Program-made: the position numbers and the translations under genes
The notes under the pieces: model-generated
What the model saw: only the letters and a program-made list of their open reading frames with translations
Database searches by the model: none
Told to the model about the DNA's origin: nothing
Shown here: one piece after another, positions 1 through 64,000 of the stretch
How positions within the stretch are numbered: the first letter of the stretch is position 1
Layout: every line of letters begins with the position of its first letter
Assembly: GCF_009834535.1 (NCBI RefSeq)
Contig: NC_045696.1
Span: 60,204,001-60,268,000, forward strand
Reading direction: 5' to 3'
Origin: Camelus ferus
Taxonomy: Eukaryota
Length of the DNA: 64,000 bases

Positions 1-959
1 ACCATCTTTCCCTCAGAAAGCATTCTTTTTTCTTTTCCTCTGTAGCTTTCAAAATTTGTCTACAGGCTGAGATGTGGCCATAGCACTCACGAGCAGATAC
101 AGGGCAGCATGCGCCTCTCCCGGGCCACTTCCTTTCAGTTCTGACATGAGGTGAGGCCCGTCAAGACTGAGTGAGGTATCTGCTTTCAGCTGTATGAGGC
201 TTCCAGCGGACTTCTGGATAACTAATGAACTCTCCTTGCTCCTAAGTTTAGCACTATCTTTCTGAGTGTTTATTATGAGTTACTCCTGCTAACACATGGC
301 ATTGCCTCTGGAACTGAGTTCTTTTTAAGATCAATGTAACTGACAAGGTGAAGACCATTAGAGGATGCTTTATATACCTGCCACCTGACTGTGGGTTGGG
401 ATGATGGGGACAATGCAGAGAGATCTTTAGGTTGAATGTTCCAGTTTCACTGGAAGAGGAGGAAGAGACCCAGACATGGGGAAAAACAGGCTCTACATCC
501 TCGCTGGGCATGCTGGGAGCCTGGCGGGGAAGAAGTATCCACTGGAGAGACGCGGGGCACACGTAGGGCATGTGAATGGAAAAGATGACCTACAAAAGGA
601 CCTGTTGTGGATAAGAAAGAGGGGTGGATAAAAATGTCTGCAGCCAGAGAGAGGTAATCTAGGAATTATGTGAGTTCTACAATCACAAAGTGACATTAAC
701 CACAAACAGAAGAATGGCGTAGAGGATGAGAATATAAAAGAAGATCTTAAATTGATAATAAGAGGGGAATGGTTAAGTAAATTATGGTATCTCCAGAGAG
801 GAGAATTCCACAGAACTGTCAAGAGTGACATTATAAGATCATGTAAATGAAAACAGTGCACAGTTTACTAGGTTTAAAAGCAGGTTACAAAACACTATAT
901 TCTGTGAGTATTTTTTGGGGGGTAAAAAATGAACTATTTATTTGCTAATGAAAGTAGAA

Positions 960-1335
960 ATAGACAAAAGGTATGAACAGACATTTTACTAAGAATATAC
1001 ACAGATGGCAAATAAACACATGAAAAAAATGCTCAACGTCATGAATCCTTAGGGGGATGCAATTAAAACTACTGCTTCCTTAAATTAAAACTTTAAGGAA
1101 ATTCAGAAGACTGACCCTATTAAGTATTGGCAACACTGTGGAAGCATTTTACATACCCCTGGTGGGTATATAAACGCAAACAACCATTTTAGGTCATAGC
1201 TTGGCAGTTTCATAAGTCAAACATTCACCTATCTATGACTTGGGCATTGTACATTGAGTTACTAATATAAGACAAGTGAAAATACATACATACGTATAGA
1301 ACTACACACAAATGTTCTAACACCTTTATTTACAA
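960..1335 (+). mobile_element. Old L1 3' fragment
   Basis: cagatggcaaataaacacatgaaaaaaatgctcaacgtcat...gcttggcagtttc. Confidence 0.7.
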
Positions 1336-1340
1336 CGGTG

Positions 1341-1515
1341 TAGTGCTTCTTCAACTCTGGTATGTATACAAATCTGTATATTCACTAAGTCTAGGGGTCT
1401 GCTTAAAATTCAGATTCTGACGCAACAGGTCTGGAGTGGAGAGGCCCGGAATTCTGCACGTGCAGCCAGCTCCTGGGAGATGCTGCTCCGGCAGGTCAGA
1501 GGGACCACACGCAGG
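1341..1515. mobile_element. MER5A-like hAT DNA transposon
   Basis: tagtgcttcttcaact...cagattctgacgcaacaggtctggagtgg...gaattctgca...gggaccacac. Confidence 0.65.
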
Positions 1516-2708
1516 GGCGAGGACACACACCAGGCTGTGAACAGCGACGTTTAATGGGTCATAAGACCGTTTATTTTAGTTTTCTTCTTCTCTTAAGTAT
1601 ATTTTCTAATTAATTTGGGTTAAAAAAAAGGAAAATTAATGGGCATGTGTTGTTTTTATGTAATGAAAAGACAAAATCCACTTATTTTAAAAAGAGAAAA
1701 AAGGTGAAGCAAGCCAGTGATGTCATGAGAGATATAATAAAACCATGAGGAGGAGCCTCGATAAAATTCAAATGAAGGAGGAAATGCACACGCCTAAGAA
1801 AAGGGTGGAGGGGCCGGGAGAAAGTGAGGGACATTTTGACAACAAGTCTTGAAGAGAATTCTGGGGCCACTGGACAAGTGGTAACAGAAGACTGGAATTG
1901 TTGGAATCTGAGGTAGAAACTGGAATATTTTACACGCAAAGAAAACGAAAAGGCGAGCAGTGGTAAGACAGGAGCAGACCTGGGCGGCCTTGCCGGGTGT
2001 ACATGGGAGCTCGGCTGGCCCGCACTACCTCAGGGACGCAGGGACTTGAGAGAAGGGCTTGTCCTGCCCTCTCCAGTTTGAAGGATATTCTCTGTGAGGA
2101 GCCACGAGTAGAATCTGGGCACAACTAGGAAGTCAATAGGGCCTTTTAGAGAGGCAGCCCAGAGGTTATGCCTACAGCCAGAAAGCTTCAGAGCTGGACG
2201 ACTCCCAGGAATGTAGGTGTGAGGGAGTCGCAAGACCACATGCTGGGCTGGGCAAAGCTGGGCCCCCTTCTCGTGGGGCTTGGGCAGAGTGTGAGCCCCA
2301 AGAAGTCTGCAGAGAGCAGCGTTTCTAGCCTACGAGAGACCCAGCCTGAGCCAGAGCCCCAAGAAGGCACTTACTGTCTCTGCTGGGGGCAGCAGAAGTG
2401 ACAGTGATGGGCAGGTCAGAACTATTTGACGCAAAACACCAAGTGACAAGCCACAGGCTTCACAGGGCGTTACCAGCACAGATGGGGATGAGACTCAGGT
2501 GTTCCCGATTCCTTAACCCACTCCAGGGCTGGTCTGAGGCCACAGAGAAAAGGGCAGGGGTCAGGTGCTACTTATCATCACCAACTGCTAACTGCTTTGC
2601 AGCACTCAAACCAATGCAGATATCAAAGTCGTAAAGTGATATTTGCACCATCGGAGTTAACCGGTCAGCAATAGAAGGTGGCCGGGAGCTAGCCATCCGA
2701 GGGGAAGT

Positions 2709-2722
2709 CTGCCCTCTGCTGG
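2709..2722 (-). promoter_or_regulatory. Candidate CTCF site
   Basis: Minus strand CCAGCAGAGGGCAG fits the core consensus CCASYAGRKGGCRS, in a locally CpG-retaining patch. Confidence 0.45.
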
Positions 2723-3048
2723 ACGTGATGCTGGTGACTCGAATAAAAGGGGAGGAAAAGAAGTCTCCGGATCCCTGAGAAATCCTGCTACTTCCAAGAC
2801 CCCACCCACAAAACTCAGAGACATAGGCGCCCAAAGAACAGTCAAAGGAATGTAGGGGTATTTTATCTCCATACAAATACAGTACTCAGTGATCTCTGAA
2901 AAACACATCGCTAACTGCCTCTTAGAACAATGCCCTGCAGCTCACTCCCCTTCAACCCTTTTTAGGGCTTTTCCCTATATCAGTTTGCCTTCTTCCATTC
3001 ACTGAGAAATACGCAGCATTTTCTAGTAAAACCTATTCAGGGAGCTGT

Positions 3049-3244
3049 TTTTTTTTTTAATGTATATATATATTTTTACTGAAGTGTAGTCAGTTTACTA
3101 TGTGTCAGTTTCTGGTGTACAGCATAATGCTTCAATCATATGTGAACATATATATATATTTGTTTTCATATTCTTTTTCACCATAAGTTACTACGAGATA
3201 TTGAATATAGTTCCCTGTGCTATACAGTATGAACTTGCTGTTTA
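3049..3244 (-). mobile_element. 5'-truncated L1 3' end (cetartiodactyl/camelid type)
   Basis: Poly-T, L1 3'UTR motif gaatatagttccctgtgctatacagta, TSD tcagggagctgt at 3037 and 3245. Confidence 0.82.
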
Positions 3245-3409
3245 TCAGGGAGCTGTCTGAGTAAAGCAGGTTAGAGGTACTGGCTCATTCTGTAAGTGGA
3301 CTTGCTGATAGGATCTCTCACCTCCTGCTCCCCGGCTCACCCCCGCACTGACCACTTCTCCACGCTCATCACCTGGGCTCACTCATGCTCCTAATAAACC
3401 GAGGACACC

Positions 3410-3528
3410 TGTGATATTGTGTCATAATGAGAAATATCTATCTAGCCTTCTCCCCCAGTTTCTGGCATAAGAGCATGTAAAACCCTTGGGATTTCTGAGT
3501 AGTGGGGTGAGAGGAGCATCTCCTGTTA
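3410..3528 (+). mobile_element. MER21-like ERVL LTR 5' fragment
   Basis: tgtgatattgtgtcataatgagaaatat...taaaacccttgggatttctgagt resembles the MER21 start as recalled. Confidence 0.55.
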
Positions 3529-4528
3529 AATAAAATCATGCCTACTCGTGGTCTAGTAAACTAAGAATATGGGCTGTTGGCACATTCGTCTACAGAATGA
3601 GTGACAAAGCTATCCTAAAATAAAGTATCGAGTGTTATTATTCCTGTTATGTCCTTTATCCCAGAATTTCTTTCAGCAATTTTGAGGGCGACTTCAATTC
3701 CTTAGGTCTCAATATAAGAGAATGTCAGTGAAAGTGATCTTAAGTGAATCCCAACTACTTTTCTTAAAGAACTGAATCAAGTGTGAAATGTGGCCTGTGC
3801 ACAGTCACCGCCACTCTGTACTTCAGGAGCGTAAACGTCAGCTAGGAGCAGCGGACCCCCGTCTATGTCCAGCCCAGACCCCGCTGTAGCGATGCTCGTC
3901 TAAAGGGCCCCAGGTTCTCCTGCATCCAGTCTGTCCTCACTGCAGCTTGACCTGATTTTCTTGATCAAACTGCTCTCCCGCTCTAAGGAAGGACTTGCTA
4001 GTTCCACGGTGGCTACTGATTAGAGTCTAAACTCTCAGGTTGACATCAAAACCCCAACAGTTTGGCCCCCACAACCTCTGCCGACTTGATCCCCTACTCT
4101 CCGCCAGCCTCTTTCTGTCCTCAGCCACGCTCACTTATACACTGTCCCTGGTAACCTCAGGCCCAGGCTGCCCAAGACCTTTGTTGAGGTGGTTCCCTCT
4201 GCCTGGATTCCTCCTCCCTCCTCACCTGCCAGTCAAAGTCTCCCCAGGAAGCACTCAGGAGGTTCTTCTCTTCTCCTCGGGCGTGGTCCCCCCCCCCCCG
4301 CCCCCACGCCTAATGTACTGATTAACACTCCACCGTCAGGCTACTGCGGAACGGGTTTATCTCCCCCAGGACCTCCAGCCCCTGGAGAGAGCTCTTGGCT
4401 TTCCTCCTGGCACGGGAGCGGAGAAGACGGCGGACTGAAGCTGAGGGCAAGGGGAGGGGACAGCCACCCTGCATGCCCACAGCTGTGCCCGCCCTGCCCA
4501 CACGGAGCTTGAGACTCTGCACACTTAC

Positions 4529-4566
4529 GGTTCCCACAGTTGAGACCACCAAGGCCGAACGGGCAA
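4529..4566 (-). CDS. HEG1: HEG1 exon 14 (38 bp)
   Basis: ttgcag|T TGC CCG TTC ... GGG AAC C|gtaagt; SCPFGLGGLNCGN. Confidence 0.96.
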
Positions 4567-4698
4567 CTGCAAGTCGACAGAGAAAAAGAACAAGAATTAG
4601 TTTCGATTATCAAAAGAAATAGCTGAGGCAATTTCCCTAAGTAATGTCTAAATAAGGTTTGGAACAAATTCATCGGAAGAAATGAGCACAGAGCCTAC

Positions 4699-4741
4699 CT
4701 CATACAGGTTTCATTTTCAAGCCTGTATCCATCTTCACACG
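4699..4741 (-). CDS. HEG1: HEG1 exon 13 (43 bp)
   Basis: ctttcag|CG TGT GAA GAT ... TGT ATG AG|gtaggc; ACEDGYRLENETCM. Confidence 0.96.
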
Positions 4742-4949
4742 CTGAAAGAGAAAAGGAAAAGCTATGAGTGTGTCTGACTTCCCTAGGCCCAAACTGACAG
4801 TCAATAAACACCAACCACCCTAACATCCTCAAGAAGATTCTAGTCAGAAGGCTGCAACTAGCTCTAGAATCATCTCCCACCTGGCCCAAATACTGCTGCC
4901 AGCTCAAAGCTTAGCTTTATCCAAAACATTTCTTAACCTCCTAGTGGCT

Positions 4950-5110
4950 CTCAGTTTCCCATCTATAAAAAAAGGATGATGATGATGGTGGAGGTGATGA
5001 TAATAATATCTACTTCATAGTTCCCTGGAGAGGATTAAGGAATAAGGCCTATGACTTAGCACAGCACCTGGCACACAGCAACCACTGACGAAATGTCTGC
5101 AGTTGTAACT
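4950..5110. mobile_element. MIR SINE
   Basis: ctcagtttcccatctataaaa...gaggattaa...cttagcacagcacctggcaca. Confidence 0.65.
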
Positions 5111-5887
5111 ATTATCCAACAAGTACAATTCTTTGTGGAAGCTCTGTGGCCCCTGTGTAACATCCTTCCGTCAACACAAGATAAATGCTCCACCTTCTCT
5201 AACATAAGTCAAATCTTTAACTGCTTTTGGCTCCACCAGCCCCCTTCCTTGAGGAAGTGAGAGCTGTAACATCTTCAGAGCCATGGTCCTAGGGTGGGGG
5301 GGTGCCCAGTTTTCATACGAGAACGCTCACCCTGCAGTCTGTGCAGGTGACTGTGGACTTGCCTAGATGAGCCCTAATCTTATGTCACTCAAGACTACAG
5401 CTCGGAGCCCTCTGGCAGTGCTGCTCATGGACCACTGCTTCCCTAAAGGCCTGTGGGCCAGCCATTCCCCTGCATCAGCAGTTCCTGAGTTTATCTGATC
5501 ATGGACGGTTTTCAACACTACAATAAGCTGACAGCACACCATGAGCTGTAACGCACGCTTGGATGAGAGCGGACAACACAAAATGGCCTCACAGACAAAT
5601 TCACTGCTGCAAGGAATGATAGAAATTTGATTCATGACTAATGTATGATATAGGATGCATACACGATCACAGGTGAGAAACGGCACCTAGCATAGAACAG
5701 CGATCCCTGGACAGACACCACACATGCTGACAGCGCCACGAGAGGCCAGCAGCACACGTGGCCCAGGGGCTGCACGCCCTGCGGGCTAGAGTGGGAGATG
5801 GCTCCCAGCCTGCCCGCATCCTCCGTTAAGGGTTGGTGCGTTATAATATTAACTACATAGATGTGCTTAACATTGTTCTTCCTTCTA

Positions 5888-6000
5888 TTTTTTTTTTTTT
5901 TGGTTTAAAAAAAATTTAGTTTTTATACAATTTTTAAAGGTAACACTTCATTTACAGTTACTACAAATACTGGCTATATTCCCGTGTTGTACAATACATA
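5888..6000 (-). mobile_element. Short L1 3' end insertion
   Basis: Poly-T, ...catttacagttactacaaatactggctatattcccgtgttgtacaata; TSD tcttccttctattttt at 5877 and 6001. Confidence 0.75.
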
Positions 6001-9000
6001 TCTTCCTTCTATTTTTTAAGGTTAGACACCAGGTGTCTCTAGCATCTATTTTGTTGTCACAGACTATCAACATATTGCTGGAGTTTTGTGGAATGGTTTG
6101 GAAAATTCTGTTCTAAATAATCTGTAAGTCTCTCACGGCAGATCATTAGAGCTGTGAACCGGGACTGCACAGTGCTGGCTCCACGGAGTCACTTTTCCTG
6201 AGCTACGTTCTCTTCATTAAGGGCATCTATTATTAGCGGCAGCCCTGGGGAGTCCCTGTGGTATTTCTGGCGGGCCATCACAGACCACACTGCCACAGTG
6301 CCACCAGGACCTTTGTGATGAGGCCGCACCAGAGAAACTGTTCCCGGGTCCCAGGCCCTGCAAGGATGGGGATGGTCCTGAACAACTCTAGTTTATGGTC
6401 CCCACTTGATTTCAAAATCACGATTCTCTCTGCTTCAGTGGCTGGGAAGCTCAGAACTTGAGCAAGAGGTCTATCTTTAGCAAACACATGGGAACTTACG
6501 GTCTATTTTTCTGCATATTCACTTTCCTTCCAGCCTCAATAAAGCAGTCGTTTTATTCCTCCTTCAACCTGATTTACCTTTCAAATCAAATCTCATTTTG
6601 TTACAGTGAATTTTCATTAGGTGCTTTGAATCTTTTTTGCAACAAGGTAGAGTATAATCACATTCCATTTCGGGAAGGAGGAAGGTGGCCCCTCTCCCAA
6701 ATCTTTTGAGACCTGTGAGTTCTCTGCTGGCCTCACTCAGGTGGGGCCTTGTCTGAGGAACCAGCTGAGCACTGCTGCCTCCCTGGCAGGGAAAGCACCG
6801 AGCCCCACCAGTCCCTGGTGCTATGGCCAGGTCGTGGGAGAGGGAGGAGCCGACCCTGGTTGACCCAGAGCCCTGCCTGCAAGGCTGGCTACCCCGGGAC
6901 TGCTGGCATCCCGGGGACTCACCCCCACCCATCTCAGCACTGAGGCAGGCTGACATCACATCAGTCTGTTCTATTCTGAACACTTCTTCCTGGAAATGTT
7001 TTTACATCAGCTCTACCCACCCATCCCTCATCTGCTGGGTGGAAGCTTTCCACCCCGGGGCTGTCATCCAGCCAGATGTAAGGTCCATCTGTTGTCCTGC
7101 CTGCGAGCTGATGTGTGGGGCTGTTTGCACGTAGCTTCAGAAGTGGCCTGACTTCCTGGTATAATGCTATTTCTTCATCTCAGATGAGCTTGGTCAGTCA
7201 TTCATCAAAGACTGAGGTGGGCCTGGCACTGCTCCAGGGGCTCTTGGAGGGAAAACTTGCCACAGGGCACCCCAGTGCGCCTTAGGACCAGATCCTCATC
7301 TCCACACCCTAGAGGGATCCTGACCCATGGAGCACTGAAGATGAAATGAGGTGGCAACGGCCAGCATACACGCGAACAGTGGGCTTCCCCTAATGATATG
7401 GAATACAGGCAAATCCAAGCCTTTGGGCCTTTTAAATAAAATCAGTAGGTGGTGGAGTCTTCCGAGGCTCTTTTCTTCTCTTGCAGGAAACCAAATCAAG
7501 ACCTGCCAATCTTGTCCTGTCATATTTGCTGGCCATCATCCATTTGTTCCTCCCACAGATGTCTGTGGCACCCCACAACGCACAAACATACTCTAGAGAC
7601 AAGCCTTCAAGGCGTATGCAGTGCACTCAGAGAGGAAGACCGGCAAACAGATGGCTGGGCTTCATCAGAATGCCTGCACGATGGAGGGGAGCTAAGGTGC
7701 CTATGGGAGGGACTCCTATTTTAACTTTATATGACGCTTTGAAAGTCTGGTAAAGACACTTTATATGAGACACAAAGAAGTGTCTGTGTGTGTGTGCACA
7801 ACAAAGAGTAATACGCACTTGCTACTGGATAGCTGTGAATTGCAGAGATTTAAAAAACATACCCACAGGCCCCTCTCCTCTGTTTCTCCATTTATACGGG
7901 GAACTGACACCAGGATTTGAAGTGTCCTTTTAACTACCCTTGTGCTCGAGCACCAATGGCCATAAGATGTCACTGTAACCCCCCAGAACCCAGCCGACAG
8001 GGCTGTGGCCCAAGCAGCTAGGGGATCCATTCATCAGAGCTCTAGGCCAGAGAGGAAAATCTAACCAACAGGATGCTGCAGAAACAGGGCTGAGGAGGGC
8101 CACAGCCACAAGCCCAAAAGGCAACCATGGTTTCCTTATGCTGCTTCTCAGGTCATTGCTTAACTAAGGCTGCCGGCGCCTGTGTCACTCACTGCACCTG
8201 GTAATCTGTGCTAGTGCTAATCTGTAAGCGGCGGTTATGAAATCGCTAACTTGGAAAGAGAGGGAAGCGGCTCAGGCCAGCTGGCTGCAGAGGGGCAAGG
8301 CCGCTAGTGAGGCCACCCGAGAGTGCGGAGGCCCCCAGCACACACGGATGGCCCATGTGCAGGGGATCAACGCCCCAGATTCTAAGATGGGCGAGGAACA
8401 CTTTGCATCAAACCAGAAGAGAAGAAACTCAGAAGTATCGTCTCTGCATCAAAGCGACAGAAGGACCGGGTGCTGAGGAGTGCTGTGAGCCTCACGCAGC
8501 AGGGCCGCTGCCCCAGCGAGTCGCCCTCCGCTTCACACCCGTCCCAGGCCTGCGGGCTTTCAAAGCTCAGGAGGAGAGTACTGCCCTGAGATGTATTTTT
8601 ATCCTCTCCTAACAGAACAAGTCCTCCTCTAACAGGAAGTCCTGACAAATATGTGGCGTGTCACCTCTCCCCAGGACGTGGTTTTTACTCAGATTCCAGG
8701 ACATCTGTCACCAGCAGGCGTTGACTGAGCAGGAAAACTGGGCCATACAGGTTCTCAAGTGATGTGAGGCTTAAAGCTGCATGATGCCTTTATGTTGCTA
8801 GTTTTCCTGTGATCCCAGATTGCAGCAGTGTTTCGTAAGTCAGGGTACCCAGTGCCCTGGGCTTGAATTCACTTTATTTTAAAGCAGTATTCTTGCAGTG
8901 CACTCACTGAGCAGCCTTCATCTCAAACTGAATAAATTTAATCCTCATTTAAGAGGTTAGCAGAGTTAGGATTCTTTAAAACCAGAAGTCATTGCTTTAA

Positions 9001-9104
9001 CAGCAACCTGAGTAAAACACAAGAGCAAGTGTCAATGGCTTAGGAAGTACCTGCGTAACCACTGCCCTCTCGGGTTCTTAGAATGTCCAATGACATATCA
9101 CCGC

Positions 9105-9200
9105 ACCCATTTCACAGAAGAGGAAACTCAGGCTCAGGGAGGCGAAGTGACTTGCCCGAGATGAGACAGGACGAGGCAGAGAAGGGCTCTGACTCAGGTG
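9105..9200. mobile_element. MIR SINE core
   Basis: cccatttcacagaagaggaaactcaggctcagggaggcgaagtgacttgccc. Confidence 0.7.
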
Positions 9201-9329
9201 TCCGAGCGGCCAGCTGCTGCTAGACGGTTCAGCCCTGACTCCATGCTGGTATTTTCATTTTAGAAGATTAGTGGACAAAAGAATAAAACTTTGGGAATTA
9301 AAACAATAATTTTTCTAACTTCCTGTAAG

Positions 9330-9393
9330 TAGAAAGAAAAAAGATGGGAGAAAGAAAGAAAGAAAGAAGGAAAGAAAGAAGGAAGGAAAGAAA

Positions 9394-9441
<48 letters not shown>
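9330..9441. repeat. (GAAA)n/(GGAA)n purine microsatellite
   Basis: Direct reading. Confidence 0.95.
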
Positions 9442-9442
<1 letters not shown>

Positions 9443-9699
9443 GGACAAGGACTTGCCATCCCAAGCATTCCATTCTCTGTTCTTTCCCTTTGAATCTGGT
9501 TGGCCAGGCCAGTGTGCACCAGTCAGAGATAATGCTATTATTCCAAGGAAATAATGTATTCAATCCTGCTGGGAGCAAAATAACCAGACCCGGTTAGCCC
9601 CAGACTAGAACAGTCACACCTAGAGCAGAGAAAGCGCCCCGGGCAGAGAAAAGCACCTCCGCGTCCCCCGGGCCACAGGACCCCAGACCCTGCAGGTAC

Positions 9700-9834
9700 C
9701 TCGGCAGGAGTGATCCATCTTGTTGAACTGGAAGTAGCCAGACTTGCACTGGCACAGGGCAACCCCGTCCAGATCGGTGCAGATGGAGGTCTCTTTGTCA
9801 CATTCTGGAGTCTTTCGCTTGCACAAGCTGCCCG
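9700..9834 (-). CDS. HEG1: HEG1 exon 12, EGF-like (135 bp)
   Basis: attctag|CG GGC AGC TTG ... TGC CGA G|gtacct; AGSLCKRKTPECDKETSICTDLDGVALCQCKSGYFQFNKMDHSCR. Confidence 0.97.
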
Positions 9835-12249
9835 CTAGAATGGAAAAACAAGACAGTGAAACAAAACAAAATCTCCTCCACTTCAAACATTAAGACGCGC
9901 AAACTTCCTATATCAAGAGGCTCGGAGAGCAGCTTTCCTGCATGGTGCGACGGTCCTCTCTGAGGTCCCCTCTGCACGGCCCTCTGCTATTCCTCCCCGG
10001 AGTCGGCCCCCCGGCCTGTTACTGGAAGTTCACACAGCATGCCACACGTCAGAAACCAAACCCAGAAGAAATGGGGTGCTGTCCCCAACTCCACTGTCCC
10101 TTGCAAACATGAACCTCGATGGGCAGCGTCCTCTGTGCCTTCACACTCAAGTACCGCAGGGGAGAATCGGCACAAACCCAGAAAGCGTGACCATGCTCCG
10201 TTAGGAAGACCTGGCTCAGCTGAGGTGTGTCCTGGCTTGGGTTCTGCCTGGCCAAAAGGGATGCAGCACCCCTCCATGGAAGGTAGCTCGCTGCCTAACA
10301 GACTTATTCCAAGGAGAGGTGTAGAGTGGCATGTAACGTTACTGTATGCCCCCCACAACACTGATGGCATCCTGGGGCTTGTCCGTCTCTGGGTGTTTAG
10401 TACCTTGTGGAGACTGGTCCACACACAGGGGCTGAAGGTGGCGTTGGACCATTGGTCATCGGGCCACCACTGAGAGGCAGAGGTGGCAGAGAGGAAGCTC
10501 AATCTTTCAGGCTCTGCCTCCTTCACTTTAGAGCCTTCGTTCTTACGGTACAGATATCCACCTGGCTTTGTCTGGCCCTGGGCATGGGGGCCATGATCAT
10601 TCCATGAGTGACAAAGAAGCCTTTGGCATTAACAAAAAGCGTTCATTGTTGCGCACGTGGCCCTCTCTGAGGTTGTATATAGTGGACACAATGAGGGTGC
10701 ATTTTAGCATCTAAGGTAGGTCTGGACAAAAAACGCACGCCATTTGGGTACACAGACAACAGAACAAAAGTATGAAGCCAACTGGACAGTGGGCAGTAAC
10801 TAATTCACACCATGCACAGGGCAAAGTGAGACCTCTGCCGTCCTCTAATGTGCCACCAGCACCTGGATCAGTGTCTGTCATACAAGAAGGTGCTCAACAA
10901 AAATGTGTTCAAAGGCTGTCTTAAAAAAAACCCCAAAAAACTGTGCCATTGTTTTCGGCAGGCACGAGCGAGTCCAAGAGGAGAGAGCCATGCACCCTGG
11001 GCAGTGAGCTGTGGGCTCCTTCTCCCCACCTTAAGGAAAACACCAGTCTATTCAGAAACCAGGGGCCAGTTTTTAACAGCAAAACTACCCCCACCCTGGC
11101 AGGTTCTCACCCACCCAGGGGCCCCAGCCTCCACACCTCCTTTTCTGTGTCCCGAGAGCATGGGGCTTATGGGTGGCTTGGTCACAGGGAGGTTAGTTTA
11201 GGACACACTTTAGCTTTCAGTGCTGAATTTCCTGTCTTTATCAGTGGAAGTTGGCATGCTAAATCAGAACCCTATTTGTGTCTGTGATAGAATTTCCTTT
11301 GTTTATTGTGAAAGGTTTGTATTTAAGGGAGAAAAATGAAAAATGGAAACTCTCACCAGGCAAACACTGTGAAGCTGGCACAGAGAGGTACTCAGTGGCT
11401 ACAGTCCCCCGTCTCAACTTTTTGAAGCATTAATATAAAGAAATACCTCCAGCACAAAAGGCTGCCCAGACCCGTGCTAGCTTGTCCGGCAGCCAGCCTG
11501 AGTTGCCTGGCCTGATTAGATATTTTCTGGAAGCCAGTCTCATGTTTCCCTCCACCGGGCCCACGGTCCCTGCCTGCTAGCTAGCACATACTGCTAGCCT
11601 CGCCGGGCTGAAGCAACCCTTCCCTGCACAGAAGAAGATCCACATGAAGGAAGGAAAGCTGGCCCTGCATCTGCGACAGAGGGGTGGCCGTCCTAGAAAT
11701 TTTTAAAGAGCATTCTGTCATCAGTCCATCAAACAGAGCCACGTAAATGCCCTTTTAATTTGAAACCCAGTGATGTGATTTTTCTGCATCCACCGTTCCC
11801 ATGGTCTTTCCTGGGCAAAACATCCGCCCAGCAGACAATGAGAATTTATGTAAATCTAAAGCTGGGACACTCCCTGGGGGATTTCCAAGGGCTCTAAACC
11901 TCTGGAGAGATGAGAGCTGCTGTTCTCTGAAAGGTGAGAAAGTAGATATTTTGTGAATTGAAGGGGAAAAGCCCTCCCTTCCAATGGCTGTGTGCAGAGT
12001 AGCCCAGGGCATCCCTGATGTTGGCAACACCCAGATGTCAGCACCTGACACCCAGCTCGGCCAGCACGCCTCTTCAGCACTCAAAAAGGAGAGTGAGAGA
12101 CCAAGTGGGGTGTGTTGGCAAACCTGGAGAAGCCCTGGTAGGGAAAACAGAGAAGTGAGGCTGTTTTCAGCCAAGATGCCTGGCTGTCTTTTGTTCTCAG
12201 GGGCTCAGAAAGAAGACGCAAAGAATGCAGACCAGCACGTGTCGGGGCA

Positions 12250-12325
12250 GGGGATATGTGGGAAATCTCTGTACCTTCCTCTTAATTTTGGTGTGAACCT
12301 AACACTGCCCTAGAAAAAAGTCTTC
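12250..12325 (+). mobile_element. L1MC/MD-like 3' terminal fragment
   Basis: gggatatgtgggaaatctctgtaccttcctcttaattttggtgtgaacctaa followed by A-rich tail. Confidence 0.6.
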
Positions 12326-13626
12326 TAAACAAACAAACAAACAAACAAAAAACCAAAAAACAAGAATGGGACCTCAGCAAGGAAGCAAGGAAGACAAGAG
12401 CTTTTCCACAAGCTGCATCGAGGCAGTCAGAAGAATGGGGGTCAGAGAGTGGGCAGGGCTGCCTGGGCAGGCTCTTACACATCCAAATACCTGGCCATTT
12501 GATTTGCAAGACATGAAATGTGTTTACTGGGGACAAAAAAGTAACTTGATAGAATGCTGATCACACAGGATGCACTCCATACGTGTTTAGTGAATTGAAA
12601 GGTCCCCTTCCTACTTTCTGGAGAGGAAAAACTGGGACCCTTGAATCACTGGCAAGAGAAGGAAAGTAAAACCAAAGATCTCCTGTCTCAAAGGTTAGCA
12701 CACAGTATAAAGGGGCATGGAACTATTTAGCTAATTCCCCAAAGAAACTGAATGATGGCAACTTCAACTCCAGAAAGTTTAGTTTGTTGTTTATTTCCCA
12801 AGTGAACAACTAGCCCTTAAATAAGCCAAAGTGCTAGCATTTATCCCAGTGTGAAAGGCTAACTCCCAGCTGCAAGCTCTGTCATGCACAGCGCACAAGG
12901 AGCGTTCTTGGGACCAGCTCTTACAAAGCCCGGGCCCGGAAATGACCTGGAAGTCCAGCAGACAGAGGACCAAGCCTGCTACCTACAACTTAGGTGCAGC
13001 ATCTGGGCACCAGATGGGGAGGTTCCCGCAGATTCCACATCCTTCCCGAGTCCTGAGTGTAGTAAAATGAGCCAAGCAGAGCCAGCTCTGACCACTTATG
13101 AGCCGCAGCAGGGGCCAGCCCCCCTGCATGAGGAAGCACTTCTGATTCCAGCAGAGTTTTCCCATCCCAGAGGCAAAACCTCCCTTCCAAGACCCAAATT
13201 TGCCTTCCAAAATTGTCTCAACTCCCTTTCTTCCTCTGCTTCCCACTAGATGCACTGTAGCAGCTTTCAATAAAACAGGGCAAGAACCAGAAAAGAGAAA
13301 TCACGAAAGGCACTGTGAGCCATCTGGCCTATAATCTTTGAGTCTTGTTTCTGTGCATTTAGGATTTGCAAATAAACATGCAAAAGGATGGATGATACTG
13401 CACATGCTTTTTTCCTTTTTTTTTTTTTTAACCTAATGGTATATCATGATGAAGGTTTGGGGTCACTGACAAGCATGTACATTCTCTGTGTGAACTGTCT
13501 CCCCAGAGAGAGCAGGAAACTTTCAAGGGAAAGAAGAGTGATTTCCACTTCCGATACTGATGCTTTCATAGAAGAAACAGAAACAGCATGCCAAGGACCG
13601 GTGGACCTCAAGGCTATGTGTGCAGG

Positions 13627-13628
<2 letters not shown>

Positions 13629-13671
<43 letters not shown>
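13629..13671. repeat. (TG)n microsatellite, about 21 units
   Basis: Direct reading. Confidence 0.97.
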
Positions 13672-13673
<2 letters not shown>

Positions 13674-13854
13674 GTCCGTGCATGAGCATACAAAGGTGCA
13701 CACACACAAAGGCCAATTCTTAACGCCCATTTCAAAGACAGGCTGTCTCTGTGATGTGCTTTCCTGGGCCTGAGCCCGGAATGCCTTACATTTCTACATC
13801 CTAGGTCTGTGCCTAACTGTATGGGTGGGTCCTCCCAGAGGGCCTCTCTCTTAC

Positions 13855-14015
13855 CTCTGAAGAGCCGCCTCTGAGACCCCAAGAGCTGGCAGAGCTCAGC
13901 AGAGGACCTGCAGGAGTTGACACATCTCTGCATCCCGTCGACCAGGTCAAACAGCGTCACATTGGAGGCCAGGGAAAAGGTGGCTTGCAGTGACATCACC
14001 ACCACACTGAACTCC
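13855..14015 (-). CDS. HEG1: HEG1 exon 11 (161 bp)
   Basis: cctgtag|G GAG TTC AGT ... TTC AGA G|gtaaga; EFSVVVMSLQATFSLASNVTLFDLVDGMQRCVNSCRSSAELCQLLGSQRRLFR. Confidence 0.97.
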
Positions 14016-14263
14016 CTACAGGCAAAGTATGCAGGTTTTAATTGTCCTAAAATGATGTGTGGGCCCCAGGGCTTTTGGAAAATGAACATCCTCTGCATTC
14101 TCCAGTGAGGGTCTGGGGAGAGCATGAAGGTCCAGGGAACTTGGCCCTGGATTACTCTATGGCTCAGCCCAAACAGGGCCCAGTTTGGCTGCTATCACCC
14201 GTGCTAGAATATCCTCCCCTTTCTATGGACTGATTCACAAACAAATGTAACCCTGTTACTTAC

Positions 14264-14322
14264 CTAGAAGCATGAGCTGTGGATCGGGTGTAACCAGGCA
14301 ATGTTGAAAAACACATATTTAA
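14264..14322 (-). CDS. HEG1: HEG1 exon 10 (59 bp)
   Basis: ctttcag|TTA AAT ATG TGT ... TCT AG|gtaagt; LNMCFSTLPGYTRSTAHASR; this frame is not in the ORF track, found by reading. Confidence 0.96.
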
Positions 14323-14964
14323 CTGAAAGGAAGAATAGGTTTGTCGTTAACTGGGAGTCAGACAAAAGCCTTGAACCTAGAACCAATTTCCTATTTTCAG
14401 GATAAAATAGGCATTTTCCAGCCATCAAGTTATCAGCAGGCAGCTTTACACAGGATTGGTATCCCTTTTTTCGTTCCTTTCTGAAATGACTTTCTGCTCT
14501 TACTCTGTTGTTCCATGAGTACAAAGGGAGGGAGGCAGATAGTAAATCAGTGGGGGAAATCTTGGCAGGAAAAGATGTTCAGAATAGCACCCTTGGATGC
14601 AAAACATCTTCAAAGGAGCAGATCTCTTCTAAGACCTAGGGTTTCAAAAACCTCAGAGGCAACTGTTTATTTGGACTTTGCATAGTGAACAAGCCTCACT
14701 GAAAAGGCTGGGTTCCTTTCAGCCACCCCAGGTCTGGCAGGCCCTACACAGACCCCTCATAATCTACAATGAGTTGACCTAACTCAAAGATAGGTCCTCT
14801 TCAAAAAGGCTCTCCATGGGAAATTACATTACATGGGTCAAGATCCCTTTTGTTGAGAGCAAATTAAGAGCAACTCTCCCTGTGTTTGCCTTGTGCCCTT
14901 GGAAAGAGCAGAAAATCCCTCTGTGGCATGAAGTCCCATGCCTGCTTCCCCCTCCCCTATCCCG

Positions 14965-15007
<43 letters not shown>
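14965..15007. repeat. (CA)n microsatellite, about 21 units
   Basis: Direct reading. Confidence 0.97.
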
Positions 15008-15011
<4 letters not shown>

Positions 15012-15497
15012 GTAGGGGCTGTGGATTCCTTTTATGCAGCAGAGGGTCTCAATACCTTGACCAATGCAACCCACCTGTCTTCAAAGCAAGTGTGTCAGAC
15101 ACATCTCACCCTTCAAACATGGGATGCTGTCATGCCGTTTTGGCTTTGTATGACATTGCTTTACATTTATAAGGCAATGATTTATTATTATTATTAAACA
15201 TTTTTCCAAAAATGATACATTACACAACAGAATGGCATCTCAGGAAAGGCCACTTGAGTCACAGCCTAAATCTTCAGAACTTCTTGAGGGTGGAGGTATC
15301 ACATCACTAATAAATTACATGTTGCTACTGGGCAAAAATGAACCAATAAGTCACTGGCACCGTGTAACAGGGAGGACTGTACTTCTGCAGGAGGGTCTCA
15401 GCCCCTTTACTATCTTAGAAGGAAATACTGACCTACAGGACGACTAAGAGGCAGTTGTGATGGAGTGCCAAGAACACCAGATGTAGACATAAAACCC

Positions 15498-16065
15498 TGC
15501 CATATAGTAAAGAATCCGACCTTGCACAAAGAGAGGTCTGGCCCTTGGCTCCTGGGAGGCGTCTCTAAGCCTTTGGAATGTCCTGCCTTTGTTTACCTGG
15601 AGGCCCTGGGCCACTCCAGATAGTCTAACAGTGTGACTGATGGTGGGGGTTTTGGGTTACAGCCAGAGGAGCTGGAGACTGAGGTCAACCATATGGGCAG
15701 TTGACTATGTCTACATTTTGGCTCTAGACACCACGGCTCAGATGACCTCTCTGGTTAACAATACTCCATCATACACATCGTAGCTGAGAGGAGTTAACAC
15801 TGCCTGTGACCCCATGGGGAGTGGACTACGGGAAGCACTGAATTTGCCGCCCTCCTGGACTCTGCCTGATACATCTCGTTCCTTGGCTGATTGTAACCTG
15901 GATCTTTTCACTGTAATAAACCCTAACCACGAGAATAACAGCTCTCAGTGAGATCTGCGAGTCCTTCTAGTGCATTATCAAAACTGAGGGTTTCTTGGGG
16001 ATCCCCACACTCGCAATGTGTGTCAGAAGTGAGGGTGGTCTAGTGCACTGTTCCCTAACTTTGCA
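15498..16065 (+). mobile_element. Solo ERVL-type LTR (MER77/MER21 group)
   Basis: TG...CA ends, aataaa at ~15915, motifs gctggagactgaggtca and gtccttctagtgcattatcaaaactgaggg; family name from memory. Confidence 0.7.
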
Positions 16066-17030
16066 CCTGCTCTGTGTGAACTCAGGCAATGTCACCACTT
16101 CCAGAGAGCTCCCAGTTTTCCATCTGTAAAGATGTTGGCCCTACCTCTTACAGGAGTGAGGCATCTGGCAAAGTGCCTATCACAGAGTAGATGCTCAGCA
16201 GATACAGAAACAGAATTGGAATCTAAGTTTTACACAAATAAAATCCATGTTCCTATAAAATCCCATAGGTTTTGGCTAATATACTAATTCTTGCCCATAA
16301 AGAACAAGTAAAATTAAAATCACAAACCAATTAATCTCTAACACTTATTTTAATGACAAATTTCAATTTTCTGAGTACCAAATCTTAGACCCAGGTAGCA
16401 GCTGGGAGGCAAAGTTTACTCTCTAAGCTTCATTTCCACTGCTTCTTTCTTCCTCTCCATTCTTTTTCTTTCTTTCTTTCTTTTTACCCACTGACAAAAA
16501 GTAGACAAGGAGGCAAAGAAGAAGAATCAAAGGCCCCTAGATTATCTATTCAGTGAATTCTCAACCCTGGATAATAGGATTAACTGTTACACCTCTGGCA
16601 TTCCCTTAAGAAGAAAGCATCCTTCTCTCCAAGTTCCAAAACACAGACAGAAAAATTACACAGTATGTCAACAGCCGATGGGACAGTAGGATTTTCTGGG
16701 TCTTTCCTCTTTACCAGCAGCTCTTACTGGTGCCTGTCATCTAAATGGCTGTGACTGTGAGTCCGTACATGGAAAAGGAATGCCAGGGCACTGATAAGGC
16801 TGCACAGGAGGACACATTTGAAGAAACGCTTCTACCAGGACCACTAGTTCTCAGCACCTCCCTTCTACTTCTGAGAGTCCTTTAATTTTACCATAAAGCT
16901 CACCTTCCAAATATAATAGAAATGAACAGCCCAGGAGATACAGCTGATTCCCAGGAAAGGTTCCCAGTTCTGAATAATCTTTTCTAGAAAACAAAGGACT
17001 AGCAGGAAGATGCGTTTCAGGAAAACCTAC

Positions 17031-17134
17031 CGTTTTGGTGATCTCATTTTCAACTTCACGGAGGTCTGAATGTTTTTCCACGGTGGTATTAAGAAACGTT
17101 CTCTTTATTTTAAACTCTGTCACGAAGGTCCTAA
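17031..17134 (-). CDS. HEG1: HEG1 exon 9 (104 bp)
   Basis: ttttcag|TT AGG ACC ... AAA ACG|gtaggt; VRTFVTEFKIKRTFLNTTVEKHSDLREVENEITKT. Confidence 0.97.
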
Positions 17135-19349
17135 CTGAAAACAAAAACAACCTGTTAGACCTCACAAGGTCGACCTACGCAAGGCTGAGTGTAAATCTCT
17201 GGGGCACTCAGCTTTCCTCCCCCTCCTGGCACTTCCTTCTTCTTGAGGGTGGAGACCACCTCCGGGCTCCTCCAGCAAAGTGAGCACCCAGTGAGCTGAG
17301 CTGAAGGCTCCGATCAAGCACCCTTTGCGGGAGAGGCTCCAAGGAGCCTTCTGTGTATGTGCAAGGGCTCTGGGAGAGTGCCTGACCTCTCTCCCATGGC
17401 CTCCCACGCCTCAGATGTCCAGTGAAGCTGTGACAGAAAAGAGAGCTGAGCTGGCCTAAAGAATGTACTCCCAGGAGAAGGAGAGGGAAATGTGGGGCTA
17501 GAAAGACAAATGCTCATTGGCCCCTAGAAAGCTTCAGATGGAGGACAGCGCTTGCTGTCTAGTTCTTTTACCAAGAGAGCGAGTCCTCACTTTCAAGGGC
17601 GTGCTCTGGGTTCCCCTTCTCATTAAGGCTGCGTCCCATCTAACCTCCATTCTTCTTGCTCAGAGGAAATGCCTGCTCTGTCATTGACAAAGGAGGCTTC
17701 TAGAAGCCAGGTTCCTCCACAAATCATCCAGCTCCCAAGGGTCAAGATTAACATTTAACATCACGTGTGTCCATCTTCTAAGTTCTTCCTTCCCCCCTAT
17801 ACCCTCAGCCCCCCGAGGAATCTGATATTCTAAGGACCACCAAGGGGCTACAGAGAAAGGTGCCAAACATCTGTAGGGGGCCCCCACTCCAGGGGGCTGC
17901 CAGACTCCACAATAACAAGCCATATGATGAAGACAACCCATATTCAAGATACTGTTGGGTTCAGACATGAAAGAAAGTAGCCCCATTTTTGAGGCCCATT
18001 TCAATCATAAAATAAAATTCTAGTTAATATCAGTTTATGCTGATTGGGCCTGAGGGGAATGGAACTTACAAATGGGCAGGAAATCAAAAATTAGGAAAGC
18101 CTGCTTTATATCTGGGTCTTATCTTCCTTTAGGTTAAATTCTTATCTTTCCCTCTAGACAAGGAAAAAAAAAAACAACCCAAACACAGAAACCAATGAAG
18201 CTGCTCTTTCATAGAAAGCCCGGCTGAATTAAGAAAAAGGCCCACAAATGAGCCAGGGAAAACATTTAACATCTTATACTTACTGTCTAAAGCCCTTAAT
18301 CCTTATTTAACATCTTTTTGCTTGTTCTACAGTTCAGTGAAGCCAGCTGCTCAGGACTCTTTCTGAGCAGCAGGGAGCTCTTTGAAAATATTCTTGGCCA
18401 AATGAAAGCATTTCAGCATGCTCTAATTTGCATGTTCCTCTGATGTTTATGAACAATGAAGCTAAATGACTTGCAAAGGGAAAGATGATTGTTAACACAA
18501 TAAACGGCTCTCCTCCTGATCCATGGTGCCTGTGGGACACTCCACACACAGGCTTCCAGAACAGCCCCCTACGTGTTTGGCCTCACATCTCACAGGTCCA
18601 GGTATGTACCCAGACTCCCTGTGCAGAACATACATGTTGTAAACGTCAAGTACACACATCTCTTCTGAATCAGGACAGTGAATGTGGCCCCTGCACTCAG
18701 TGTGAATATAAATAAGACACCACGGTGCCCTCCCAGCCCTGCCCTCTCCCACGCATAGTCACATCCTCATGCTGCAGTTACATCATCAGGCTTTAAGGCA
18801 ATTTTAAACTGCTGAATTACACAGGTTATCTAAATGATTTTTTTTGAAGATCCATAATTATTACTTTGCAATCAGAGTAGGTTTATCGTTTTCACTGCTT
18901 TCAGTTCTGGTCCTAGAGGTGAGAACCCTACCATTTCCCAAGCTTGCCCAAATCCAGGATTTTATTTGATCTTCACAATAATCCTGAGTGGGAAGCAGAG
19001 AAGGTGGTAATCTGATTTCACACAGGAGGAAACCGAGGCTTGGGGGCCCAGGTGCTGTAGGCGCTGGCCCTGGAGCTGGAAGCCTGGCACTTGGGTTCCT
19101 GGGCAAGTGTACTTTTCACATTGCTTCCAAATAAAATCATTTCCATTGTCTCCATTCTTAAACGGAAAACTCCTGGCTTATTCCTTACAGGGTGTAACTA
19201 AATGCAATTAACTATTAGAGTATGAAGACTTCTTGACTTTGACTGATGTATATATTCCCAAATCTTCCTCTCTTAAATTTGATCCTTGTATTTGAAACAA
19301 TTTTCAAAATTCTACCACTACTTTGCTAGGGTACCAACCGTAGAAATAC

Positions 19350-19716
19350 ATCTCTAGGCCCCAGATGGCACCGTCCTGCCTGGGGTGTCCTGAAAGCCAA
19401 CTGAACCCTCACGGTCCTGTAGATGCTCCACTTGGTCAGCCAATCCCCAGCAGCGAAGCCAGCTCTGGGCTTTATACCTCTCTCCTGTTCCTCCATCTTT
19501 CTAAACAAGGTCCGAGATGCAACCCCAGCTAATCATGCCCTGTTCCTGCGTTGCTGCCTCTCCGCTCTATAAAACTTGCTCTTGCCCAAAGGTGCTCAGG
19601 GAGAGGGCTCCACTGGTTGTGAGAGCTGTACTCCCCTGGCCCATGGAGTGTTTTCCCTTGAATAAAGGACATCAGACTCATTACCAAATTGCTTTAGTTA
19701 GTTTTGTCATTTGACA
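19350..19716 (+). mobile_element. Probable LTR remnant (5' boundary uncertain)
   Basis: CCAAT (~19440), TATAAAA (19568), AATAAA (19661) and terminal tttgaca in LTR order. Confidence 0.5.
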
Positions 19717-20449
19717 CCAGCTTCTTAAAAATTCTGATGATTCCCCTCAGCCTATGGGCAATAGGGAGTCATGCAAATAACACTTGCAAAGGACACAGAC
19801 ACTAGTTCTTTCAAAAAAATATTCACCAAGCACTTTTTCTGTGTTAAGTATCACACTGGGCAATTTTAGGTGATTCCAAATTGAGTTACTGTACCCACCA
19901 GCTCCCTTAACCAGCTTAGATAACTCTGCGTTCCTCATTTCTAATTTCTTCCTCAAGTTCTGCATTGAACTCAGCACCCTGACACACCAGGCACAGGGAA
20001 TATACCCTGTGTGCAAGAAAGCTCCTCTGAAGAACACGTCACTATGTGATGGAGAAACGGCGGGCCGCAAACCTGGCCTCTCGCCAAGCAGCTGTATAAG
20101 CTGGGCCATTGAGCACCCTGTCAAAGCCTTGGTTTTCATTTGGTTTGCTTTTTGCTTTTCAACCTGTAAAATGGAGATTATATCTAAAACCAACCAGCTT
20201 CATGAATCTATTAAATCAGGGAACAAAACATAACAAACTGCACGGTACAATGATGGCAAGAGCTTTGTAAAAATGTATCAGCCTGTGGACAAGAACATGA
20301 AGACTGTTTTTCCTTCTGGTTTTATTGAAGATCATTTTTAAAAATAAAAACAGTGTGTGAATGTGATAGGATAATCAGGGTTTTTATTTTCTTTTTTCTC
20401 TCTCTAAAATGTTTTTTTTTAACTCATTGGTTAGAACTATCCTTTTGAA

Positions 20450-20592
20450 GGGGGAAGGTACAGCTCAAGCGGCAGAGCGCATGCTTAGCTGCATGTGTCC
20501 TGGGTTCAATCTCCAGTACCTCCTCTAAAAAATAAATAAATAAGCAAACCTAACTACCTCCTCAAAAAATAATATAATTAAATAAAAAGAAA
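20450..20592 (+). mobile_element. tRNA-derived SINE (camelid Vic-1-like)
   Basis: gggggaaggtacagctcaagcggcagagcgcatgcttagc...ctgggttcaatctccagtacctcc with A/B boxes, A-rich tail, partial TSD tatcctttt. Confidence 0.88.
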
Positions 20593-20978
20593 ATAATATC
20601 CTTTTAATATTTTTTCTTCCTAACTGTGGGATGGGATGGTTGAACAAATAATGTTACTGCGTAAATGATGGTATATTTATGCAGTCACTACACAGTTTGT
20701 ATAGTATTTTTAATAACCTGACAAAATGTTTAAGATATAGAGTTTGTACAAATACCACATGACTTCCACTATATGAAAAATACACTAAAAAAGATTGCAA
20801 ATAAGGTGCTATATCTCTGAGTGGTAGAATAATAGGCAGCGTCTTTTACTCCTTCTGTATTCCTTAAATTTACACCTTGGACAAATATTGATTTTGATTA
20901 AAGAGAAAACCAGTAAATGTTATTTTGCAAAATACATTGTGACACAGACAAAATTCCAAGATAGATGAATTCTCTTAC

Positions 20979-21098
20979 CCAAATTGCATATCCCTTTTTC
21001 CAGCTGATACCCCACTGGGCATCTGCAGGTGAAGGATCCCTGAGTATTGTTGCACACGGCCAGGGGTGGGCAGGGGTTCGAGAGGCACTCATTCACGT
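20979..21098 (-). CDS. HEG1: HEG1 exon 8, calcium-binding EGF-like domain 2 (120 bp)
   Basis: ttgcag|AC GTG AAT GAG ... AAT TTG G|gtaaga; [40 protein letters not shown]. Confidence 0.98.
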
Positions 21099-21735
21099 CT
21101 GCAAGGAGAGAACACAAGGCCACGCTGAATCGGCAGCAGATGGCAAAGCCATAATTTAGTAAAAGGGGCACTTGCTAAGGGCCAAATGGCACCAGGGTTG
21201 GTAGGGCCCCGAGACTAGTGGACATGACCCTTGTTCTCAAGAAACTACCAGTCTACTGAGGATGGGGGCAGGCAAGGATACAGGTAACTACAAATACAGG
21301 GCAAGATTTGAAAGCACAGAGAAAGCAGCGATTTGGATGGAAGGGAGAATTAAGTACTGTTTCAAATAACATCTGGACTAAGACCGGAGGGATTTTAATA
21401 GCAGATGTGGGTGGGGAAGATTCTAGGCTGAGGCACCAGCACAGTGAAGGCCAGGAGCAGGAAAGGGGGTGGGTAAGGAGGCGGTGGGTTTTGGGGATGG
21501 CCAAGTGGTCTCGTGTGGCCAGAGTGTAGGGGACCCACAGAAGGGAGCCAGGTCTTGAAGGCCTGTCAATGTCACAGTCTGACATTACTCTGCAGACAGC
21601 ATGTACGCATTCTAACTTCCAAGTGAGCAGGGTATTAAAGATCTTACTCCCTACATTTTGGAGGAAGAAGGAGTTTACCGCCCATCTCAATGTGATACTG
21701 TACTGTAGACCATGGCAGGTTACGTTTCCTCTTAC

Positions 21736-21852
21736 CCACACTGCAGTCATCCCCTTGCCAGGAAGGTGAGCACAGACATCGGTACCCACGGCTGGTGGAG
21801 TCCATGATGCATTTCCCATCGTGAAGACAAGGGTTAGTGGCACAGCTGTTAA
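21736..21852 (-). CDS. HEG1: HEG1 exon 7, EGF-like domain 1 (117 bp)
   Basis: ttttcag|TT AAC AGC TGT ... AGT GTG G|gtaag; NSCATNPCLHDGKCIMDSTSRGYRCLCSPSWQGDDCSV, six cysteines. Confidence 0.98.
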
Positions 21853-23925
21853 CTGAAAACACATTTCAGGAATAAAGCAGTTAATTATACAGGAAAGGGA
21901 AAGGCAGCTCTAGGCAAATATTTAATCCTTCCAGCTAATATTTGATTCTTGCTTATTTCTGTTTACTTGCCCTGAAAGGCCACACTACTAAAATAGAATA
22001 GGTCTCTAGAGGTGCAGAAGAGATGCACTGGGACTGGATACGGCACTGGCTTGTGTACACACACACACGTGTTAGACGGTTGGATCTCCGAACACAAGAA
22101 CTGGTTCAAATCCAGATGCTTATAGGTCCCTCAGCTCGGGAATGAGGATTACATTGCCTTGTGATATGTAACAAATTCTACTTGAATCAGTATGAATTTA
22201 AGACACACATTAAGGGGGAAGTGGTTCGTGATCAACTATCCTCCCTGCTCCAAGTTTTCTTCTTTCCAAATCTCAAAATGTAACTGGACCTCCATATACC
22301 GTGCAGTCATTCAGAACAATGACTGGAGGTAGCACTTCGAAGCCCCCTCTTTAGCGGTGTGACAATGAGCCCATCTGATCATCCTGGCCCTAACTATGCA
22401 CAGGCTCCACTGTCACCCTGGACTCCTGGCTCCCAGGGGCAGTGACTGCAACTCCCTGTTTTGGTCTGTATAACCGGCATTATCATGCTGTGGTTATTAT
22501 AATACCTGCCTAATAAAGGTTTCTGACTCACACTTAGAAAAGCCAAAACCCACAACATTAAAAAAAATCATCTCCAAGGAGAAAAATCAGTGGCAGAATG
22601 AGAAAAAGAAGGTGTAAGTCAAGAGTCCTAACTCCAAAAGAGGAACCCTGAAGACAAATGGGCTAAATTTGAATGGTGTCCCTGTCCTTCATCACTACTT
22701 AAATATACCTAAGGTCACCTGTGTAAGCATAGCACCTATATATCCCAATGCTGCACCCACAGACAGTCACAAAAGACTTAACACCTCCAGTAAGGATGCT
22801 CCTAATACTCGCCTATAGCTACCACTGCAATGGCTATAATCGGCTTTAATGGAGACTTGTGAATTATATTCCACCAGGTATTGGAATGTATTTGCCTTCT
22901 GGATATGAAGGCTGTGAGTCCTGAAGCTGGGACCCCAAATTTGCCAGAAGTTGCCTCCCATTTCCCGGCAGTGCTCAGACCACTCGCACCCAGAGGGCAC
23001 TGATGCATCAGGGCTCTGCAGGGATGCTGTGGGCCTGGTCTATGGCTCTCCAGCCCCCAGACGGGTGATGGCTGCCTAATTGGAACTCTGCCTCCAACTG
23101 AGCTCCCCGCTCCAGCCACTACAAAGTATCTCTTTTTCCCTCTTTCCTTCAGTCTCCCTGTCACCCCTTTGCCAATACCAGTTTTCCTTTCCTGGGTCTG
23201 GACAAGCCAAATGTACAGTTTTGACCATGACATCAAAGAAGACAACATACTATTTCCTTCTCCCTTTTCTTAAGTGATAAAGAAGCATGTGGAGGGCTTT
23301 ATTTCCCTTGTCCCAGCAACTTCAACATGCATATAAAGATGTGTAACCTCACGTGCAAGGTCAAGAGCCCTGGTCACATGGTCACTATGGGAAAAGGTCA
23401 GTTCATCGTTCTCTCATGGAACACCTTCCCTTACCTGCATTTATCAGCCAGCATCATAATCTTAGGGAGGCCAAGGAGCCTGGGCTTCCCTGGATCAAGG
23501 TAAGTTTCCCTGGTGCCCGGGGAGCCGGCTGACTAACTCAGCGGCTCCGGGCTCTGACCTGGGAGCAGGCACCTACTCTCTCTCTGTCTCAGGCCACCTT
23601 GAGATTCTTGACTCCAGTTTTTCCACCCTTCAATCCCACATCACTACCCCACTTGGCCTTGTTAGCGATAAAGGCATGCCCGAAAAGTTCTTGCAGTGAC
23701 GGGGACATCACAAGCTACAGTACACATGGCAGGCGGCATTTTTTCCTCTTCCTTCAGGAAGCATTATGTTACTTAGGGGTGAGAAAACTGCCACTATGAG
23801 ATTCTTTTCTGTTTTAAGTGCTTCAACCGAAAGCATTTAAGCTCACAAAACAGATACAAGCCACCACCACACGTCAGTGTGAACCCAAGCCCAGAGCAAC
23901 TGTGTGCTTGTGTGACCTGTTCTAC

Positions 23926-25282
23926 CTGAGGCTGGAGATGGCGGTCCTGCGGGTGACTGGGTGTGGCTCTGAGTGGCGGAGGTGGTCAACTTAGGAGTCA
24001 CCACTTCTACCGTAGAAACGTGTGTGGTCTGAGGAGATGTTCTCAGGAAATATGAAGCTGGGCTATACTCTTCTGTAAGGCCAAGCTCTAGTGGTCAATT
24101 CTTCTGCTGATGTGGGGGCGATGGTTACGGGGACTGATCTGGTGGTAGCATCTATGAGCACCTGGCTCCTCTCTGTGGTGACAGCACCTTCAGTTGAGAC
24201 TTGTACCACAAGAATTTCGGGACTGGTTGGTAGGAACTGTTTTCCAACCACCGTCTGTACTGCTGTGTGGCCACCCATCTGAGCTGCTGTGCTTGATGTG
24301 GGGCTGGGGCTGGGCACTGGGGGATGAGAGGCCTGGAGAGTGGTGGCTGCCACAGCTGGAGACATTTGGGCTAAACTGGTGCTTGTGGCTGGAAGGGTTT
24401 GTTCATTGGAGGCCTCTGTTAAGGCCGGGGCCAAGGGGAGCCCCAGAGTAGACCTCACTGTGACAGCTTCCGTAGCCTCCATGGGCAGAGCCTCCAGGTG
24501 TGGTGGCTTTGATTCCGTAATGATTTTCTCGAGGTATGGGCTGCTCTGGTTCTTAGGCTCTGCTGTTTGACTACTGGGGAGCACTTCCATGGACGATGCC
24601 ACTGTCGACATCTGAACCGAAGTCACAGGAGCATCCCTGGCCCTAGGCAGGACCAGGGTAGAAGATGTAGGTGGAAGGACTGTTTGTGAGACAGACGGCG
24701 AAGAAGGGGTGGATGCTGTCAGGGATACTGGTGAAGAGGCTGGTAAGGAAGACACACGTGTGGGCGCATCAGGTGTGGACTGCTGTGGATGAGAGGAGGC
24801 CCTGGCTGCTGTCAAGGCTGATGGGAATGCGTGGTAGGACTGTGACACGGAGGGCTGGAGTCCAGGCAGCCCTGACGAAGAGGGTGATGGGTCAGGTTTA
24901 GCATAAGCGTCCAGAGGAACCAGCGTGTTCCGTGGTTCACTAACAGTGGCTGTGTAGGACAGAAGGTTGGTTGTGCGCAGAACCAGTGACTCAGTGGAAG
25001 GCTGAGCAGATTCCCCTTCGTGGGATGAGACGTGACTTCTTTCAGTCTGAGCCTGAGAAGAGGAAGAAGAATCTAAATGTGAAGAGTTTGAGATCTTAAC
25101 AGCAAAGGTCGAACTCTCCCTCAGGTCAGAGGATGAGCTGTTGTCTGCAATGGACAATAGCGTCCGTTCTCCTTTGGTGAATGTAGCTGAAACATAGGTG
25201 TGGTCGGTGTGGTCAGTGTGGTCGCTGGAAGTCCTGTGTTCAACATCTGTGCCTCCCACCTGATCGTAGCCAATTCCAGTGA
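23926..25282 (-). CDS. HEG1: HEG1 exon 6, large Ser/Thr/Pro-rich mucin-like exon (1357 bp as written; +1 frameshift near 24090)
   Basis: tttgcag|TC ACT GGA ATT ... GCC TCA G|gtagaa; ORF 24063-25331 (TGIGYDQVGGTDVEHRTSSDHTDH...), HEG1-like sequence resumes in another frame (ELGLTEEYSPASYFLRTSPQTT...PAS). Confidence 0.95.
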
Positions 25283-25967
25283 CTGCAAAGGGAAAACCTA
25301 AAGTTAGGTCAACTAAACAAATACCTGCCAAACCTGCACTATGAGACAGACTTTTAGTCTCCTATCCATGAACGCTTGGGGGTGAAATGCTTTCTTTGGA
25401 GAGGTGGCTTTCAAAAGTGAGCACGCTTAATAGAGACAGTATTGGAAGACAGGAAGGGTCTGGGTCTACAGTGAGTAGACCTGCCCTCCTGTGAGAAGCA
25501 CAGAGGCAGCAATGCAAACGGTAATAAAAGCAAAGTGGGGCCAGGGGCTGAAAAATAAGGAACAGGACCAAATTCCTTTCACATGCCTTTTCTGATAAAA
25601 GCAAATTAGTATCTGAAAAGCTCTTAAGACCTCAAATAGAACAATTGTTATGCCTAAATGGAAAAAGGAAAACCCTCCCAACTTTCCATTCTGGATAATG
25701 AGATATTTCTTTCCCAGGAGATTGGCCTTAGCCACAACGTGGCTGGGCCCCTTCACTGCCAGCATCCTGGCAGACAACACCGCAAACGCCTGGGGCAAGT
25801 GTGTGGGAGGATGTGCGGGGGCGGTGGGGGAGCCCAGAAAGCTCTCCTCACAGACAGCTTGGAAGGCTTACGACTTTCTGGGCTGAGGGAGAACGCAAAT
25901 CATTCTGGGGCTGCAAGCAAACAGACACATGAGCTGAGGGAATGCAGACAGAGATCCTGCCCGTCAC

Positions 25968-26456
25968 CTCCGAGGGCACGCGAGGCCGCCAGAGACCCAG
26001 AGGCTAGGTGGCCGTCACCGGTCGCGGTCACGTTTCCGGGCTGAGTGGCGCTCTCCGTCTCCCTGGGCGAGGTCGTCTCCCTGGGCGTGGTCTCCATGGG
26101 CGTGGTCTCCCTGGGCGAGGTCGTCTCCCTGGGCGTGGTCTCCCTGGGCGAGGTCTCCCTGGGCGAGGTCGTCTCCCTGGGCGTGGTCTGTCTGGGTGAG
26201 GTCTCCCTGGGCGAGGTCGTCTCCCTGGGCGTGGTCTCCCTGGGCGTGGTCGTCTCCCTGGGCGTGGTCTCCGCCGCCCAGCGCCACACATGCCCAGAAG
26301 CCGTGCTCCGGTTGGTGACAGATCGCAGCGTGCGCTCTCCGACTCCAGTGAGAGTGGCCCAAGTGTGCGGGCTGTGAGCGTGGGCTTCGGACGCCCCCTT
26401 CGAAGTCCAATCCTCTGCTTCGGGCCTGACTGCCAGCTCGGGACTGTCCTCAGTGG
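25968..26456 (-). CDS. HEG1: HEG1 additional/alternative exon 5b (489 bp, phase 1-1) with coding VNTR
   Basis: Pyrimidine tract ccccttctcaatcctcttgcag|CC ACT GAG GAC AGT, donor CTC GGA G|gtgacg; open for 163 codons: TEDSPELAVRPEAEDWTS...HTWATLTGVGERTLRSVT...(PRETT)n...GSLAASRALG; flanks resemble the insert of a longer human HEG1 isoform as I recall it. Confidence 0.85.
26057..26272 (-). repeat. Coding minisatellite, 15/18-bp units (plus strand gtctccctgggcgtg / gtctccctgggcgaggtc), about 13 copies
   Basis: Directly visible tandem array encoding PRETT/PRETS/PRETTS. Confidence 0.97.
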
Positions 26457-28287
26457 CTGCAAGAGGATTGAGAAGGGGAAGGCCGGTCAGTGCAGGGGTG
26501 GAGTTGGGCTGGGTTAGCCAGAAAGTGTCCCCACTCTTGCTCAGGGTCTATCTGAAACTGACAAGGTGAAAAACCAAAATGTGTGCCGCCCCTGCAGATG
26601 CATCAGTGACTGAAAGCTCGGGAGGCACTGCGGGATCAGCATATCTGCCCAGGTGGCCTGGATTTATGCAAAGGCTTCTAACTTCAGAGAACGGGATCAA
26701 TACTGTATTTCTGCTCTGTGATACATAATAAATAGAGTTTATGTCAGGGAAACGAGGTGGCAGCGGGGGAGGTGAACAGTGGGCAATAGACTGACAACCC
26801 TGCTGGGTGGGGCTTTAGACCTGACAAGTCCCTGGGAGGGAGGCCGGTATCCCCCCGTAGGCTTTACCTCCTGGTGGGACCAGCGAACCAGGACCTGACA
26901 CAGGGCCTGTCATTCTACCGTGGAGGCCTTTGCCTGAGCATAGCAGTGAAAAATGGCATTGTGTTCGGAGGTTACAGGTGGGCTTGGCTTTTGTTTCATT
27001 TTGTTTTTTTAATGTATTTGTTTTATTTCCTTGGTGGGGATGGAACAGGTGACACATGAATAAATACCCTTCTCCTCCTTCCTTGGGTATGTTTTATGCT
27101 ATAAACTTAAAGAATCTTAGGTTAGTCTATTAAATTATCAAACAAACCATCCTTTTCAGAAATGATGGAAATGCAGTACAATTATCCTTGGCCTAAATAC
27201 TTCATAATCTGGCTCTAATGAGAAAAACAGGCTCTTTCCTAATTCTTATTCCTATTCCCAGACCAGACTAGTCCTTGATACCCCATGGACCTATGTTTCT
27301 GGAAAATGGATGTAAAGCTGAGTGAGAGGTAAGTTCACTTCATGGTAGGTTTGCACTGATGGACAGGCAGGAATGAGCATGGGGACAGGGACACAGTGAC
27401 CTGGGCAGCACTGAGAGAGCCAGCACCCAGTCAGGATGTGATCTGACCCAGGCTGAAAACCCATGGAAAGTCCGCCAGGAGAGGCTGGAGAGTCAAGCAT
27501 CCCTGAGCACAACTTCCCTGGCAGAGAGGACAGGCTCCGTTACACAAAACTTAGGCCAATAACCCTGTTAGGCTGACAGACTTCGCAGAGTCATGACCTG
27601 AAACAGAGAGGCTGCACCTGAACCCGGAAAAACGAATGAACCAAGAACTCTGAAAAGCTGGATGGCAGAGTCAGTCAGCTTAGAGAGATTCCAAGGAGAA
27701 GTGAGAAAACATTATGTTAACCCAGAGTGAGATGGTTTCAGGAATGAGGCTATTCCTTATTTAGTGCTTCATAACTGAACTCCAAGGTCCACTCACACTG
27801 AGACCACATTTTCCACACAACCCCACTGCACACTGACTGCAGAGTGAAGAGTACTGAAGAGACAGAAGGAGAGCCTTCGAACCTATGCTTCTGATCTGAG
27901 AAGGTAAAAATTCTGAACCCCAAAGTGGTAGGGTGGAAGAGGGTTCCTTTTGTCTAGAAGACAGCTAACGTGCTTTCCAGGCATAAACACCCTCCACCCA
28001 TATGTGTGGTATTCTTTCATGACGCAGCATATGCTTTTCCACGTCACATCAGTAGTAATAAGTGCTGATTTTCCTCATCAGTCAGGATGCTCCTATGGGG
28101 GAGACAGAGCTTCTGACATTAGTGGTGGAGAGATAAGAATTTAAACCTATTATATGCTTAAATGATAAGTTACTGCATTTTTGCTTCGGTCAGCATACAA
28201 TTTACATTGCTAAGGCTGCTGAGAATTATTTTTTAAAACTACCCAAAAACATTATTAAAAAGGAACATCGAAGGAAAATCTTTCTCA

Positions 28288-29230
28288 AATTGATAAATTG
28301 GACTTCATCAAAATTAGAAAATTTTGTGATGCAGATGGTAACATCAAGAAAGTGAAAAGACCACCTACTGAATGGGAGAAAAGTTCTCCGCAAATGGTGT
28401 ATCTGCTACAGGACTCGTATCCAGAATATACACTACCTCTTACAATTCAGTGAAAGAAAGCTAAATAACCCAATTTAAAATAGTGGTCAAAAGATCTAAA
28501 TAGACTTTTCCAAAGAAGATATACAGATGGTGAGTGAGCACATGAAAAGATGCTCAACATCATTAGTAAGCCTGGGAAAACTGCAAATCAAAGCCACTTG
28601 CCATACCACTTTGCACCCACTAGGATGGCTAGAATCCGAAAAGCTGGACAAGCTGGTGGTAAAAATGCTGAGAAACTAGAACCCTTGTATTTGCTAATGG
28701 GAATAAAAAATGGTGCAGCCACTTCGGAAAACAGTTCAAATCTCTCTGCAAGAGATTTGAAGACATACGGGCATACAAAAACTTGTAGCTGAATGTTCAC
28801 AACAGTACTGTTCATAAGAGCCAAAAGGTGGGGCCAACCCACACATCCAGCGATCCACAAAAGCATAAACCAAATGTGCTGCATCCAGACAATGGAGCGT
28901 TACTTGGCCATACAAAGGGATGAAGCACTGCCACGTGCCACAACACAGATGAACCTTGGAAACACTACACTTAGTGGAAAAAAAAGAAGGCCACATACTG
29001 TATGATTCCATTTATAAGACTTGTCTAGAAGAGCAGGTCCATAGAGACAAAAAGTAAATTCATGGTTGTCAGAGGCTGGGAAGAGGAGAGAATGGAAAGA
29101 GACCAGCACAGGGTTTCTTTTTGGTGTTTCAGGAAATGTTCTGGAATTAGATAGCAGTGACGGTTGCACAACTTTGTGAATATACTAAGAACCACCGAAC
29201 TGTACACTTCAGTAGGTGATATTTTCACCT
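28288..29230 (+). mobile_element. Old L1 (L1MB-like) ORF2 end and 3'UTR fragment
   Basis: aaattggacttcatcaaaatt, catgaaaagatgctcaacatcattag, gatgaaccttggaaacactacac, ggttgcacaactttgtgaatatact. Confidence 0.88.
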
Positions 29231-29528
29231 TCCAGAAGCTGTGTGATTGAGGCAGGTGTGGGCGTGCGGGGTGGGCTGTAGGGAGCAGAAGGACACAGAC
29301 AGAGAAGTCCCTGAGCTGTGCGTGGGAGGGGCAGGCGGCCACAGCAGCATCTTGGAGACATAAAAGAAACAATGGGGATATACTGCTATATGTGTATCAA
29401 CAGCTGGAAGGAAGGCCTGGGAATAATGAGGGGCCTGCAGGAGCTGTTTCATTAATGCTGCAGAAGGCCCTGGCCTGGTAGGCCCCCCTCCCTTCAGTGG
29501 GGTGCGGCTCTGTGAAGTGGAGACTCAC

Positions 29529-29882
29529 TCCAGCGTTCCCCACGTGGTGCCCAGGAGTCCAGGCTTTCTGAGGAAGATGAAGATGAAGACAAGGACTCGG
29601 TGGCCGGCTCAGAGGAACTCCTGTCACCCAGCGCTGTGTCACTTCCTCTAGACTGTGGGGCAGAGGCCGAGAACTGGCTCCAAACTGAAGAGTTCACAAC
29701 TTGAGGATGGGAAGTAACACTTCTGGTCACATCTGTGAACGTCCCTCGGTTGGTGGAGGACCAGTGGGCCGTGCTCTGTCCCCCTCTGACCGACGGGGCT
29801 GGCCGAGGCGCAGTCTCAGTCTGAGACACAGGGCTTCTACTCCCTGCCTCAGAGCGGCTGGCAAGCTGGTGTCCTCCTGAGG
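29529..29882 (-). CDS. HEG1: HEG1 exon 5 (354 bp, phase 1-1)
   Basis: ttttcag|CC TCA GGA GGA CAC CAG ... CGC TGG A|gtgagt; SGGHQLASRSE...SQTET...ALGDRSSSE...APRGERW. Confidence 0.94.
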
Positions 29883-30127
29883 CTGAAAAGTGTCAGAGAG
29901 AAAAGGCCATGATGTGGACATCAGGGAGATCCCTCCACAACCGAGGCGCGAGTCTTCCCTAAGAGAAGGTTCCCTTTGCAAGGACCTTATGTAGTATTTC
30001 CTAAATGTGTAACCTGACATGCACTTTCATGTTCTAAGTTATTATTTCAAAACTCTTCAGTGTCAGGAAGAGAACAATGCCAAAAATAAAAGATGGTGAA
30101 TACGGAAGCTTTTAAACACCATGTGCA

Positions 30128-30260
30128 GGGGGAGGGAATAGCTCAGTAGAAGAGTGCATGCCTAGCATGCACTAGGTCCTGGGTTCAACCCCCAGCACCT
30201 CCATTAAAGTAGATAAGTAAATAAATAAACCTAATTACCTCCTCCCTCTCAAAATAAAAT
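30128..30260 (+). mobile_element. tRNA-derived SINE (camelid Vic-1-like)
   Basis: gggggagggaatagctcagtagaagagtgcatgcctagc...gggttcaacccccagcacctcc, tail aaacctaattacc, TSD-like catgtgca. Confidence 0.88.
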
Positions 30261-30960
30261 AAACTGCATGTGCAAAGTAGCAGAGCAACTTATAGGCTTG
30301 AGGGGTTTATTCTCTTTCCCCCAAAACATGGGTGAGTATGTGGGAATGAGTATGTTGCTGTGTCCGTCAAACACAACGTGCCCAAATAGAGTCCTTCTAG
30401 CATTTTTCTAGGATGGTTGTACTATTAATAAAGATTATTCAAATTTTCAAGTAGAGCAAACAAAAAACTGTAAGGGTACACTAAAACCCTCAATTTGGGG
30501 AATAGATGTATATGTTTTATATATTTGTAAATATATTTATAGTTTATGTATGGTGATCTGCACATGAGATAGCTGAAGCTAGCGTTAAAGAGCGGGCCAG
30601 CTCTCAGTGTGAAGGTGACACTGCAGGTGACGAGATCCATCAGCAGCGGAAGCTCCGAGCCTGGGTCTCAGTGCTGCGTGAAGGAGCTGGTGAGCGCGCA
30701 CCCACTGCTCAAACTCGCTGAGCCTGTTTCCTCTCTACAAGAAAGCAGGAGGAATGATGTCTGCTTGACTAATTTCACAGTGTTGTCATAAGGAAAATCA
30801 AGTGAGATAATGGGGTATACCAGATAAAGGAGACGGTGTTACCCAAGAACACAGGCTTTTTTTTTTCCTAGAGACTGCAAATGGTCTTGAAGTGATTACT
30901 TGAGAAAATTCAACAATTTAAAAATGTTCATAATAAATCAAAAAAAGATCGAAGACTTAC

Positions 30961-31314
30961 TTAGGGAATCATTTTGCAAAAGCACCACTGAGACCTCAGA
31001 AGATGTGAGGCCAAATCCATTTTCTGTGGATGGCTCAATGAGTTTCTTCTCCCCCAGGCTCCCGATTACTCCACCGTTTCTTCTTAAGTCTGCCCCAGAG
31101 GGTGAAGAATGAACTGATGCTGAAGTTGCAGCAGTTTCAGAGTCCTCAGAGAAATGCTCTGTCTCGGGTAGAGGTCCCAGACTGACGCTTAAAGACTGGA
31201 GCATCCTTGGGGCACCATTGGGGAACATGGTGGCAACTTGCACACTCCCTGTCCCACTGACCGAGATGCTTGGGAGAGCAGTGGAGTTGTTTAAATCCTC
31301 TGTGCTTTCAGAAG
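30961..31314 (-). CDS. HEG1: HEG1 exon 4 (354 bp, phase 1-1)
   Basis: tttcag|CT TCT GAA AGC ACA GAG ... TCC CTA A|gtaagt; SESTEDLNNST...MQVATMFPNGAPR...IEPSTENGFGLTS...QNDSL. Confidence 0.95.
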
Positions 31315-31658
31315 CTGAAACAGAAGAAAATAAGCTTCAAGACTCGTCAGGGGTGTATCTGGATACAGATAATGTTAATTACATTTTGAAAGATGGATGT
31401 AGATAAACGTGGACCTACTAGAGAAACCCATGTGATATGTGCATTCGCCCTCTCCTCACTAGCGCTAGTCCTCACAGAGCTAAGTGGAGAAGCCTGAGGT
31501 CCTTCATCGAGTACAAGAAGCTTCAGATCAGGCTAGAAGGAAGACAGGAGAAAGCCTCTAGACATGATCTGCATTGATTTTTACAGAAGAAACAAACCTT
31601 CTGCTTTTGAATTCCATCTTACAGCTTATATAGGACAGATCATTGTGATACGGTACGG

Positions 31659-31704
31659 GTTTTTGCTTTGTTTTGTTTTGTTTTGTTTTGTTTTGTTTTG
31701 TTTT
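31659..31704. repeat. (GTTTT)n microsatellite
   Basis: Direct reading. Confidence 0.9.
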
Positions 31705-34700
31705 AGCAGGGTAACCCTTTTGTTCAAATGCTGTTACAGATTAAAACCTATACATAAAACTGAATAAAAGTGGGTCCATTGTAGGGTGCCTGGTCCCCAG
31801 GTCACCAGCATGGAGGCCTATGGCTCTCAGACCCCAGCCGGAAAAATGCTGGCCTAGAACAGTAATTCCAGCTCTGCCACCATCAAGGCTTCTTTATTAT
31901 TGCCCAGCGCAAGGCCATCATAAACCTTATGTTTTGAAAGACTGTTACCGAGCTCCATTTATTGTGGAACGAGAGCTTCTAATCAACAGGAGACACTCAT
32001 TATTACTCCACTGATTTGATTTCATTCCACCCAAAAGCAACAGGCTCCATATTGCAGTCACCTCATTAGGCTTTGGAGACTGGCCCCCGAGCCCACATAC
32101 TATGACAGTGGTCCCCTAGGAGGTCAAGGACTCCAGGTTGGGAGCAGTTTTTCTGATGAAATGCGTGGCAGACACTGGGTTAACTGTCGCGAACCTCAGG
32201 AACTGAATTCTACACCATTGGTCAAAACGCACAGTGTGCTCTGCAGAAGTACAATGGCTTGCCCACAAAGTCTTCCCGACAAAGAACTTTCCAAAGGACA
32301 CCCTGAGAAGTGACCTCCAGAAGGGCACTTGACATCCTCATTCCAAACAGGAATAGACTGCACAAAAGCTTGGTGAGTGAGCAAGATCCAAAAGCAAGAA
32401 GAAAGAGTGCTGTTTTTTTCAAAGCCAAAAAAAAGTAAGTACTTTCCATACCTATAAAATGAAAGGCTTCAAACTGTTAATTATGACCCAGAAAAGGGAA
32501 GAAGAAAGTTCTCATTATAAATGGTTTCTTGAAGACCAGTCCAATATGCAGTCATAACCAAAAGCACAAATAAATATTAAATATATATATAGAGGGAGAA
32601 AGTACCGGAAACAAAAAGGTCCCTCTTACTTTTGTGCAAAACCATAGAACCAGCTGTACCTAGAACACAGCCCACAGCTCTGGTCACTGGACCTTCCTGG
32701 AGACATGGAAGATACAGGAAATCCATAGAGCTAGTAATTAAAATAAAGGAATAGAAAAACCTGGACACAAAAATGGTTTAAGCCTACCTAAACCCACCTC
32801 TACTTAAACACAAGAACAAAAAAATCTTCAGGACTTAAAAAAAAGGAAAGCATAACACAGACATGCCCAAACCCTCCCTCAGCCACTTAGCATCAGGCCT
32901 AAATTCATTAGAGTCATCATCTATATCCACCAACACTGGATATAGGCACTGCTGACTGCTGGGCACTCTTTTAAAACACTTGTTCCCAGCAAATTGTATT
33001 ATTTCATCGATTCAATGCACAGTGGTGGCTCTATTGGACTCAGCCTGAATGCCTGTCGAGCAAAGCAATGGCCACAGAAATACAATCAGAAAAGTCACAA
33101 TTGCTGAAGGTCACAAAAGGAAGATGGCCAGGTTTTCCCTGACCTGAGAGGGCTCCGTGGAACACTGCTTCACCATCTCATTATCATCATTAGTAAAAGC
33201 TGCCATTTACTGACCAGTTACGATGTGCCACTACTTTACACACACCTCCATATATTGTGCTAAGTCCTTTACATGCTTAATCTGACTCAGTCCTCACAGT
33301 AAAGCTACAGAGCAGTGTGAACACTTCTGTAGAACTGGTGCCCCTTAATAAAAGGAGAAAATGCTTGGTCAAACTAATCTACAATCACCACTTATGTTAC
33401 TAAATGAGCACCTGCTAAATATACCTGGGGGGAAATATACCATGTTTCTAATCAGCAGATCGGCACTATTGATTATTTAATAATTGCCCTTCCTTGCTCA
33501 TTTCTACCCTTGAAGCAGCCATTCAAAAATGGGAAGACCATCTTTTTGTGAGCAGAAACAAGCCAATTTCTCTAATCTTTATAATAGGAGGTGAAAAGAA
33601 CGCCTGTTCCTCTGGTAAAATTATGTGGGTCACGCTCCAATCACAACACAACATACTGGAACCTCAGGCAGGCATCACACTGCTCAGCCTTGGCTTGGCT
33701 GCTGTCCAGAACTTGCCAAAAATCTGGCTGAAGCAGCTGATATTTGGGAAAGATATGCTAAATCTACAGTCTTCTGAGTTATTTATACTCATGTCCTTTA
33801 CAAAGCGAAGTCACCATAAAGCAATTTACCTGGACCACATTAGCTAGCTACCCACAGAAATATTTTCTGAGTTGAGATCCATTATCACACCCCCAGCTCC
33901 TATTGAGAATCGACATAAAATATCATCTTTCAAAGAACATTAGCACAATTTCCACAAAACAGCAACTGAAGGCATTTTCTGTTATGATCATTAACATTTC
34001 TTACATGAGTATTCCTCTTAGAAGTACTGCCCCCCAAACACTGAGGCCTATGGATGAAGCTGTGCGCTCACTTTATCTGACAATATCATGCCCTACCCGG
34101 TTTCCCTTTGTGCCCTGGTTTCCAGGAAACTCGGCACTAAATTTAGTGCTCAATTGTAGCCACTCTCACATAATTCAATGTACACATATCTCTCTTCATC
34201 TTCAAAAGAGAGCTTTTTTCCCTGTTAGCTGCTTTACTTACTTTCCCCTTAATGGTCTAATAGTATATGGTCATTATAGAAAGTATTAATAGAGTAGAAG
34301 GCTGTGGAGCAGCAAAGATGTAAAACAGCAAGCAAACAGTTCCCAGTGGCTTCTGACCTCTTTTTAAAAATCTGATTTAGCTCTCTGGGCCTGTACCTGC
34401 CTTAACACATACACTTATTGGCATGTGATTTATTTGTGGAAGCAGGTGACATCCTAACTACCTGAGCCTCAAAAGACATTGCACTGCTTGTATGTTTCTG
34501 TGCATCAGAGTGAAGAGTGAATGGAGGCACGGGATACGCAGGCTGACATGTTCAAACAGCAGATGCTAGAACTAGAAAGGATCTTTAGGATCAGCTGGTT
34601 TAATCCCTTCATGTTTCAAATAAGGACCCCCTTCCTCCCCAGGCAGGGCTCCTGGCTGACCATCCTAGTGCTCACCCAGTGAGGACCATCACTCATCTGA

Positions 34701-36726
34701 CTGGTCTCAGTGCCAGGACTTCCACTGGGCCACATTTGCTAGTGGATGCAGTGGCCAGTGACCACACGGCCTGCTAGACTCCCTCCTGGCTTTGGTTCTA
34801 CGGAGAATCCAGCTGGGCTGGGTGCCTCTGGGTCTGCCTCTGGCAAGTCCTGCCAGTGCTCTTAGCCTGCGTGCCTAGTGCTCCTGGATCCTGTGGATCT
34901 TGAGACTTAGATTTCAGGGGCAGTAGGAGGCACACCAGAGCTCTGGTCAGCAGGTTAGCAGAGGCTAGCCCAGCCTTACAAATAAAGCAAAGCTTCATTT
35001 CCCATGTGGCTTCAGGTCCTCGTGCGCATCCCCTTTACCACCCCACAGGGAAGAGGGGAGGCTGGCAGGCTAGATCCAGGTGTTCCTGGATGCCTGGCTA
35101 TCCCCTCATTCACCAGCACCCAAAGCCCCCTCCAGTATCTAACAGGGAGGGTGGGACTCTACCCAGCACGGAACACCCAGTTCACTAAGAAGGGAGAGAA
35201 ATGCTCAGTGAAAGACTCGAGGAAGAGGAATAATATGGGAGAACTCTTCAAAAAGTAAAAGGTACAAGAAGGATGAAGGCTCAAAAATTTGAGGGCCAAT
35301 TACTTTTTTAATGTTAAAAAATATAAGTGACTAGAGTCAGGGCCACCAGCTGGAAACACAGAACAATTCTCAGATGCACCACAGTATACACACCACAGCA
35401 GTGGGCCGGGTTCAAAGTGTAAATATTAAATGACCCCGACCAGAATCAAGGGTAGCTTCCTAGAAGATGCTTCCTTTCCACCATTTAGTAAAGTTGGTTG
35501 TAAACCACTGAACCACAGACTTTGAAGCTGGAAAGGATGGTAGCTCTGACCCAATCTAACCAATGTTTAAGAATAATCTTAAAAAGCCATCTCCTAAAAA
35601 TACGAATCATAAATTATATACATCCGTGTTGGCAGGAAACCATATACAGAGTATACTGGAAGGGGAACTGGCTGCTTTAAACAGGCATTACCGAAAGGAC
35701 CTCTGGGTTCGGTTTTTGCTTTGATGACATAAACCTGAACCCCTAATCTTGCAAAGTACTTCTAAAACCCTCTGATCTATGAAAATTTTGAAATGGCAGT
35801 TTCTGAAGCCACCTAACCACTGTTTCCCTGGAATATTTCCAGCCCTCGCTGTCCTGCTCCCCGCAGCACGGGGGTGAGAACACAGGCAGCGCACAGACGC
35901 GGAGTACAAGCTGGGAGAAGAGACAGGGTGGGCAGAGCTTCCAGGACTGGTCCGTGGCTGGAAGAGCCTGTGATGCGTGGGCACATGCTTATCCCCTTAC
36001 TCATCAACTGCACCTTGTCGTGGGACGAGAGAGTAGCAGACACAACCCACGTCCTCAAGATGATGACAGTTTGTCTGGGTAGGAGCTTAGATAATGTAGT
36101 GTGACAGGGTGTATGGTACGGAGGATCAGAGGCTGACAATAAGCTTGGTGGAGATGGAACATCTGTAGGGACACTGGACTGATGAGCAAGGGCTGGAATG
36201 TGCTCCATTGCTGTGACCTTGTAAATACCTGCATCTATGGTTTTTTTGAAATGATGCCCAGAAAAATGTACATCTATGTCATCTTTGCCATTGAAAGAAA
36301 CATTTTTGCAGTAACGAAGAAATATAAATATAACTCCTCATCAAAGGACACAATGATCATCATTTCAGTCACCCCAGAACATGGCCTCTTGTGCAAGAAC
36401 ACACACCTACCACACTCAGACTTGTGTGTAGGAGGGTGGGGGACGAGGGGGGAAGCAGGGCTCAGGTGGACAGAAAGGCCTAGAGCAGCCACCAAACCAA
36501 CTGTCACTTTCTTCCTTATACAGTTAAAGGAAGCATGCTTTAAAGATGAACTTCAACACTGAGATCAGTTGTGTGGGTTGCATTTTTACCTCCAACATTT
36601 TGCACTGGGGCTTAATGACTTTTCCCCTTAGCCCCTGTGACAAGTGTGTAACTAGCTGGCTATCCAGGGCGATGTACTTCTATTCTGAGTGACTTCAGCG
36701 TGTTGAGCTGGGACAGGAGCACTTAC

Positions 36727-37026
36727 GTGTGGGACTGCTGGAGGGAGGGGAGTAAACCGGTGTCCTGGAGAAAGGCAGCCAGGATTGCTCTGGTCCTGAG
36801 GAATTTCTCTGCCTGGGGAGCGTGGTCTCTTCTCCCACATCCACAGCAGGAAGAGAGGACTGGCTCACAACCGAAGTGGCCACCACTTGGGTGTGCAGAG
36901 TCATTGCTTCTGGGAGCCCCTGCCCCCTCGCCGGGGAGCCCCAGGACGTGCTGCTCTCCGTGTGAGAAGGGGCAGTTCTGCCTTCTGACCCTGCGCTGCT
37001 GGATGGCAGGGGACGCCCTCCCAAGG
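36727..37026 (-). CDS. HEG1: HEG1 exon 3 (300 bp, phase 1-1)
   Basis: ctttcag|CC TTG GGA ... CCC ACA C|gtaagt; LGGRPLPSSSAGSEGR...RQRNSSGPEQSWLPFSRT, within ORF 36695-37360. Confidence 0.93.
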
Positions 37027-38686
37027 CTGAAAGCAGACAGCAACAATTAAAATTCCACCAGCAGACTTCCCAATGTCTGAATAATCTTGGAGCGAGCTCA
37101 CCTCTGACCTCTCTAAGATAGACAGACACGAGAAGAAAGTGGAAGCAATTGTTCATTCTATAAAAAATGGCCTCCTGAATGAGAGACCACAAGCCAAAAC
37201 AAGGACTGTTTTCAGATCTCACAAAGACTCTGCATTTTGTGGTAAAATTATCAGGAAAGGGGCACGATGAAGCTAAGTATGAGCCGATATAGAATCGGAG
37301 GTCAGCGTCTGACCGGCGTGACTCATCAGTCATAGTCCACAAAGCGGTCCCAGAATTCACTTGATTTTAACACAAAGTTTCCAATGTCTGGATGACCAAC
37401 AAACCCAGGCAGCACTATATGCAGTTTCTAAGCTCTGTATCCATCATTCGTGAATGGAACTTAACATACTTAAAATACTCTTTACAGAACTGAGTCCCCC
37501 AACCAGACCTCCTGCCCCTAGGGCATGCAACCATGCAGGACATCTTTGATGGCTTCATCCTCTACTTTGAGGCCATTACCAAGTTGTATCAATTATCCTT
37601 TGTGAAGAGTCTTTACCAACCCCTTCCTCTCCATCCCTGAGGCCACTAGGCCGTATTTTAGCACCTGGATTTCTGTGTCTGCCTGGGTGGTCCCCCTGAC
37701 TCTAGGTTCCCTCCACCCCAGACATCTTATACATACCTGCCAGGTGAACCCTCCCCAAATTCACTTTAATGCAGTCACTGCCTTGTTCAAAAACCTTCAG
37801 GGACTCTTCCCACCACAGCAAATCTAAACTGCCTGGTTTTCAAAGTCCTCCACTATTGTGCCTAAGCCCACCCCCATGACTGTTCCACCGGCTGCTACTC
37901 TCCTGTGTGTGTGACTTACATCTTCCCCACAAAGAGGCCACGCTTTTCTCCTTTCCTCTGTATCTTTGTTCACATGGTCTGGACATCCCACTCCTCAGCC
38001 ACCCCTCCCACCTCGATCAGACACACAGACTTAGGCTCAAATCCCAGCTCTGATACCTGTTAGCTGTTTGCCCTGCACACGTTGGATTGATTAATTTCTC
38101 TAGCTTCAGTCTCCAAATTCCAAAAATAAGAGTAATGTTAACTCATGGCCTTGCCGTGAGAATTGAGAGATGAGACATGTTGGTATGGAGACCTAGTTGG
38201 TGCTGGCTTTCTTTGTCTTCCCTTCCTCAATCAAATCTTGCTCAACCAGCTCCAGCTCCACTGTGCAATCCTTTGCTAAAAATGGCAAACCACCGAGCTG
38301 TGCAGACTGGGGCAAGAACAGCCATCTGAGCCACACAGCCACGCAGTCCGCCAAACCCAGTGCCTATGAGGCTGCAGCGCGTGGCAGGACTGCCGAAGCT
38401 GTGCGGATTCAGCCCGGCCATGCAACATAGATTCCCCGGCCACTGGAACATAGACTGGTCAGGCCCCTCAGCAAATCTGCACCCCCATCTGTGCATCTAT
38501 AGTTACAACTCAATTAACCACAGTGAGCCACAGGTGGAACCCAAGGCACAGGTCTGGTCCACCCCAGCCCAAGACGATTGGCTGGGCACTGTGACTTGGG
38601 ATGGGGGAAGGCAAACACTGGCCGAAGTTTTGTCCTCTGGGACTGAACATACATGCGTGAAATGAGCACCATCAGCACACACTCAC

Positions 38687-38975
38687 CTAAGGTGATGCTC
38701 TGGGAAGTCAGAGCTGTGGGTCTCTCAGCCCCAACAGGGGAAATGGTGAAATTTGTTGTCCTCGAAGAGTCATTTCTTCCTCTAGCAGCTGCTGTTTCAG
38801 TTTGTGGAGTGAAGTTTTCTGGAGCATCTGAAGAAGCGTGCCTCTTTCTGGGGGTCTGAACCATCACATCCCTCTTTGGAGACCACTGTTGAAAAGTCCA
38901 CTTGATTCTGATCAAAGGTTATGTTTTCTATGTGGGGTTCAGTGTTGCCTTCTGGCCAGTGGTTCCCTGCAGCAG
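38687..38975 (-). CDS. HEG1: HEG1 exon 2 (289 bp as written; contains a +1 frameshift near 38870)
   Basis: Acceptor atttcag|CT GCT GCA GGG AAC CAC TGG CCA GAA, donor TTA G|gtgagt; ...HWPEGNTEPHIENITFDQNQVDFSTVVSKE in one frame, VMVQTPRKRHASSDAPEN...ALTSQSITL in another. Confidence 0.93.
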
Positions 38976-39596
38976 CTGAAATGGTAGGAGAATGGATCAG
39001 TGAGGCCTTGCTGGCTTTGGAAAAGAAGCAAACCTTCAGGAGAAGGTACGTGAGCAGATTTATCAGTAGAGAAGTGGATTCAAATAGAATAATTTCACCT
39101 TTCTTTTTCTCCAGCAGTAATTAATCTTGCAATCCAGTGGAAGAAATTATGAAGCACCAGTATTATATAGAATTAAATTTTACTACAAGTAGAAGAAGTG
39201 ATGAAATTGATAGAAAGAGATCAGTGTGGAGCTCAGGGAAGGTCACTTGAACAGAGGAACGTGGGCAGGTTCAGAGAGGGTGTGTGGGACAGAGCCCAGG
39301 TGTGAGCAGAAGGAAGGAACCACTTCGTAAGCACCAGGGTTGTGAACTGTGCTTTCTGGGTGGTAGGAGAACACAGCTGGCAGCTCTTAATCCTGACACC
39401 TACTCTTGCAGGCAGGAGGTGGGGCATGCACAATTCTGCAAAAACATGGGAAGGATTTCGCAGTGTTGCTAAACCTTAGTAATGTAAATAGTTTTGATGA
39501 AGTAATTTCATTTTCTTTGAATTTATCCTAAGGAAATAAGAATGGGAACAAAGATTTAGCTGCCTAGATGGTCACTGCACCATTGTTTACAACAGT

Positions 39597-39718
39597 AGAG
39601 AAGGAAGGAAGGAAGGGAAAAAGGAAGGAAGGAAGGGAGGAAAAAAGAAAGAGAAAGAAAGGAAGGAAGGAAAGGGAAAAGAAAAGGAAAAGAAAAGAGA
39701 AGAGAAGAGAAAAGGAAG
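39597..39718. repeat. Polypurine (GGAA/GAAA/GAGAA) low-complexity tract
   Basis: About 120 bp of only A/G. Confidence 0.92.
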
Positions 39719-40220
39719 TTAAAAATCCTATAGCAGGAGATCAATTAAACCAGTTGTAGTATATCCATATGAAATGATTCTCTGAGGTCATTAAAGGGAT
39801 GTTATAAAATAAAATAAAGATATTCTACAGGTATTATTGAGTTAAAACAACAGGCTTCAAAATAGAATATAGAGCATGATCTCATTTTATTAAAATAATA
39901 ATAGCAATCGTAGACGTGTGCGTGCAAGCACTGATCTAATGCTCGACGTGCACGCATTCATTTTGTCCTTGCACGATTCAGAGGCAGGTGCTCTTGTTCG
40001 TCCCGCTTTGCATGGGAGGTCCTGTTCCCTGCCCAAGCGTCAGCTCTCAGTTCTGCTCCCCTGGAGGATGAAGTACCGGAGAGGAGTGTTGGAGCAAATC
40101 CTCCTGTTCTCCCTCACTTCTAGTCCAGGGGTGTGGAGGAAATGTTGCCTATTAGTATGGACTGTTACTTGAAGTTTATAAATTAGGAAGGTATTTCTGT
40201 TAGTTAGAAAATCTATTTAA

Positions 40221-40281
40221 TTGGCATGACATTGTAAACTGACTATACTTCAACTAAAAAAAAAAGAAAGAAAGAAAGAAA
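40221..40281 (+). mobile_element. Very short L1 3' tail insertion
   Basis: gacattgtaaactgactatacttcaa plus A/(GAAA)n tail; TSD agaaaatctatttaa at 40206 and 40282. Confidence 0.78.
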
Positions 40282-40978
40282 AGAAAATCTATTTAAGTGA
40301 TCATTTACTTCCACCCAAGATGGTGACAAAGAGGGCGTTAGCAAAAATGTGGTGAGGATGAAGTTGAAGCTGGGGCTGAAAGCGGGCACCGAGGAAACCG
40401 TCTGTGGTATTGCCATCTCTCAAGGCAGGGTAGGTGGGTGGGACGCCCAGGGCCAACCAGAGAAGGCTGCCCTGTTACTCTGGAGAAGTCTGCACATGGC
40501 CTGGCCAAAGCTTGGAAGCCAGAGCCAGGCCATCACTGGGGGTGCCAGCCCCTGAAAGATAATGCCAAAAAAAAACAGCATTTGCAGAGCTGTTACCCTG
40601 CATATCCAAACTAATATGGGAGAGAATGTGGCATACATGTACTAATTGTGGGGCACTGTGTTTAATGAGTTTCTAGAAAAAGCAATGATGAGGACAAGGA
40701 CCACTTGAAGTTATTGCTGATTACATGGCTCCTTGAAAAACCCAATTCATTTTCCCCATTTGAGAATGATATTTTTCTTTCTGCTTAGGATTGGGGGCTG
40801 CATTGAGAAAGCGCTGTGGGGATGAATGAAGTCACCCCTACCTATGTGAGTCAGGCAAAAATGGCCAACAATTGGACCAGTAGGGGCTGCAGGCAGAACC
40901 TACAGTTCAACCCAAAATATCACGCACACACACAGACACACACGCACAATCTCAAAAGGAACAAGTTATCTTCTAGAT

Positions 40979-41419
40979 CAGCCCTATCCAAGAGATGTAT
41001 AAAGTAAGCCACAAATGCAAGCCACATATGTAACTTCAAATTTTTTAATGGAGGTACTGGGGACTAAACCCAGGACCTCATTCATGCTAAGCACGTGCTC
41101 TACCACTGAGCTATATCCTCAGCCTCTGTAACTTCAAATTTTGTAGTAGCCACATTTTAGAAAGTTAAAAAAACAACAACAAAAAAACCCCAAACCGGGT
41201 AAAGTTAATTTTAATAAACATTTAAATAAATATTTTATTTACCCCAATATATTCAAAATAGTAACACTTCAATATATAATTCGATAGAAAAATTATTCAT
41301 ATATTTGGCATTCTTTTTTTGGTATTAAATCTTTAAAAATCCAGTGAGTATTTTGCTGGCCACACTTCAAGAGCACAAGAGCCACATGTGGCTAGTGGCT
41401 GCCACATTGGACAGTGCAG
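40979..41419. mobile_element. MER33/MER3-like hAT-Charlie non-autonomous DNA transposon
   Basis: Termini cagccctatccaa ... ttggacagtgcag, internal agccacatgtggctagtggct, 8-bp flanks ttctagat/atctagag (hAT nTCTAGAn target). Confidence 0.8.
41045..41126 (-). mobile_element. Short tRNA-derived SINE (Vic-1-like) inserted in MER33
   Basis: Reverse-strand SINE head; exact 16-bp TSD tgtaacttcaaatttt at 41029 and 41127. Confidence 0.88.
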
Positions 41420-42888
41420 ATCTAGAGCAATGGTTCTCAACACTGTCCCCACTCTGGTCCACTTCCACCTGAAGCAGTGGCTCACTTACTGGAGTTAGAG
41501 GGGAGGTGATTACAAATTCTTCCGTAAAGAGATTCTGACAAACTTTCCTAAGGGCCTCACTTCCTCCCCCAAATCCCTTGAGAACTACTGTTTTCAGGCT
41601 TCCTATTCTGTTTCCTATAAGTGATAATTAACAGAAGCTTCCTAAAAGAGGAGGGAGTGGCCCAGGCATCGGGCTCCTCTGGGGCCCAGCCCCAGACAGG
41701 CAAGGCCCACACTTGGCTAGAAATGGGAATGTGGAGGGGTGTTCCCGGGGCAGCCACCAAGTCCACAAGCTCAACCCGGGACTCTGCGGTGGTGGACAGC
41801 AGTGAGTGACCCACATGTCAGGTTCCCTTTGTTCTTCCTATCTGAGCTACAAAGGCAAGTTCACCTCCCAAGAGGAGTGGGGGGGGGCAGATTTGAGGAT
41901 GCCCTCTCTACCCTCTTAGTCAACTTGGCACAATGAGAGAAGTTATTCTCAGAAGAAACCAGATAAAAGTGATTGTGGGAGGCAGAAGGGACTCAAAGCC
42001 CATGCTCCAAAGCTGGTAAGCCATGAGCAAAGGAAGGAAATGAATTTAGCTCTGTTACAGCCTTAAGATGAGTATGAGATTTGGCCGTTGGTGAGCATGG
42101 CTGGGCCTCTGGAAGCATCCACGACCCCTTCTTCAGGGAACAAAGGGTGGATGTCCCAAACCCCAGTCAGCTCAAAGAATTCCACTGCAGTCTTGAAAAG
42201 GAAAAGAATGGCCACAGGAAGACAGGACATGGCTAGCACTGAACCATGCTCTCTCCCTGGAGGGTTGACTAAAAATGGAAAAAAGAAAAAATGCATACTA
42301 TAAACAAAACTCAAAGGCAGACAATAGTCCTGCAGTATACTGAATAACCCTGCCACCAGCAACAACTAAAAATGCTGAATAAAATGTTTTTTAAAAAAAT
42401 ATTTCTTAAATGCATTGCTAAGTTGACAAGCAAATCTTGTGAGGTCAAAAATGAACCAGGAGCTGGAATTCAGAGAGATGAACTAACTCCAAAGCTGCCA
42501 GCTGCCCTGGGGCACCTGCTCAGTGACCTTGAACTTCTGTTCTGATGACCACAGGGATGCAGGAGATAGGAGACAAAACTCTTAAGGAAGGAGTCTGAGA
42601 GGAAACTCTTGTATGAAGTTGGGACTAGGGCTATACCTTGGGTATAAGGCAAATAGAAACAAAACTGCCTTGCAGAAGAAGACAGCAAGAAATCTGGCCC
42701 TTCAACCATGGTTTTAGGTGAAAGAAAAATAACTCCCCCTCAAGGATTTGTAACCATAAAGCTGGCCCTCGTGTGGGTGTGCAGCACAAATTCACAGCAC
42801 ATGTGTGGTCTAAACCTCAAGCCAAGGATGTATTTAAAAGTTGTAGTGAACCTTATGAATATACTAAAACCCCCCACTAAATTATATA

Positions 42889-43205
42889 CAAGCATACCTT
42901 GTTTCATTGTGCCTCACTTTATAGTGCTTCACAGATATCGCACTTTTTACAAATTCAAGGTTTGTGGCAACCCTGTGTCAAGCAAGTCTATTGGCACCAT
43001 TTTCCCAACAGCATTATTTTAAACTCAGGTATGTACACTGTTTTGTTTTGTTTTTAATATAATGCTATTGCACACTTAAAACACTACAGTTTAAACATAA
43101 CTTTTATATGCACTGGGAAACCAAAAAACTTATGTGCTTTATGGTGATATTTGTTTTATTGCAGTGGTCTGGAATTATACCCACAATATTTCCAAAGTAT
43201 GACTG
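42889..43205 (+). mobile_element. Tigger1 internal-deletion derivative (Tigger1a_Art-like, TcMar)
   Basis: 5' end caagcataccttgtttcattgtgcctcac...ggtttgtggcaaccctg and 3' end atgcactgggaaaccaaaaa...gcagtggtctggaa...aagtatgactg; preceded by TA. Confidence 0.82.
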
Positions 43206-43273
43206 ACTGTACTTTAAAAGGGTAAATTTTATGGCATGTAAAATACATCTCATACCACACATACATGCACAAA

Positions 43274-43301
43274 CGCGCGCGCGCGCGCACACACACACAC
43301 A
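43274..43301. repeat. (CG)7(CA)7 compound dinucleotide repeat
   Basis: Direct reading. Confidence 0.92.
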
Positions 43302-45500
43302 TCCTGTAAAAGCGGAAGAAAAAGTGGTCCTGGTATACAGTGCCTCTGGGTACTTGGCAGAAATAAATGTGAATCCTCTCTAGACGAACATACCTTCAAT
43401 CCAATTTTATTATTTACTGATAAAATCCTAAAGAATAAGAGATCACAGTCAAAAAATCACAAAATAAAGAAAATAAGGCATCTGTGGACAAAAGTCAGTA
43501 AACTAGATGAGTAAAGACTTCAACTACGAGAATTATCAGACAAAGAATGTAAGTATATAAAATTCCACGAAAATAAATATGAAGAAATTGAATATGAGAG
43601 AAAAAGAGGCTATAAATAATGGCCAAAATTTTTGAAAGAAATTTAAATGGAGATTCTAGAAATGAAAAAAAAAATTAAAATTAGGAAACTCAACAGCCAA
43701 TCAGATACGGCTAAAGAGAATTAAAAATTACAAGACAGATGACAAGAGACTGCAGAAATGATATGAAAAGATAGCAAATATGAAAACAGGGTGAAGAGAC
43801 AAGGAAGTCAGCGAGAAAGTCCAACATATATATCTAACTGGATTTCTAGAAGATGCAAGAAAAAGAAGAAATGGCAATATTCAAAAAGATAATGGCTAAG
43901 AATTTTTCAGAAGTGATAAAAAGTATGACTCTTCAGACTAAGGATGCCCCAAAAATCCTTAGGAGGCTAAATCAAAAAAACATATAAACTCATATCATAG
44001 TGAAAGTGCAGAAAATTACAAACACTAGGTCTTAAAAACGAGAGGAAATAAATGAAAAATCACCTACAGAAGGTGACAGACTAACAGTTGACTTCTCAAT
44101 AGCAACAATGGAAGCCAAAAGACAGTATGTAAGTATTTTCAAGTGCTGACAGAAAAGATTAGGATTGTATACACGGCAAAACTATCTTGAGACTCTTTCA
44201 AAATAGAAACATTTTCAGTCAAATTTGAGTTAATTATCTCCAGTAAAGGAAATTATGGAGAATTTATTTCAAGTAGGGGAAAAGCAATCCTAGATGAAAG
44301 CTGTAAGATGCAAAATGAAACACTGAACAAGAAGAATAATAAATATGTGCATAAATCTAAAGAATCACTGAATTTATAAAATAGTAATTTCTCATTTGTG
44401 GGATTAACAAAAGGAGGCAAAGGAAATCCTGGATAACAATAGCACATAAATCCGGGGCGGGGAGGGGGTGATCAGAATCTTGTGTAGGAGAAGGGTAACT
44501 TTCAGTTGTGTCAAAAACGCCTTTTGAAGTCCCTCAAAAGAGTAAAACTGGTAGAGCTTGGAATGATATAAAATTTCCATTGAGAGAAATCAATGAAAAT
44601 TGACTAAAACCAAACCAAAACAAAAAAATCAATAAATGGCAACAGAAGCATGTTATTTAGAGATATGGACATAATTACTAAAAGAATCTGTTAAAAGCCC
44701 TGAAAGTGGGAGGCAGAAAATGATGATGGTAGGAGTGGTCAGGGTCTTAATAACAGCCTTATAAAACATATTCAATCTTTAAACCATGTGTAAGTTTGAT
44801 AAAAATAAAAATTAAATTTTAAAAAAGTTGAATAACAAACCAGGATAAATGTCTGCAGTGCATGACAAAAGTTTAGCATTCTTAATACACAAAGAACACT
44901 TTCAAATCCTAGGATGCACATAGACAGAAAACATGAATGTGCCATTCACAAAAGAAAATGTGTAAGTGGAGAATAAATACACGAAAGTATTGTTGGGAAG
45001 AAATGAAATACAAATCTAAACTAGAAAAGACTTTTTAAAATCATATATATTTTTGCCTATCAAATTGGCAAAGATTTAAAAAAATGATAATATCTAATGT
45101 CACTGCAGGTATAGAAAACACTTTCTTACAATGTGGGCAAGAATGTAACTGGCATATTCTTCCTGGTGAGAAATTCAGCAATCTATTGCAAAAGCCTTAA
45201 AAATAGATGTATGTTTTGACCTGGGAATTCCACTTCTGAACATTAATTCCAAGGAAACTAAGGAAGTATGCAATTTCAGGCATAAGGAAATTTATCAAAG
45301 CATGTTTATAATGAAAATTGGAAACAACCTAAATTTCTGCAGTAAGGAGTTGGTTAACTTAATTATGAGACAAAATTTTTAAAGAACTGATCAGAATATA
45401 TCATTGACACAGTTTTATATACATGTATCACTCATCCTGTATTGTTACATGAAAACATAAATTACGATACATATGTACCACATGATCTTATATTATGAAA
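43300..45500 (+). mobile_element. Degenerate ancient L1 (ORF1-like and 3' fragments); boundaries approximate
   Basis: Very A-rich; gcaatattcaaaaagataatggctaagaatttttcagaa and gacttctcaatagcaacaatggaagccaaaagacagt are typical of L1 ORF1; no intact ORF. Confidence 0.7.
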
Positions 45501-46214
45501 AATATATTCTACTAAGAAAAAGGAAAAAAAGGTTGGTATCTTGGTAAAAGGACTCCAGGCCTGGAAGCCACCTTGTAATATGCTTTCTTTGGTCCCCAGA
45601 CCTGCCCCTTAAGGTAGGTGAAGGCTGTAGACTTTAAATACAAAGTTGGCTCATGCAACTTGCTAACAAGCCAGTGTGTGGGTTTGGACTCCAGTGCTGT
45701 TTCTGAAACACAAGCATGGGAGTGGCTTTGACACCCAGCTGAAGGACTGATGAGTTTACTTGTGTCTGCACCACTCGGCCTCTGGACGCCTAGCCAGTCT
45801 CAGCACGGGTCACAGCCACCGCCGGCATCCTGATCAAGGAGAAGTGCTGGTGACTGCCTCTCCAGAGCAGCTCGGGCTGGACACACCCTGGTCACTGCTG
45901 CCACCGCCGGGCCCTGCTGACCTCGGAGACCTGCTGGCTTGTGGTGCCACCTCCACCCTCTTCCCCTTAGTCACGGGTGCCACAGCTGCCTGGATTGGTG
46001 AGAAACTGTTTCCTTTAGGGCCCCTCTTTATTTAGGGATCTTCCCCTCTCTTTCCCCAAGAACACAGGAGGCCATATTAAAAAGCTGCTTGCTTTACCTG
46101 TAGCCGTGAATCTGTGTTCTCTCTGTAAAGGTCCTTTCGTCTAGAAGGAACAGGGTCTGCCTCCAGTTTCATGCCTGGATCTAGAAACTTAGTTCTTAAA
46201 AAGAGAGGCCGTGG

Positions 46215-46420
46215 GTAACACACAGGCTGTGGTTAAAGTCAGGCTGTCCGGGTTAGACTTCTGGCTCTACCACTTACACGCCCGATGAAGTGAGATACAT
46301 AATTTCTCTGTGCGTCTTCATCTGTAGAATGGGGACAATAGCAGTCCCTACCTCGCTGGACTGCACAGAGTACACACATGTGAGAGCGTCAACCAGTATC
46401 AGGCACATAGTGAGTGCTGT
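46215..46420. mobile_element. MIR SINE
   Basis: ctggctctaccacttac...catctgtagaatggggacaatagcagtccctacctc...ggcacatagtgagtgct. Confidence 0.7.
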
Positions 46421-49154
46421 ATACGTCAGAGCTGGTAAATGGATTTAGGCCTCTCAACTTTTAACAAATAGGTCTGGGGATGACCTTGGTGGGCACTGCT
46501 TAAGCAATCATGGCTCAGTCCCCCAACACTTCTCCGAGTAGCAGATAGGAGCTGGTAGCAGAAGGGAGCCACCCCCTCAGGCCTCCAGGCCCTCCTGGCA
46601 GCTAGGAGTGCCCCCTGATGAAAGGACTGAGGCTGGCTGAGTGGCTGCTGGGGCAGCTCCTGCCTCGGCTAGCCCGGCTCCATGACACTCTCCCAGGAGG
46701 CACAGGGAGAACTGGGAGGGGGCACAGGGTGAGACTTGGGACCACCTCCAGCATGAAAGCCCCTGATGTCACTGGCCTGGTATTCCACAACAGCATCCCA
46801 CCGCCACCTGTTTCACTCTGGATGTGCCTCTACTCTTATTGCCCATTCCTCAGAAAAAGGATTAACCAACCACGCAGGCTGGGGCAGGCAGCATCCCAGC
46901 CCACCCCCTCTGCCGTTCAAGGTCTCGTTTGATTGTGAACATCTCGGTGCCTTGCACCATTCCAGGTCGTACCTCAGGGAGAACAATGGGTCAAATGCTA
47001 AAATAGTTACTGCAGTCCAGGGGCGAATCCTTGCAGAAGCCCTGAGTTGTTCAGGTCAATTGTGGTTGAATTTGGCTTGTGGTGTGGCCCCCCATTCAGC
47101 ACAGAGAGTAATTCAGGGGTAAGTGGACAAGACTCAACAGGGACCTACCACATGTAGGGGGAGGTATTGGGGCTCCTCCTCTTGGTGGAGAAGAGAAATT
47201 GGCTCTGGAGAAGCAGAAAGGGAGAAGGTATGCCTCAGGCCTCAGTGCCTGGGCCAGCCAGGAGTGAGGAGGAGAGGCTGTGCCCCACTAGACACTTAGC
47301 AGCAGCCTCTGGGGCAGGAAGGGGGTGCCCCAAGGCTCAGGGGAGGCTGGCACCCTTCACCTCTCCCATCCCTCTCCCCAGAGGGTCAGAGGCAATTGCT
47401 TAAACCCTACTCACATCCATGGCAACTGAGCCACACCAACCAGCCTCAGTTGTTTAGATGTCCCAATTCCCCAAGTATCTCTCCAGCTGGAAATGCCATC
47501 CTTCCCTTTGTGTCAGGCCATCCGCCATTGTACCATGAATAGAGATGAAGTGAACAAGAGAGTTTTATTGCTTTGCCTGTTTTTCATTTTTTCCAAGTTG
47601 ACAACTTCCACTTCTGTAATGTCTTCACGTTCCAAAACATCTGTTTGTGCACCAGCATCATCAGGGATGCTAGCACAGCCCGGGAGTAGGATTTCCTAAT
47701 TAGCAGCTGCTACAGAGTCAACTCCTCGCCACCCACCCCATGATTTGGGGGTTTTTGACTCCATTGTTCCCGAGCAGTGGCGTGGGTGTGTGCAGAGAGT
47801 GTGCCGTGTCATCCAAAGAAGCAATTTCCTCCCGGCGGCCCGGCCGCCCCCACACTGCACCAGCTACCCCTGCAGCGGCCCCATGTCAAGTGCCGCCGGC
47901 TACACTCTCGCTTCTGGGGCATGGAGTTGAAGCACAAGCCCTTTATTGTCATTTCCCTCCATTTAGATCCAGATCTCACTACCCAGTGCCAAGTGATTTC
48001 CCAGGTGTTATCTCGTTTAATGCACGTGACAGCCAGTCGAGTGGGTGTCGTGGCATATGGGGAGACTGAGGGGCAGAAAGATTAGGTGATTGCTCAAGGT
48101 CACGGGCCCAACAGCAGAGACACACAATCTGAGGCCAGGTCTCCATCCATCACACCCCAGCTTATTCAGTGACATGGGGCCTTCAAGGCATTGACCAGTA
48201 AGCAGGGCCAAAGAAAGTCTCACCAGCCTTCAAACTTCAGCCTTAAACCCAACTGTCTCCCTAAGAGGGATGAGATGGTGCTTATCACGTAGGCTTTGGA
48301 ATCAGACAGACTTGGCTTGACAGCAGCTGCACATCATTAGCTAGAAGACTGAGCAGAGGACATCTAAATCAGCTTCTAAGTCAGAGATGAATTTCATGGG
48401 TAACGAAAAGAATGAGAACAAAGGAGTAGAGGCAGAACAGAGAACAAGTCTGTGGGACGAGAAAAGTCTGTTTTCAAAATATGACGTTTGGGGTGATGTT
48501 GTAACTTCCAGGTGGAAATGTCTGACAGGCACTAAGATGCGGGACTACAGATTAGGAGGAAGGACAAGGGGGTGGCAGAGGAAGGGGAAAGGGAGGGTCG
48601 AGGACTGAATTGAGGGAAAGCTTGAATTTAGAAGGAGAAGAGTCAGTGAACAAGACACAGATGACAAGGGAAGGACAGGATGAGGTTGAAAGTGGGACCA
48701 GGAAGGCAGTGAGTGCCCAGATACAGCACAGAGAGGCCATGGACACCAAGCCTGCCAAGAGGTCAGAGATGAGTCAACCAGAGTCCCCAGGACTTTCCCG
48801 AGTGTCGCTTGGCAGATGGCAGACAAAGGTCAGATGGCCAAGGGCTAAGGTTCACAAGGGAGCGGTTCTGGAACGGTATGACACTGACCCTCCGCTGCAG
48901 AATTCCCCATTCCCGCCTGCCCCTGGGAGCCTTCCTGGGATCCTCAACTTGGGCAATGCTCTTCAGAGATCCTTGGAGCTGCGTCCCTTGAATCTACATG
49001 GTTGTATGTGCCAGCATGGATTCTTAGACCTATGATAGTAGGTTTCTTTGCAATTTTAAAAGATTTTCCTAAAATTCAATTGCTTACACAGGGAGGGAGA
49101 AAAGAGACTTTAAAAAAAAGAGAGAGAGAGAGACAGTGAGCCCCTTTTCTTTTT

Positions 49155-49600
49155 CACAATAGCCAGAAGGTGGAACCAACTCAAGTGCCCATCAGCAGGC
49201 AGATGGATACACAAAATGTGATATATGCATACAATAGAATATTATTCAGCCTTAAAAGGGAAGGAAATTGTGACACATGTTACAACATGGGTGAACCTTG
49301 AAAACATTATAGTAAGTGAAATAAGCCAAAAGAACAAATACCACATAATTCCACTAATTTGAAGTACTTAGAATAGGTAAAGTCATAGAGACAGAAAGTA
49401 GAACAGAAGTTAGCAGGAGCTGAGGGGAGGGAGGAATGGGGAGTTATTACTTAGTGAGTTTCTATTCGCAAAATGAAAAAGTCCTGGAAATGGATGGTGG
49501 TGATGGTTGTACAACACTGGGAATGTACTCAGTGCCAATGAACTGTACACTTAAAATGGTAAATTTTATGTTACATACATTTTACCACAATAAAATATAT
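49155..49600 (+). mobile_element. Old L1 (L1MB-like) 3'UTR fragment
   Basis: cacaatagccagaaggtggaa...gaatattattcagccttaaaagggaaggaaatt...gaactgtacacttaaaatggtaaattttatg. Confidence 0.88.
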
Positions 49601-50489
49601 ATATATACACACACACATACACATCAACCACACACAAGGCACTGAGGCATCTACCTCAAAGAGCTTACTGCTTCGAGGGAGCTGAACTGTGTGCACAAAT
49701 CCCCACGACGCTGCTGCGGTGTGGGAAGTGGCCCAGCGAGGCAGAGGGGGTGCCCTGGGAATTTGGAAGGTGCAGGACTAAGACCAGAATCCCACCCTCC
49801 TTCCCCAGCTGCTGCTGCCTCCTCAGGATCCTGGGCCTTCCACAGCAGGGCCCTTGCAGCTCACTGCCTGCACCCCAGGAATCTTCCAAATGAGGGGGAT
49901 TTCAGGCTAGATGGCCAGCTGCGGGATATTTTGGGGCAGGCAGGAACCTTGGGGGTGTGGGGGAAAGTGGCTGCAATCTCACAGAAAGGCAGCCGCCTAC
50001 TCAGCTCGGCCCCTCTGGGCCGTGTTTTGAAACGCGGCTGCTGCGGATGTAATGATTCTGGGTGGAGGACGTTTAGGAGCCAAATGAGTTTGTGTGAACA
50101 AAAGACTCAGCTCTCGATCTGGACTGTCCAGGGCTCTCGGGGAGTTTCGTTTCCTTCCTTGTTCTTACCCTGAAAGGAACAGCCCCAAGAAAAACCATAC
50201 ACATTCAGAAGTGTTTGGACTTGAGATCCAATGATTTGATTTTTAAAAAGATTCCCCTGGAATAGCCTCTCGTAATGAGAAGTATGAAGTTTACAAGGCA
50301 TAGTGTCCTCCCCTCCCTCTGACAGAGTCAGCTTCTGTCCAGCTGACCATCCTCTGGGGACAAAGGCTGCCTGCAGGACGTGACCCGGAGTTGGCCGACC
50401 CGGAGCTCCTGGGTCTGGGGTCAGGCTTCCAGAAATGGAATCACCCCTGAGGTGGCCTCGGGGGTGCTAAGGAGGGAGGCTCTCTATCC

Positions 50490-51100
50490 AGGCAACAATG
50501 AAAGATGAAGGGCCTTGGTGTGACCTCATGCTCCTTGCTTTAAAAATAATTCTATAGGTTAAAAAAAAAAACAGACCTTGAGAAAAAGTCCTAGGGTCAA
50601 AGTTCAGAAGGTTCTCATTCAATTAAATAAGTAAACAAAAAGGCTTTCTGCAGGGGGCCTATCTTCTTTCTGGGGCGGGGGGGTTGCATATCTTGTCCCT
50701 CGGTTTTCTTTGCCCCCCTCACCCTTTGAAAAATAAACACCCATGTAGGGGCTGAAGAGGAAGCTCCTCAGCAAAGAGGCAGTTTTGAGAAAGAGGCTGA
50801 GCATCGCCTAGAGGTGAAGGTTGGGGGTGCGCGGGGAGCTGGCCTCCCGGCATCCCGCACAGTCACCCTAATGTTCGCTCACACCCAGAGAGGAAGCCCG
50901 GTGGCAGGACTCCACCAAAGGAGGCCTGCCAGGTTAGCGAAACAATAAAAAGGCAAGGAAAACATCCTGGTTCCGAGGAGGAAGAGGGGAGAGGTGTGGG
51001 GGAGGGGGCAGGAAGTGCAGGGCGCTACCGGGGCGGCGGGCGGGCGGACTTCACCAGACGCCAGGCTTTAAAGGCTCTCTCTTGCTCGGAGTGGCCTGCT
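50490..51100. promoter_or_regulatory. Candidate intron-1 enhancer or alternative promoter (CpG/GC-rich motif cluster)
   Basis: SOX aacaat (50494, 50941), DR1 gggtcaaagttca (50594), FOX gtaaaca (50631), ETS caggaagtg (51009), three gggcgg boxes (51031-51047); motif match only. Confidence 0.45.
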
Positions 51101-51544
51101 GCCTTTTACGCATTCTGAGGTCCATTTACAACACAGACCTGGGAGAAGTGGCCCAGGACGCTAAGGAAATCACAGAGCATCATTTGTCTGGCAAGTTTAC
51201 AATGTTAGGAAATGTACACAGTGGACCGATGGGGGCAGTGGGGTGCTCTGCGATGGCCCACCAGGAGCCCGCAGGGGTTCGTCAGTAAAATCCAGTTCAA
51301 GAGACAAATTAACTTTACCACCAGGTTTTTAAAATTAAGATTGGGAAACCTGACACTAGACTCAAATATAACCAATATTTAAAAAATCAGTCGTATACCA
51401 TAGCCAGTTAAGAAAGATAAAACAAGAGGGAGAAGAAAGGAAGGGGGCTGAAAAGAGAAATATAACAAAAGGGAGAAACTTACAGAGGGAGGGAAAAATA
51501 AACCTAAGAAGAATTTTTTTTAAAGACGCCCACCAGAGTAGGGT

Positions 51545-51778
51545 AACTATTAGTTATTATTGTGGCCAGTGTGGGAGCCACTTGCTCCCTGCAGGCGCCG
51601 GCTACGCATTTCACACGGACTGTCCCAGTTAATCCTCCGGGCAGCCCCGGGAGGTCAGCACCATTATTACCACTGTTTTCTGATGAGGACACTGAGAAGC
51701 AGTGAGATAAGTAAACTGGCCAAGGGTACACAGCAAACAGTAGAACTGGACATCAGCCCAGGTCGGTTTGACTCCAAA
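51545..51778. mobile_element. MIR SINE
   Basis: ccattattaccactgttttctgatgaggacactgag...taactggccaagggtacacagc-like core. Confidence 0.6.
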
Positions 51779-52914
51779 GAAAGTCCAATCTAAAAACACG
51801 GAAATCGAGAAAGAATGAAGGACCAGAAAGGAAGGAGCAATCAGAAGACAGCACCTCCTGAGAGGGAATGCGGACAGGGCTGAGGCGGCCCTCCTGGTGT
51901 GCTTCCAGGACGCCGCCAAGGGACACGGAGTCCTCACCGCAGCTGCAGGGCCCAAGTCGGGTGAGACGCCCACTGTCCGGATGGATTACGTGTACTTCAT
52001 TCCTCCCGATTAGTAAGTGATGGGACTTACGAGGAGGAAGGAAGAAAGGAAGGAAAGAAGGGAGGGAAGAATCCACATTGATTACCTGAGTGAGAAAAGG
52101 TGGCAGGATGATGGAGGTTTTGAATGTGGGACGGAGAGATTAAGGGGACCATTAACAAGCAAAGGGATGTTGTGTCTGGGGAGGAAAGGGCGATATGTCT
52201 GCATTTATAACCGTTGTGTTGAAAGTGAAGCAGGACAAAGGAGGGAATGAATGTGTGAATGTCTGGCAGCTGGTTGAAGGCCTGGAGTTGGGTTTCTGCA
52301 GAGAAGAAGTGTGGGAACCACAGTCCTCACAGAAAATATGTGAAGCCCTGCTCTGTCTTCCCTCCATGCCTTCCTGCCTGCTGTCCTCCTACCTAGAATA
52401 GCCCTGCTCCCTTCCTCCTGGCCTTCTGGCAAAATCGCACTCATTTCTCACACCCAGCTAAGAGGCCACCACCTCCAAGAAGCCTTCCGCAGCAGGACAA
52501 CTCTCTCCCTCTCCACTACTCTTCTACTTTGTTATACAGTTATAACTTATGTGACCCCATGTCTACGTCCCTTACAAGAGACTGTGGCTCAAGGAGATGC
52601 TCGATAAATGTTCACTGCCCTGAGCTGGAGGGAGAAGGCCAAGGGCAGATGAGAAGCACATCCCACTTGCTGGGAGGGGCACAGATGGGAAGGAGCTATT
52701 CAACCAGCGCCAGCTGCCAGGACAAAGAGACGAGGCTTGAAAAAGACCACTGAGATTTCCTGGAAGGCTTTCCCTCCCTCTGCCTCCTCTCCTGCTTTCT
52801 ACTCATCCTCCCGCACCTAGCTTCCCCATGGAGCCCCGCCTCACTCAGAGCAGTAATACTGCCCAACGTGTTCCCGGGAAGCATGGCTGACTAACCCCAA
52901 CACGGCACACGCAT

Positions 52915-53285
52915 GTTTACAAAGCTTGTCCACGTGGATTGATTCATTTCGCCCCTACAGCAGCAGGGCGAGGCAGATGGATCTGGTATTATCAACTCCA
53001 TTTTACAGATATGGAAATGGGCTCAGAGATGAAACACCTTGCCCAAGGTCACAGTCAGTTCACTGTGTTATGACTCAAATTACTTGCTATGTCTACATTT
53101 AAATGTGCTTTCACAGTCATAATTATATTTGCTCCTCCTCAAAAGCCCTGTAACTAAGCAGGATAGACATTGTTATCCCCATTTCTAACATAAGGAAAGT
53201 AAGTCCCAGGGGTGTTAGGCAGCTGCCCAGTGCCACATCACTAGAAAGCAAAGGGCTTAAGAGCAAAAGCCCTTTGACCCCAGTC
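52915..53285. mobile_element. Two adjacent MIR fragments
   Basis: ccattttacagatatggaaatgggctcagaga...cttgcccaaggtcacag and ttatccccatttctaacataaggaaagtaag. Confidence 0.6.
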
Positions 53286-56026
53286 AGAGCTCTCAAGCTG
53301 CCACTGGCATCTGTCTGCCCGCGGCCAGAGGCAGCAGCACTCGTTACCACAAGGCATGACAACACTATAAATATTCCTAGCAAACCACAAGAATTCACCT
53401 ACCCAGTGAGTCGGATCCATTTCAAGGAGGTCCCGTTAAGACTATACTGATTCCAGCAATGCTGTCATTGCTTGTACTGTTTTCTAAAATTCTCTAATTT
53501 TCAATAGAACCAGCAGAATATTCTCTTGAGTTTCCTGGATAAGACAATTTTTCATCCCTTGATAAGGGGTTTAGATTATTTTAAAAACAGGCACAAATTC
53601 AAAACCCAATCTAGTGACTGATGCAGGAGATTGAGCTGCATGAACCCATTTTGGATCCAGGAGAAGGTTTAACTGCAAAAAATAAAAAAAGCAGCAGTGA
53701 GTTGCCTGTGGCCTGCACACTGGCGAGGACTATGGCACTGAGTTTTTCTGACTTCAGATCTTCAAACTTGCTCTTTCCTCTCTGCATATGAAGCCAAGGG
53801 TGGAGAGAAAGAGTTCTAGGAAGACCACAGGTGAGGCTGGTACTGGTCCCAGGTGAGGGAGGACCAGGTAACTGAGGCCCTTGGAAGGTGTCCTTGAGCC
53901 CTTTACATTCAGAACTTGTCTCCTGCTCAGTGAGTCTGCAGGTGAAGGGGGCAACATCATCAGTACAGTGGTCAGTGTTAACAGGCACTGGTTTCAGGAG
54001 CACCATCCCGCCCAGTATCTACGGAGCTCTCCTGCCCAGGCACCTTGCCGTCTGCTTCACAGGGAATACGTGACACTATATTCCCTGAGCAGGGTCCCAC
54101 TTGACAGATGAGGAACTAAAGGACAGAGAGACTAATAACCTACAAGTCCCCCAGCTGGCAAGTGGCACTACTGGGGTTTGGACTGAGTCTGTCTGACCCT
54201 AAGCCAGGACCTCCCCAGGTCTGTGACTACAAAGCCAGCAGGGCTCTCATCCACACCCTGGCATAAGATGATCCCAGAAAAAGTCTCATCCCGTGGCAGC
54301 AACAAACGTCCTGGTGGCCACAGAGGCTACAGGAGTGAAACTCATCCCCATGTTGAAGCTGCTTCCACCTCCTCCTACCACTCAGGGGAAGGAAAGTGGA
54401 GTGGTTTTCAATACTCATTTAATACATGGTAATCACTAGCCACACCTGGCCCAAAGAACGACAACCCACCAGATTACATCTCAGTGTCTCTCTCCTATAT
54501 TCTCGCTACTCCTCCCTCCAATGTCACTGCCTCAGTTCAGAAGCCCAGGATGGTGCAGGGCTGGCTGGAGAGCTTGACCTTGGCCTCTGCCTGCTTCTCG
54601 TCACCCATCTTCCTCCCTGGTCTTCATCTCCCAACTTATCAAAGACACTGAGCAGAAACCTGTCGAACTTATCGAATCCATCTCCTTGCCTCTGGCAGCC
54701 CAGCTCCCCCCGCCCCAGCCCAGAGAGGTGGGGCCTGCCCTTATTCAGAGTCTTCAGCAACCCCCAGGAACTGGGAACAGCAGTTCCTTGCCTGCCTCCC
54801 ACATCATCTGACCTGCAAGCTTTCCCCAAACACTCTTACATGACAGGAAAGCCAGAATAGTACCATGAAGTTCAAGTACCCAAACCAAAATGTAGCTCAA
54901 AAGGAATGCGTCCATTTTGAACAGCCTTTGTAGACTTGCCAGCTCCGTAAGAGATCTTATAACAGGGGCCCTAGACCAGATGGTGGTGCGGGTGCTACCA
55001 CCGTCCCACCAGGGCAGTGGGCGGCCACAGGCCGGACAGATGCTCCCTGGGCCAAGGCCTGCGCTGGGCGCCAGAGAACAAAGATGGATAAAATCTCCTG
55101 CTTCCGCTCAAGGAGCTGCAGGTCTCACAGGCTCACAAGTGTACATTCAAATCCACCGGAAGGCCCTTTTCCTTGTCCTTCACACAGGCTCCTGAAGCTC
55201 CCAGATCCCAAGCTAAGCAGCCCGGTGTTGAGCCTCCTCACATTATACCAGCATCAGGGATGTTGGGAGATGTCCACAGGATAAAGATGGGCCATCTTGG
55301 AAAGGGAGCTTTTAGCACAGGATAGACCAACCCATCATTTCATAAAGAAATGGAAACCCAGTGGGGAAGCGATACACCCAAAGTCACATGGTGCCTAAGA
55401 GCCAAAACTTGACCCCGGACCTCCTGGACCAGCTTTCACCTCTAGCCACTCCAGCTGCCGAAGCACCATTTCCACCCCAACTACAGCTCTGACTGTCGCT
55501 AGGGTAGTGTGAAACTGCTTCACTGGCTCCCAGAACCTTTCTAGGAACACCTATACCTGTGAGCTGCAGCTGTCACATCACTTGGTGGAAGCATGTGGAT
55601 TTGTCAGATAACCTCCCAAACCAAGGTGACCTCACATCTCACATCGTGTCCTGAACAAAGAGAGTAGATGTTTCTGAGCACAAAGTGAAATTTGCTGACC
55701 TTGGCTGGAAATCAGCCAGGGCAGATGAGGCAAAAGAGTGAGAGCCCTCGAAATGGAGTCTTCTTTTTTCTCCTTACTTTGGAAAGAAGCCTTTCTATCA
55801 CTGAATGAATAAAGATAAATAAAGATCTTTTAAGGTCTTTTCTAATACTGAGAATCTAGGATTCTCTGAACATAGAGAGAATTTCTGCCAAATACTCCAC
55901 AATTTAAAGGATCAATTATTGCTAATGAAATGACTCTAATTTAGAAAGGTGCAAGGTCCCTGTGGCATTCTCTTGCCCCATCTCAAATTCTGTATTCCAG
56001 TTTTTTGTAAAATACTGTACTTCCCT

Positions 56027-56237
56027 AAAATTTAAAAAAAAAAAAAAAACTCTATATATAATATATAACCAAGAAGGACCTACTGTATAGCACAGGACTA
56101 TACTCAATACTTATAATGACTTATAATGGGAAAGAACCTGAAAAAGAATCCTGTATATAACTGAATCACTTTGTTGTACACCTAAAACTAACACATTGTG
56201 AATCAACTATACTTCAATTTTAAAAATAATAATAAAA
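56027..56237 (+). mobile_element. 5'-truncated L1 3' end
   Basis: ggacctactgtatagcacagga...actgaatcactttgttgtacacctaaaactaacacattgtgaatcaactatacttcaa; TSD taaaatactgta(c/g)ttccct at 56008 and 56238. Confidence 0.85.
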
Positions 56238-57889
56238 TAAAATACTGTAGTTCCCTTCTGCCTGGTCACTTTGCCAAAGCACTTTGCTAGGCTGCCTCCT
56301 GCCCAGATGTAGTCACTCTGAACACACTCATGGTGGAGAGTCTGCCTGCCTGCTCCGGAGGAACCCACTTCCCCCAGCAGCATCCACCAAGCTTCCTGCT
56401 CGTCAGACACCCTGCAGAGTCAAGCATCCAATGAAACATCTTCTCCTCATCTTGCTGGTTAAAGTATGATCTGGTATAATTCGAAGGGACCATCTGGTAG
56501 GACTGCCAAGAATCTTAAAATTTTCCAAAAAAAAAAAAAAATTCCATATCCAGGAATTAACATTAAGCAAATAATCAGACATAAATATAAAAACTGATGC
56601 ACAAAGATGTTTATCGCAGCATTATTTATGATAGTGAGAAACTGAAAACAGTCTATAAATCCAAAAAAGAAATAGCCAGAAAAAAGCTATGGTATAATGG
56701 AACAATATCTATTCTGGACATTCATATGGCTATACACATGGATAGACAGACAGAGAGATAAAGATAGACGATTATTCCATGTAAATGAGAAATAATAGCA
56801 ATTACTAATACTGTAATACACTTCTAGTAGTTGGAGTATGGGTGATATTTTATTTGTTGCTTTTACTTCTCTTTAATTTCCAAATTATATATGACAAACA
56901 TAGACAACTTTTATAATCAGAAAGAAATAAATGTTTTAAAAGGATTTTAAAAAATTTTTTAAAGGAAAGATGATCATGCAGCTTAGAAATACGAAAATGC
57001 TGGCACTTTATCCTGAGCCTAAGTCAAAAACATCACCTCGCGGCTTTATTGCTGATTGACGGTAAGCTCGGCCTCTCTGCGCTGAGGGTCCCTGGTCTGG
57101 CAGGGGAAACAAATGCCAGGGAGCAGGGGCCCGTCCCTGAAGAGGGAGAAGCATCCTCACCTTCTAACAGCTCCTGGGCCAACAGGGAAGCAGGAACACA
57201 ATAAGCCAAAGGTGGACACTCCAAGGACATACATCCAAACCTGACTCCAGAGATCCTCCTGCGCAGCCGCACCCCAGTCCAGGAACCCTAGTCCATACCC
57301 CACCCACAGCAAGGATGTAGGCTTCCCTGCTCCAATGGCAGCCTCTCTGCCCTCTCCCTCATCTGCAGAAGACAGTCCAGTGTCCAGTCTACTGTCCTAC
57401 TGTCCTGGGGGGTGAAGCAGGAGGGAGGTATTGGCTTGCCTACCCTGTGTTTTGCTGATTGAGGAACGTGAGGACAGCTCAGTCAGAGACAGGTACTGCA
57501 GGCATGCATTCCTCTTCCCATCTCTGACTCTCACATCTCGAGCAATCATTTATTCCACCAGCCGTGAGTGCTCACCACGTGTCAGGCACCAAACTAGCCT
57601 GGCTTCCCACGGTCCACTCTTCACATCATTCCTCTGTTTAACACCCCTCCTGGCACCTGGAAGACAGCCTGACCCCCTCATCGCCCCATGTGACCCGGCC
57701 AGCGTGGCTTTCCTTCTCTCCGATCCTGAAACAGGCAAGCTCCTTCCAATCCTAAGGCATCTGCACTGGCGGCTCCCTCTGCCTGGAAGGCTGGTTCCAC
57801 TACAACCAGGGGACACCCTGTACATGGTCTCCAGGACAGGAAGGAGTTGGGCACATAGAGACAATGGTCTGGGTTAGGATGGGGACTGG

Positions 57890-58300
57890 AGCAAGAAGAA
57901 GCCAGAGAGCTGGCAGGGTCAGAACTGCTGAGCTGGTATTCCAGCAGGGGGGCTGGATTTTATTCTAAGCACCACGGCAAAGCCATCGGAAGGTGTCCAG
58001 CCTGAGACTGAGGTTACCTGAATTACATTTTAAGAAGATCACTCTGGCTTCTGTGAGCATGGAGTAGACGGAGAGCATGAGTAGACGCGGTGCGGGGAAG
58101 ACAGAGAAGAGAGGGGAGATGAAGAGGGCAGATTTGGGACATCACCCAGAAATAGAACTGATGAGGAGGGTGAGGAAAAAAGAGGATGCAGGATGACTTC
58201 CAGGCTTCTTGTTAAGTAACTAGGTGGTTGGTGTTGCCAACCCCTGACATGGAAGGATCTGGTCAGCAATGAGTTTAGGGGTGGGAATCAAGGGTTCTGG
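57890..58300. mobile_element. L2 fragment
   Basis: ggattttattctaag...ttacattttaagaagatcactctggct...ggatgacttccaggcttct. Confidence 0.6.
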
Positions 58301-58828
58301 ACCTCCCTGATTTTCCTCTTTCACGTTACTCTCCAACTTTGCCCAGGGAGGCCAACACCTGCCATCTGATCACACGGCAAACAGGCTTCTTCCTGCTCTC
58401 CCACAGGCTCCCCAAATTTTCAGAATCAAAGCCAATGGCCTTTCCTCAAGTCTCGTTCTCCCCGTCTCCCTCTTCCTTTCTACTGGGATAGCACCTGGAT
58501 GAGAGAAGACCTAGCAGATACAAGGTAGCTTCCATGTCCCTTCACAGACGGCGCCCTCAGGCGGGTGCCACCTCCTCCCCACCAGCCACATTGGATTCCT
58601 CCACTGGGTCAGAGCCGGTGCCCTCGTCTCCCGTGGCATCTGCTGCTGCTAAGGCTCACTCCGAGTTCAGTTCTGCATCCTCAACTGTCCGTGGAAGATT
58701 TCCACTGGGACAGGCTGCAGTCTTTACAGTGAAGACATCTAAACTGATGCAAACCAGCTCCTCACCATCCCCCTTGCCCCCATCATCCCCACTGCCAGGC
58801 AATCACCAGGTCTCCTACCTTACTCCTT

Positions 58829-58976
58829 CTTTTTTTTTTTTTTTTTTTTTTTTTTGCAGGGGGTAGGTAATTAGGTTTATTTATTGATTTGATTATTCAG
58901 TGGAGGTACTGGGGATCGAACCAGGACCTCAGACACGCTAGGCATGCGCTCTACCACTTGAGCTATACCCTCCCCC
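58829..58976 (-). mobile_element. tRNA-derived SINE (camelid Vic-1-like), young-looking
   Basis: Long uninterrupted poly-T, then ggtaattaggtttatt...ggaggtactggggatcgaacc...gagctataccctccccc; TSD ttactc(c/t)ttctt. Confidence 0.9.
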
Positions 58977-61900
58977 TTTACTCTTTCTTTTAAAGGGCCT
59001 TTGCATTGCTCCCTTTCAATTTTCGCTCCCACGTGCTAGTCCGTGCTATGTTTTCAGTCTTTCCCTCCCAGCATATGGATACGCTGCCTGCCAGCATTCC
59101 CATCTCTCTACAGTAACTACTGGGCTGTTGTAAAGGCAGATCTGTATGAGGCCCCAGCACTAAGCACAAGGGAACAAGCAAACGATACTGCTCCTTCCTT
59201 TAAAGCCTTCAGGGGCTCCTCAATGATGAGACAAACCCGGATGCCTTAAACAAGCCTCTTAAGCCCTCCACAATCTGCCTAGCCCTCCTTTTGAGTCCCT
59301 TCAATGACTCCAGTTGTGCTAGAGCCTAGTCTCCCCAATCCACCCCTTAACCTGCCGCCTTCCTGGCTGTGGATCCCCTGCATTTAAGAAATCTTAAGCA
59401 TTTCAATATTTGGGACTGTGCTGATGCAACAGCCTCCCTGCCTCTCCGTCTATCCATATCCAAGAAACTTTTTTTCCTTCTCCTGGATGTCTCCCTGGAC
59501 TTCCCACCCCAGCAGTCTCTCCACCTCTACCTGTGGCAGCCCATCCCTATCCACGCCACTTCTAAGGTCAGTAGGATCTTTTTGTGACACTTCTTCAGCC
59601 ATGAATCACTCATGCATCATTATTTCACTTTTTTTGACATTTAGTGTTTGGGCTCCCAACAGGGTACAGCAGTCTTGGACTGTGACACCCCATCACCTGG
59701 CGTGGTTCCTCACACAGAGAAAGGGCTCTGTCTGTAAATATCCTCTAATGTACAAATCAGTCAAATGTGATGCAGACTGAGTCATGTACCACAGTCCAAC
59801 AAAAGAAGGGGGAGAAGTCAGGACAGAAACATCTTTGTTTCTGTGTATGCAAGATGCATGAAGAGTGGGTAGGAGAGGGCATAGATGCTAAAAGGAAAAC
59901 AATTTTGCAGCCTCTGAATAGGTTACCATTTACGTCTCCTCCTACTGAATAGGTATTCATAACACTGCCTCAGAATATCAGCCATGTTCCCAGGAAACAG
60001 CCCATTAAGGACATCACCAATTCATTTCAGCTTGGTTGCTAATTAATGTAGCGACCTCTGGCATCAATAATCTATGGCTTGACATATAAATAGGGCATAA
60101 TTCACAACCTCCATAGAAAATGCCATTTTACACATGTGCAAAGACTTGTGGCCTCGTCTTTTTTTTAGGCCTCTACTCTGCAGGTTGTTCCCATTACCAC
60201 CAGCATCTCCTCATCCCATCTCTCATCCCAGTCCTAGTCCCTACTCTCTAACCGAGGGCAAGAGCAAGGGATCGAGGAAGAGAGGAAGAAGAACAATGCG
60301 CTGGAAAGGATCTTAGAGATCCAGAATGACTCTTGCCCCATTTTACAGACAAGAAAACAGGCTGCATGATATTGTGGAAATAGCAAATGGATTCGGTCAA
60401 ATCGATTTAAATTCTGCCTCCTCCGTTCACTCTGTGGTCTGACATGACCAGGCTTCAGTTTCCACCACTGTAAAAGGGCAATACTGTGCCTCACAGGGTT
60501 GTTGTGAGGGTTGAATGGGGTGAGGACTGCAAAAATTTTGACCACACAGGTGCTCAAAGGCTACAAGTCAAAGAGGGACCAAATGAATCTCCTTCCCTGT
60601 TGCTTCCTTCCCCGGGATTCTTCGAAGGGAGGGATGTTTATTGCAGCTGAAGCCTCCAGTTCACACAACAGGGGGTGGGAGCACAGGGCAGCCACCGATG
60701 AAGGCATTAAGGGGCTCACAGAACCACAACTGCCATCGGGGCTTTGCTTTCTCTCTGAGCGGCTTTGGGACAACACGCCAGCTCTAAGAACACTGCTCTC
60801 AGCCAGCTGGGCAGGGCTGCTGGAAGGCGGAGGAGATCACTGGGAGGGCACAGGCTCCAGGACTAGGGATGCAGTAACTGCCTGGCTGGGCATCAAACAC
60901 CTTCCATTCTTACCCTACCCACACCGTTCAGCTCTTGAGCAGGAAATAGCAGTTTAGCATTTGCACGCATGAGGTTAAAAGGATGTGGCTTTTAAACACA
61001 TGGGCCAGGGTGAGTCCCTTTCTCCACACTCCTCCTTCTATTTGGGGTACCCTCCATCAAAGCAGGAGGGCTTCTCAGGAATCCCCACCACTACCAACCA
61101 CCGCCCCACTCCTCCCCTGCAACCTTGGCCCAGACATTTCTGGAGGGAAGCCCCTCTCCACTCCCTGGGGGCTGCCTCCTGCCCAGCCCTGGTCTTCACT
61201 GCACTGTGTGATGGCTCCCCCCGCAGCTAAAGCTAAATGACAAGTTGGCCCACAACGTTACAGCGATTCAGGCGACAGCTCTGGAACAGCCCAGAAGGGG
61301 CTGGGCTCGCAGAGCTTCCTTTACTCTAGGGGGCTGCATTTTTCTAAGATTATTATTCCTTGGGCAGGCTGCTCAGCTCATCAGCGTCATTTCCCCTTTG
61401 GGTGGGAAAGTTCTTTCCTTCTGCAATGATTTTCATTATGACTTAAGCCTCCCCCCACCACCCCCACACCCCGCCACTCATCTGCAGATCTCACAATTAA
61501 TGCATGGCCCACGCAAAAATCAGTGTATAAACTTAAGCACTCAGCTTAGAACCGTGGCTCGGAAGCCCTGAGTTGCTTAAAAAAACAAACCACAACGAGA
61601 AAACGAAAACCTCTAGGACTTGGCATCCTCTCTATCTCTACTGGCTGGAACACCAGCAACAAGTTCAGCTGAACAGCCTGCGGGTGACAGGTGGGCACAA
61701 AAGCTTAACAAAGGCTACGCAAGCAAGAAGTGGGTGGGCAGTGCTGCCGTACAGGGACTTGCGGTCTAAGGCAGGCAAACAACCCACAGAATGTTAGCAC
61801 GGTTACTCAACAGTGAGAATCTTGAACTCTGCCAAGAGGAAAAAGGCTAGAAATGGCCCCAGGGAAGAAAAGGACATCTCTGGTCCTTGCTTTTGACATG

Positions 61901-62395
61901 GTATTTGGAAGCCCGGGCCATGAGGGCCAAGCACTGACCACCAGCATCTCCGCAGCAGAAGGGGCTGCAGGCAGTTTCCCCAACAATCGTATGAAGCACC
62001 TTATTTGTAAGACTCAGGGCTCATTACCAGCAGGAGTGAGCACCTCCCCAAACACAAAAACACTAGTGCCGAGCCTGGCTGGCCATCTGGCAGGGGTGTT
62101 GAGAGGGCAGACAGCCACGTGGGAGGCTGTGTGGACCAGAGGGCTTCTGGAGCCCTTGCAGTGTTGAGACTTCGCTGCCTTGGGAAGTATCTGATTGTAC
62201 CTTGTGGTGCATGGTAGCCAATCAAAAAGGGCCCATAGGAAATCCTTGGAGGTTATTAGGAAACTCGGGACTCACCAAAATCATTTCATGCTGGCCTTCT
62301 TGTTCATTGTTTCCGTTTCCCTCTAAGTGACATTGTTTGCGCCACCATCAGAAAAGACGCACAGGTCATGCCTGAATCCTGGGCCGTGTTAGTAG

Positions 62396-62415
62396 CTTCT
62401 AGAAACTTCTAGAAG
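62396..62415. promoter_or_regulatory. Candidate heat-shock element (four alternating nGAAn pentamers)
   Basis: cTTCt aGAAa cTTCt aGAAg; motif match only. Confidence 0.5.
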
Positions 62416-64000
62416 TTTTCAACATATAACCGAGTTCCTCTCTTGTAGCCTCACCTTCCTGACATCCCACCTGAGATCCAGCCTTAGATGAGCTGAAGCG
62501 CAGGCACTCCTTGGGTGGTCTTTGTAGGGGCACCAAAGGAGAACCTCTTAGGTAAAGGAAGTTTTTCCACGACCCTGGCTCCTGCCTACCTGTTCTCTGG
62601 GACTCTCACAAGCCTTCCTCTAGAGCCTCACGCACCTGAAGTCTCCATCGCTCTCACCTCCCAAAATGAATCTTTGCAACCGGGAATGTTGCAAAGCCAA
62701 GATGAGCAGAGTTACCTGTCACACCTGCCAGGAAGTGTGTGTCACTTACGGTCGGGGTGGGGATCACTGACCAGCAAGGGAGATCAGCTCCAGTTCTTAC
62801 CTGCAGAGTCCCTTAAGCCCGCTGCCGCCACTGTCCCTCTCCCTGTAACACCTAGCTCTCTGTGATGTGTCGAGGAGTCTCAGCCACAAGAGAAGGAAGG
62901 AGACTCCTGTGCCAGCCTCATCCAGCCAGGGCCCCAAACCAGAATCCCTCCCACCTATCCCCCTAACAAGATCAGGCCCTGCAGCTAAGAAAGCCTGACT
63001 ACCAGCCAGAGAAGGCTGCCTTCAGTGCCTGGCTGTCTCCTCTGAGATGGTCTCAATCCTCTGCGCTCCACCTTCCATTCAGAAGACTCAAATTTCTGCA
63101 GTGTTCCTTGGTTACTTTCCTAGTGTGAGAAAGCCATGAAATGTTCTCTTTTATGTCCTTGATTCCTTCCCATGGAACTTAAAACCGTGTATGCTGTAAG
63201 TCACCCAGAGTTGGGGGTCACTGCAGGTGTGTCTCCTGTAGATCTTTGGAAGCTCCTTTCCCCTACAGTTCCTCAATTCCTCAATGTGCCAGTGATGGAG
63301 AAGTTCACAAGGATGAGGCACTTGCTGTGATGAGAGTACTACTGAATACAGAGTTGAGTTTTCCTGGAGGATCTGATTTTTTTTAAAACGTTTTTCTTAT
63401 TTAATTAGAGGAAGCATCCTCAGCGCAATGAAGCAAGCTAATTCCTAAATCAGAAAGTCTGTGTGAAATGAGAGACTTAAATGAGGTGTCCACTAGGAAG
63501 ATGAAACCTTGTGAGCCTTCACCTAAACTCCAGAACAAAACCTAGTGTTGCAAGCGACCAGGCTTCTCCAGATAACCGGACAAACTATGCCTTGAGTCAC
63601 TCACAGGAAGGCAGTGTCTAAACACCACGACATTGCTGACTTTGTTCAAAGCATTTTCCACTTATTTTTACTTTCATTTTGTCACATCATCACTAAAAGG
63701 CTGGGAAGAGCGGGGATTATTACTTCCATTTCACAGATGGAGAGACTGAAATCAAAAGAGGTGACATCCTCAAGGTCACAATTGTATTACGGCTGGAATT
63801 CCACTCTGTCCTTAGCACTTCTTCCAGACCTAAAGAAGGAACTGGATAAAAAGGTCTGGAGGAGAGAGAGCAGGTCCCTTCTGAGAGGACAGGCGGAGGC
63901 TGCGTGTGGAGCAGCAGCTCCTCGGGAAAGGAAAGGGGAGGAGAGGCTCCGGCACAGTCCTGTGTCAGCGTCTGCCTTGCAGGGCTTCATCTTGGAACCC

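Follow-up and report, generated by a model that had tools for sequence, protein, structure and literature searches.

An extra base in the large mucin exon of HEG1 in a Camelus ferus assembly is almost certainly a consensus error

HEG1 exons in the window

The window, a 64-kb stretch of Camelus ferus DNA (64,000 nucleotides of assembly GCF_009834535.1), carries fourteen coding exons of HEG1, which are colinear from 38975 to 4529 and bounded by AG and GT in all cases (14/14; Table 1). Twelve of the fourteen exons are intact, and the remaining two each contain exactly one nucleotide too many (+1). The heart and the vessels require HEG1 in order to develop (PMC3461514, PMC4733052); according to the available part of PMC3461514, its loss disturbs the development of heart and vessels in zebrafish and mice, and its last two residues bind KRIT1.

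The gene name, which a preliminary description had proposed from the letters of the DNA, proved to be right, as every named gene among the listed matches of a protein search was HEG1. This search used the frame that precedes the premature stop and returned proteins of 710-2025 residues (189 matches, the best 120 of which were analysed), so defined that truncated HEG1 products of fewer than 710 residues lay outside its reach. High identity, colinear exons and a long ectodomain rich in Ser and Thr, with EGF and calcium-binding EGF domains after it, identify the gene as the HEG1 orthologue. The profiles PF00008 and PF07645 scored above cut-off in the proteins P0001 and P0124, where they correspond to the two exons that follow the large one, while the large exon itself matched no family in the Pfam profile search.

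Table 1. Positions of HEG1 exons and of the features of the frame break in the window
Feature	Positions	Strand	Description
Second exon of the gene	38975-38687	minus	289 nt, coding; apparent +1 at ~38869-38872
Upstream exon	37026-36727	minus	300 nt, intact
Upstream exon	31314-30961	minus	354 nt, intact
Upstream exon	29882-29529	minus	354 nt, intact
Exon preceding the large one	26456-25968	minus	489 nt, in frame, with a coding tandem repeat inside
Large HEG1 exon	25282-23926	minus	Ser/Thr/Pro-rich, mucin-like, coding; AG acceptor and GT donor
Extra base	24090	minus	T (minus) or A (plus); omitted at full depth by the contigs of X1, X10 and X17
Displaced 54 codons	23927-24088	minus	match residues 425-478 of C. 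ferus P0001 at 100% identity
Premature TAG	24063-24065	minus	nine codons past the shift; 137 nt upstream of the donor
Exon after the large one	21852-21736	minus	117 nt, first EGF-like domain; joined in camel RNA
Second exon after the large one	21098-20979	minus	calcium-binding EGF domain, intact
Further downstream exons	17134-17031, 14322-14264, 14015-13855	minus	intact, fitting phases, stop-free
Last downstream exons in the window	9834-9700, 4741-4699, 4566-4529	minus	intact, fitting phases, stop-free

The preliminary description had also held that the exons downstream of the large one are intact, which is true of all eight that fall within the window (8/8); the transmembrane and tail exons lie beyond it. 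Six queries for these exons gave no match in the 64-kb window (0 matches with 6/6 queries), and HEG1 exon 1 is likewise absent from it. The C-terminal DYF is present in 111 of the 120 listed homologues. The alternative last exons of alpaca models, which replace the transmembrane exon, match the window at 1413-1532 and 4344-4529 on the minus strand (P0002 residues 1209-1248, and a read-through beyond the donor at 4529 in P0124); they may stem from errors of the gene models or from soluble isoforms.

The large exon had been numbered exon 6, which fits gene models that skip the 489-nt exon, such as that of a porpoise (P0008), whereas in camel RNA it is the seventh, the 489-nt exon being joined to it in two RNA runs (X15 and X17). 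Within the 489-nt exon, at 26057-26272 on the minus strand, units of 15 and 18 nt are repeated in tandem and in frame. Thirteen short Thr-Pro-Arg-Glu-like units are found here, where alpaca has 2 and two dolphins have 1 each, and by this comparison the mucin region has probably expanded in camel.

The frame break in the large mucin exon

An AG acceptor at 25284-25283 and a GT donor at 23925-23924 (minus strand) delimit the large exon, which measures 1357 nt (3n+1) in the window and one base less in the contigs described below. Read from the acceptor, the frame remains open for about 405 codons, ends in ...EELTTRAWPYRRV (also written ...SAEELTTRAWPYRRV) and is closed by a TAG at 24065-24063. 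From 24088 the same strand has a second open frame, ELGLTEEYSPASYFLRTSP...GPPSPAS, which reaches the donor (to 23927). A 1357-bp exon that is not a multiple of three, a break in its frame and a premature stop at 24063-24065 had all been noted before, and the window bears them out. Chance does not account for the frame break: each of the two frames gives matches of 96-100% to camelid HEG1.

The best matches, the C. ferus protein EPY73049.1 (P0001) and alpaca XP_031539527.1 (P0002), are 100% and 96% identical to the window over the exon, share its exon order and have EGF and calcium-binding EGF domains downstream. Each of them crosses the site in a single frame, while the window has one extra base: P0001 is 100% identical to 25283-24090 over 398 residues and to 24088-23927 over 54 residues, the two segments being offset by one base, and it reads SAEELTTELGLTEEYSPAS across 24090 without a break, as P0002 is also continuous. 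The shifted frame is the one in which all 120 listed homologues carry on. Exact register across 24090 is kept by 107 of them, and the shifted frame is the better one in all of these (107/107); the remaining 13 lack 6 or 7 residues at the site without a change of frame. The window's own tail after the shift gave a negative score against every listed homologue (120/120), although these sequences come from gene models, in some of which frameshifts may have been corrected. The motif cited as human in the preliminary description is present, with every letter the same, in a langur protein (P0101).

The surplus base, previously placed at 24089/24090, is assigned to 24090 by the contigs. Read on the minus strand, this base, a T, lies between C and A and duplicates neither neighbour; its position outside a homopolymer had been recognized from the sequence context, and a tandem repeat scan reported no repeat at 24090. 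Insertion by slippage copies a neighbouring base or falls within a repeat, and the T at 24090 does neither. In human populations, non-repetitive indels that leave copy count unchanged make up about one quarter of indels, and deletions are 8- to 10-fold commoner than insertions in that class, which leaves ~2.5% for insertions that copy no neighbour (PMC3638132, available part); a natural insertion of the form seen at 24090 would for this reason be uncommon.

Two other accounts of the break were considered and rejected. Loss of two bases within the AG-AG context disagrees with the contigs, which omit exactly one base, and with the 107 of 120 homologues in matching register. Rescue by a cryptic donor finds no good candidate between 200 nt upstream and 30 nt downstream of 24090, where 15 GT sites agree with the donor consensus at no more than 4 of 7 positions, and the contigs show no joint inside the exon.

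Four of 24 listed camel sequencing runs were aligned to the stretch and three of them cover 24090, namely DNA under two species labels (X1 and X10) and one spliced RNA contig (X17); in all three (3/3) the only contig of the run lacks the extra base. The DNA contigs of X1 (organism A, depth 12.6) and X10 (organism B, depth 23.4) each span 1801 bp, over which the absence of 24090 is the sole difference from the window, with zero substitutions. Both runs were flagged as near-identical to the window and either may be the source of its DNA; should one of them be the source, the extra base would be a plain error, and should neither be, X1 and X10 are other camels that lack it. The X17 contig (record 7, depth 49.9) extends over 23926-25284 with one gap, at 24090. 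Its loose end at the donor, 23926, is 117 letters long, and the 30 letters printed are those of the window at 21852-21823, the start of the EGF exon; at 25284 the loose ends of X15 and X17 match the window at 25970-25997, at the end of the preceding exon. X17 therefore contains the splice junctions on either side of the large exon, and a spliced camel mRNA with a 1356-nt exon exists. The second RNA run, X15, has the same upstream junction and a contig gap over 24090, and was counted neither way. All aligned runs are contigs, from which rare variants or alleles can drop; they speak to presence and not to absence or expression level. At 25308, an intronic position 26 nt upstream of the large exon, both RNA runs and neither DNA run have a G>A difference, most likely an ordinary polymorphism.

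Sampled words extend the comparison to a wider set of runs. The stretch was found whole or in part in 20 of 24 listed runs from 9 studies, with few or no words in X20-X24, which were set aside. The top DNA rows (14/14, from 5 studies and under 2 species labels) share 0.97 of 188 sampled words, as X1 and X10 do, and this share is the highest among the 24 listed runs. The simplest reading is that the 12 top DNA rows beyond X1 and X10 miss the same words over 24090, because X1 and X10, with an equal share, differ from the window there alone; a share of 0.97 amounts to 5-6 words lost versus 3.3 expected for one base, which is compatible but inexact.

A second frame change upstream

A second apparent +1, absent from the preliminary description, lies in the 289-nt exon, which changes frame at ~38869-38872 through either a surplus A or one G of GGG. 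Read literally, the window stops the gene at 38799-38797, far ahead of 24090. Taken at face value, the window would thus not yield the secreted, mucin-only fragment suggested earlier, the frame having already ended at this upstream stop.

All proteins that align at the upstream site (101 of 124) are continuous across it, including P0124 of the alpaca cluster, which served as the query. The protein searches found no Camelus protein over 38869-38872. Seven short unnamed matches over the site all read through it; at 64-78% identity they would come from other mammals. The alpaca models P0002 and P0121 begin at a Met immediately after the site. The exon has no earlier in-frame Met, so a missing exon 1 may be all that this start reflects. 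The second +1 at ~38869 is probably an assembly error of the same kind; two exact +1 changes in a set of 14 exons that are clean in other respects accord with a consensus prone to error. If the +1 at 38869 were true, the signal peptide would be out of frame and HEG1 would restart at the Met just downstream.

Error, private allele or gene decay

Other camel DNA, spliced camel RNA and camelid proteins all lack the base at 24090, and we infer that the sequenced animal itself lacks it too. With high confidence we attribute 24090 to an insertion error in the assembly consensus, with HEG1 spliced and read normally through the exon. Assemblies can keep stray inserted bases, and long-read consensus retains insertions that were not corrected; at 24090 a stray read-level insertion may have been left uncorrected and kept in the consensus. 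The camel HEG1 mRNA would then contain a 1356-nt exon that continues in frame (...EELTTELGLTEEYSPAS...) into the EGF exons. The preliminary description had judged a consensus error most likely and had named reads or other assemblies without the base as the check; the three covering runs (3/3) and the two camelid proteins lack it and support that judgement. The break at 24090 is thus almost certainly not a real feature, and camel HEG1 is almost certainly ordinary.

Were the base real, it would be a rare loss-of-function allele, likely single-copy and private to the sequenced camel, that was chosen into the consensus. Contigs can drop alleles, and X1 and X10 may or may not come from the source animal, which gives this explanation some room, as does the position of 24090 outside a homopolymer, since consensus errors are commonest in homopolymers. 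The stop in such an mRNA, 137 nt before the junction, would satisfy the established 50-55 nt junction rule and lead to nonsense-mediated decay. Any protein made would have no EGF domains, no membrane anchor and no tail for KRIT1 to bind, and the C-terminal Tyr-Phe is required for KRIT1 binding (PMC3461514, available part). Against a private allele stand the missing base in all covering runs, the fact that none of the listed runs contains all sampled words, the rarity of natural insertions that duplicate nothing, and the second +1 in HEG1, which is simpler as a second error than as a second mutation; together these make it very unlikely. Put in terms of the animal, there is a slim chance that the sequenced camel carries a rare HEG1 null haplotype, a recessive cardiovascular load allele unseen in other camels, and the boldest form of this improbable reading would have the +1 at 38869 be real as well and shared by Old World camels. 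A natural null of a heart and vessel gene would, in that small fraction of outcomes, be useful to camel conservation genetics.

That HEG1 is decaying or recoded in camels, with a fixed or common frameshift and a pseudogene or a secreted mucin-only product as the outcome, is scarcely credible. Two frame breaks within one gene in the window speak for such decay, together with the want of a Camelus protein spanning the upstream site among those found and the alpaca models that start just past it; but at 24090 it is refuted by two DNA runs, the spliced RNA contig and the C. ferus protein, and the 12 intact exons of 14 and the continuity of P0124 and the other aligning proteins at the upstream site weigh against it elsewhere. 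The available portion of a comparison of all camelid species gives HEG1 as a one-to-one orthologue, and the 14 genes that it calls inactivated throughout Old World camels do not include HEG1 (PMC12127551, Table S6), although the 58 candidates of its Figure S7 may include HEG1; the main text of that paper, as far as available, does not mention the gene. Among the papers listed by a literature search on HEG1 and camel, none concerned camel HEG1, judged by titles and the openings of abstracts. Because HEG1 loss disturbs heart and vessel development, a fixed null is unlikely, and a real one would be important.

An assembly consensus error at 24090 carries a caution, in that the assembly would contain at least one and probably two false HEG1 frameshifts. 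Single-base gene 'losses' called from assembly GCF_009834535.1 therefore need read support. The case resembles spurious assembly frameshifts (NCBI-'corrected'; PMC12127551 and PMC12007338, available parts), which also consist of a one-base indel in an intact, conserved and spliced gene and, as here, are missing from independent DNA and RNA; unlike typical examples, 24090 lies outside a homopolymer. True camel-wide frameshifts, such as those of TAS2R16 and PLA2G2F (PMC12127551, available part), likewise fall in a camel coding exon. A fixed inactivation is marked by the same lesion elsewhere, and the base at 24090 is carried by none of the three covering runs (0/3) and by neither of the two camelid proteins (0/2).

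Follow-up and report, generated by a model that had tools for sequence, protein, structure and literature searches.

The locus analyzed here raises the question of whether a dense run of 13 Pro-, Thr-, and Ser-rich units in one exon of a camel gene is a genuine feature of that gene, how such an array could have arisen, and how much it could change the encoded protein. We examined a window of 64,000 nucleotides from Camelus ferus, in which the gene of interest is encoded on the reverse strand.

The HEG1 locus and its cassette exon

A read-through peptide (P0002) of the long, Ser/Thr-rich exon 7 (23927..25282, reverse strand, lower end approximate, placed by protein identity and tblastn) matched the C. 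ferus HEG1 model P0003 with 100% identity over 98% and alpaca HEG1 with 96% identity. The named proteins among the 120 listed of its 189 matches were HEG1, with the exception of a few termed 'hypothetical' or 'EGF-like'. By tblastn, the alpaca HEG1 protein (P0004) is collinear with the window from position 38864 downward through the EGF exons, and HEG1 exons 2-7 are likewise collinear in the window. The Pfam EGF and EGF_CA domains of P0004 are located after the stalk, at residues 952-1019, and these residues map to window positions 21856-20980 at 91-100% identity. On the basis of the exon 7 identity to camel and alpaca HEG1 and the collinear map of the alpaca protein, we assign the window to the Camelus HEG1 ortholog. 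The tblastn matches of full-length HEG1 orthologs stop at approximately window position 4530. In positions 40001-64000, no 2-kb bin had a CpG observed/expected ratio above 0.48 and none qualified as a CpG island; exon 1 of HEG1 is therefore probably located past the end of the window. Intron 4 contains a short interspersed repeat (30124-30263), presumably a camelid SINE, with copies 79-81% identical at approximately 20446-20563, 41044-41120, and 58843-58977.

The Ser/Thr-rich exon 5 corresponds to positions 29529..29880 of the reverse strand (97% identity to residues 279-396 of P0004 by tblastn), and its donor, recognized from the donor sequence, cuts after 29529 in phase 1. Exon 6 was located at 25968..26456 (reverse strand), with a length of 489 nt (163 codons) defined by its 1/1 phase, its open frame, and its homology to alpaca and other mammals. 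It is flanked by intron 5 (26457..29528, 3,072 nt) and intron 6 (25283..25967, 685 nt), both of which have GT...AG ends. The acceptor of exon 6, CTCTTGCAG, is pyrimidine-rich and ends in AG directly before the exon, and the donor directly after the exon is GTGACG. The junctions from 29529 to 26456 and from 25968 to 25282 reproduce the junction peptides of alpaca P0004. These results confirm the 489-nt, phase-symmetric, in-frame exon claimed in the initial annotation of this DNA, including both junctions; its placement between exons 5 and 6 needs correction, as in the human numbering it is exon 6 itself. The encoded peptide contains 33% Ser+Thr and two N-X-S/T sequons, and a Pfam domain search with this peptide returned no match.

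A second donor-like site (G/GTGACG, 26010..26022, reverse strand), cutting after 26019, is located in frame 51 nt upstream of the main exon 6 donor, with which it shares the start GTGACGG. The C. ferus model P0003 joins exon 7 at this internal donor, and in some bat proteins exon 6 stops near this point as well. In hippo, beaked whale, and ruminant proteins, exon 6 is instead extended by three residues.

Human HEG1 exon 6 is described as an exon of 300 bp (100 aa) (PMC13503707, PMC5374711) between introns of 4,249 bp (intron 5) and 722 bp (intron 6) (PMC13503707). Both the exon 6-containing and the exon 6-lacking human transcript were cloned by Tsuji et al. (2017; PMC5374711), who reported no distinct bias between the isoforms in mesothelioma lines. 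A 2026 report (PMC13503707) cites the isoforms as roughly equal across tissues and builds the exon 6 splice sites into an expression vector. The camel exon matches published human exon 6 in its position between exons 5 and 7, its phase, its homologous flanks, the preservation of the frame, and its Ser/Thr-rich stalk context (PMC5374711, PMC13503707), and we regard it, on sequence grounds, as the ortholog of the human cassette exon. The two exons differ in that the human exon is 300 bp long, without an array, and seen in both isoforms, whereas the camel exon is 489 bp long, carries 13 units, and is known from the genome. The human exon 6 peptide in the supplementary alignment of PMC5374711 is free of the array, and the expectation of a human insert of about 100 aa without an array was thus borne out by the published exon. 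Since the human cassette is published, and without repeats, the exon 6 splice switch is old and known. Inclusion of exon 6 in camel mRNA was assumed here from other mammals.

The repeat array and its distribution among mammals

Within exon 6, positions 26056..26262 (reverse strand) encode 13 units of the type PRET(T)(T/S), identified as a coding minisatellite by a unit table, TRF, and a shuffle control. The individual units listed in the first reading of this DNA were recovered exactly as given, at 26262-26056, in one full Camelus allele. The name VNTR used in that reading presupposes variation in length, whereas a single allele length was observed for Camelus. They are 15 or 18 bp long, with a last unit of 12 bp, and form higher-order blocks of 33 and 48 bp; a partial leading unit ETT (26263..26271, reverse strand) is common to alpaca by sequence comparison. 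The array peptide of 69 aa contains 30 Ser/Thr residues (43% Ser+Thr; 62% Pro+Thr+Ser), and the presence of 12 Glu and 12 Arg makes it charge-neutral. TRF reported a period of 48 with 4.4 copies, 92% matches, and a score of 350, in addition to periods of 33 (6.7 copies) and 15 (13.4 copies), and the longest exact repeat inside the array is 47 bp. The periodicity score of 231 is far beyond chance, as 200 codon shuffles of the exon gave at most 26.

Within the array, Arg is replaced by Met once and Glu by Gln once, and the other substitutions are Thr/Ser exchanges at the last codon and a pair of silent changes. All 30 Ser/Thr codons kept their class, compared to two residue changes at the 39 other codons, and these changes are too few to weigh; the retention of Ser/Thr fits the selection pattern reported for mucin repeats (PMC9417175) and in this respect counts against near-neutrality, with numbers too small to carry this further. 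The other two sense frames, which are also open across the array, were rejected for their mismatch with the splice phase and with every homolog. The Pro-Arg of the unit resembles a thrombin-type site, for which we take Glu after Arg to be unfavorable.

The distribution of the array was assessed in 127 HEG1 proteins, the protein searches returning cluster representatives. An exon 6 anchor was present in 87 of these orthologs, an exact in-frame exon 5-7 skip junction in 30 (as gene models), and the remaining 10 were other or odd models. The 87 exon 6 carriers span approximately 60 named species (hand tally of source names) and include hippo, whales, pig, ruminants, horse, rhino, carnivores, bats, primates, rodents, afrotherians, and sloth. 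The array was found in none of them; the motif count after the anchor was 0, 1, or 2, compared to 13 in the window, and the two matches counted in rhino lie apart from each other rather than in tandem. A single PRE(T/A)E motif occupies the array position in zebra, rhino, many carnivores, and some bats. Exon 6 elsewhere has 69-105 codons (median 90), compared to 163 here, in the 72 of the 87 orthologs that could be placed, the other 15 being left out because the exon 5 end motif is missing. A scan for short-period repeats flagged 3 of 129 proteins, namely the query, P0003 with an unrelated tail duplication, and a pig model with an exon 5 duplication. A phmmer search of 1.84 billion representatives gave 170 matches, of which 150 were listed; the nine inspected were four HEG1 exon 6 ORFs without the array and five unrelated repeat proteins. 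The T-P-R-E look-alikes were rejected as homologs and attributed to low-complexity convergence.

Alpaca, the sole lamine sequence (P0004), has an exon 6 of 104 codons with ETT, one full unit, and a second motif. The C. ferus model P0003, which is an odd model, has the Met of unit 11 as its first residue and from there agrees with the final three units. Among the cluster representatives returned by the protein searches (best 120 of 189 listed in one), none was a camel protein carrying the complete array. The comparison of this exon across mammals, which the initial annotation had suggested, agrees with its claim of a lineage-specific array: it is absent from the 87 exon 6 carriers and hence not widespread, with two units in alpaca and one motif in many mammals.

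Parsimony alone would order these states as one motif, followed by two units in camelids and 13 units in Camelus, with the two-unit middle step represented by one lamine sequence. The opposite order, with an array that is camelid-wide or ancestral and a two-unit alpaca exon that reflects contraction, a short allele, or a collapsed assembly, draws on the fact that P0004 is the sole lamine sequence and on the tendency of short-unit arrays to collapse in short-read assemblies (cf. MUC13). We consider this order very unlikely. The alpaca exon preserves the frame and both flanks and looks intermediate between the one-motif outgroups and camel, and the 92% identity of the camel blocks, together with the 47-bp exact repeat, points to recent growth.

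Array sequence in public sequencing runs

Public sequencing runs were screened with 42 sampled exon words (31-mers), for which 24 runs were listed. At least half of the 42 words were held by 20 of the 24 runs, from 11 studies. A word share of 0.95 was reached by 14 runs from 8 studies and two organisms, with one run from the second organism, and five RNA runs (3 studies) had exon word shares of 0.76-0.95. The array holds 159 of the 423 distinct exon 31-mers, which corresponds to approximately 16 of the 42 sampled words. The hypergeometric probability of the observed shares without the array is 3e-7 with 2 words missing, 0.002 with 7, and 0.035 (borderline) with 10; thus, a run with only 2 or 7 words missing must hold at least part of the array. 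The word shares have no copy-number meaning because 31-mers repeat within the array, and the four runs at a share of 0.00 are no evidence of its absence.

These results bear on the possibility that the array is an assembly or sequencing artifact of one record, which we find scarcely credible. No run had a share of 1.0, the best being 0.95, so the window may differ by a small private variant or unit order, or two words may not be indexed. Against an artifact, the words occur in 20 runs from 11 studies and the array is therefore not private to one record; 14 runs from 8 studies and two organisms reach 0.95, a share with a probability of 3e-7 without the array; and the C. ferus model P0003 opens with the identical final three units, Met variant included. 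The near-identity of the array words in two organisms is compatible with selective retention as much as with a recent origin, a point against the near-neutral reading favored below.

The array sequence is present in RNA libraries, where pre-mRNA or DNA carry-over could supply words. The same five RNA runs are relevant to the alternative that the enlarged exon 6 is mostly skipped or cut short in camels, in which case the array would rarely be in protein and would therefore drift. Long internal exons are often less well defined, and the exon has 489 nt here compared to 69-105 codons elsewhere. A full-length camel protein with the whole array is also missing among the cluster representatives, but camel proteins may hide in the alpaca cluster of 5 members. 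With the splice sites and frame intact, with 0.76-0.95 of the exon words in RNA runs (carry-over permitting), and with an internal donor that sits downstream of the array, so that its use would leave the array in, we hold this alternative to be highly improbable.

Predicted origin and effect of the array

We favor the reading that the array is a recent, tolerated, near-neutral expansion of a coding minisatellite in cassette exon 6, and consider this probable. The in-frame series runs from one motif or none in most mammals through two units in alpaca to 13 units in this Camelus sequence, and offers a clean view of the birth of a coding PTS array. A single ancestral PRE(T/A)ES motif in exon 6 would have grown into the minisatellite, with a first duplication in camelids seeding slippage or unequal crossing-over in the Camelus line. 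Two features could have let such an expansion persist: units of either length, being divisible by three, keep the frame, and the array lies in a presumably unstructured, O-glycosylated stalk under loose length constraint. Transcripts with exon 6 would then encode a receptor stalk approximately 59 residues longer than that of alpaca, with a locally dense O-GalNAc patch, and those without it would encode the ordinary short form of HEG1. The EGF domains are encoded by other exons and are untouched by the array, and its net effect is probably modest and near-neutral.

Human HEG1 is described as a 400-kDa, heavily O-glycosylated type I membrane protein in which the Ser/Thr-rich region makes up approximately 70% (PMC6155162, PMC5374711). 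The stalk of the alpaca model, which lacks the true N-terminus, has 949 residues with 296 Ser/Thr (31%). Relative to alpaca, camel exon 6 adds 59 residues and 27 Ser/Thr, that is, approximately 6% in stalk length and 9% in Ser/Thr. At a stalk extension of 0.25 nm per residue, the 59 residues would amount to roughly 15 nm if fully extended. The Ser/Thr density of the array, 0.46 over 50 aa and 0.40 over 100 aa, compares with 0.46 and 0.41 in the best windows of the alpaca stalk. Pro occurs at -1, +1, or +3 of 17 of the 30 array Ser/Thr (12 at +1, 5 at +3, none at -1), versus 74 of 296 in the alpaca stalk, and 12 of the 30 directly follow Glu. By these counts, the array adds many Ser/Thr in proline-rich contexts. 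The mapped GalNAc-T3 sites often have Pro at +3 and -1 and Glu close by (PMC11402288). Substantial glycosylation of the array is plausible from its sequence, and given the difference in Pro context, the number of occupied glycosites gained may exceed what the length of the array would imply, a point against the near-neutral reading. A review (PMC10020423) calls glycosylation effects around the SKM9-2 stalk epitope unclear.

Other lineages show larger changes in the stalk. A k-mer test on the gene models revealed stalk duplications of 312-424 residues in 8 of the 127 proteins, 7 of them from Callithrix, Plecturocebus, or Aotus, and judged from these models the New World monkey duplications are far larger than the camel array. 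The monkey duplication models are P0084, P0085, P0087, P0089, P0090, P0091, P0105, and P0106; the duplication in marmoset, titi, and owl monkey covers approximately exons 2-5, giving proteins of up to 1,832 aa, and the Cebus and Sapajus proteins in the set are without it. The pig model P0032 (cluster of 16) has an exact 117-residue duplication of exon 5, either real or a model artifact. Mouse and zebrafish HEG1 are reported without large stalk blocks (supplementary alignment of PMC5374711), and the poly-Ser length of human HEG1 varies (PMC5374711, PMC4027155). With stalks of other vertebrates varying by hundreds of residues, a gain of approximately 6% in length and 9% in Ser/Thr speaks against a large effect.

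This comparison weighs on the alternative of adaptive mucinization, according to which the array is a selected, O-glycosylated, splice-switched patch that changes stalk reach, lectin or microbe binding, shedding, or flow signaling. The mucin criteria of Pajic et al. (2022; PMC9417175) comprise exonic tandem repeats with at least 3 copies by TRF, more than 20% Thr+Ser, clustering of Pro/Thr/Ser, and either demonstrated O-glycosylation or a share of predicted O-glycosylation sites above 4%. The array has 13.4 copies at period 15 and 4.4 at period 48, and by composition 43% Ser+Thr and 62% PTS, so that its sequence agrees with three of the four; camel HEG1 is not classed here as a mucin. Mucinization would also be in line with the enrichment of Pro-favored contexts (17 of 30 versus 74 of 296), with Pro at +3 and nearby Glu being common at mapped O-glycosites (PMC11402288), with the induction of HEG1 by flow and its effect on blood pressure in mice (PMC12262315), and with the link of PTS repeats in the neighboring gene MUC13 to pathogen binding in pigs (PMC3440394). 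However, the gain is small, other lineages show much larger stalk changes, none of the 30 array Ser/Thr has Pro at -1, and 12 of the 30 follow Glu. Moreover, since the human isoforms showed no distinct bias in the lines tested and SKM9-2 antibody binding was unaffected by exon 6 (PMC5374711), a regulated switch is as yet unsupported. We therefore regard adaptive mucinization as unlikely.

Quite unlikely, in our view, is that HEG1 is turning into a true tandem-repeat mucin in camels, with the dose of a polymorphic, O-glycosylated array governed by allele length together with exon 6 inclusion and with measurable consequences for HEG1 reach, shedding, or shear signaling. If true, this would be an early, splice-switchable step toward a mucin, for which the two-unit alpaca exon offers a natural control. 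The flow response of HEG1 and its link to eNOS and blood pressure are described in PMC12262315 and PMC13066811, and nothing in the available text of the literature found ties exon 6 or stalk length to HEG1 flow function; likewise, no finding of this analysis connects the array with camel physiology. Should the array prove functional, the exons with 2 and 13 units would form a ready pair for probing the role of stalk length or glycan density in HEG1 signaling, and if polymorphic, the array may serve as a camel marker.

The tolerated expansion favored here has partial parallels in known systems. PSGL-1, a vascular cell-surface receptor, likewise has tandem Thr-rich units in a mucin-like stalk; the copy number of these decameric repeats ranges from 7 to 18 across mammals, with polymorphism in human (14-16) and rat (PMC2174952). 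The PSGL-1 repeats occur in all species studied there, whereas the HEG1 array is new in one lineage, located in a cassette exon, a small part of the stalk, and known from one allele. The de novo Thr/Ser/Pro-rich exonic repeats of Pajic et al. (2022; PMC9417175) similarly arose in single mammalian lineages; the precursors described there are secreted proline-rich proteins, while HEG1 is a membrane protein that is heavily O-glycosylated already without repeats. Pig MUC13A/B (PMC3440394), a neighboring membrane mucin gene, has repeats tied to O-glycosylation and to a phenotype, but its array of 3-5 kb forms a PTS domain, in contrast to the 0.2-kb, charged (Arg/Glu) HEG1 array with no known phenotype.

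HEG1 is reported to be without typical tandem repeats (PMC10020423, PMC5374711, PMC6155162), and the premise that it is not known as a tandem-repeat mucin accords with the statements in print (PMC5374711, PMC6155162), to which the camel array is an exception. HEG1 is absent from the main text and three supplements of Pajic et al. (PMC9417175). No description of the camel array was found in a literature search at the level of titles and abstracts, with most subscription journals and bioRxiv supplements outside its scope, and public camel genome annotations may already include the array peptide without comment. The array is a real, lineage-restricted coding minisatellite in a known cassette exon, and apparently an unreported one. 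The initial annotation had put this forward as a candidate for undescribed biology, which apparently holds for the array, found in none of the titles and abstracts searched, and does not hold for the cassette splicing, already published in human. In exon 7, at approximately 25225-25195 (reverse strand), the three-residue unit DHT occurs in three copies both in the window and in C. ferus, compared to two in alpaca; from this comparison, it would represent a second, small camel-specific coding duplication.
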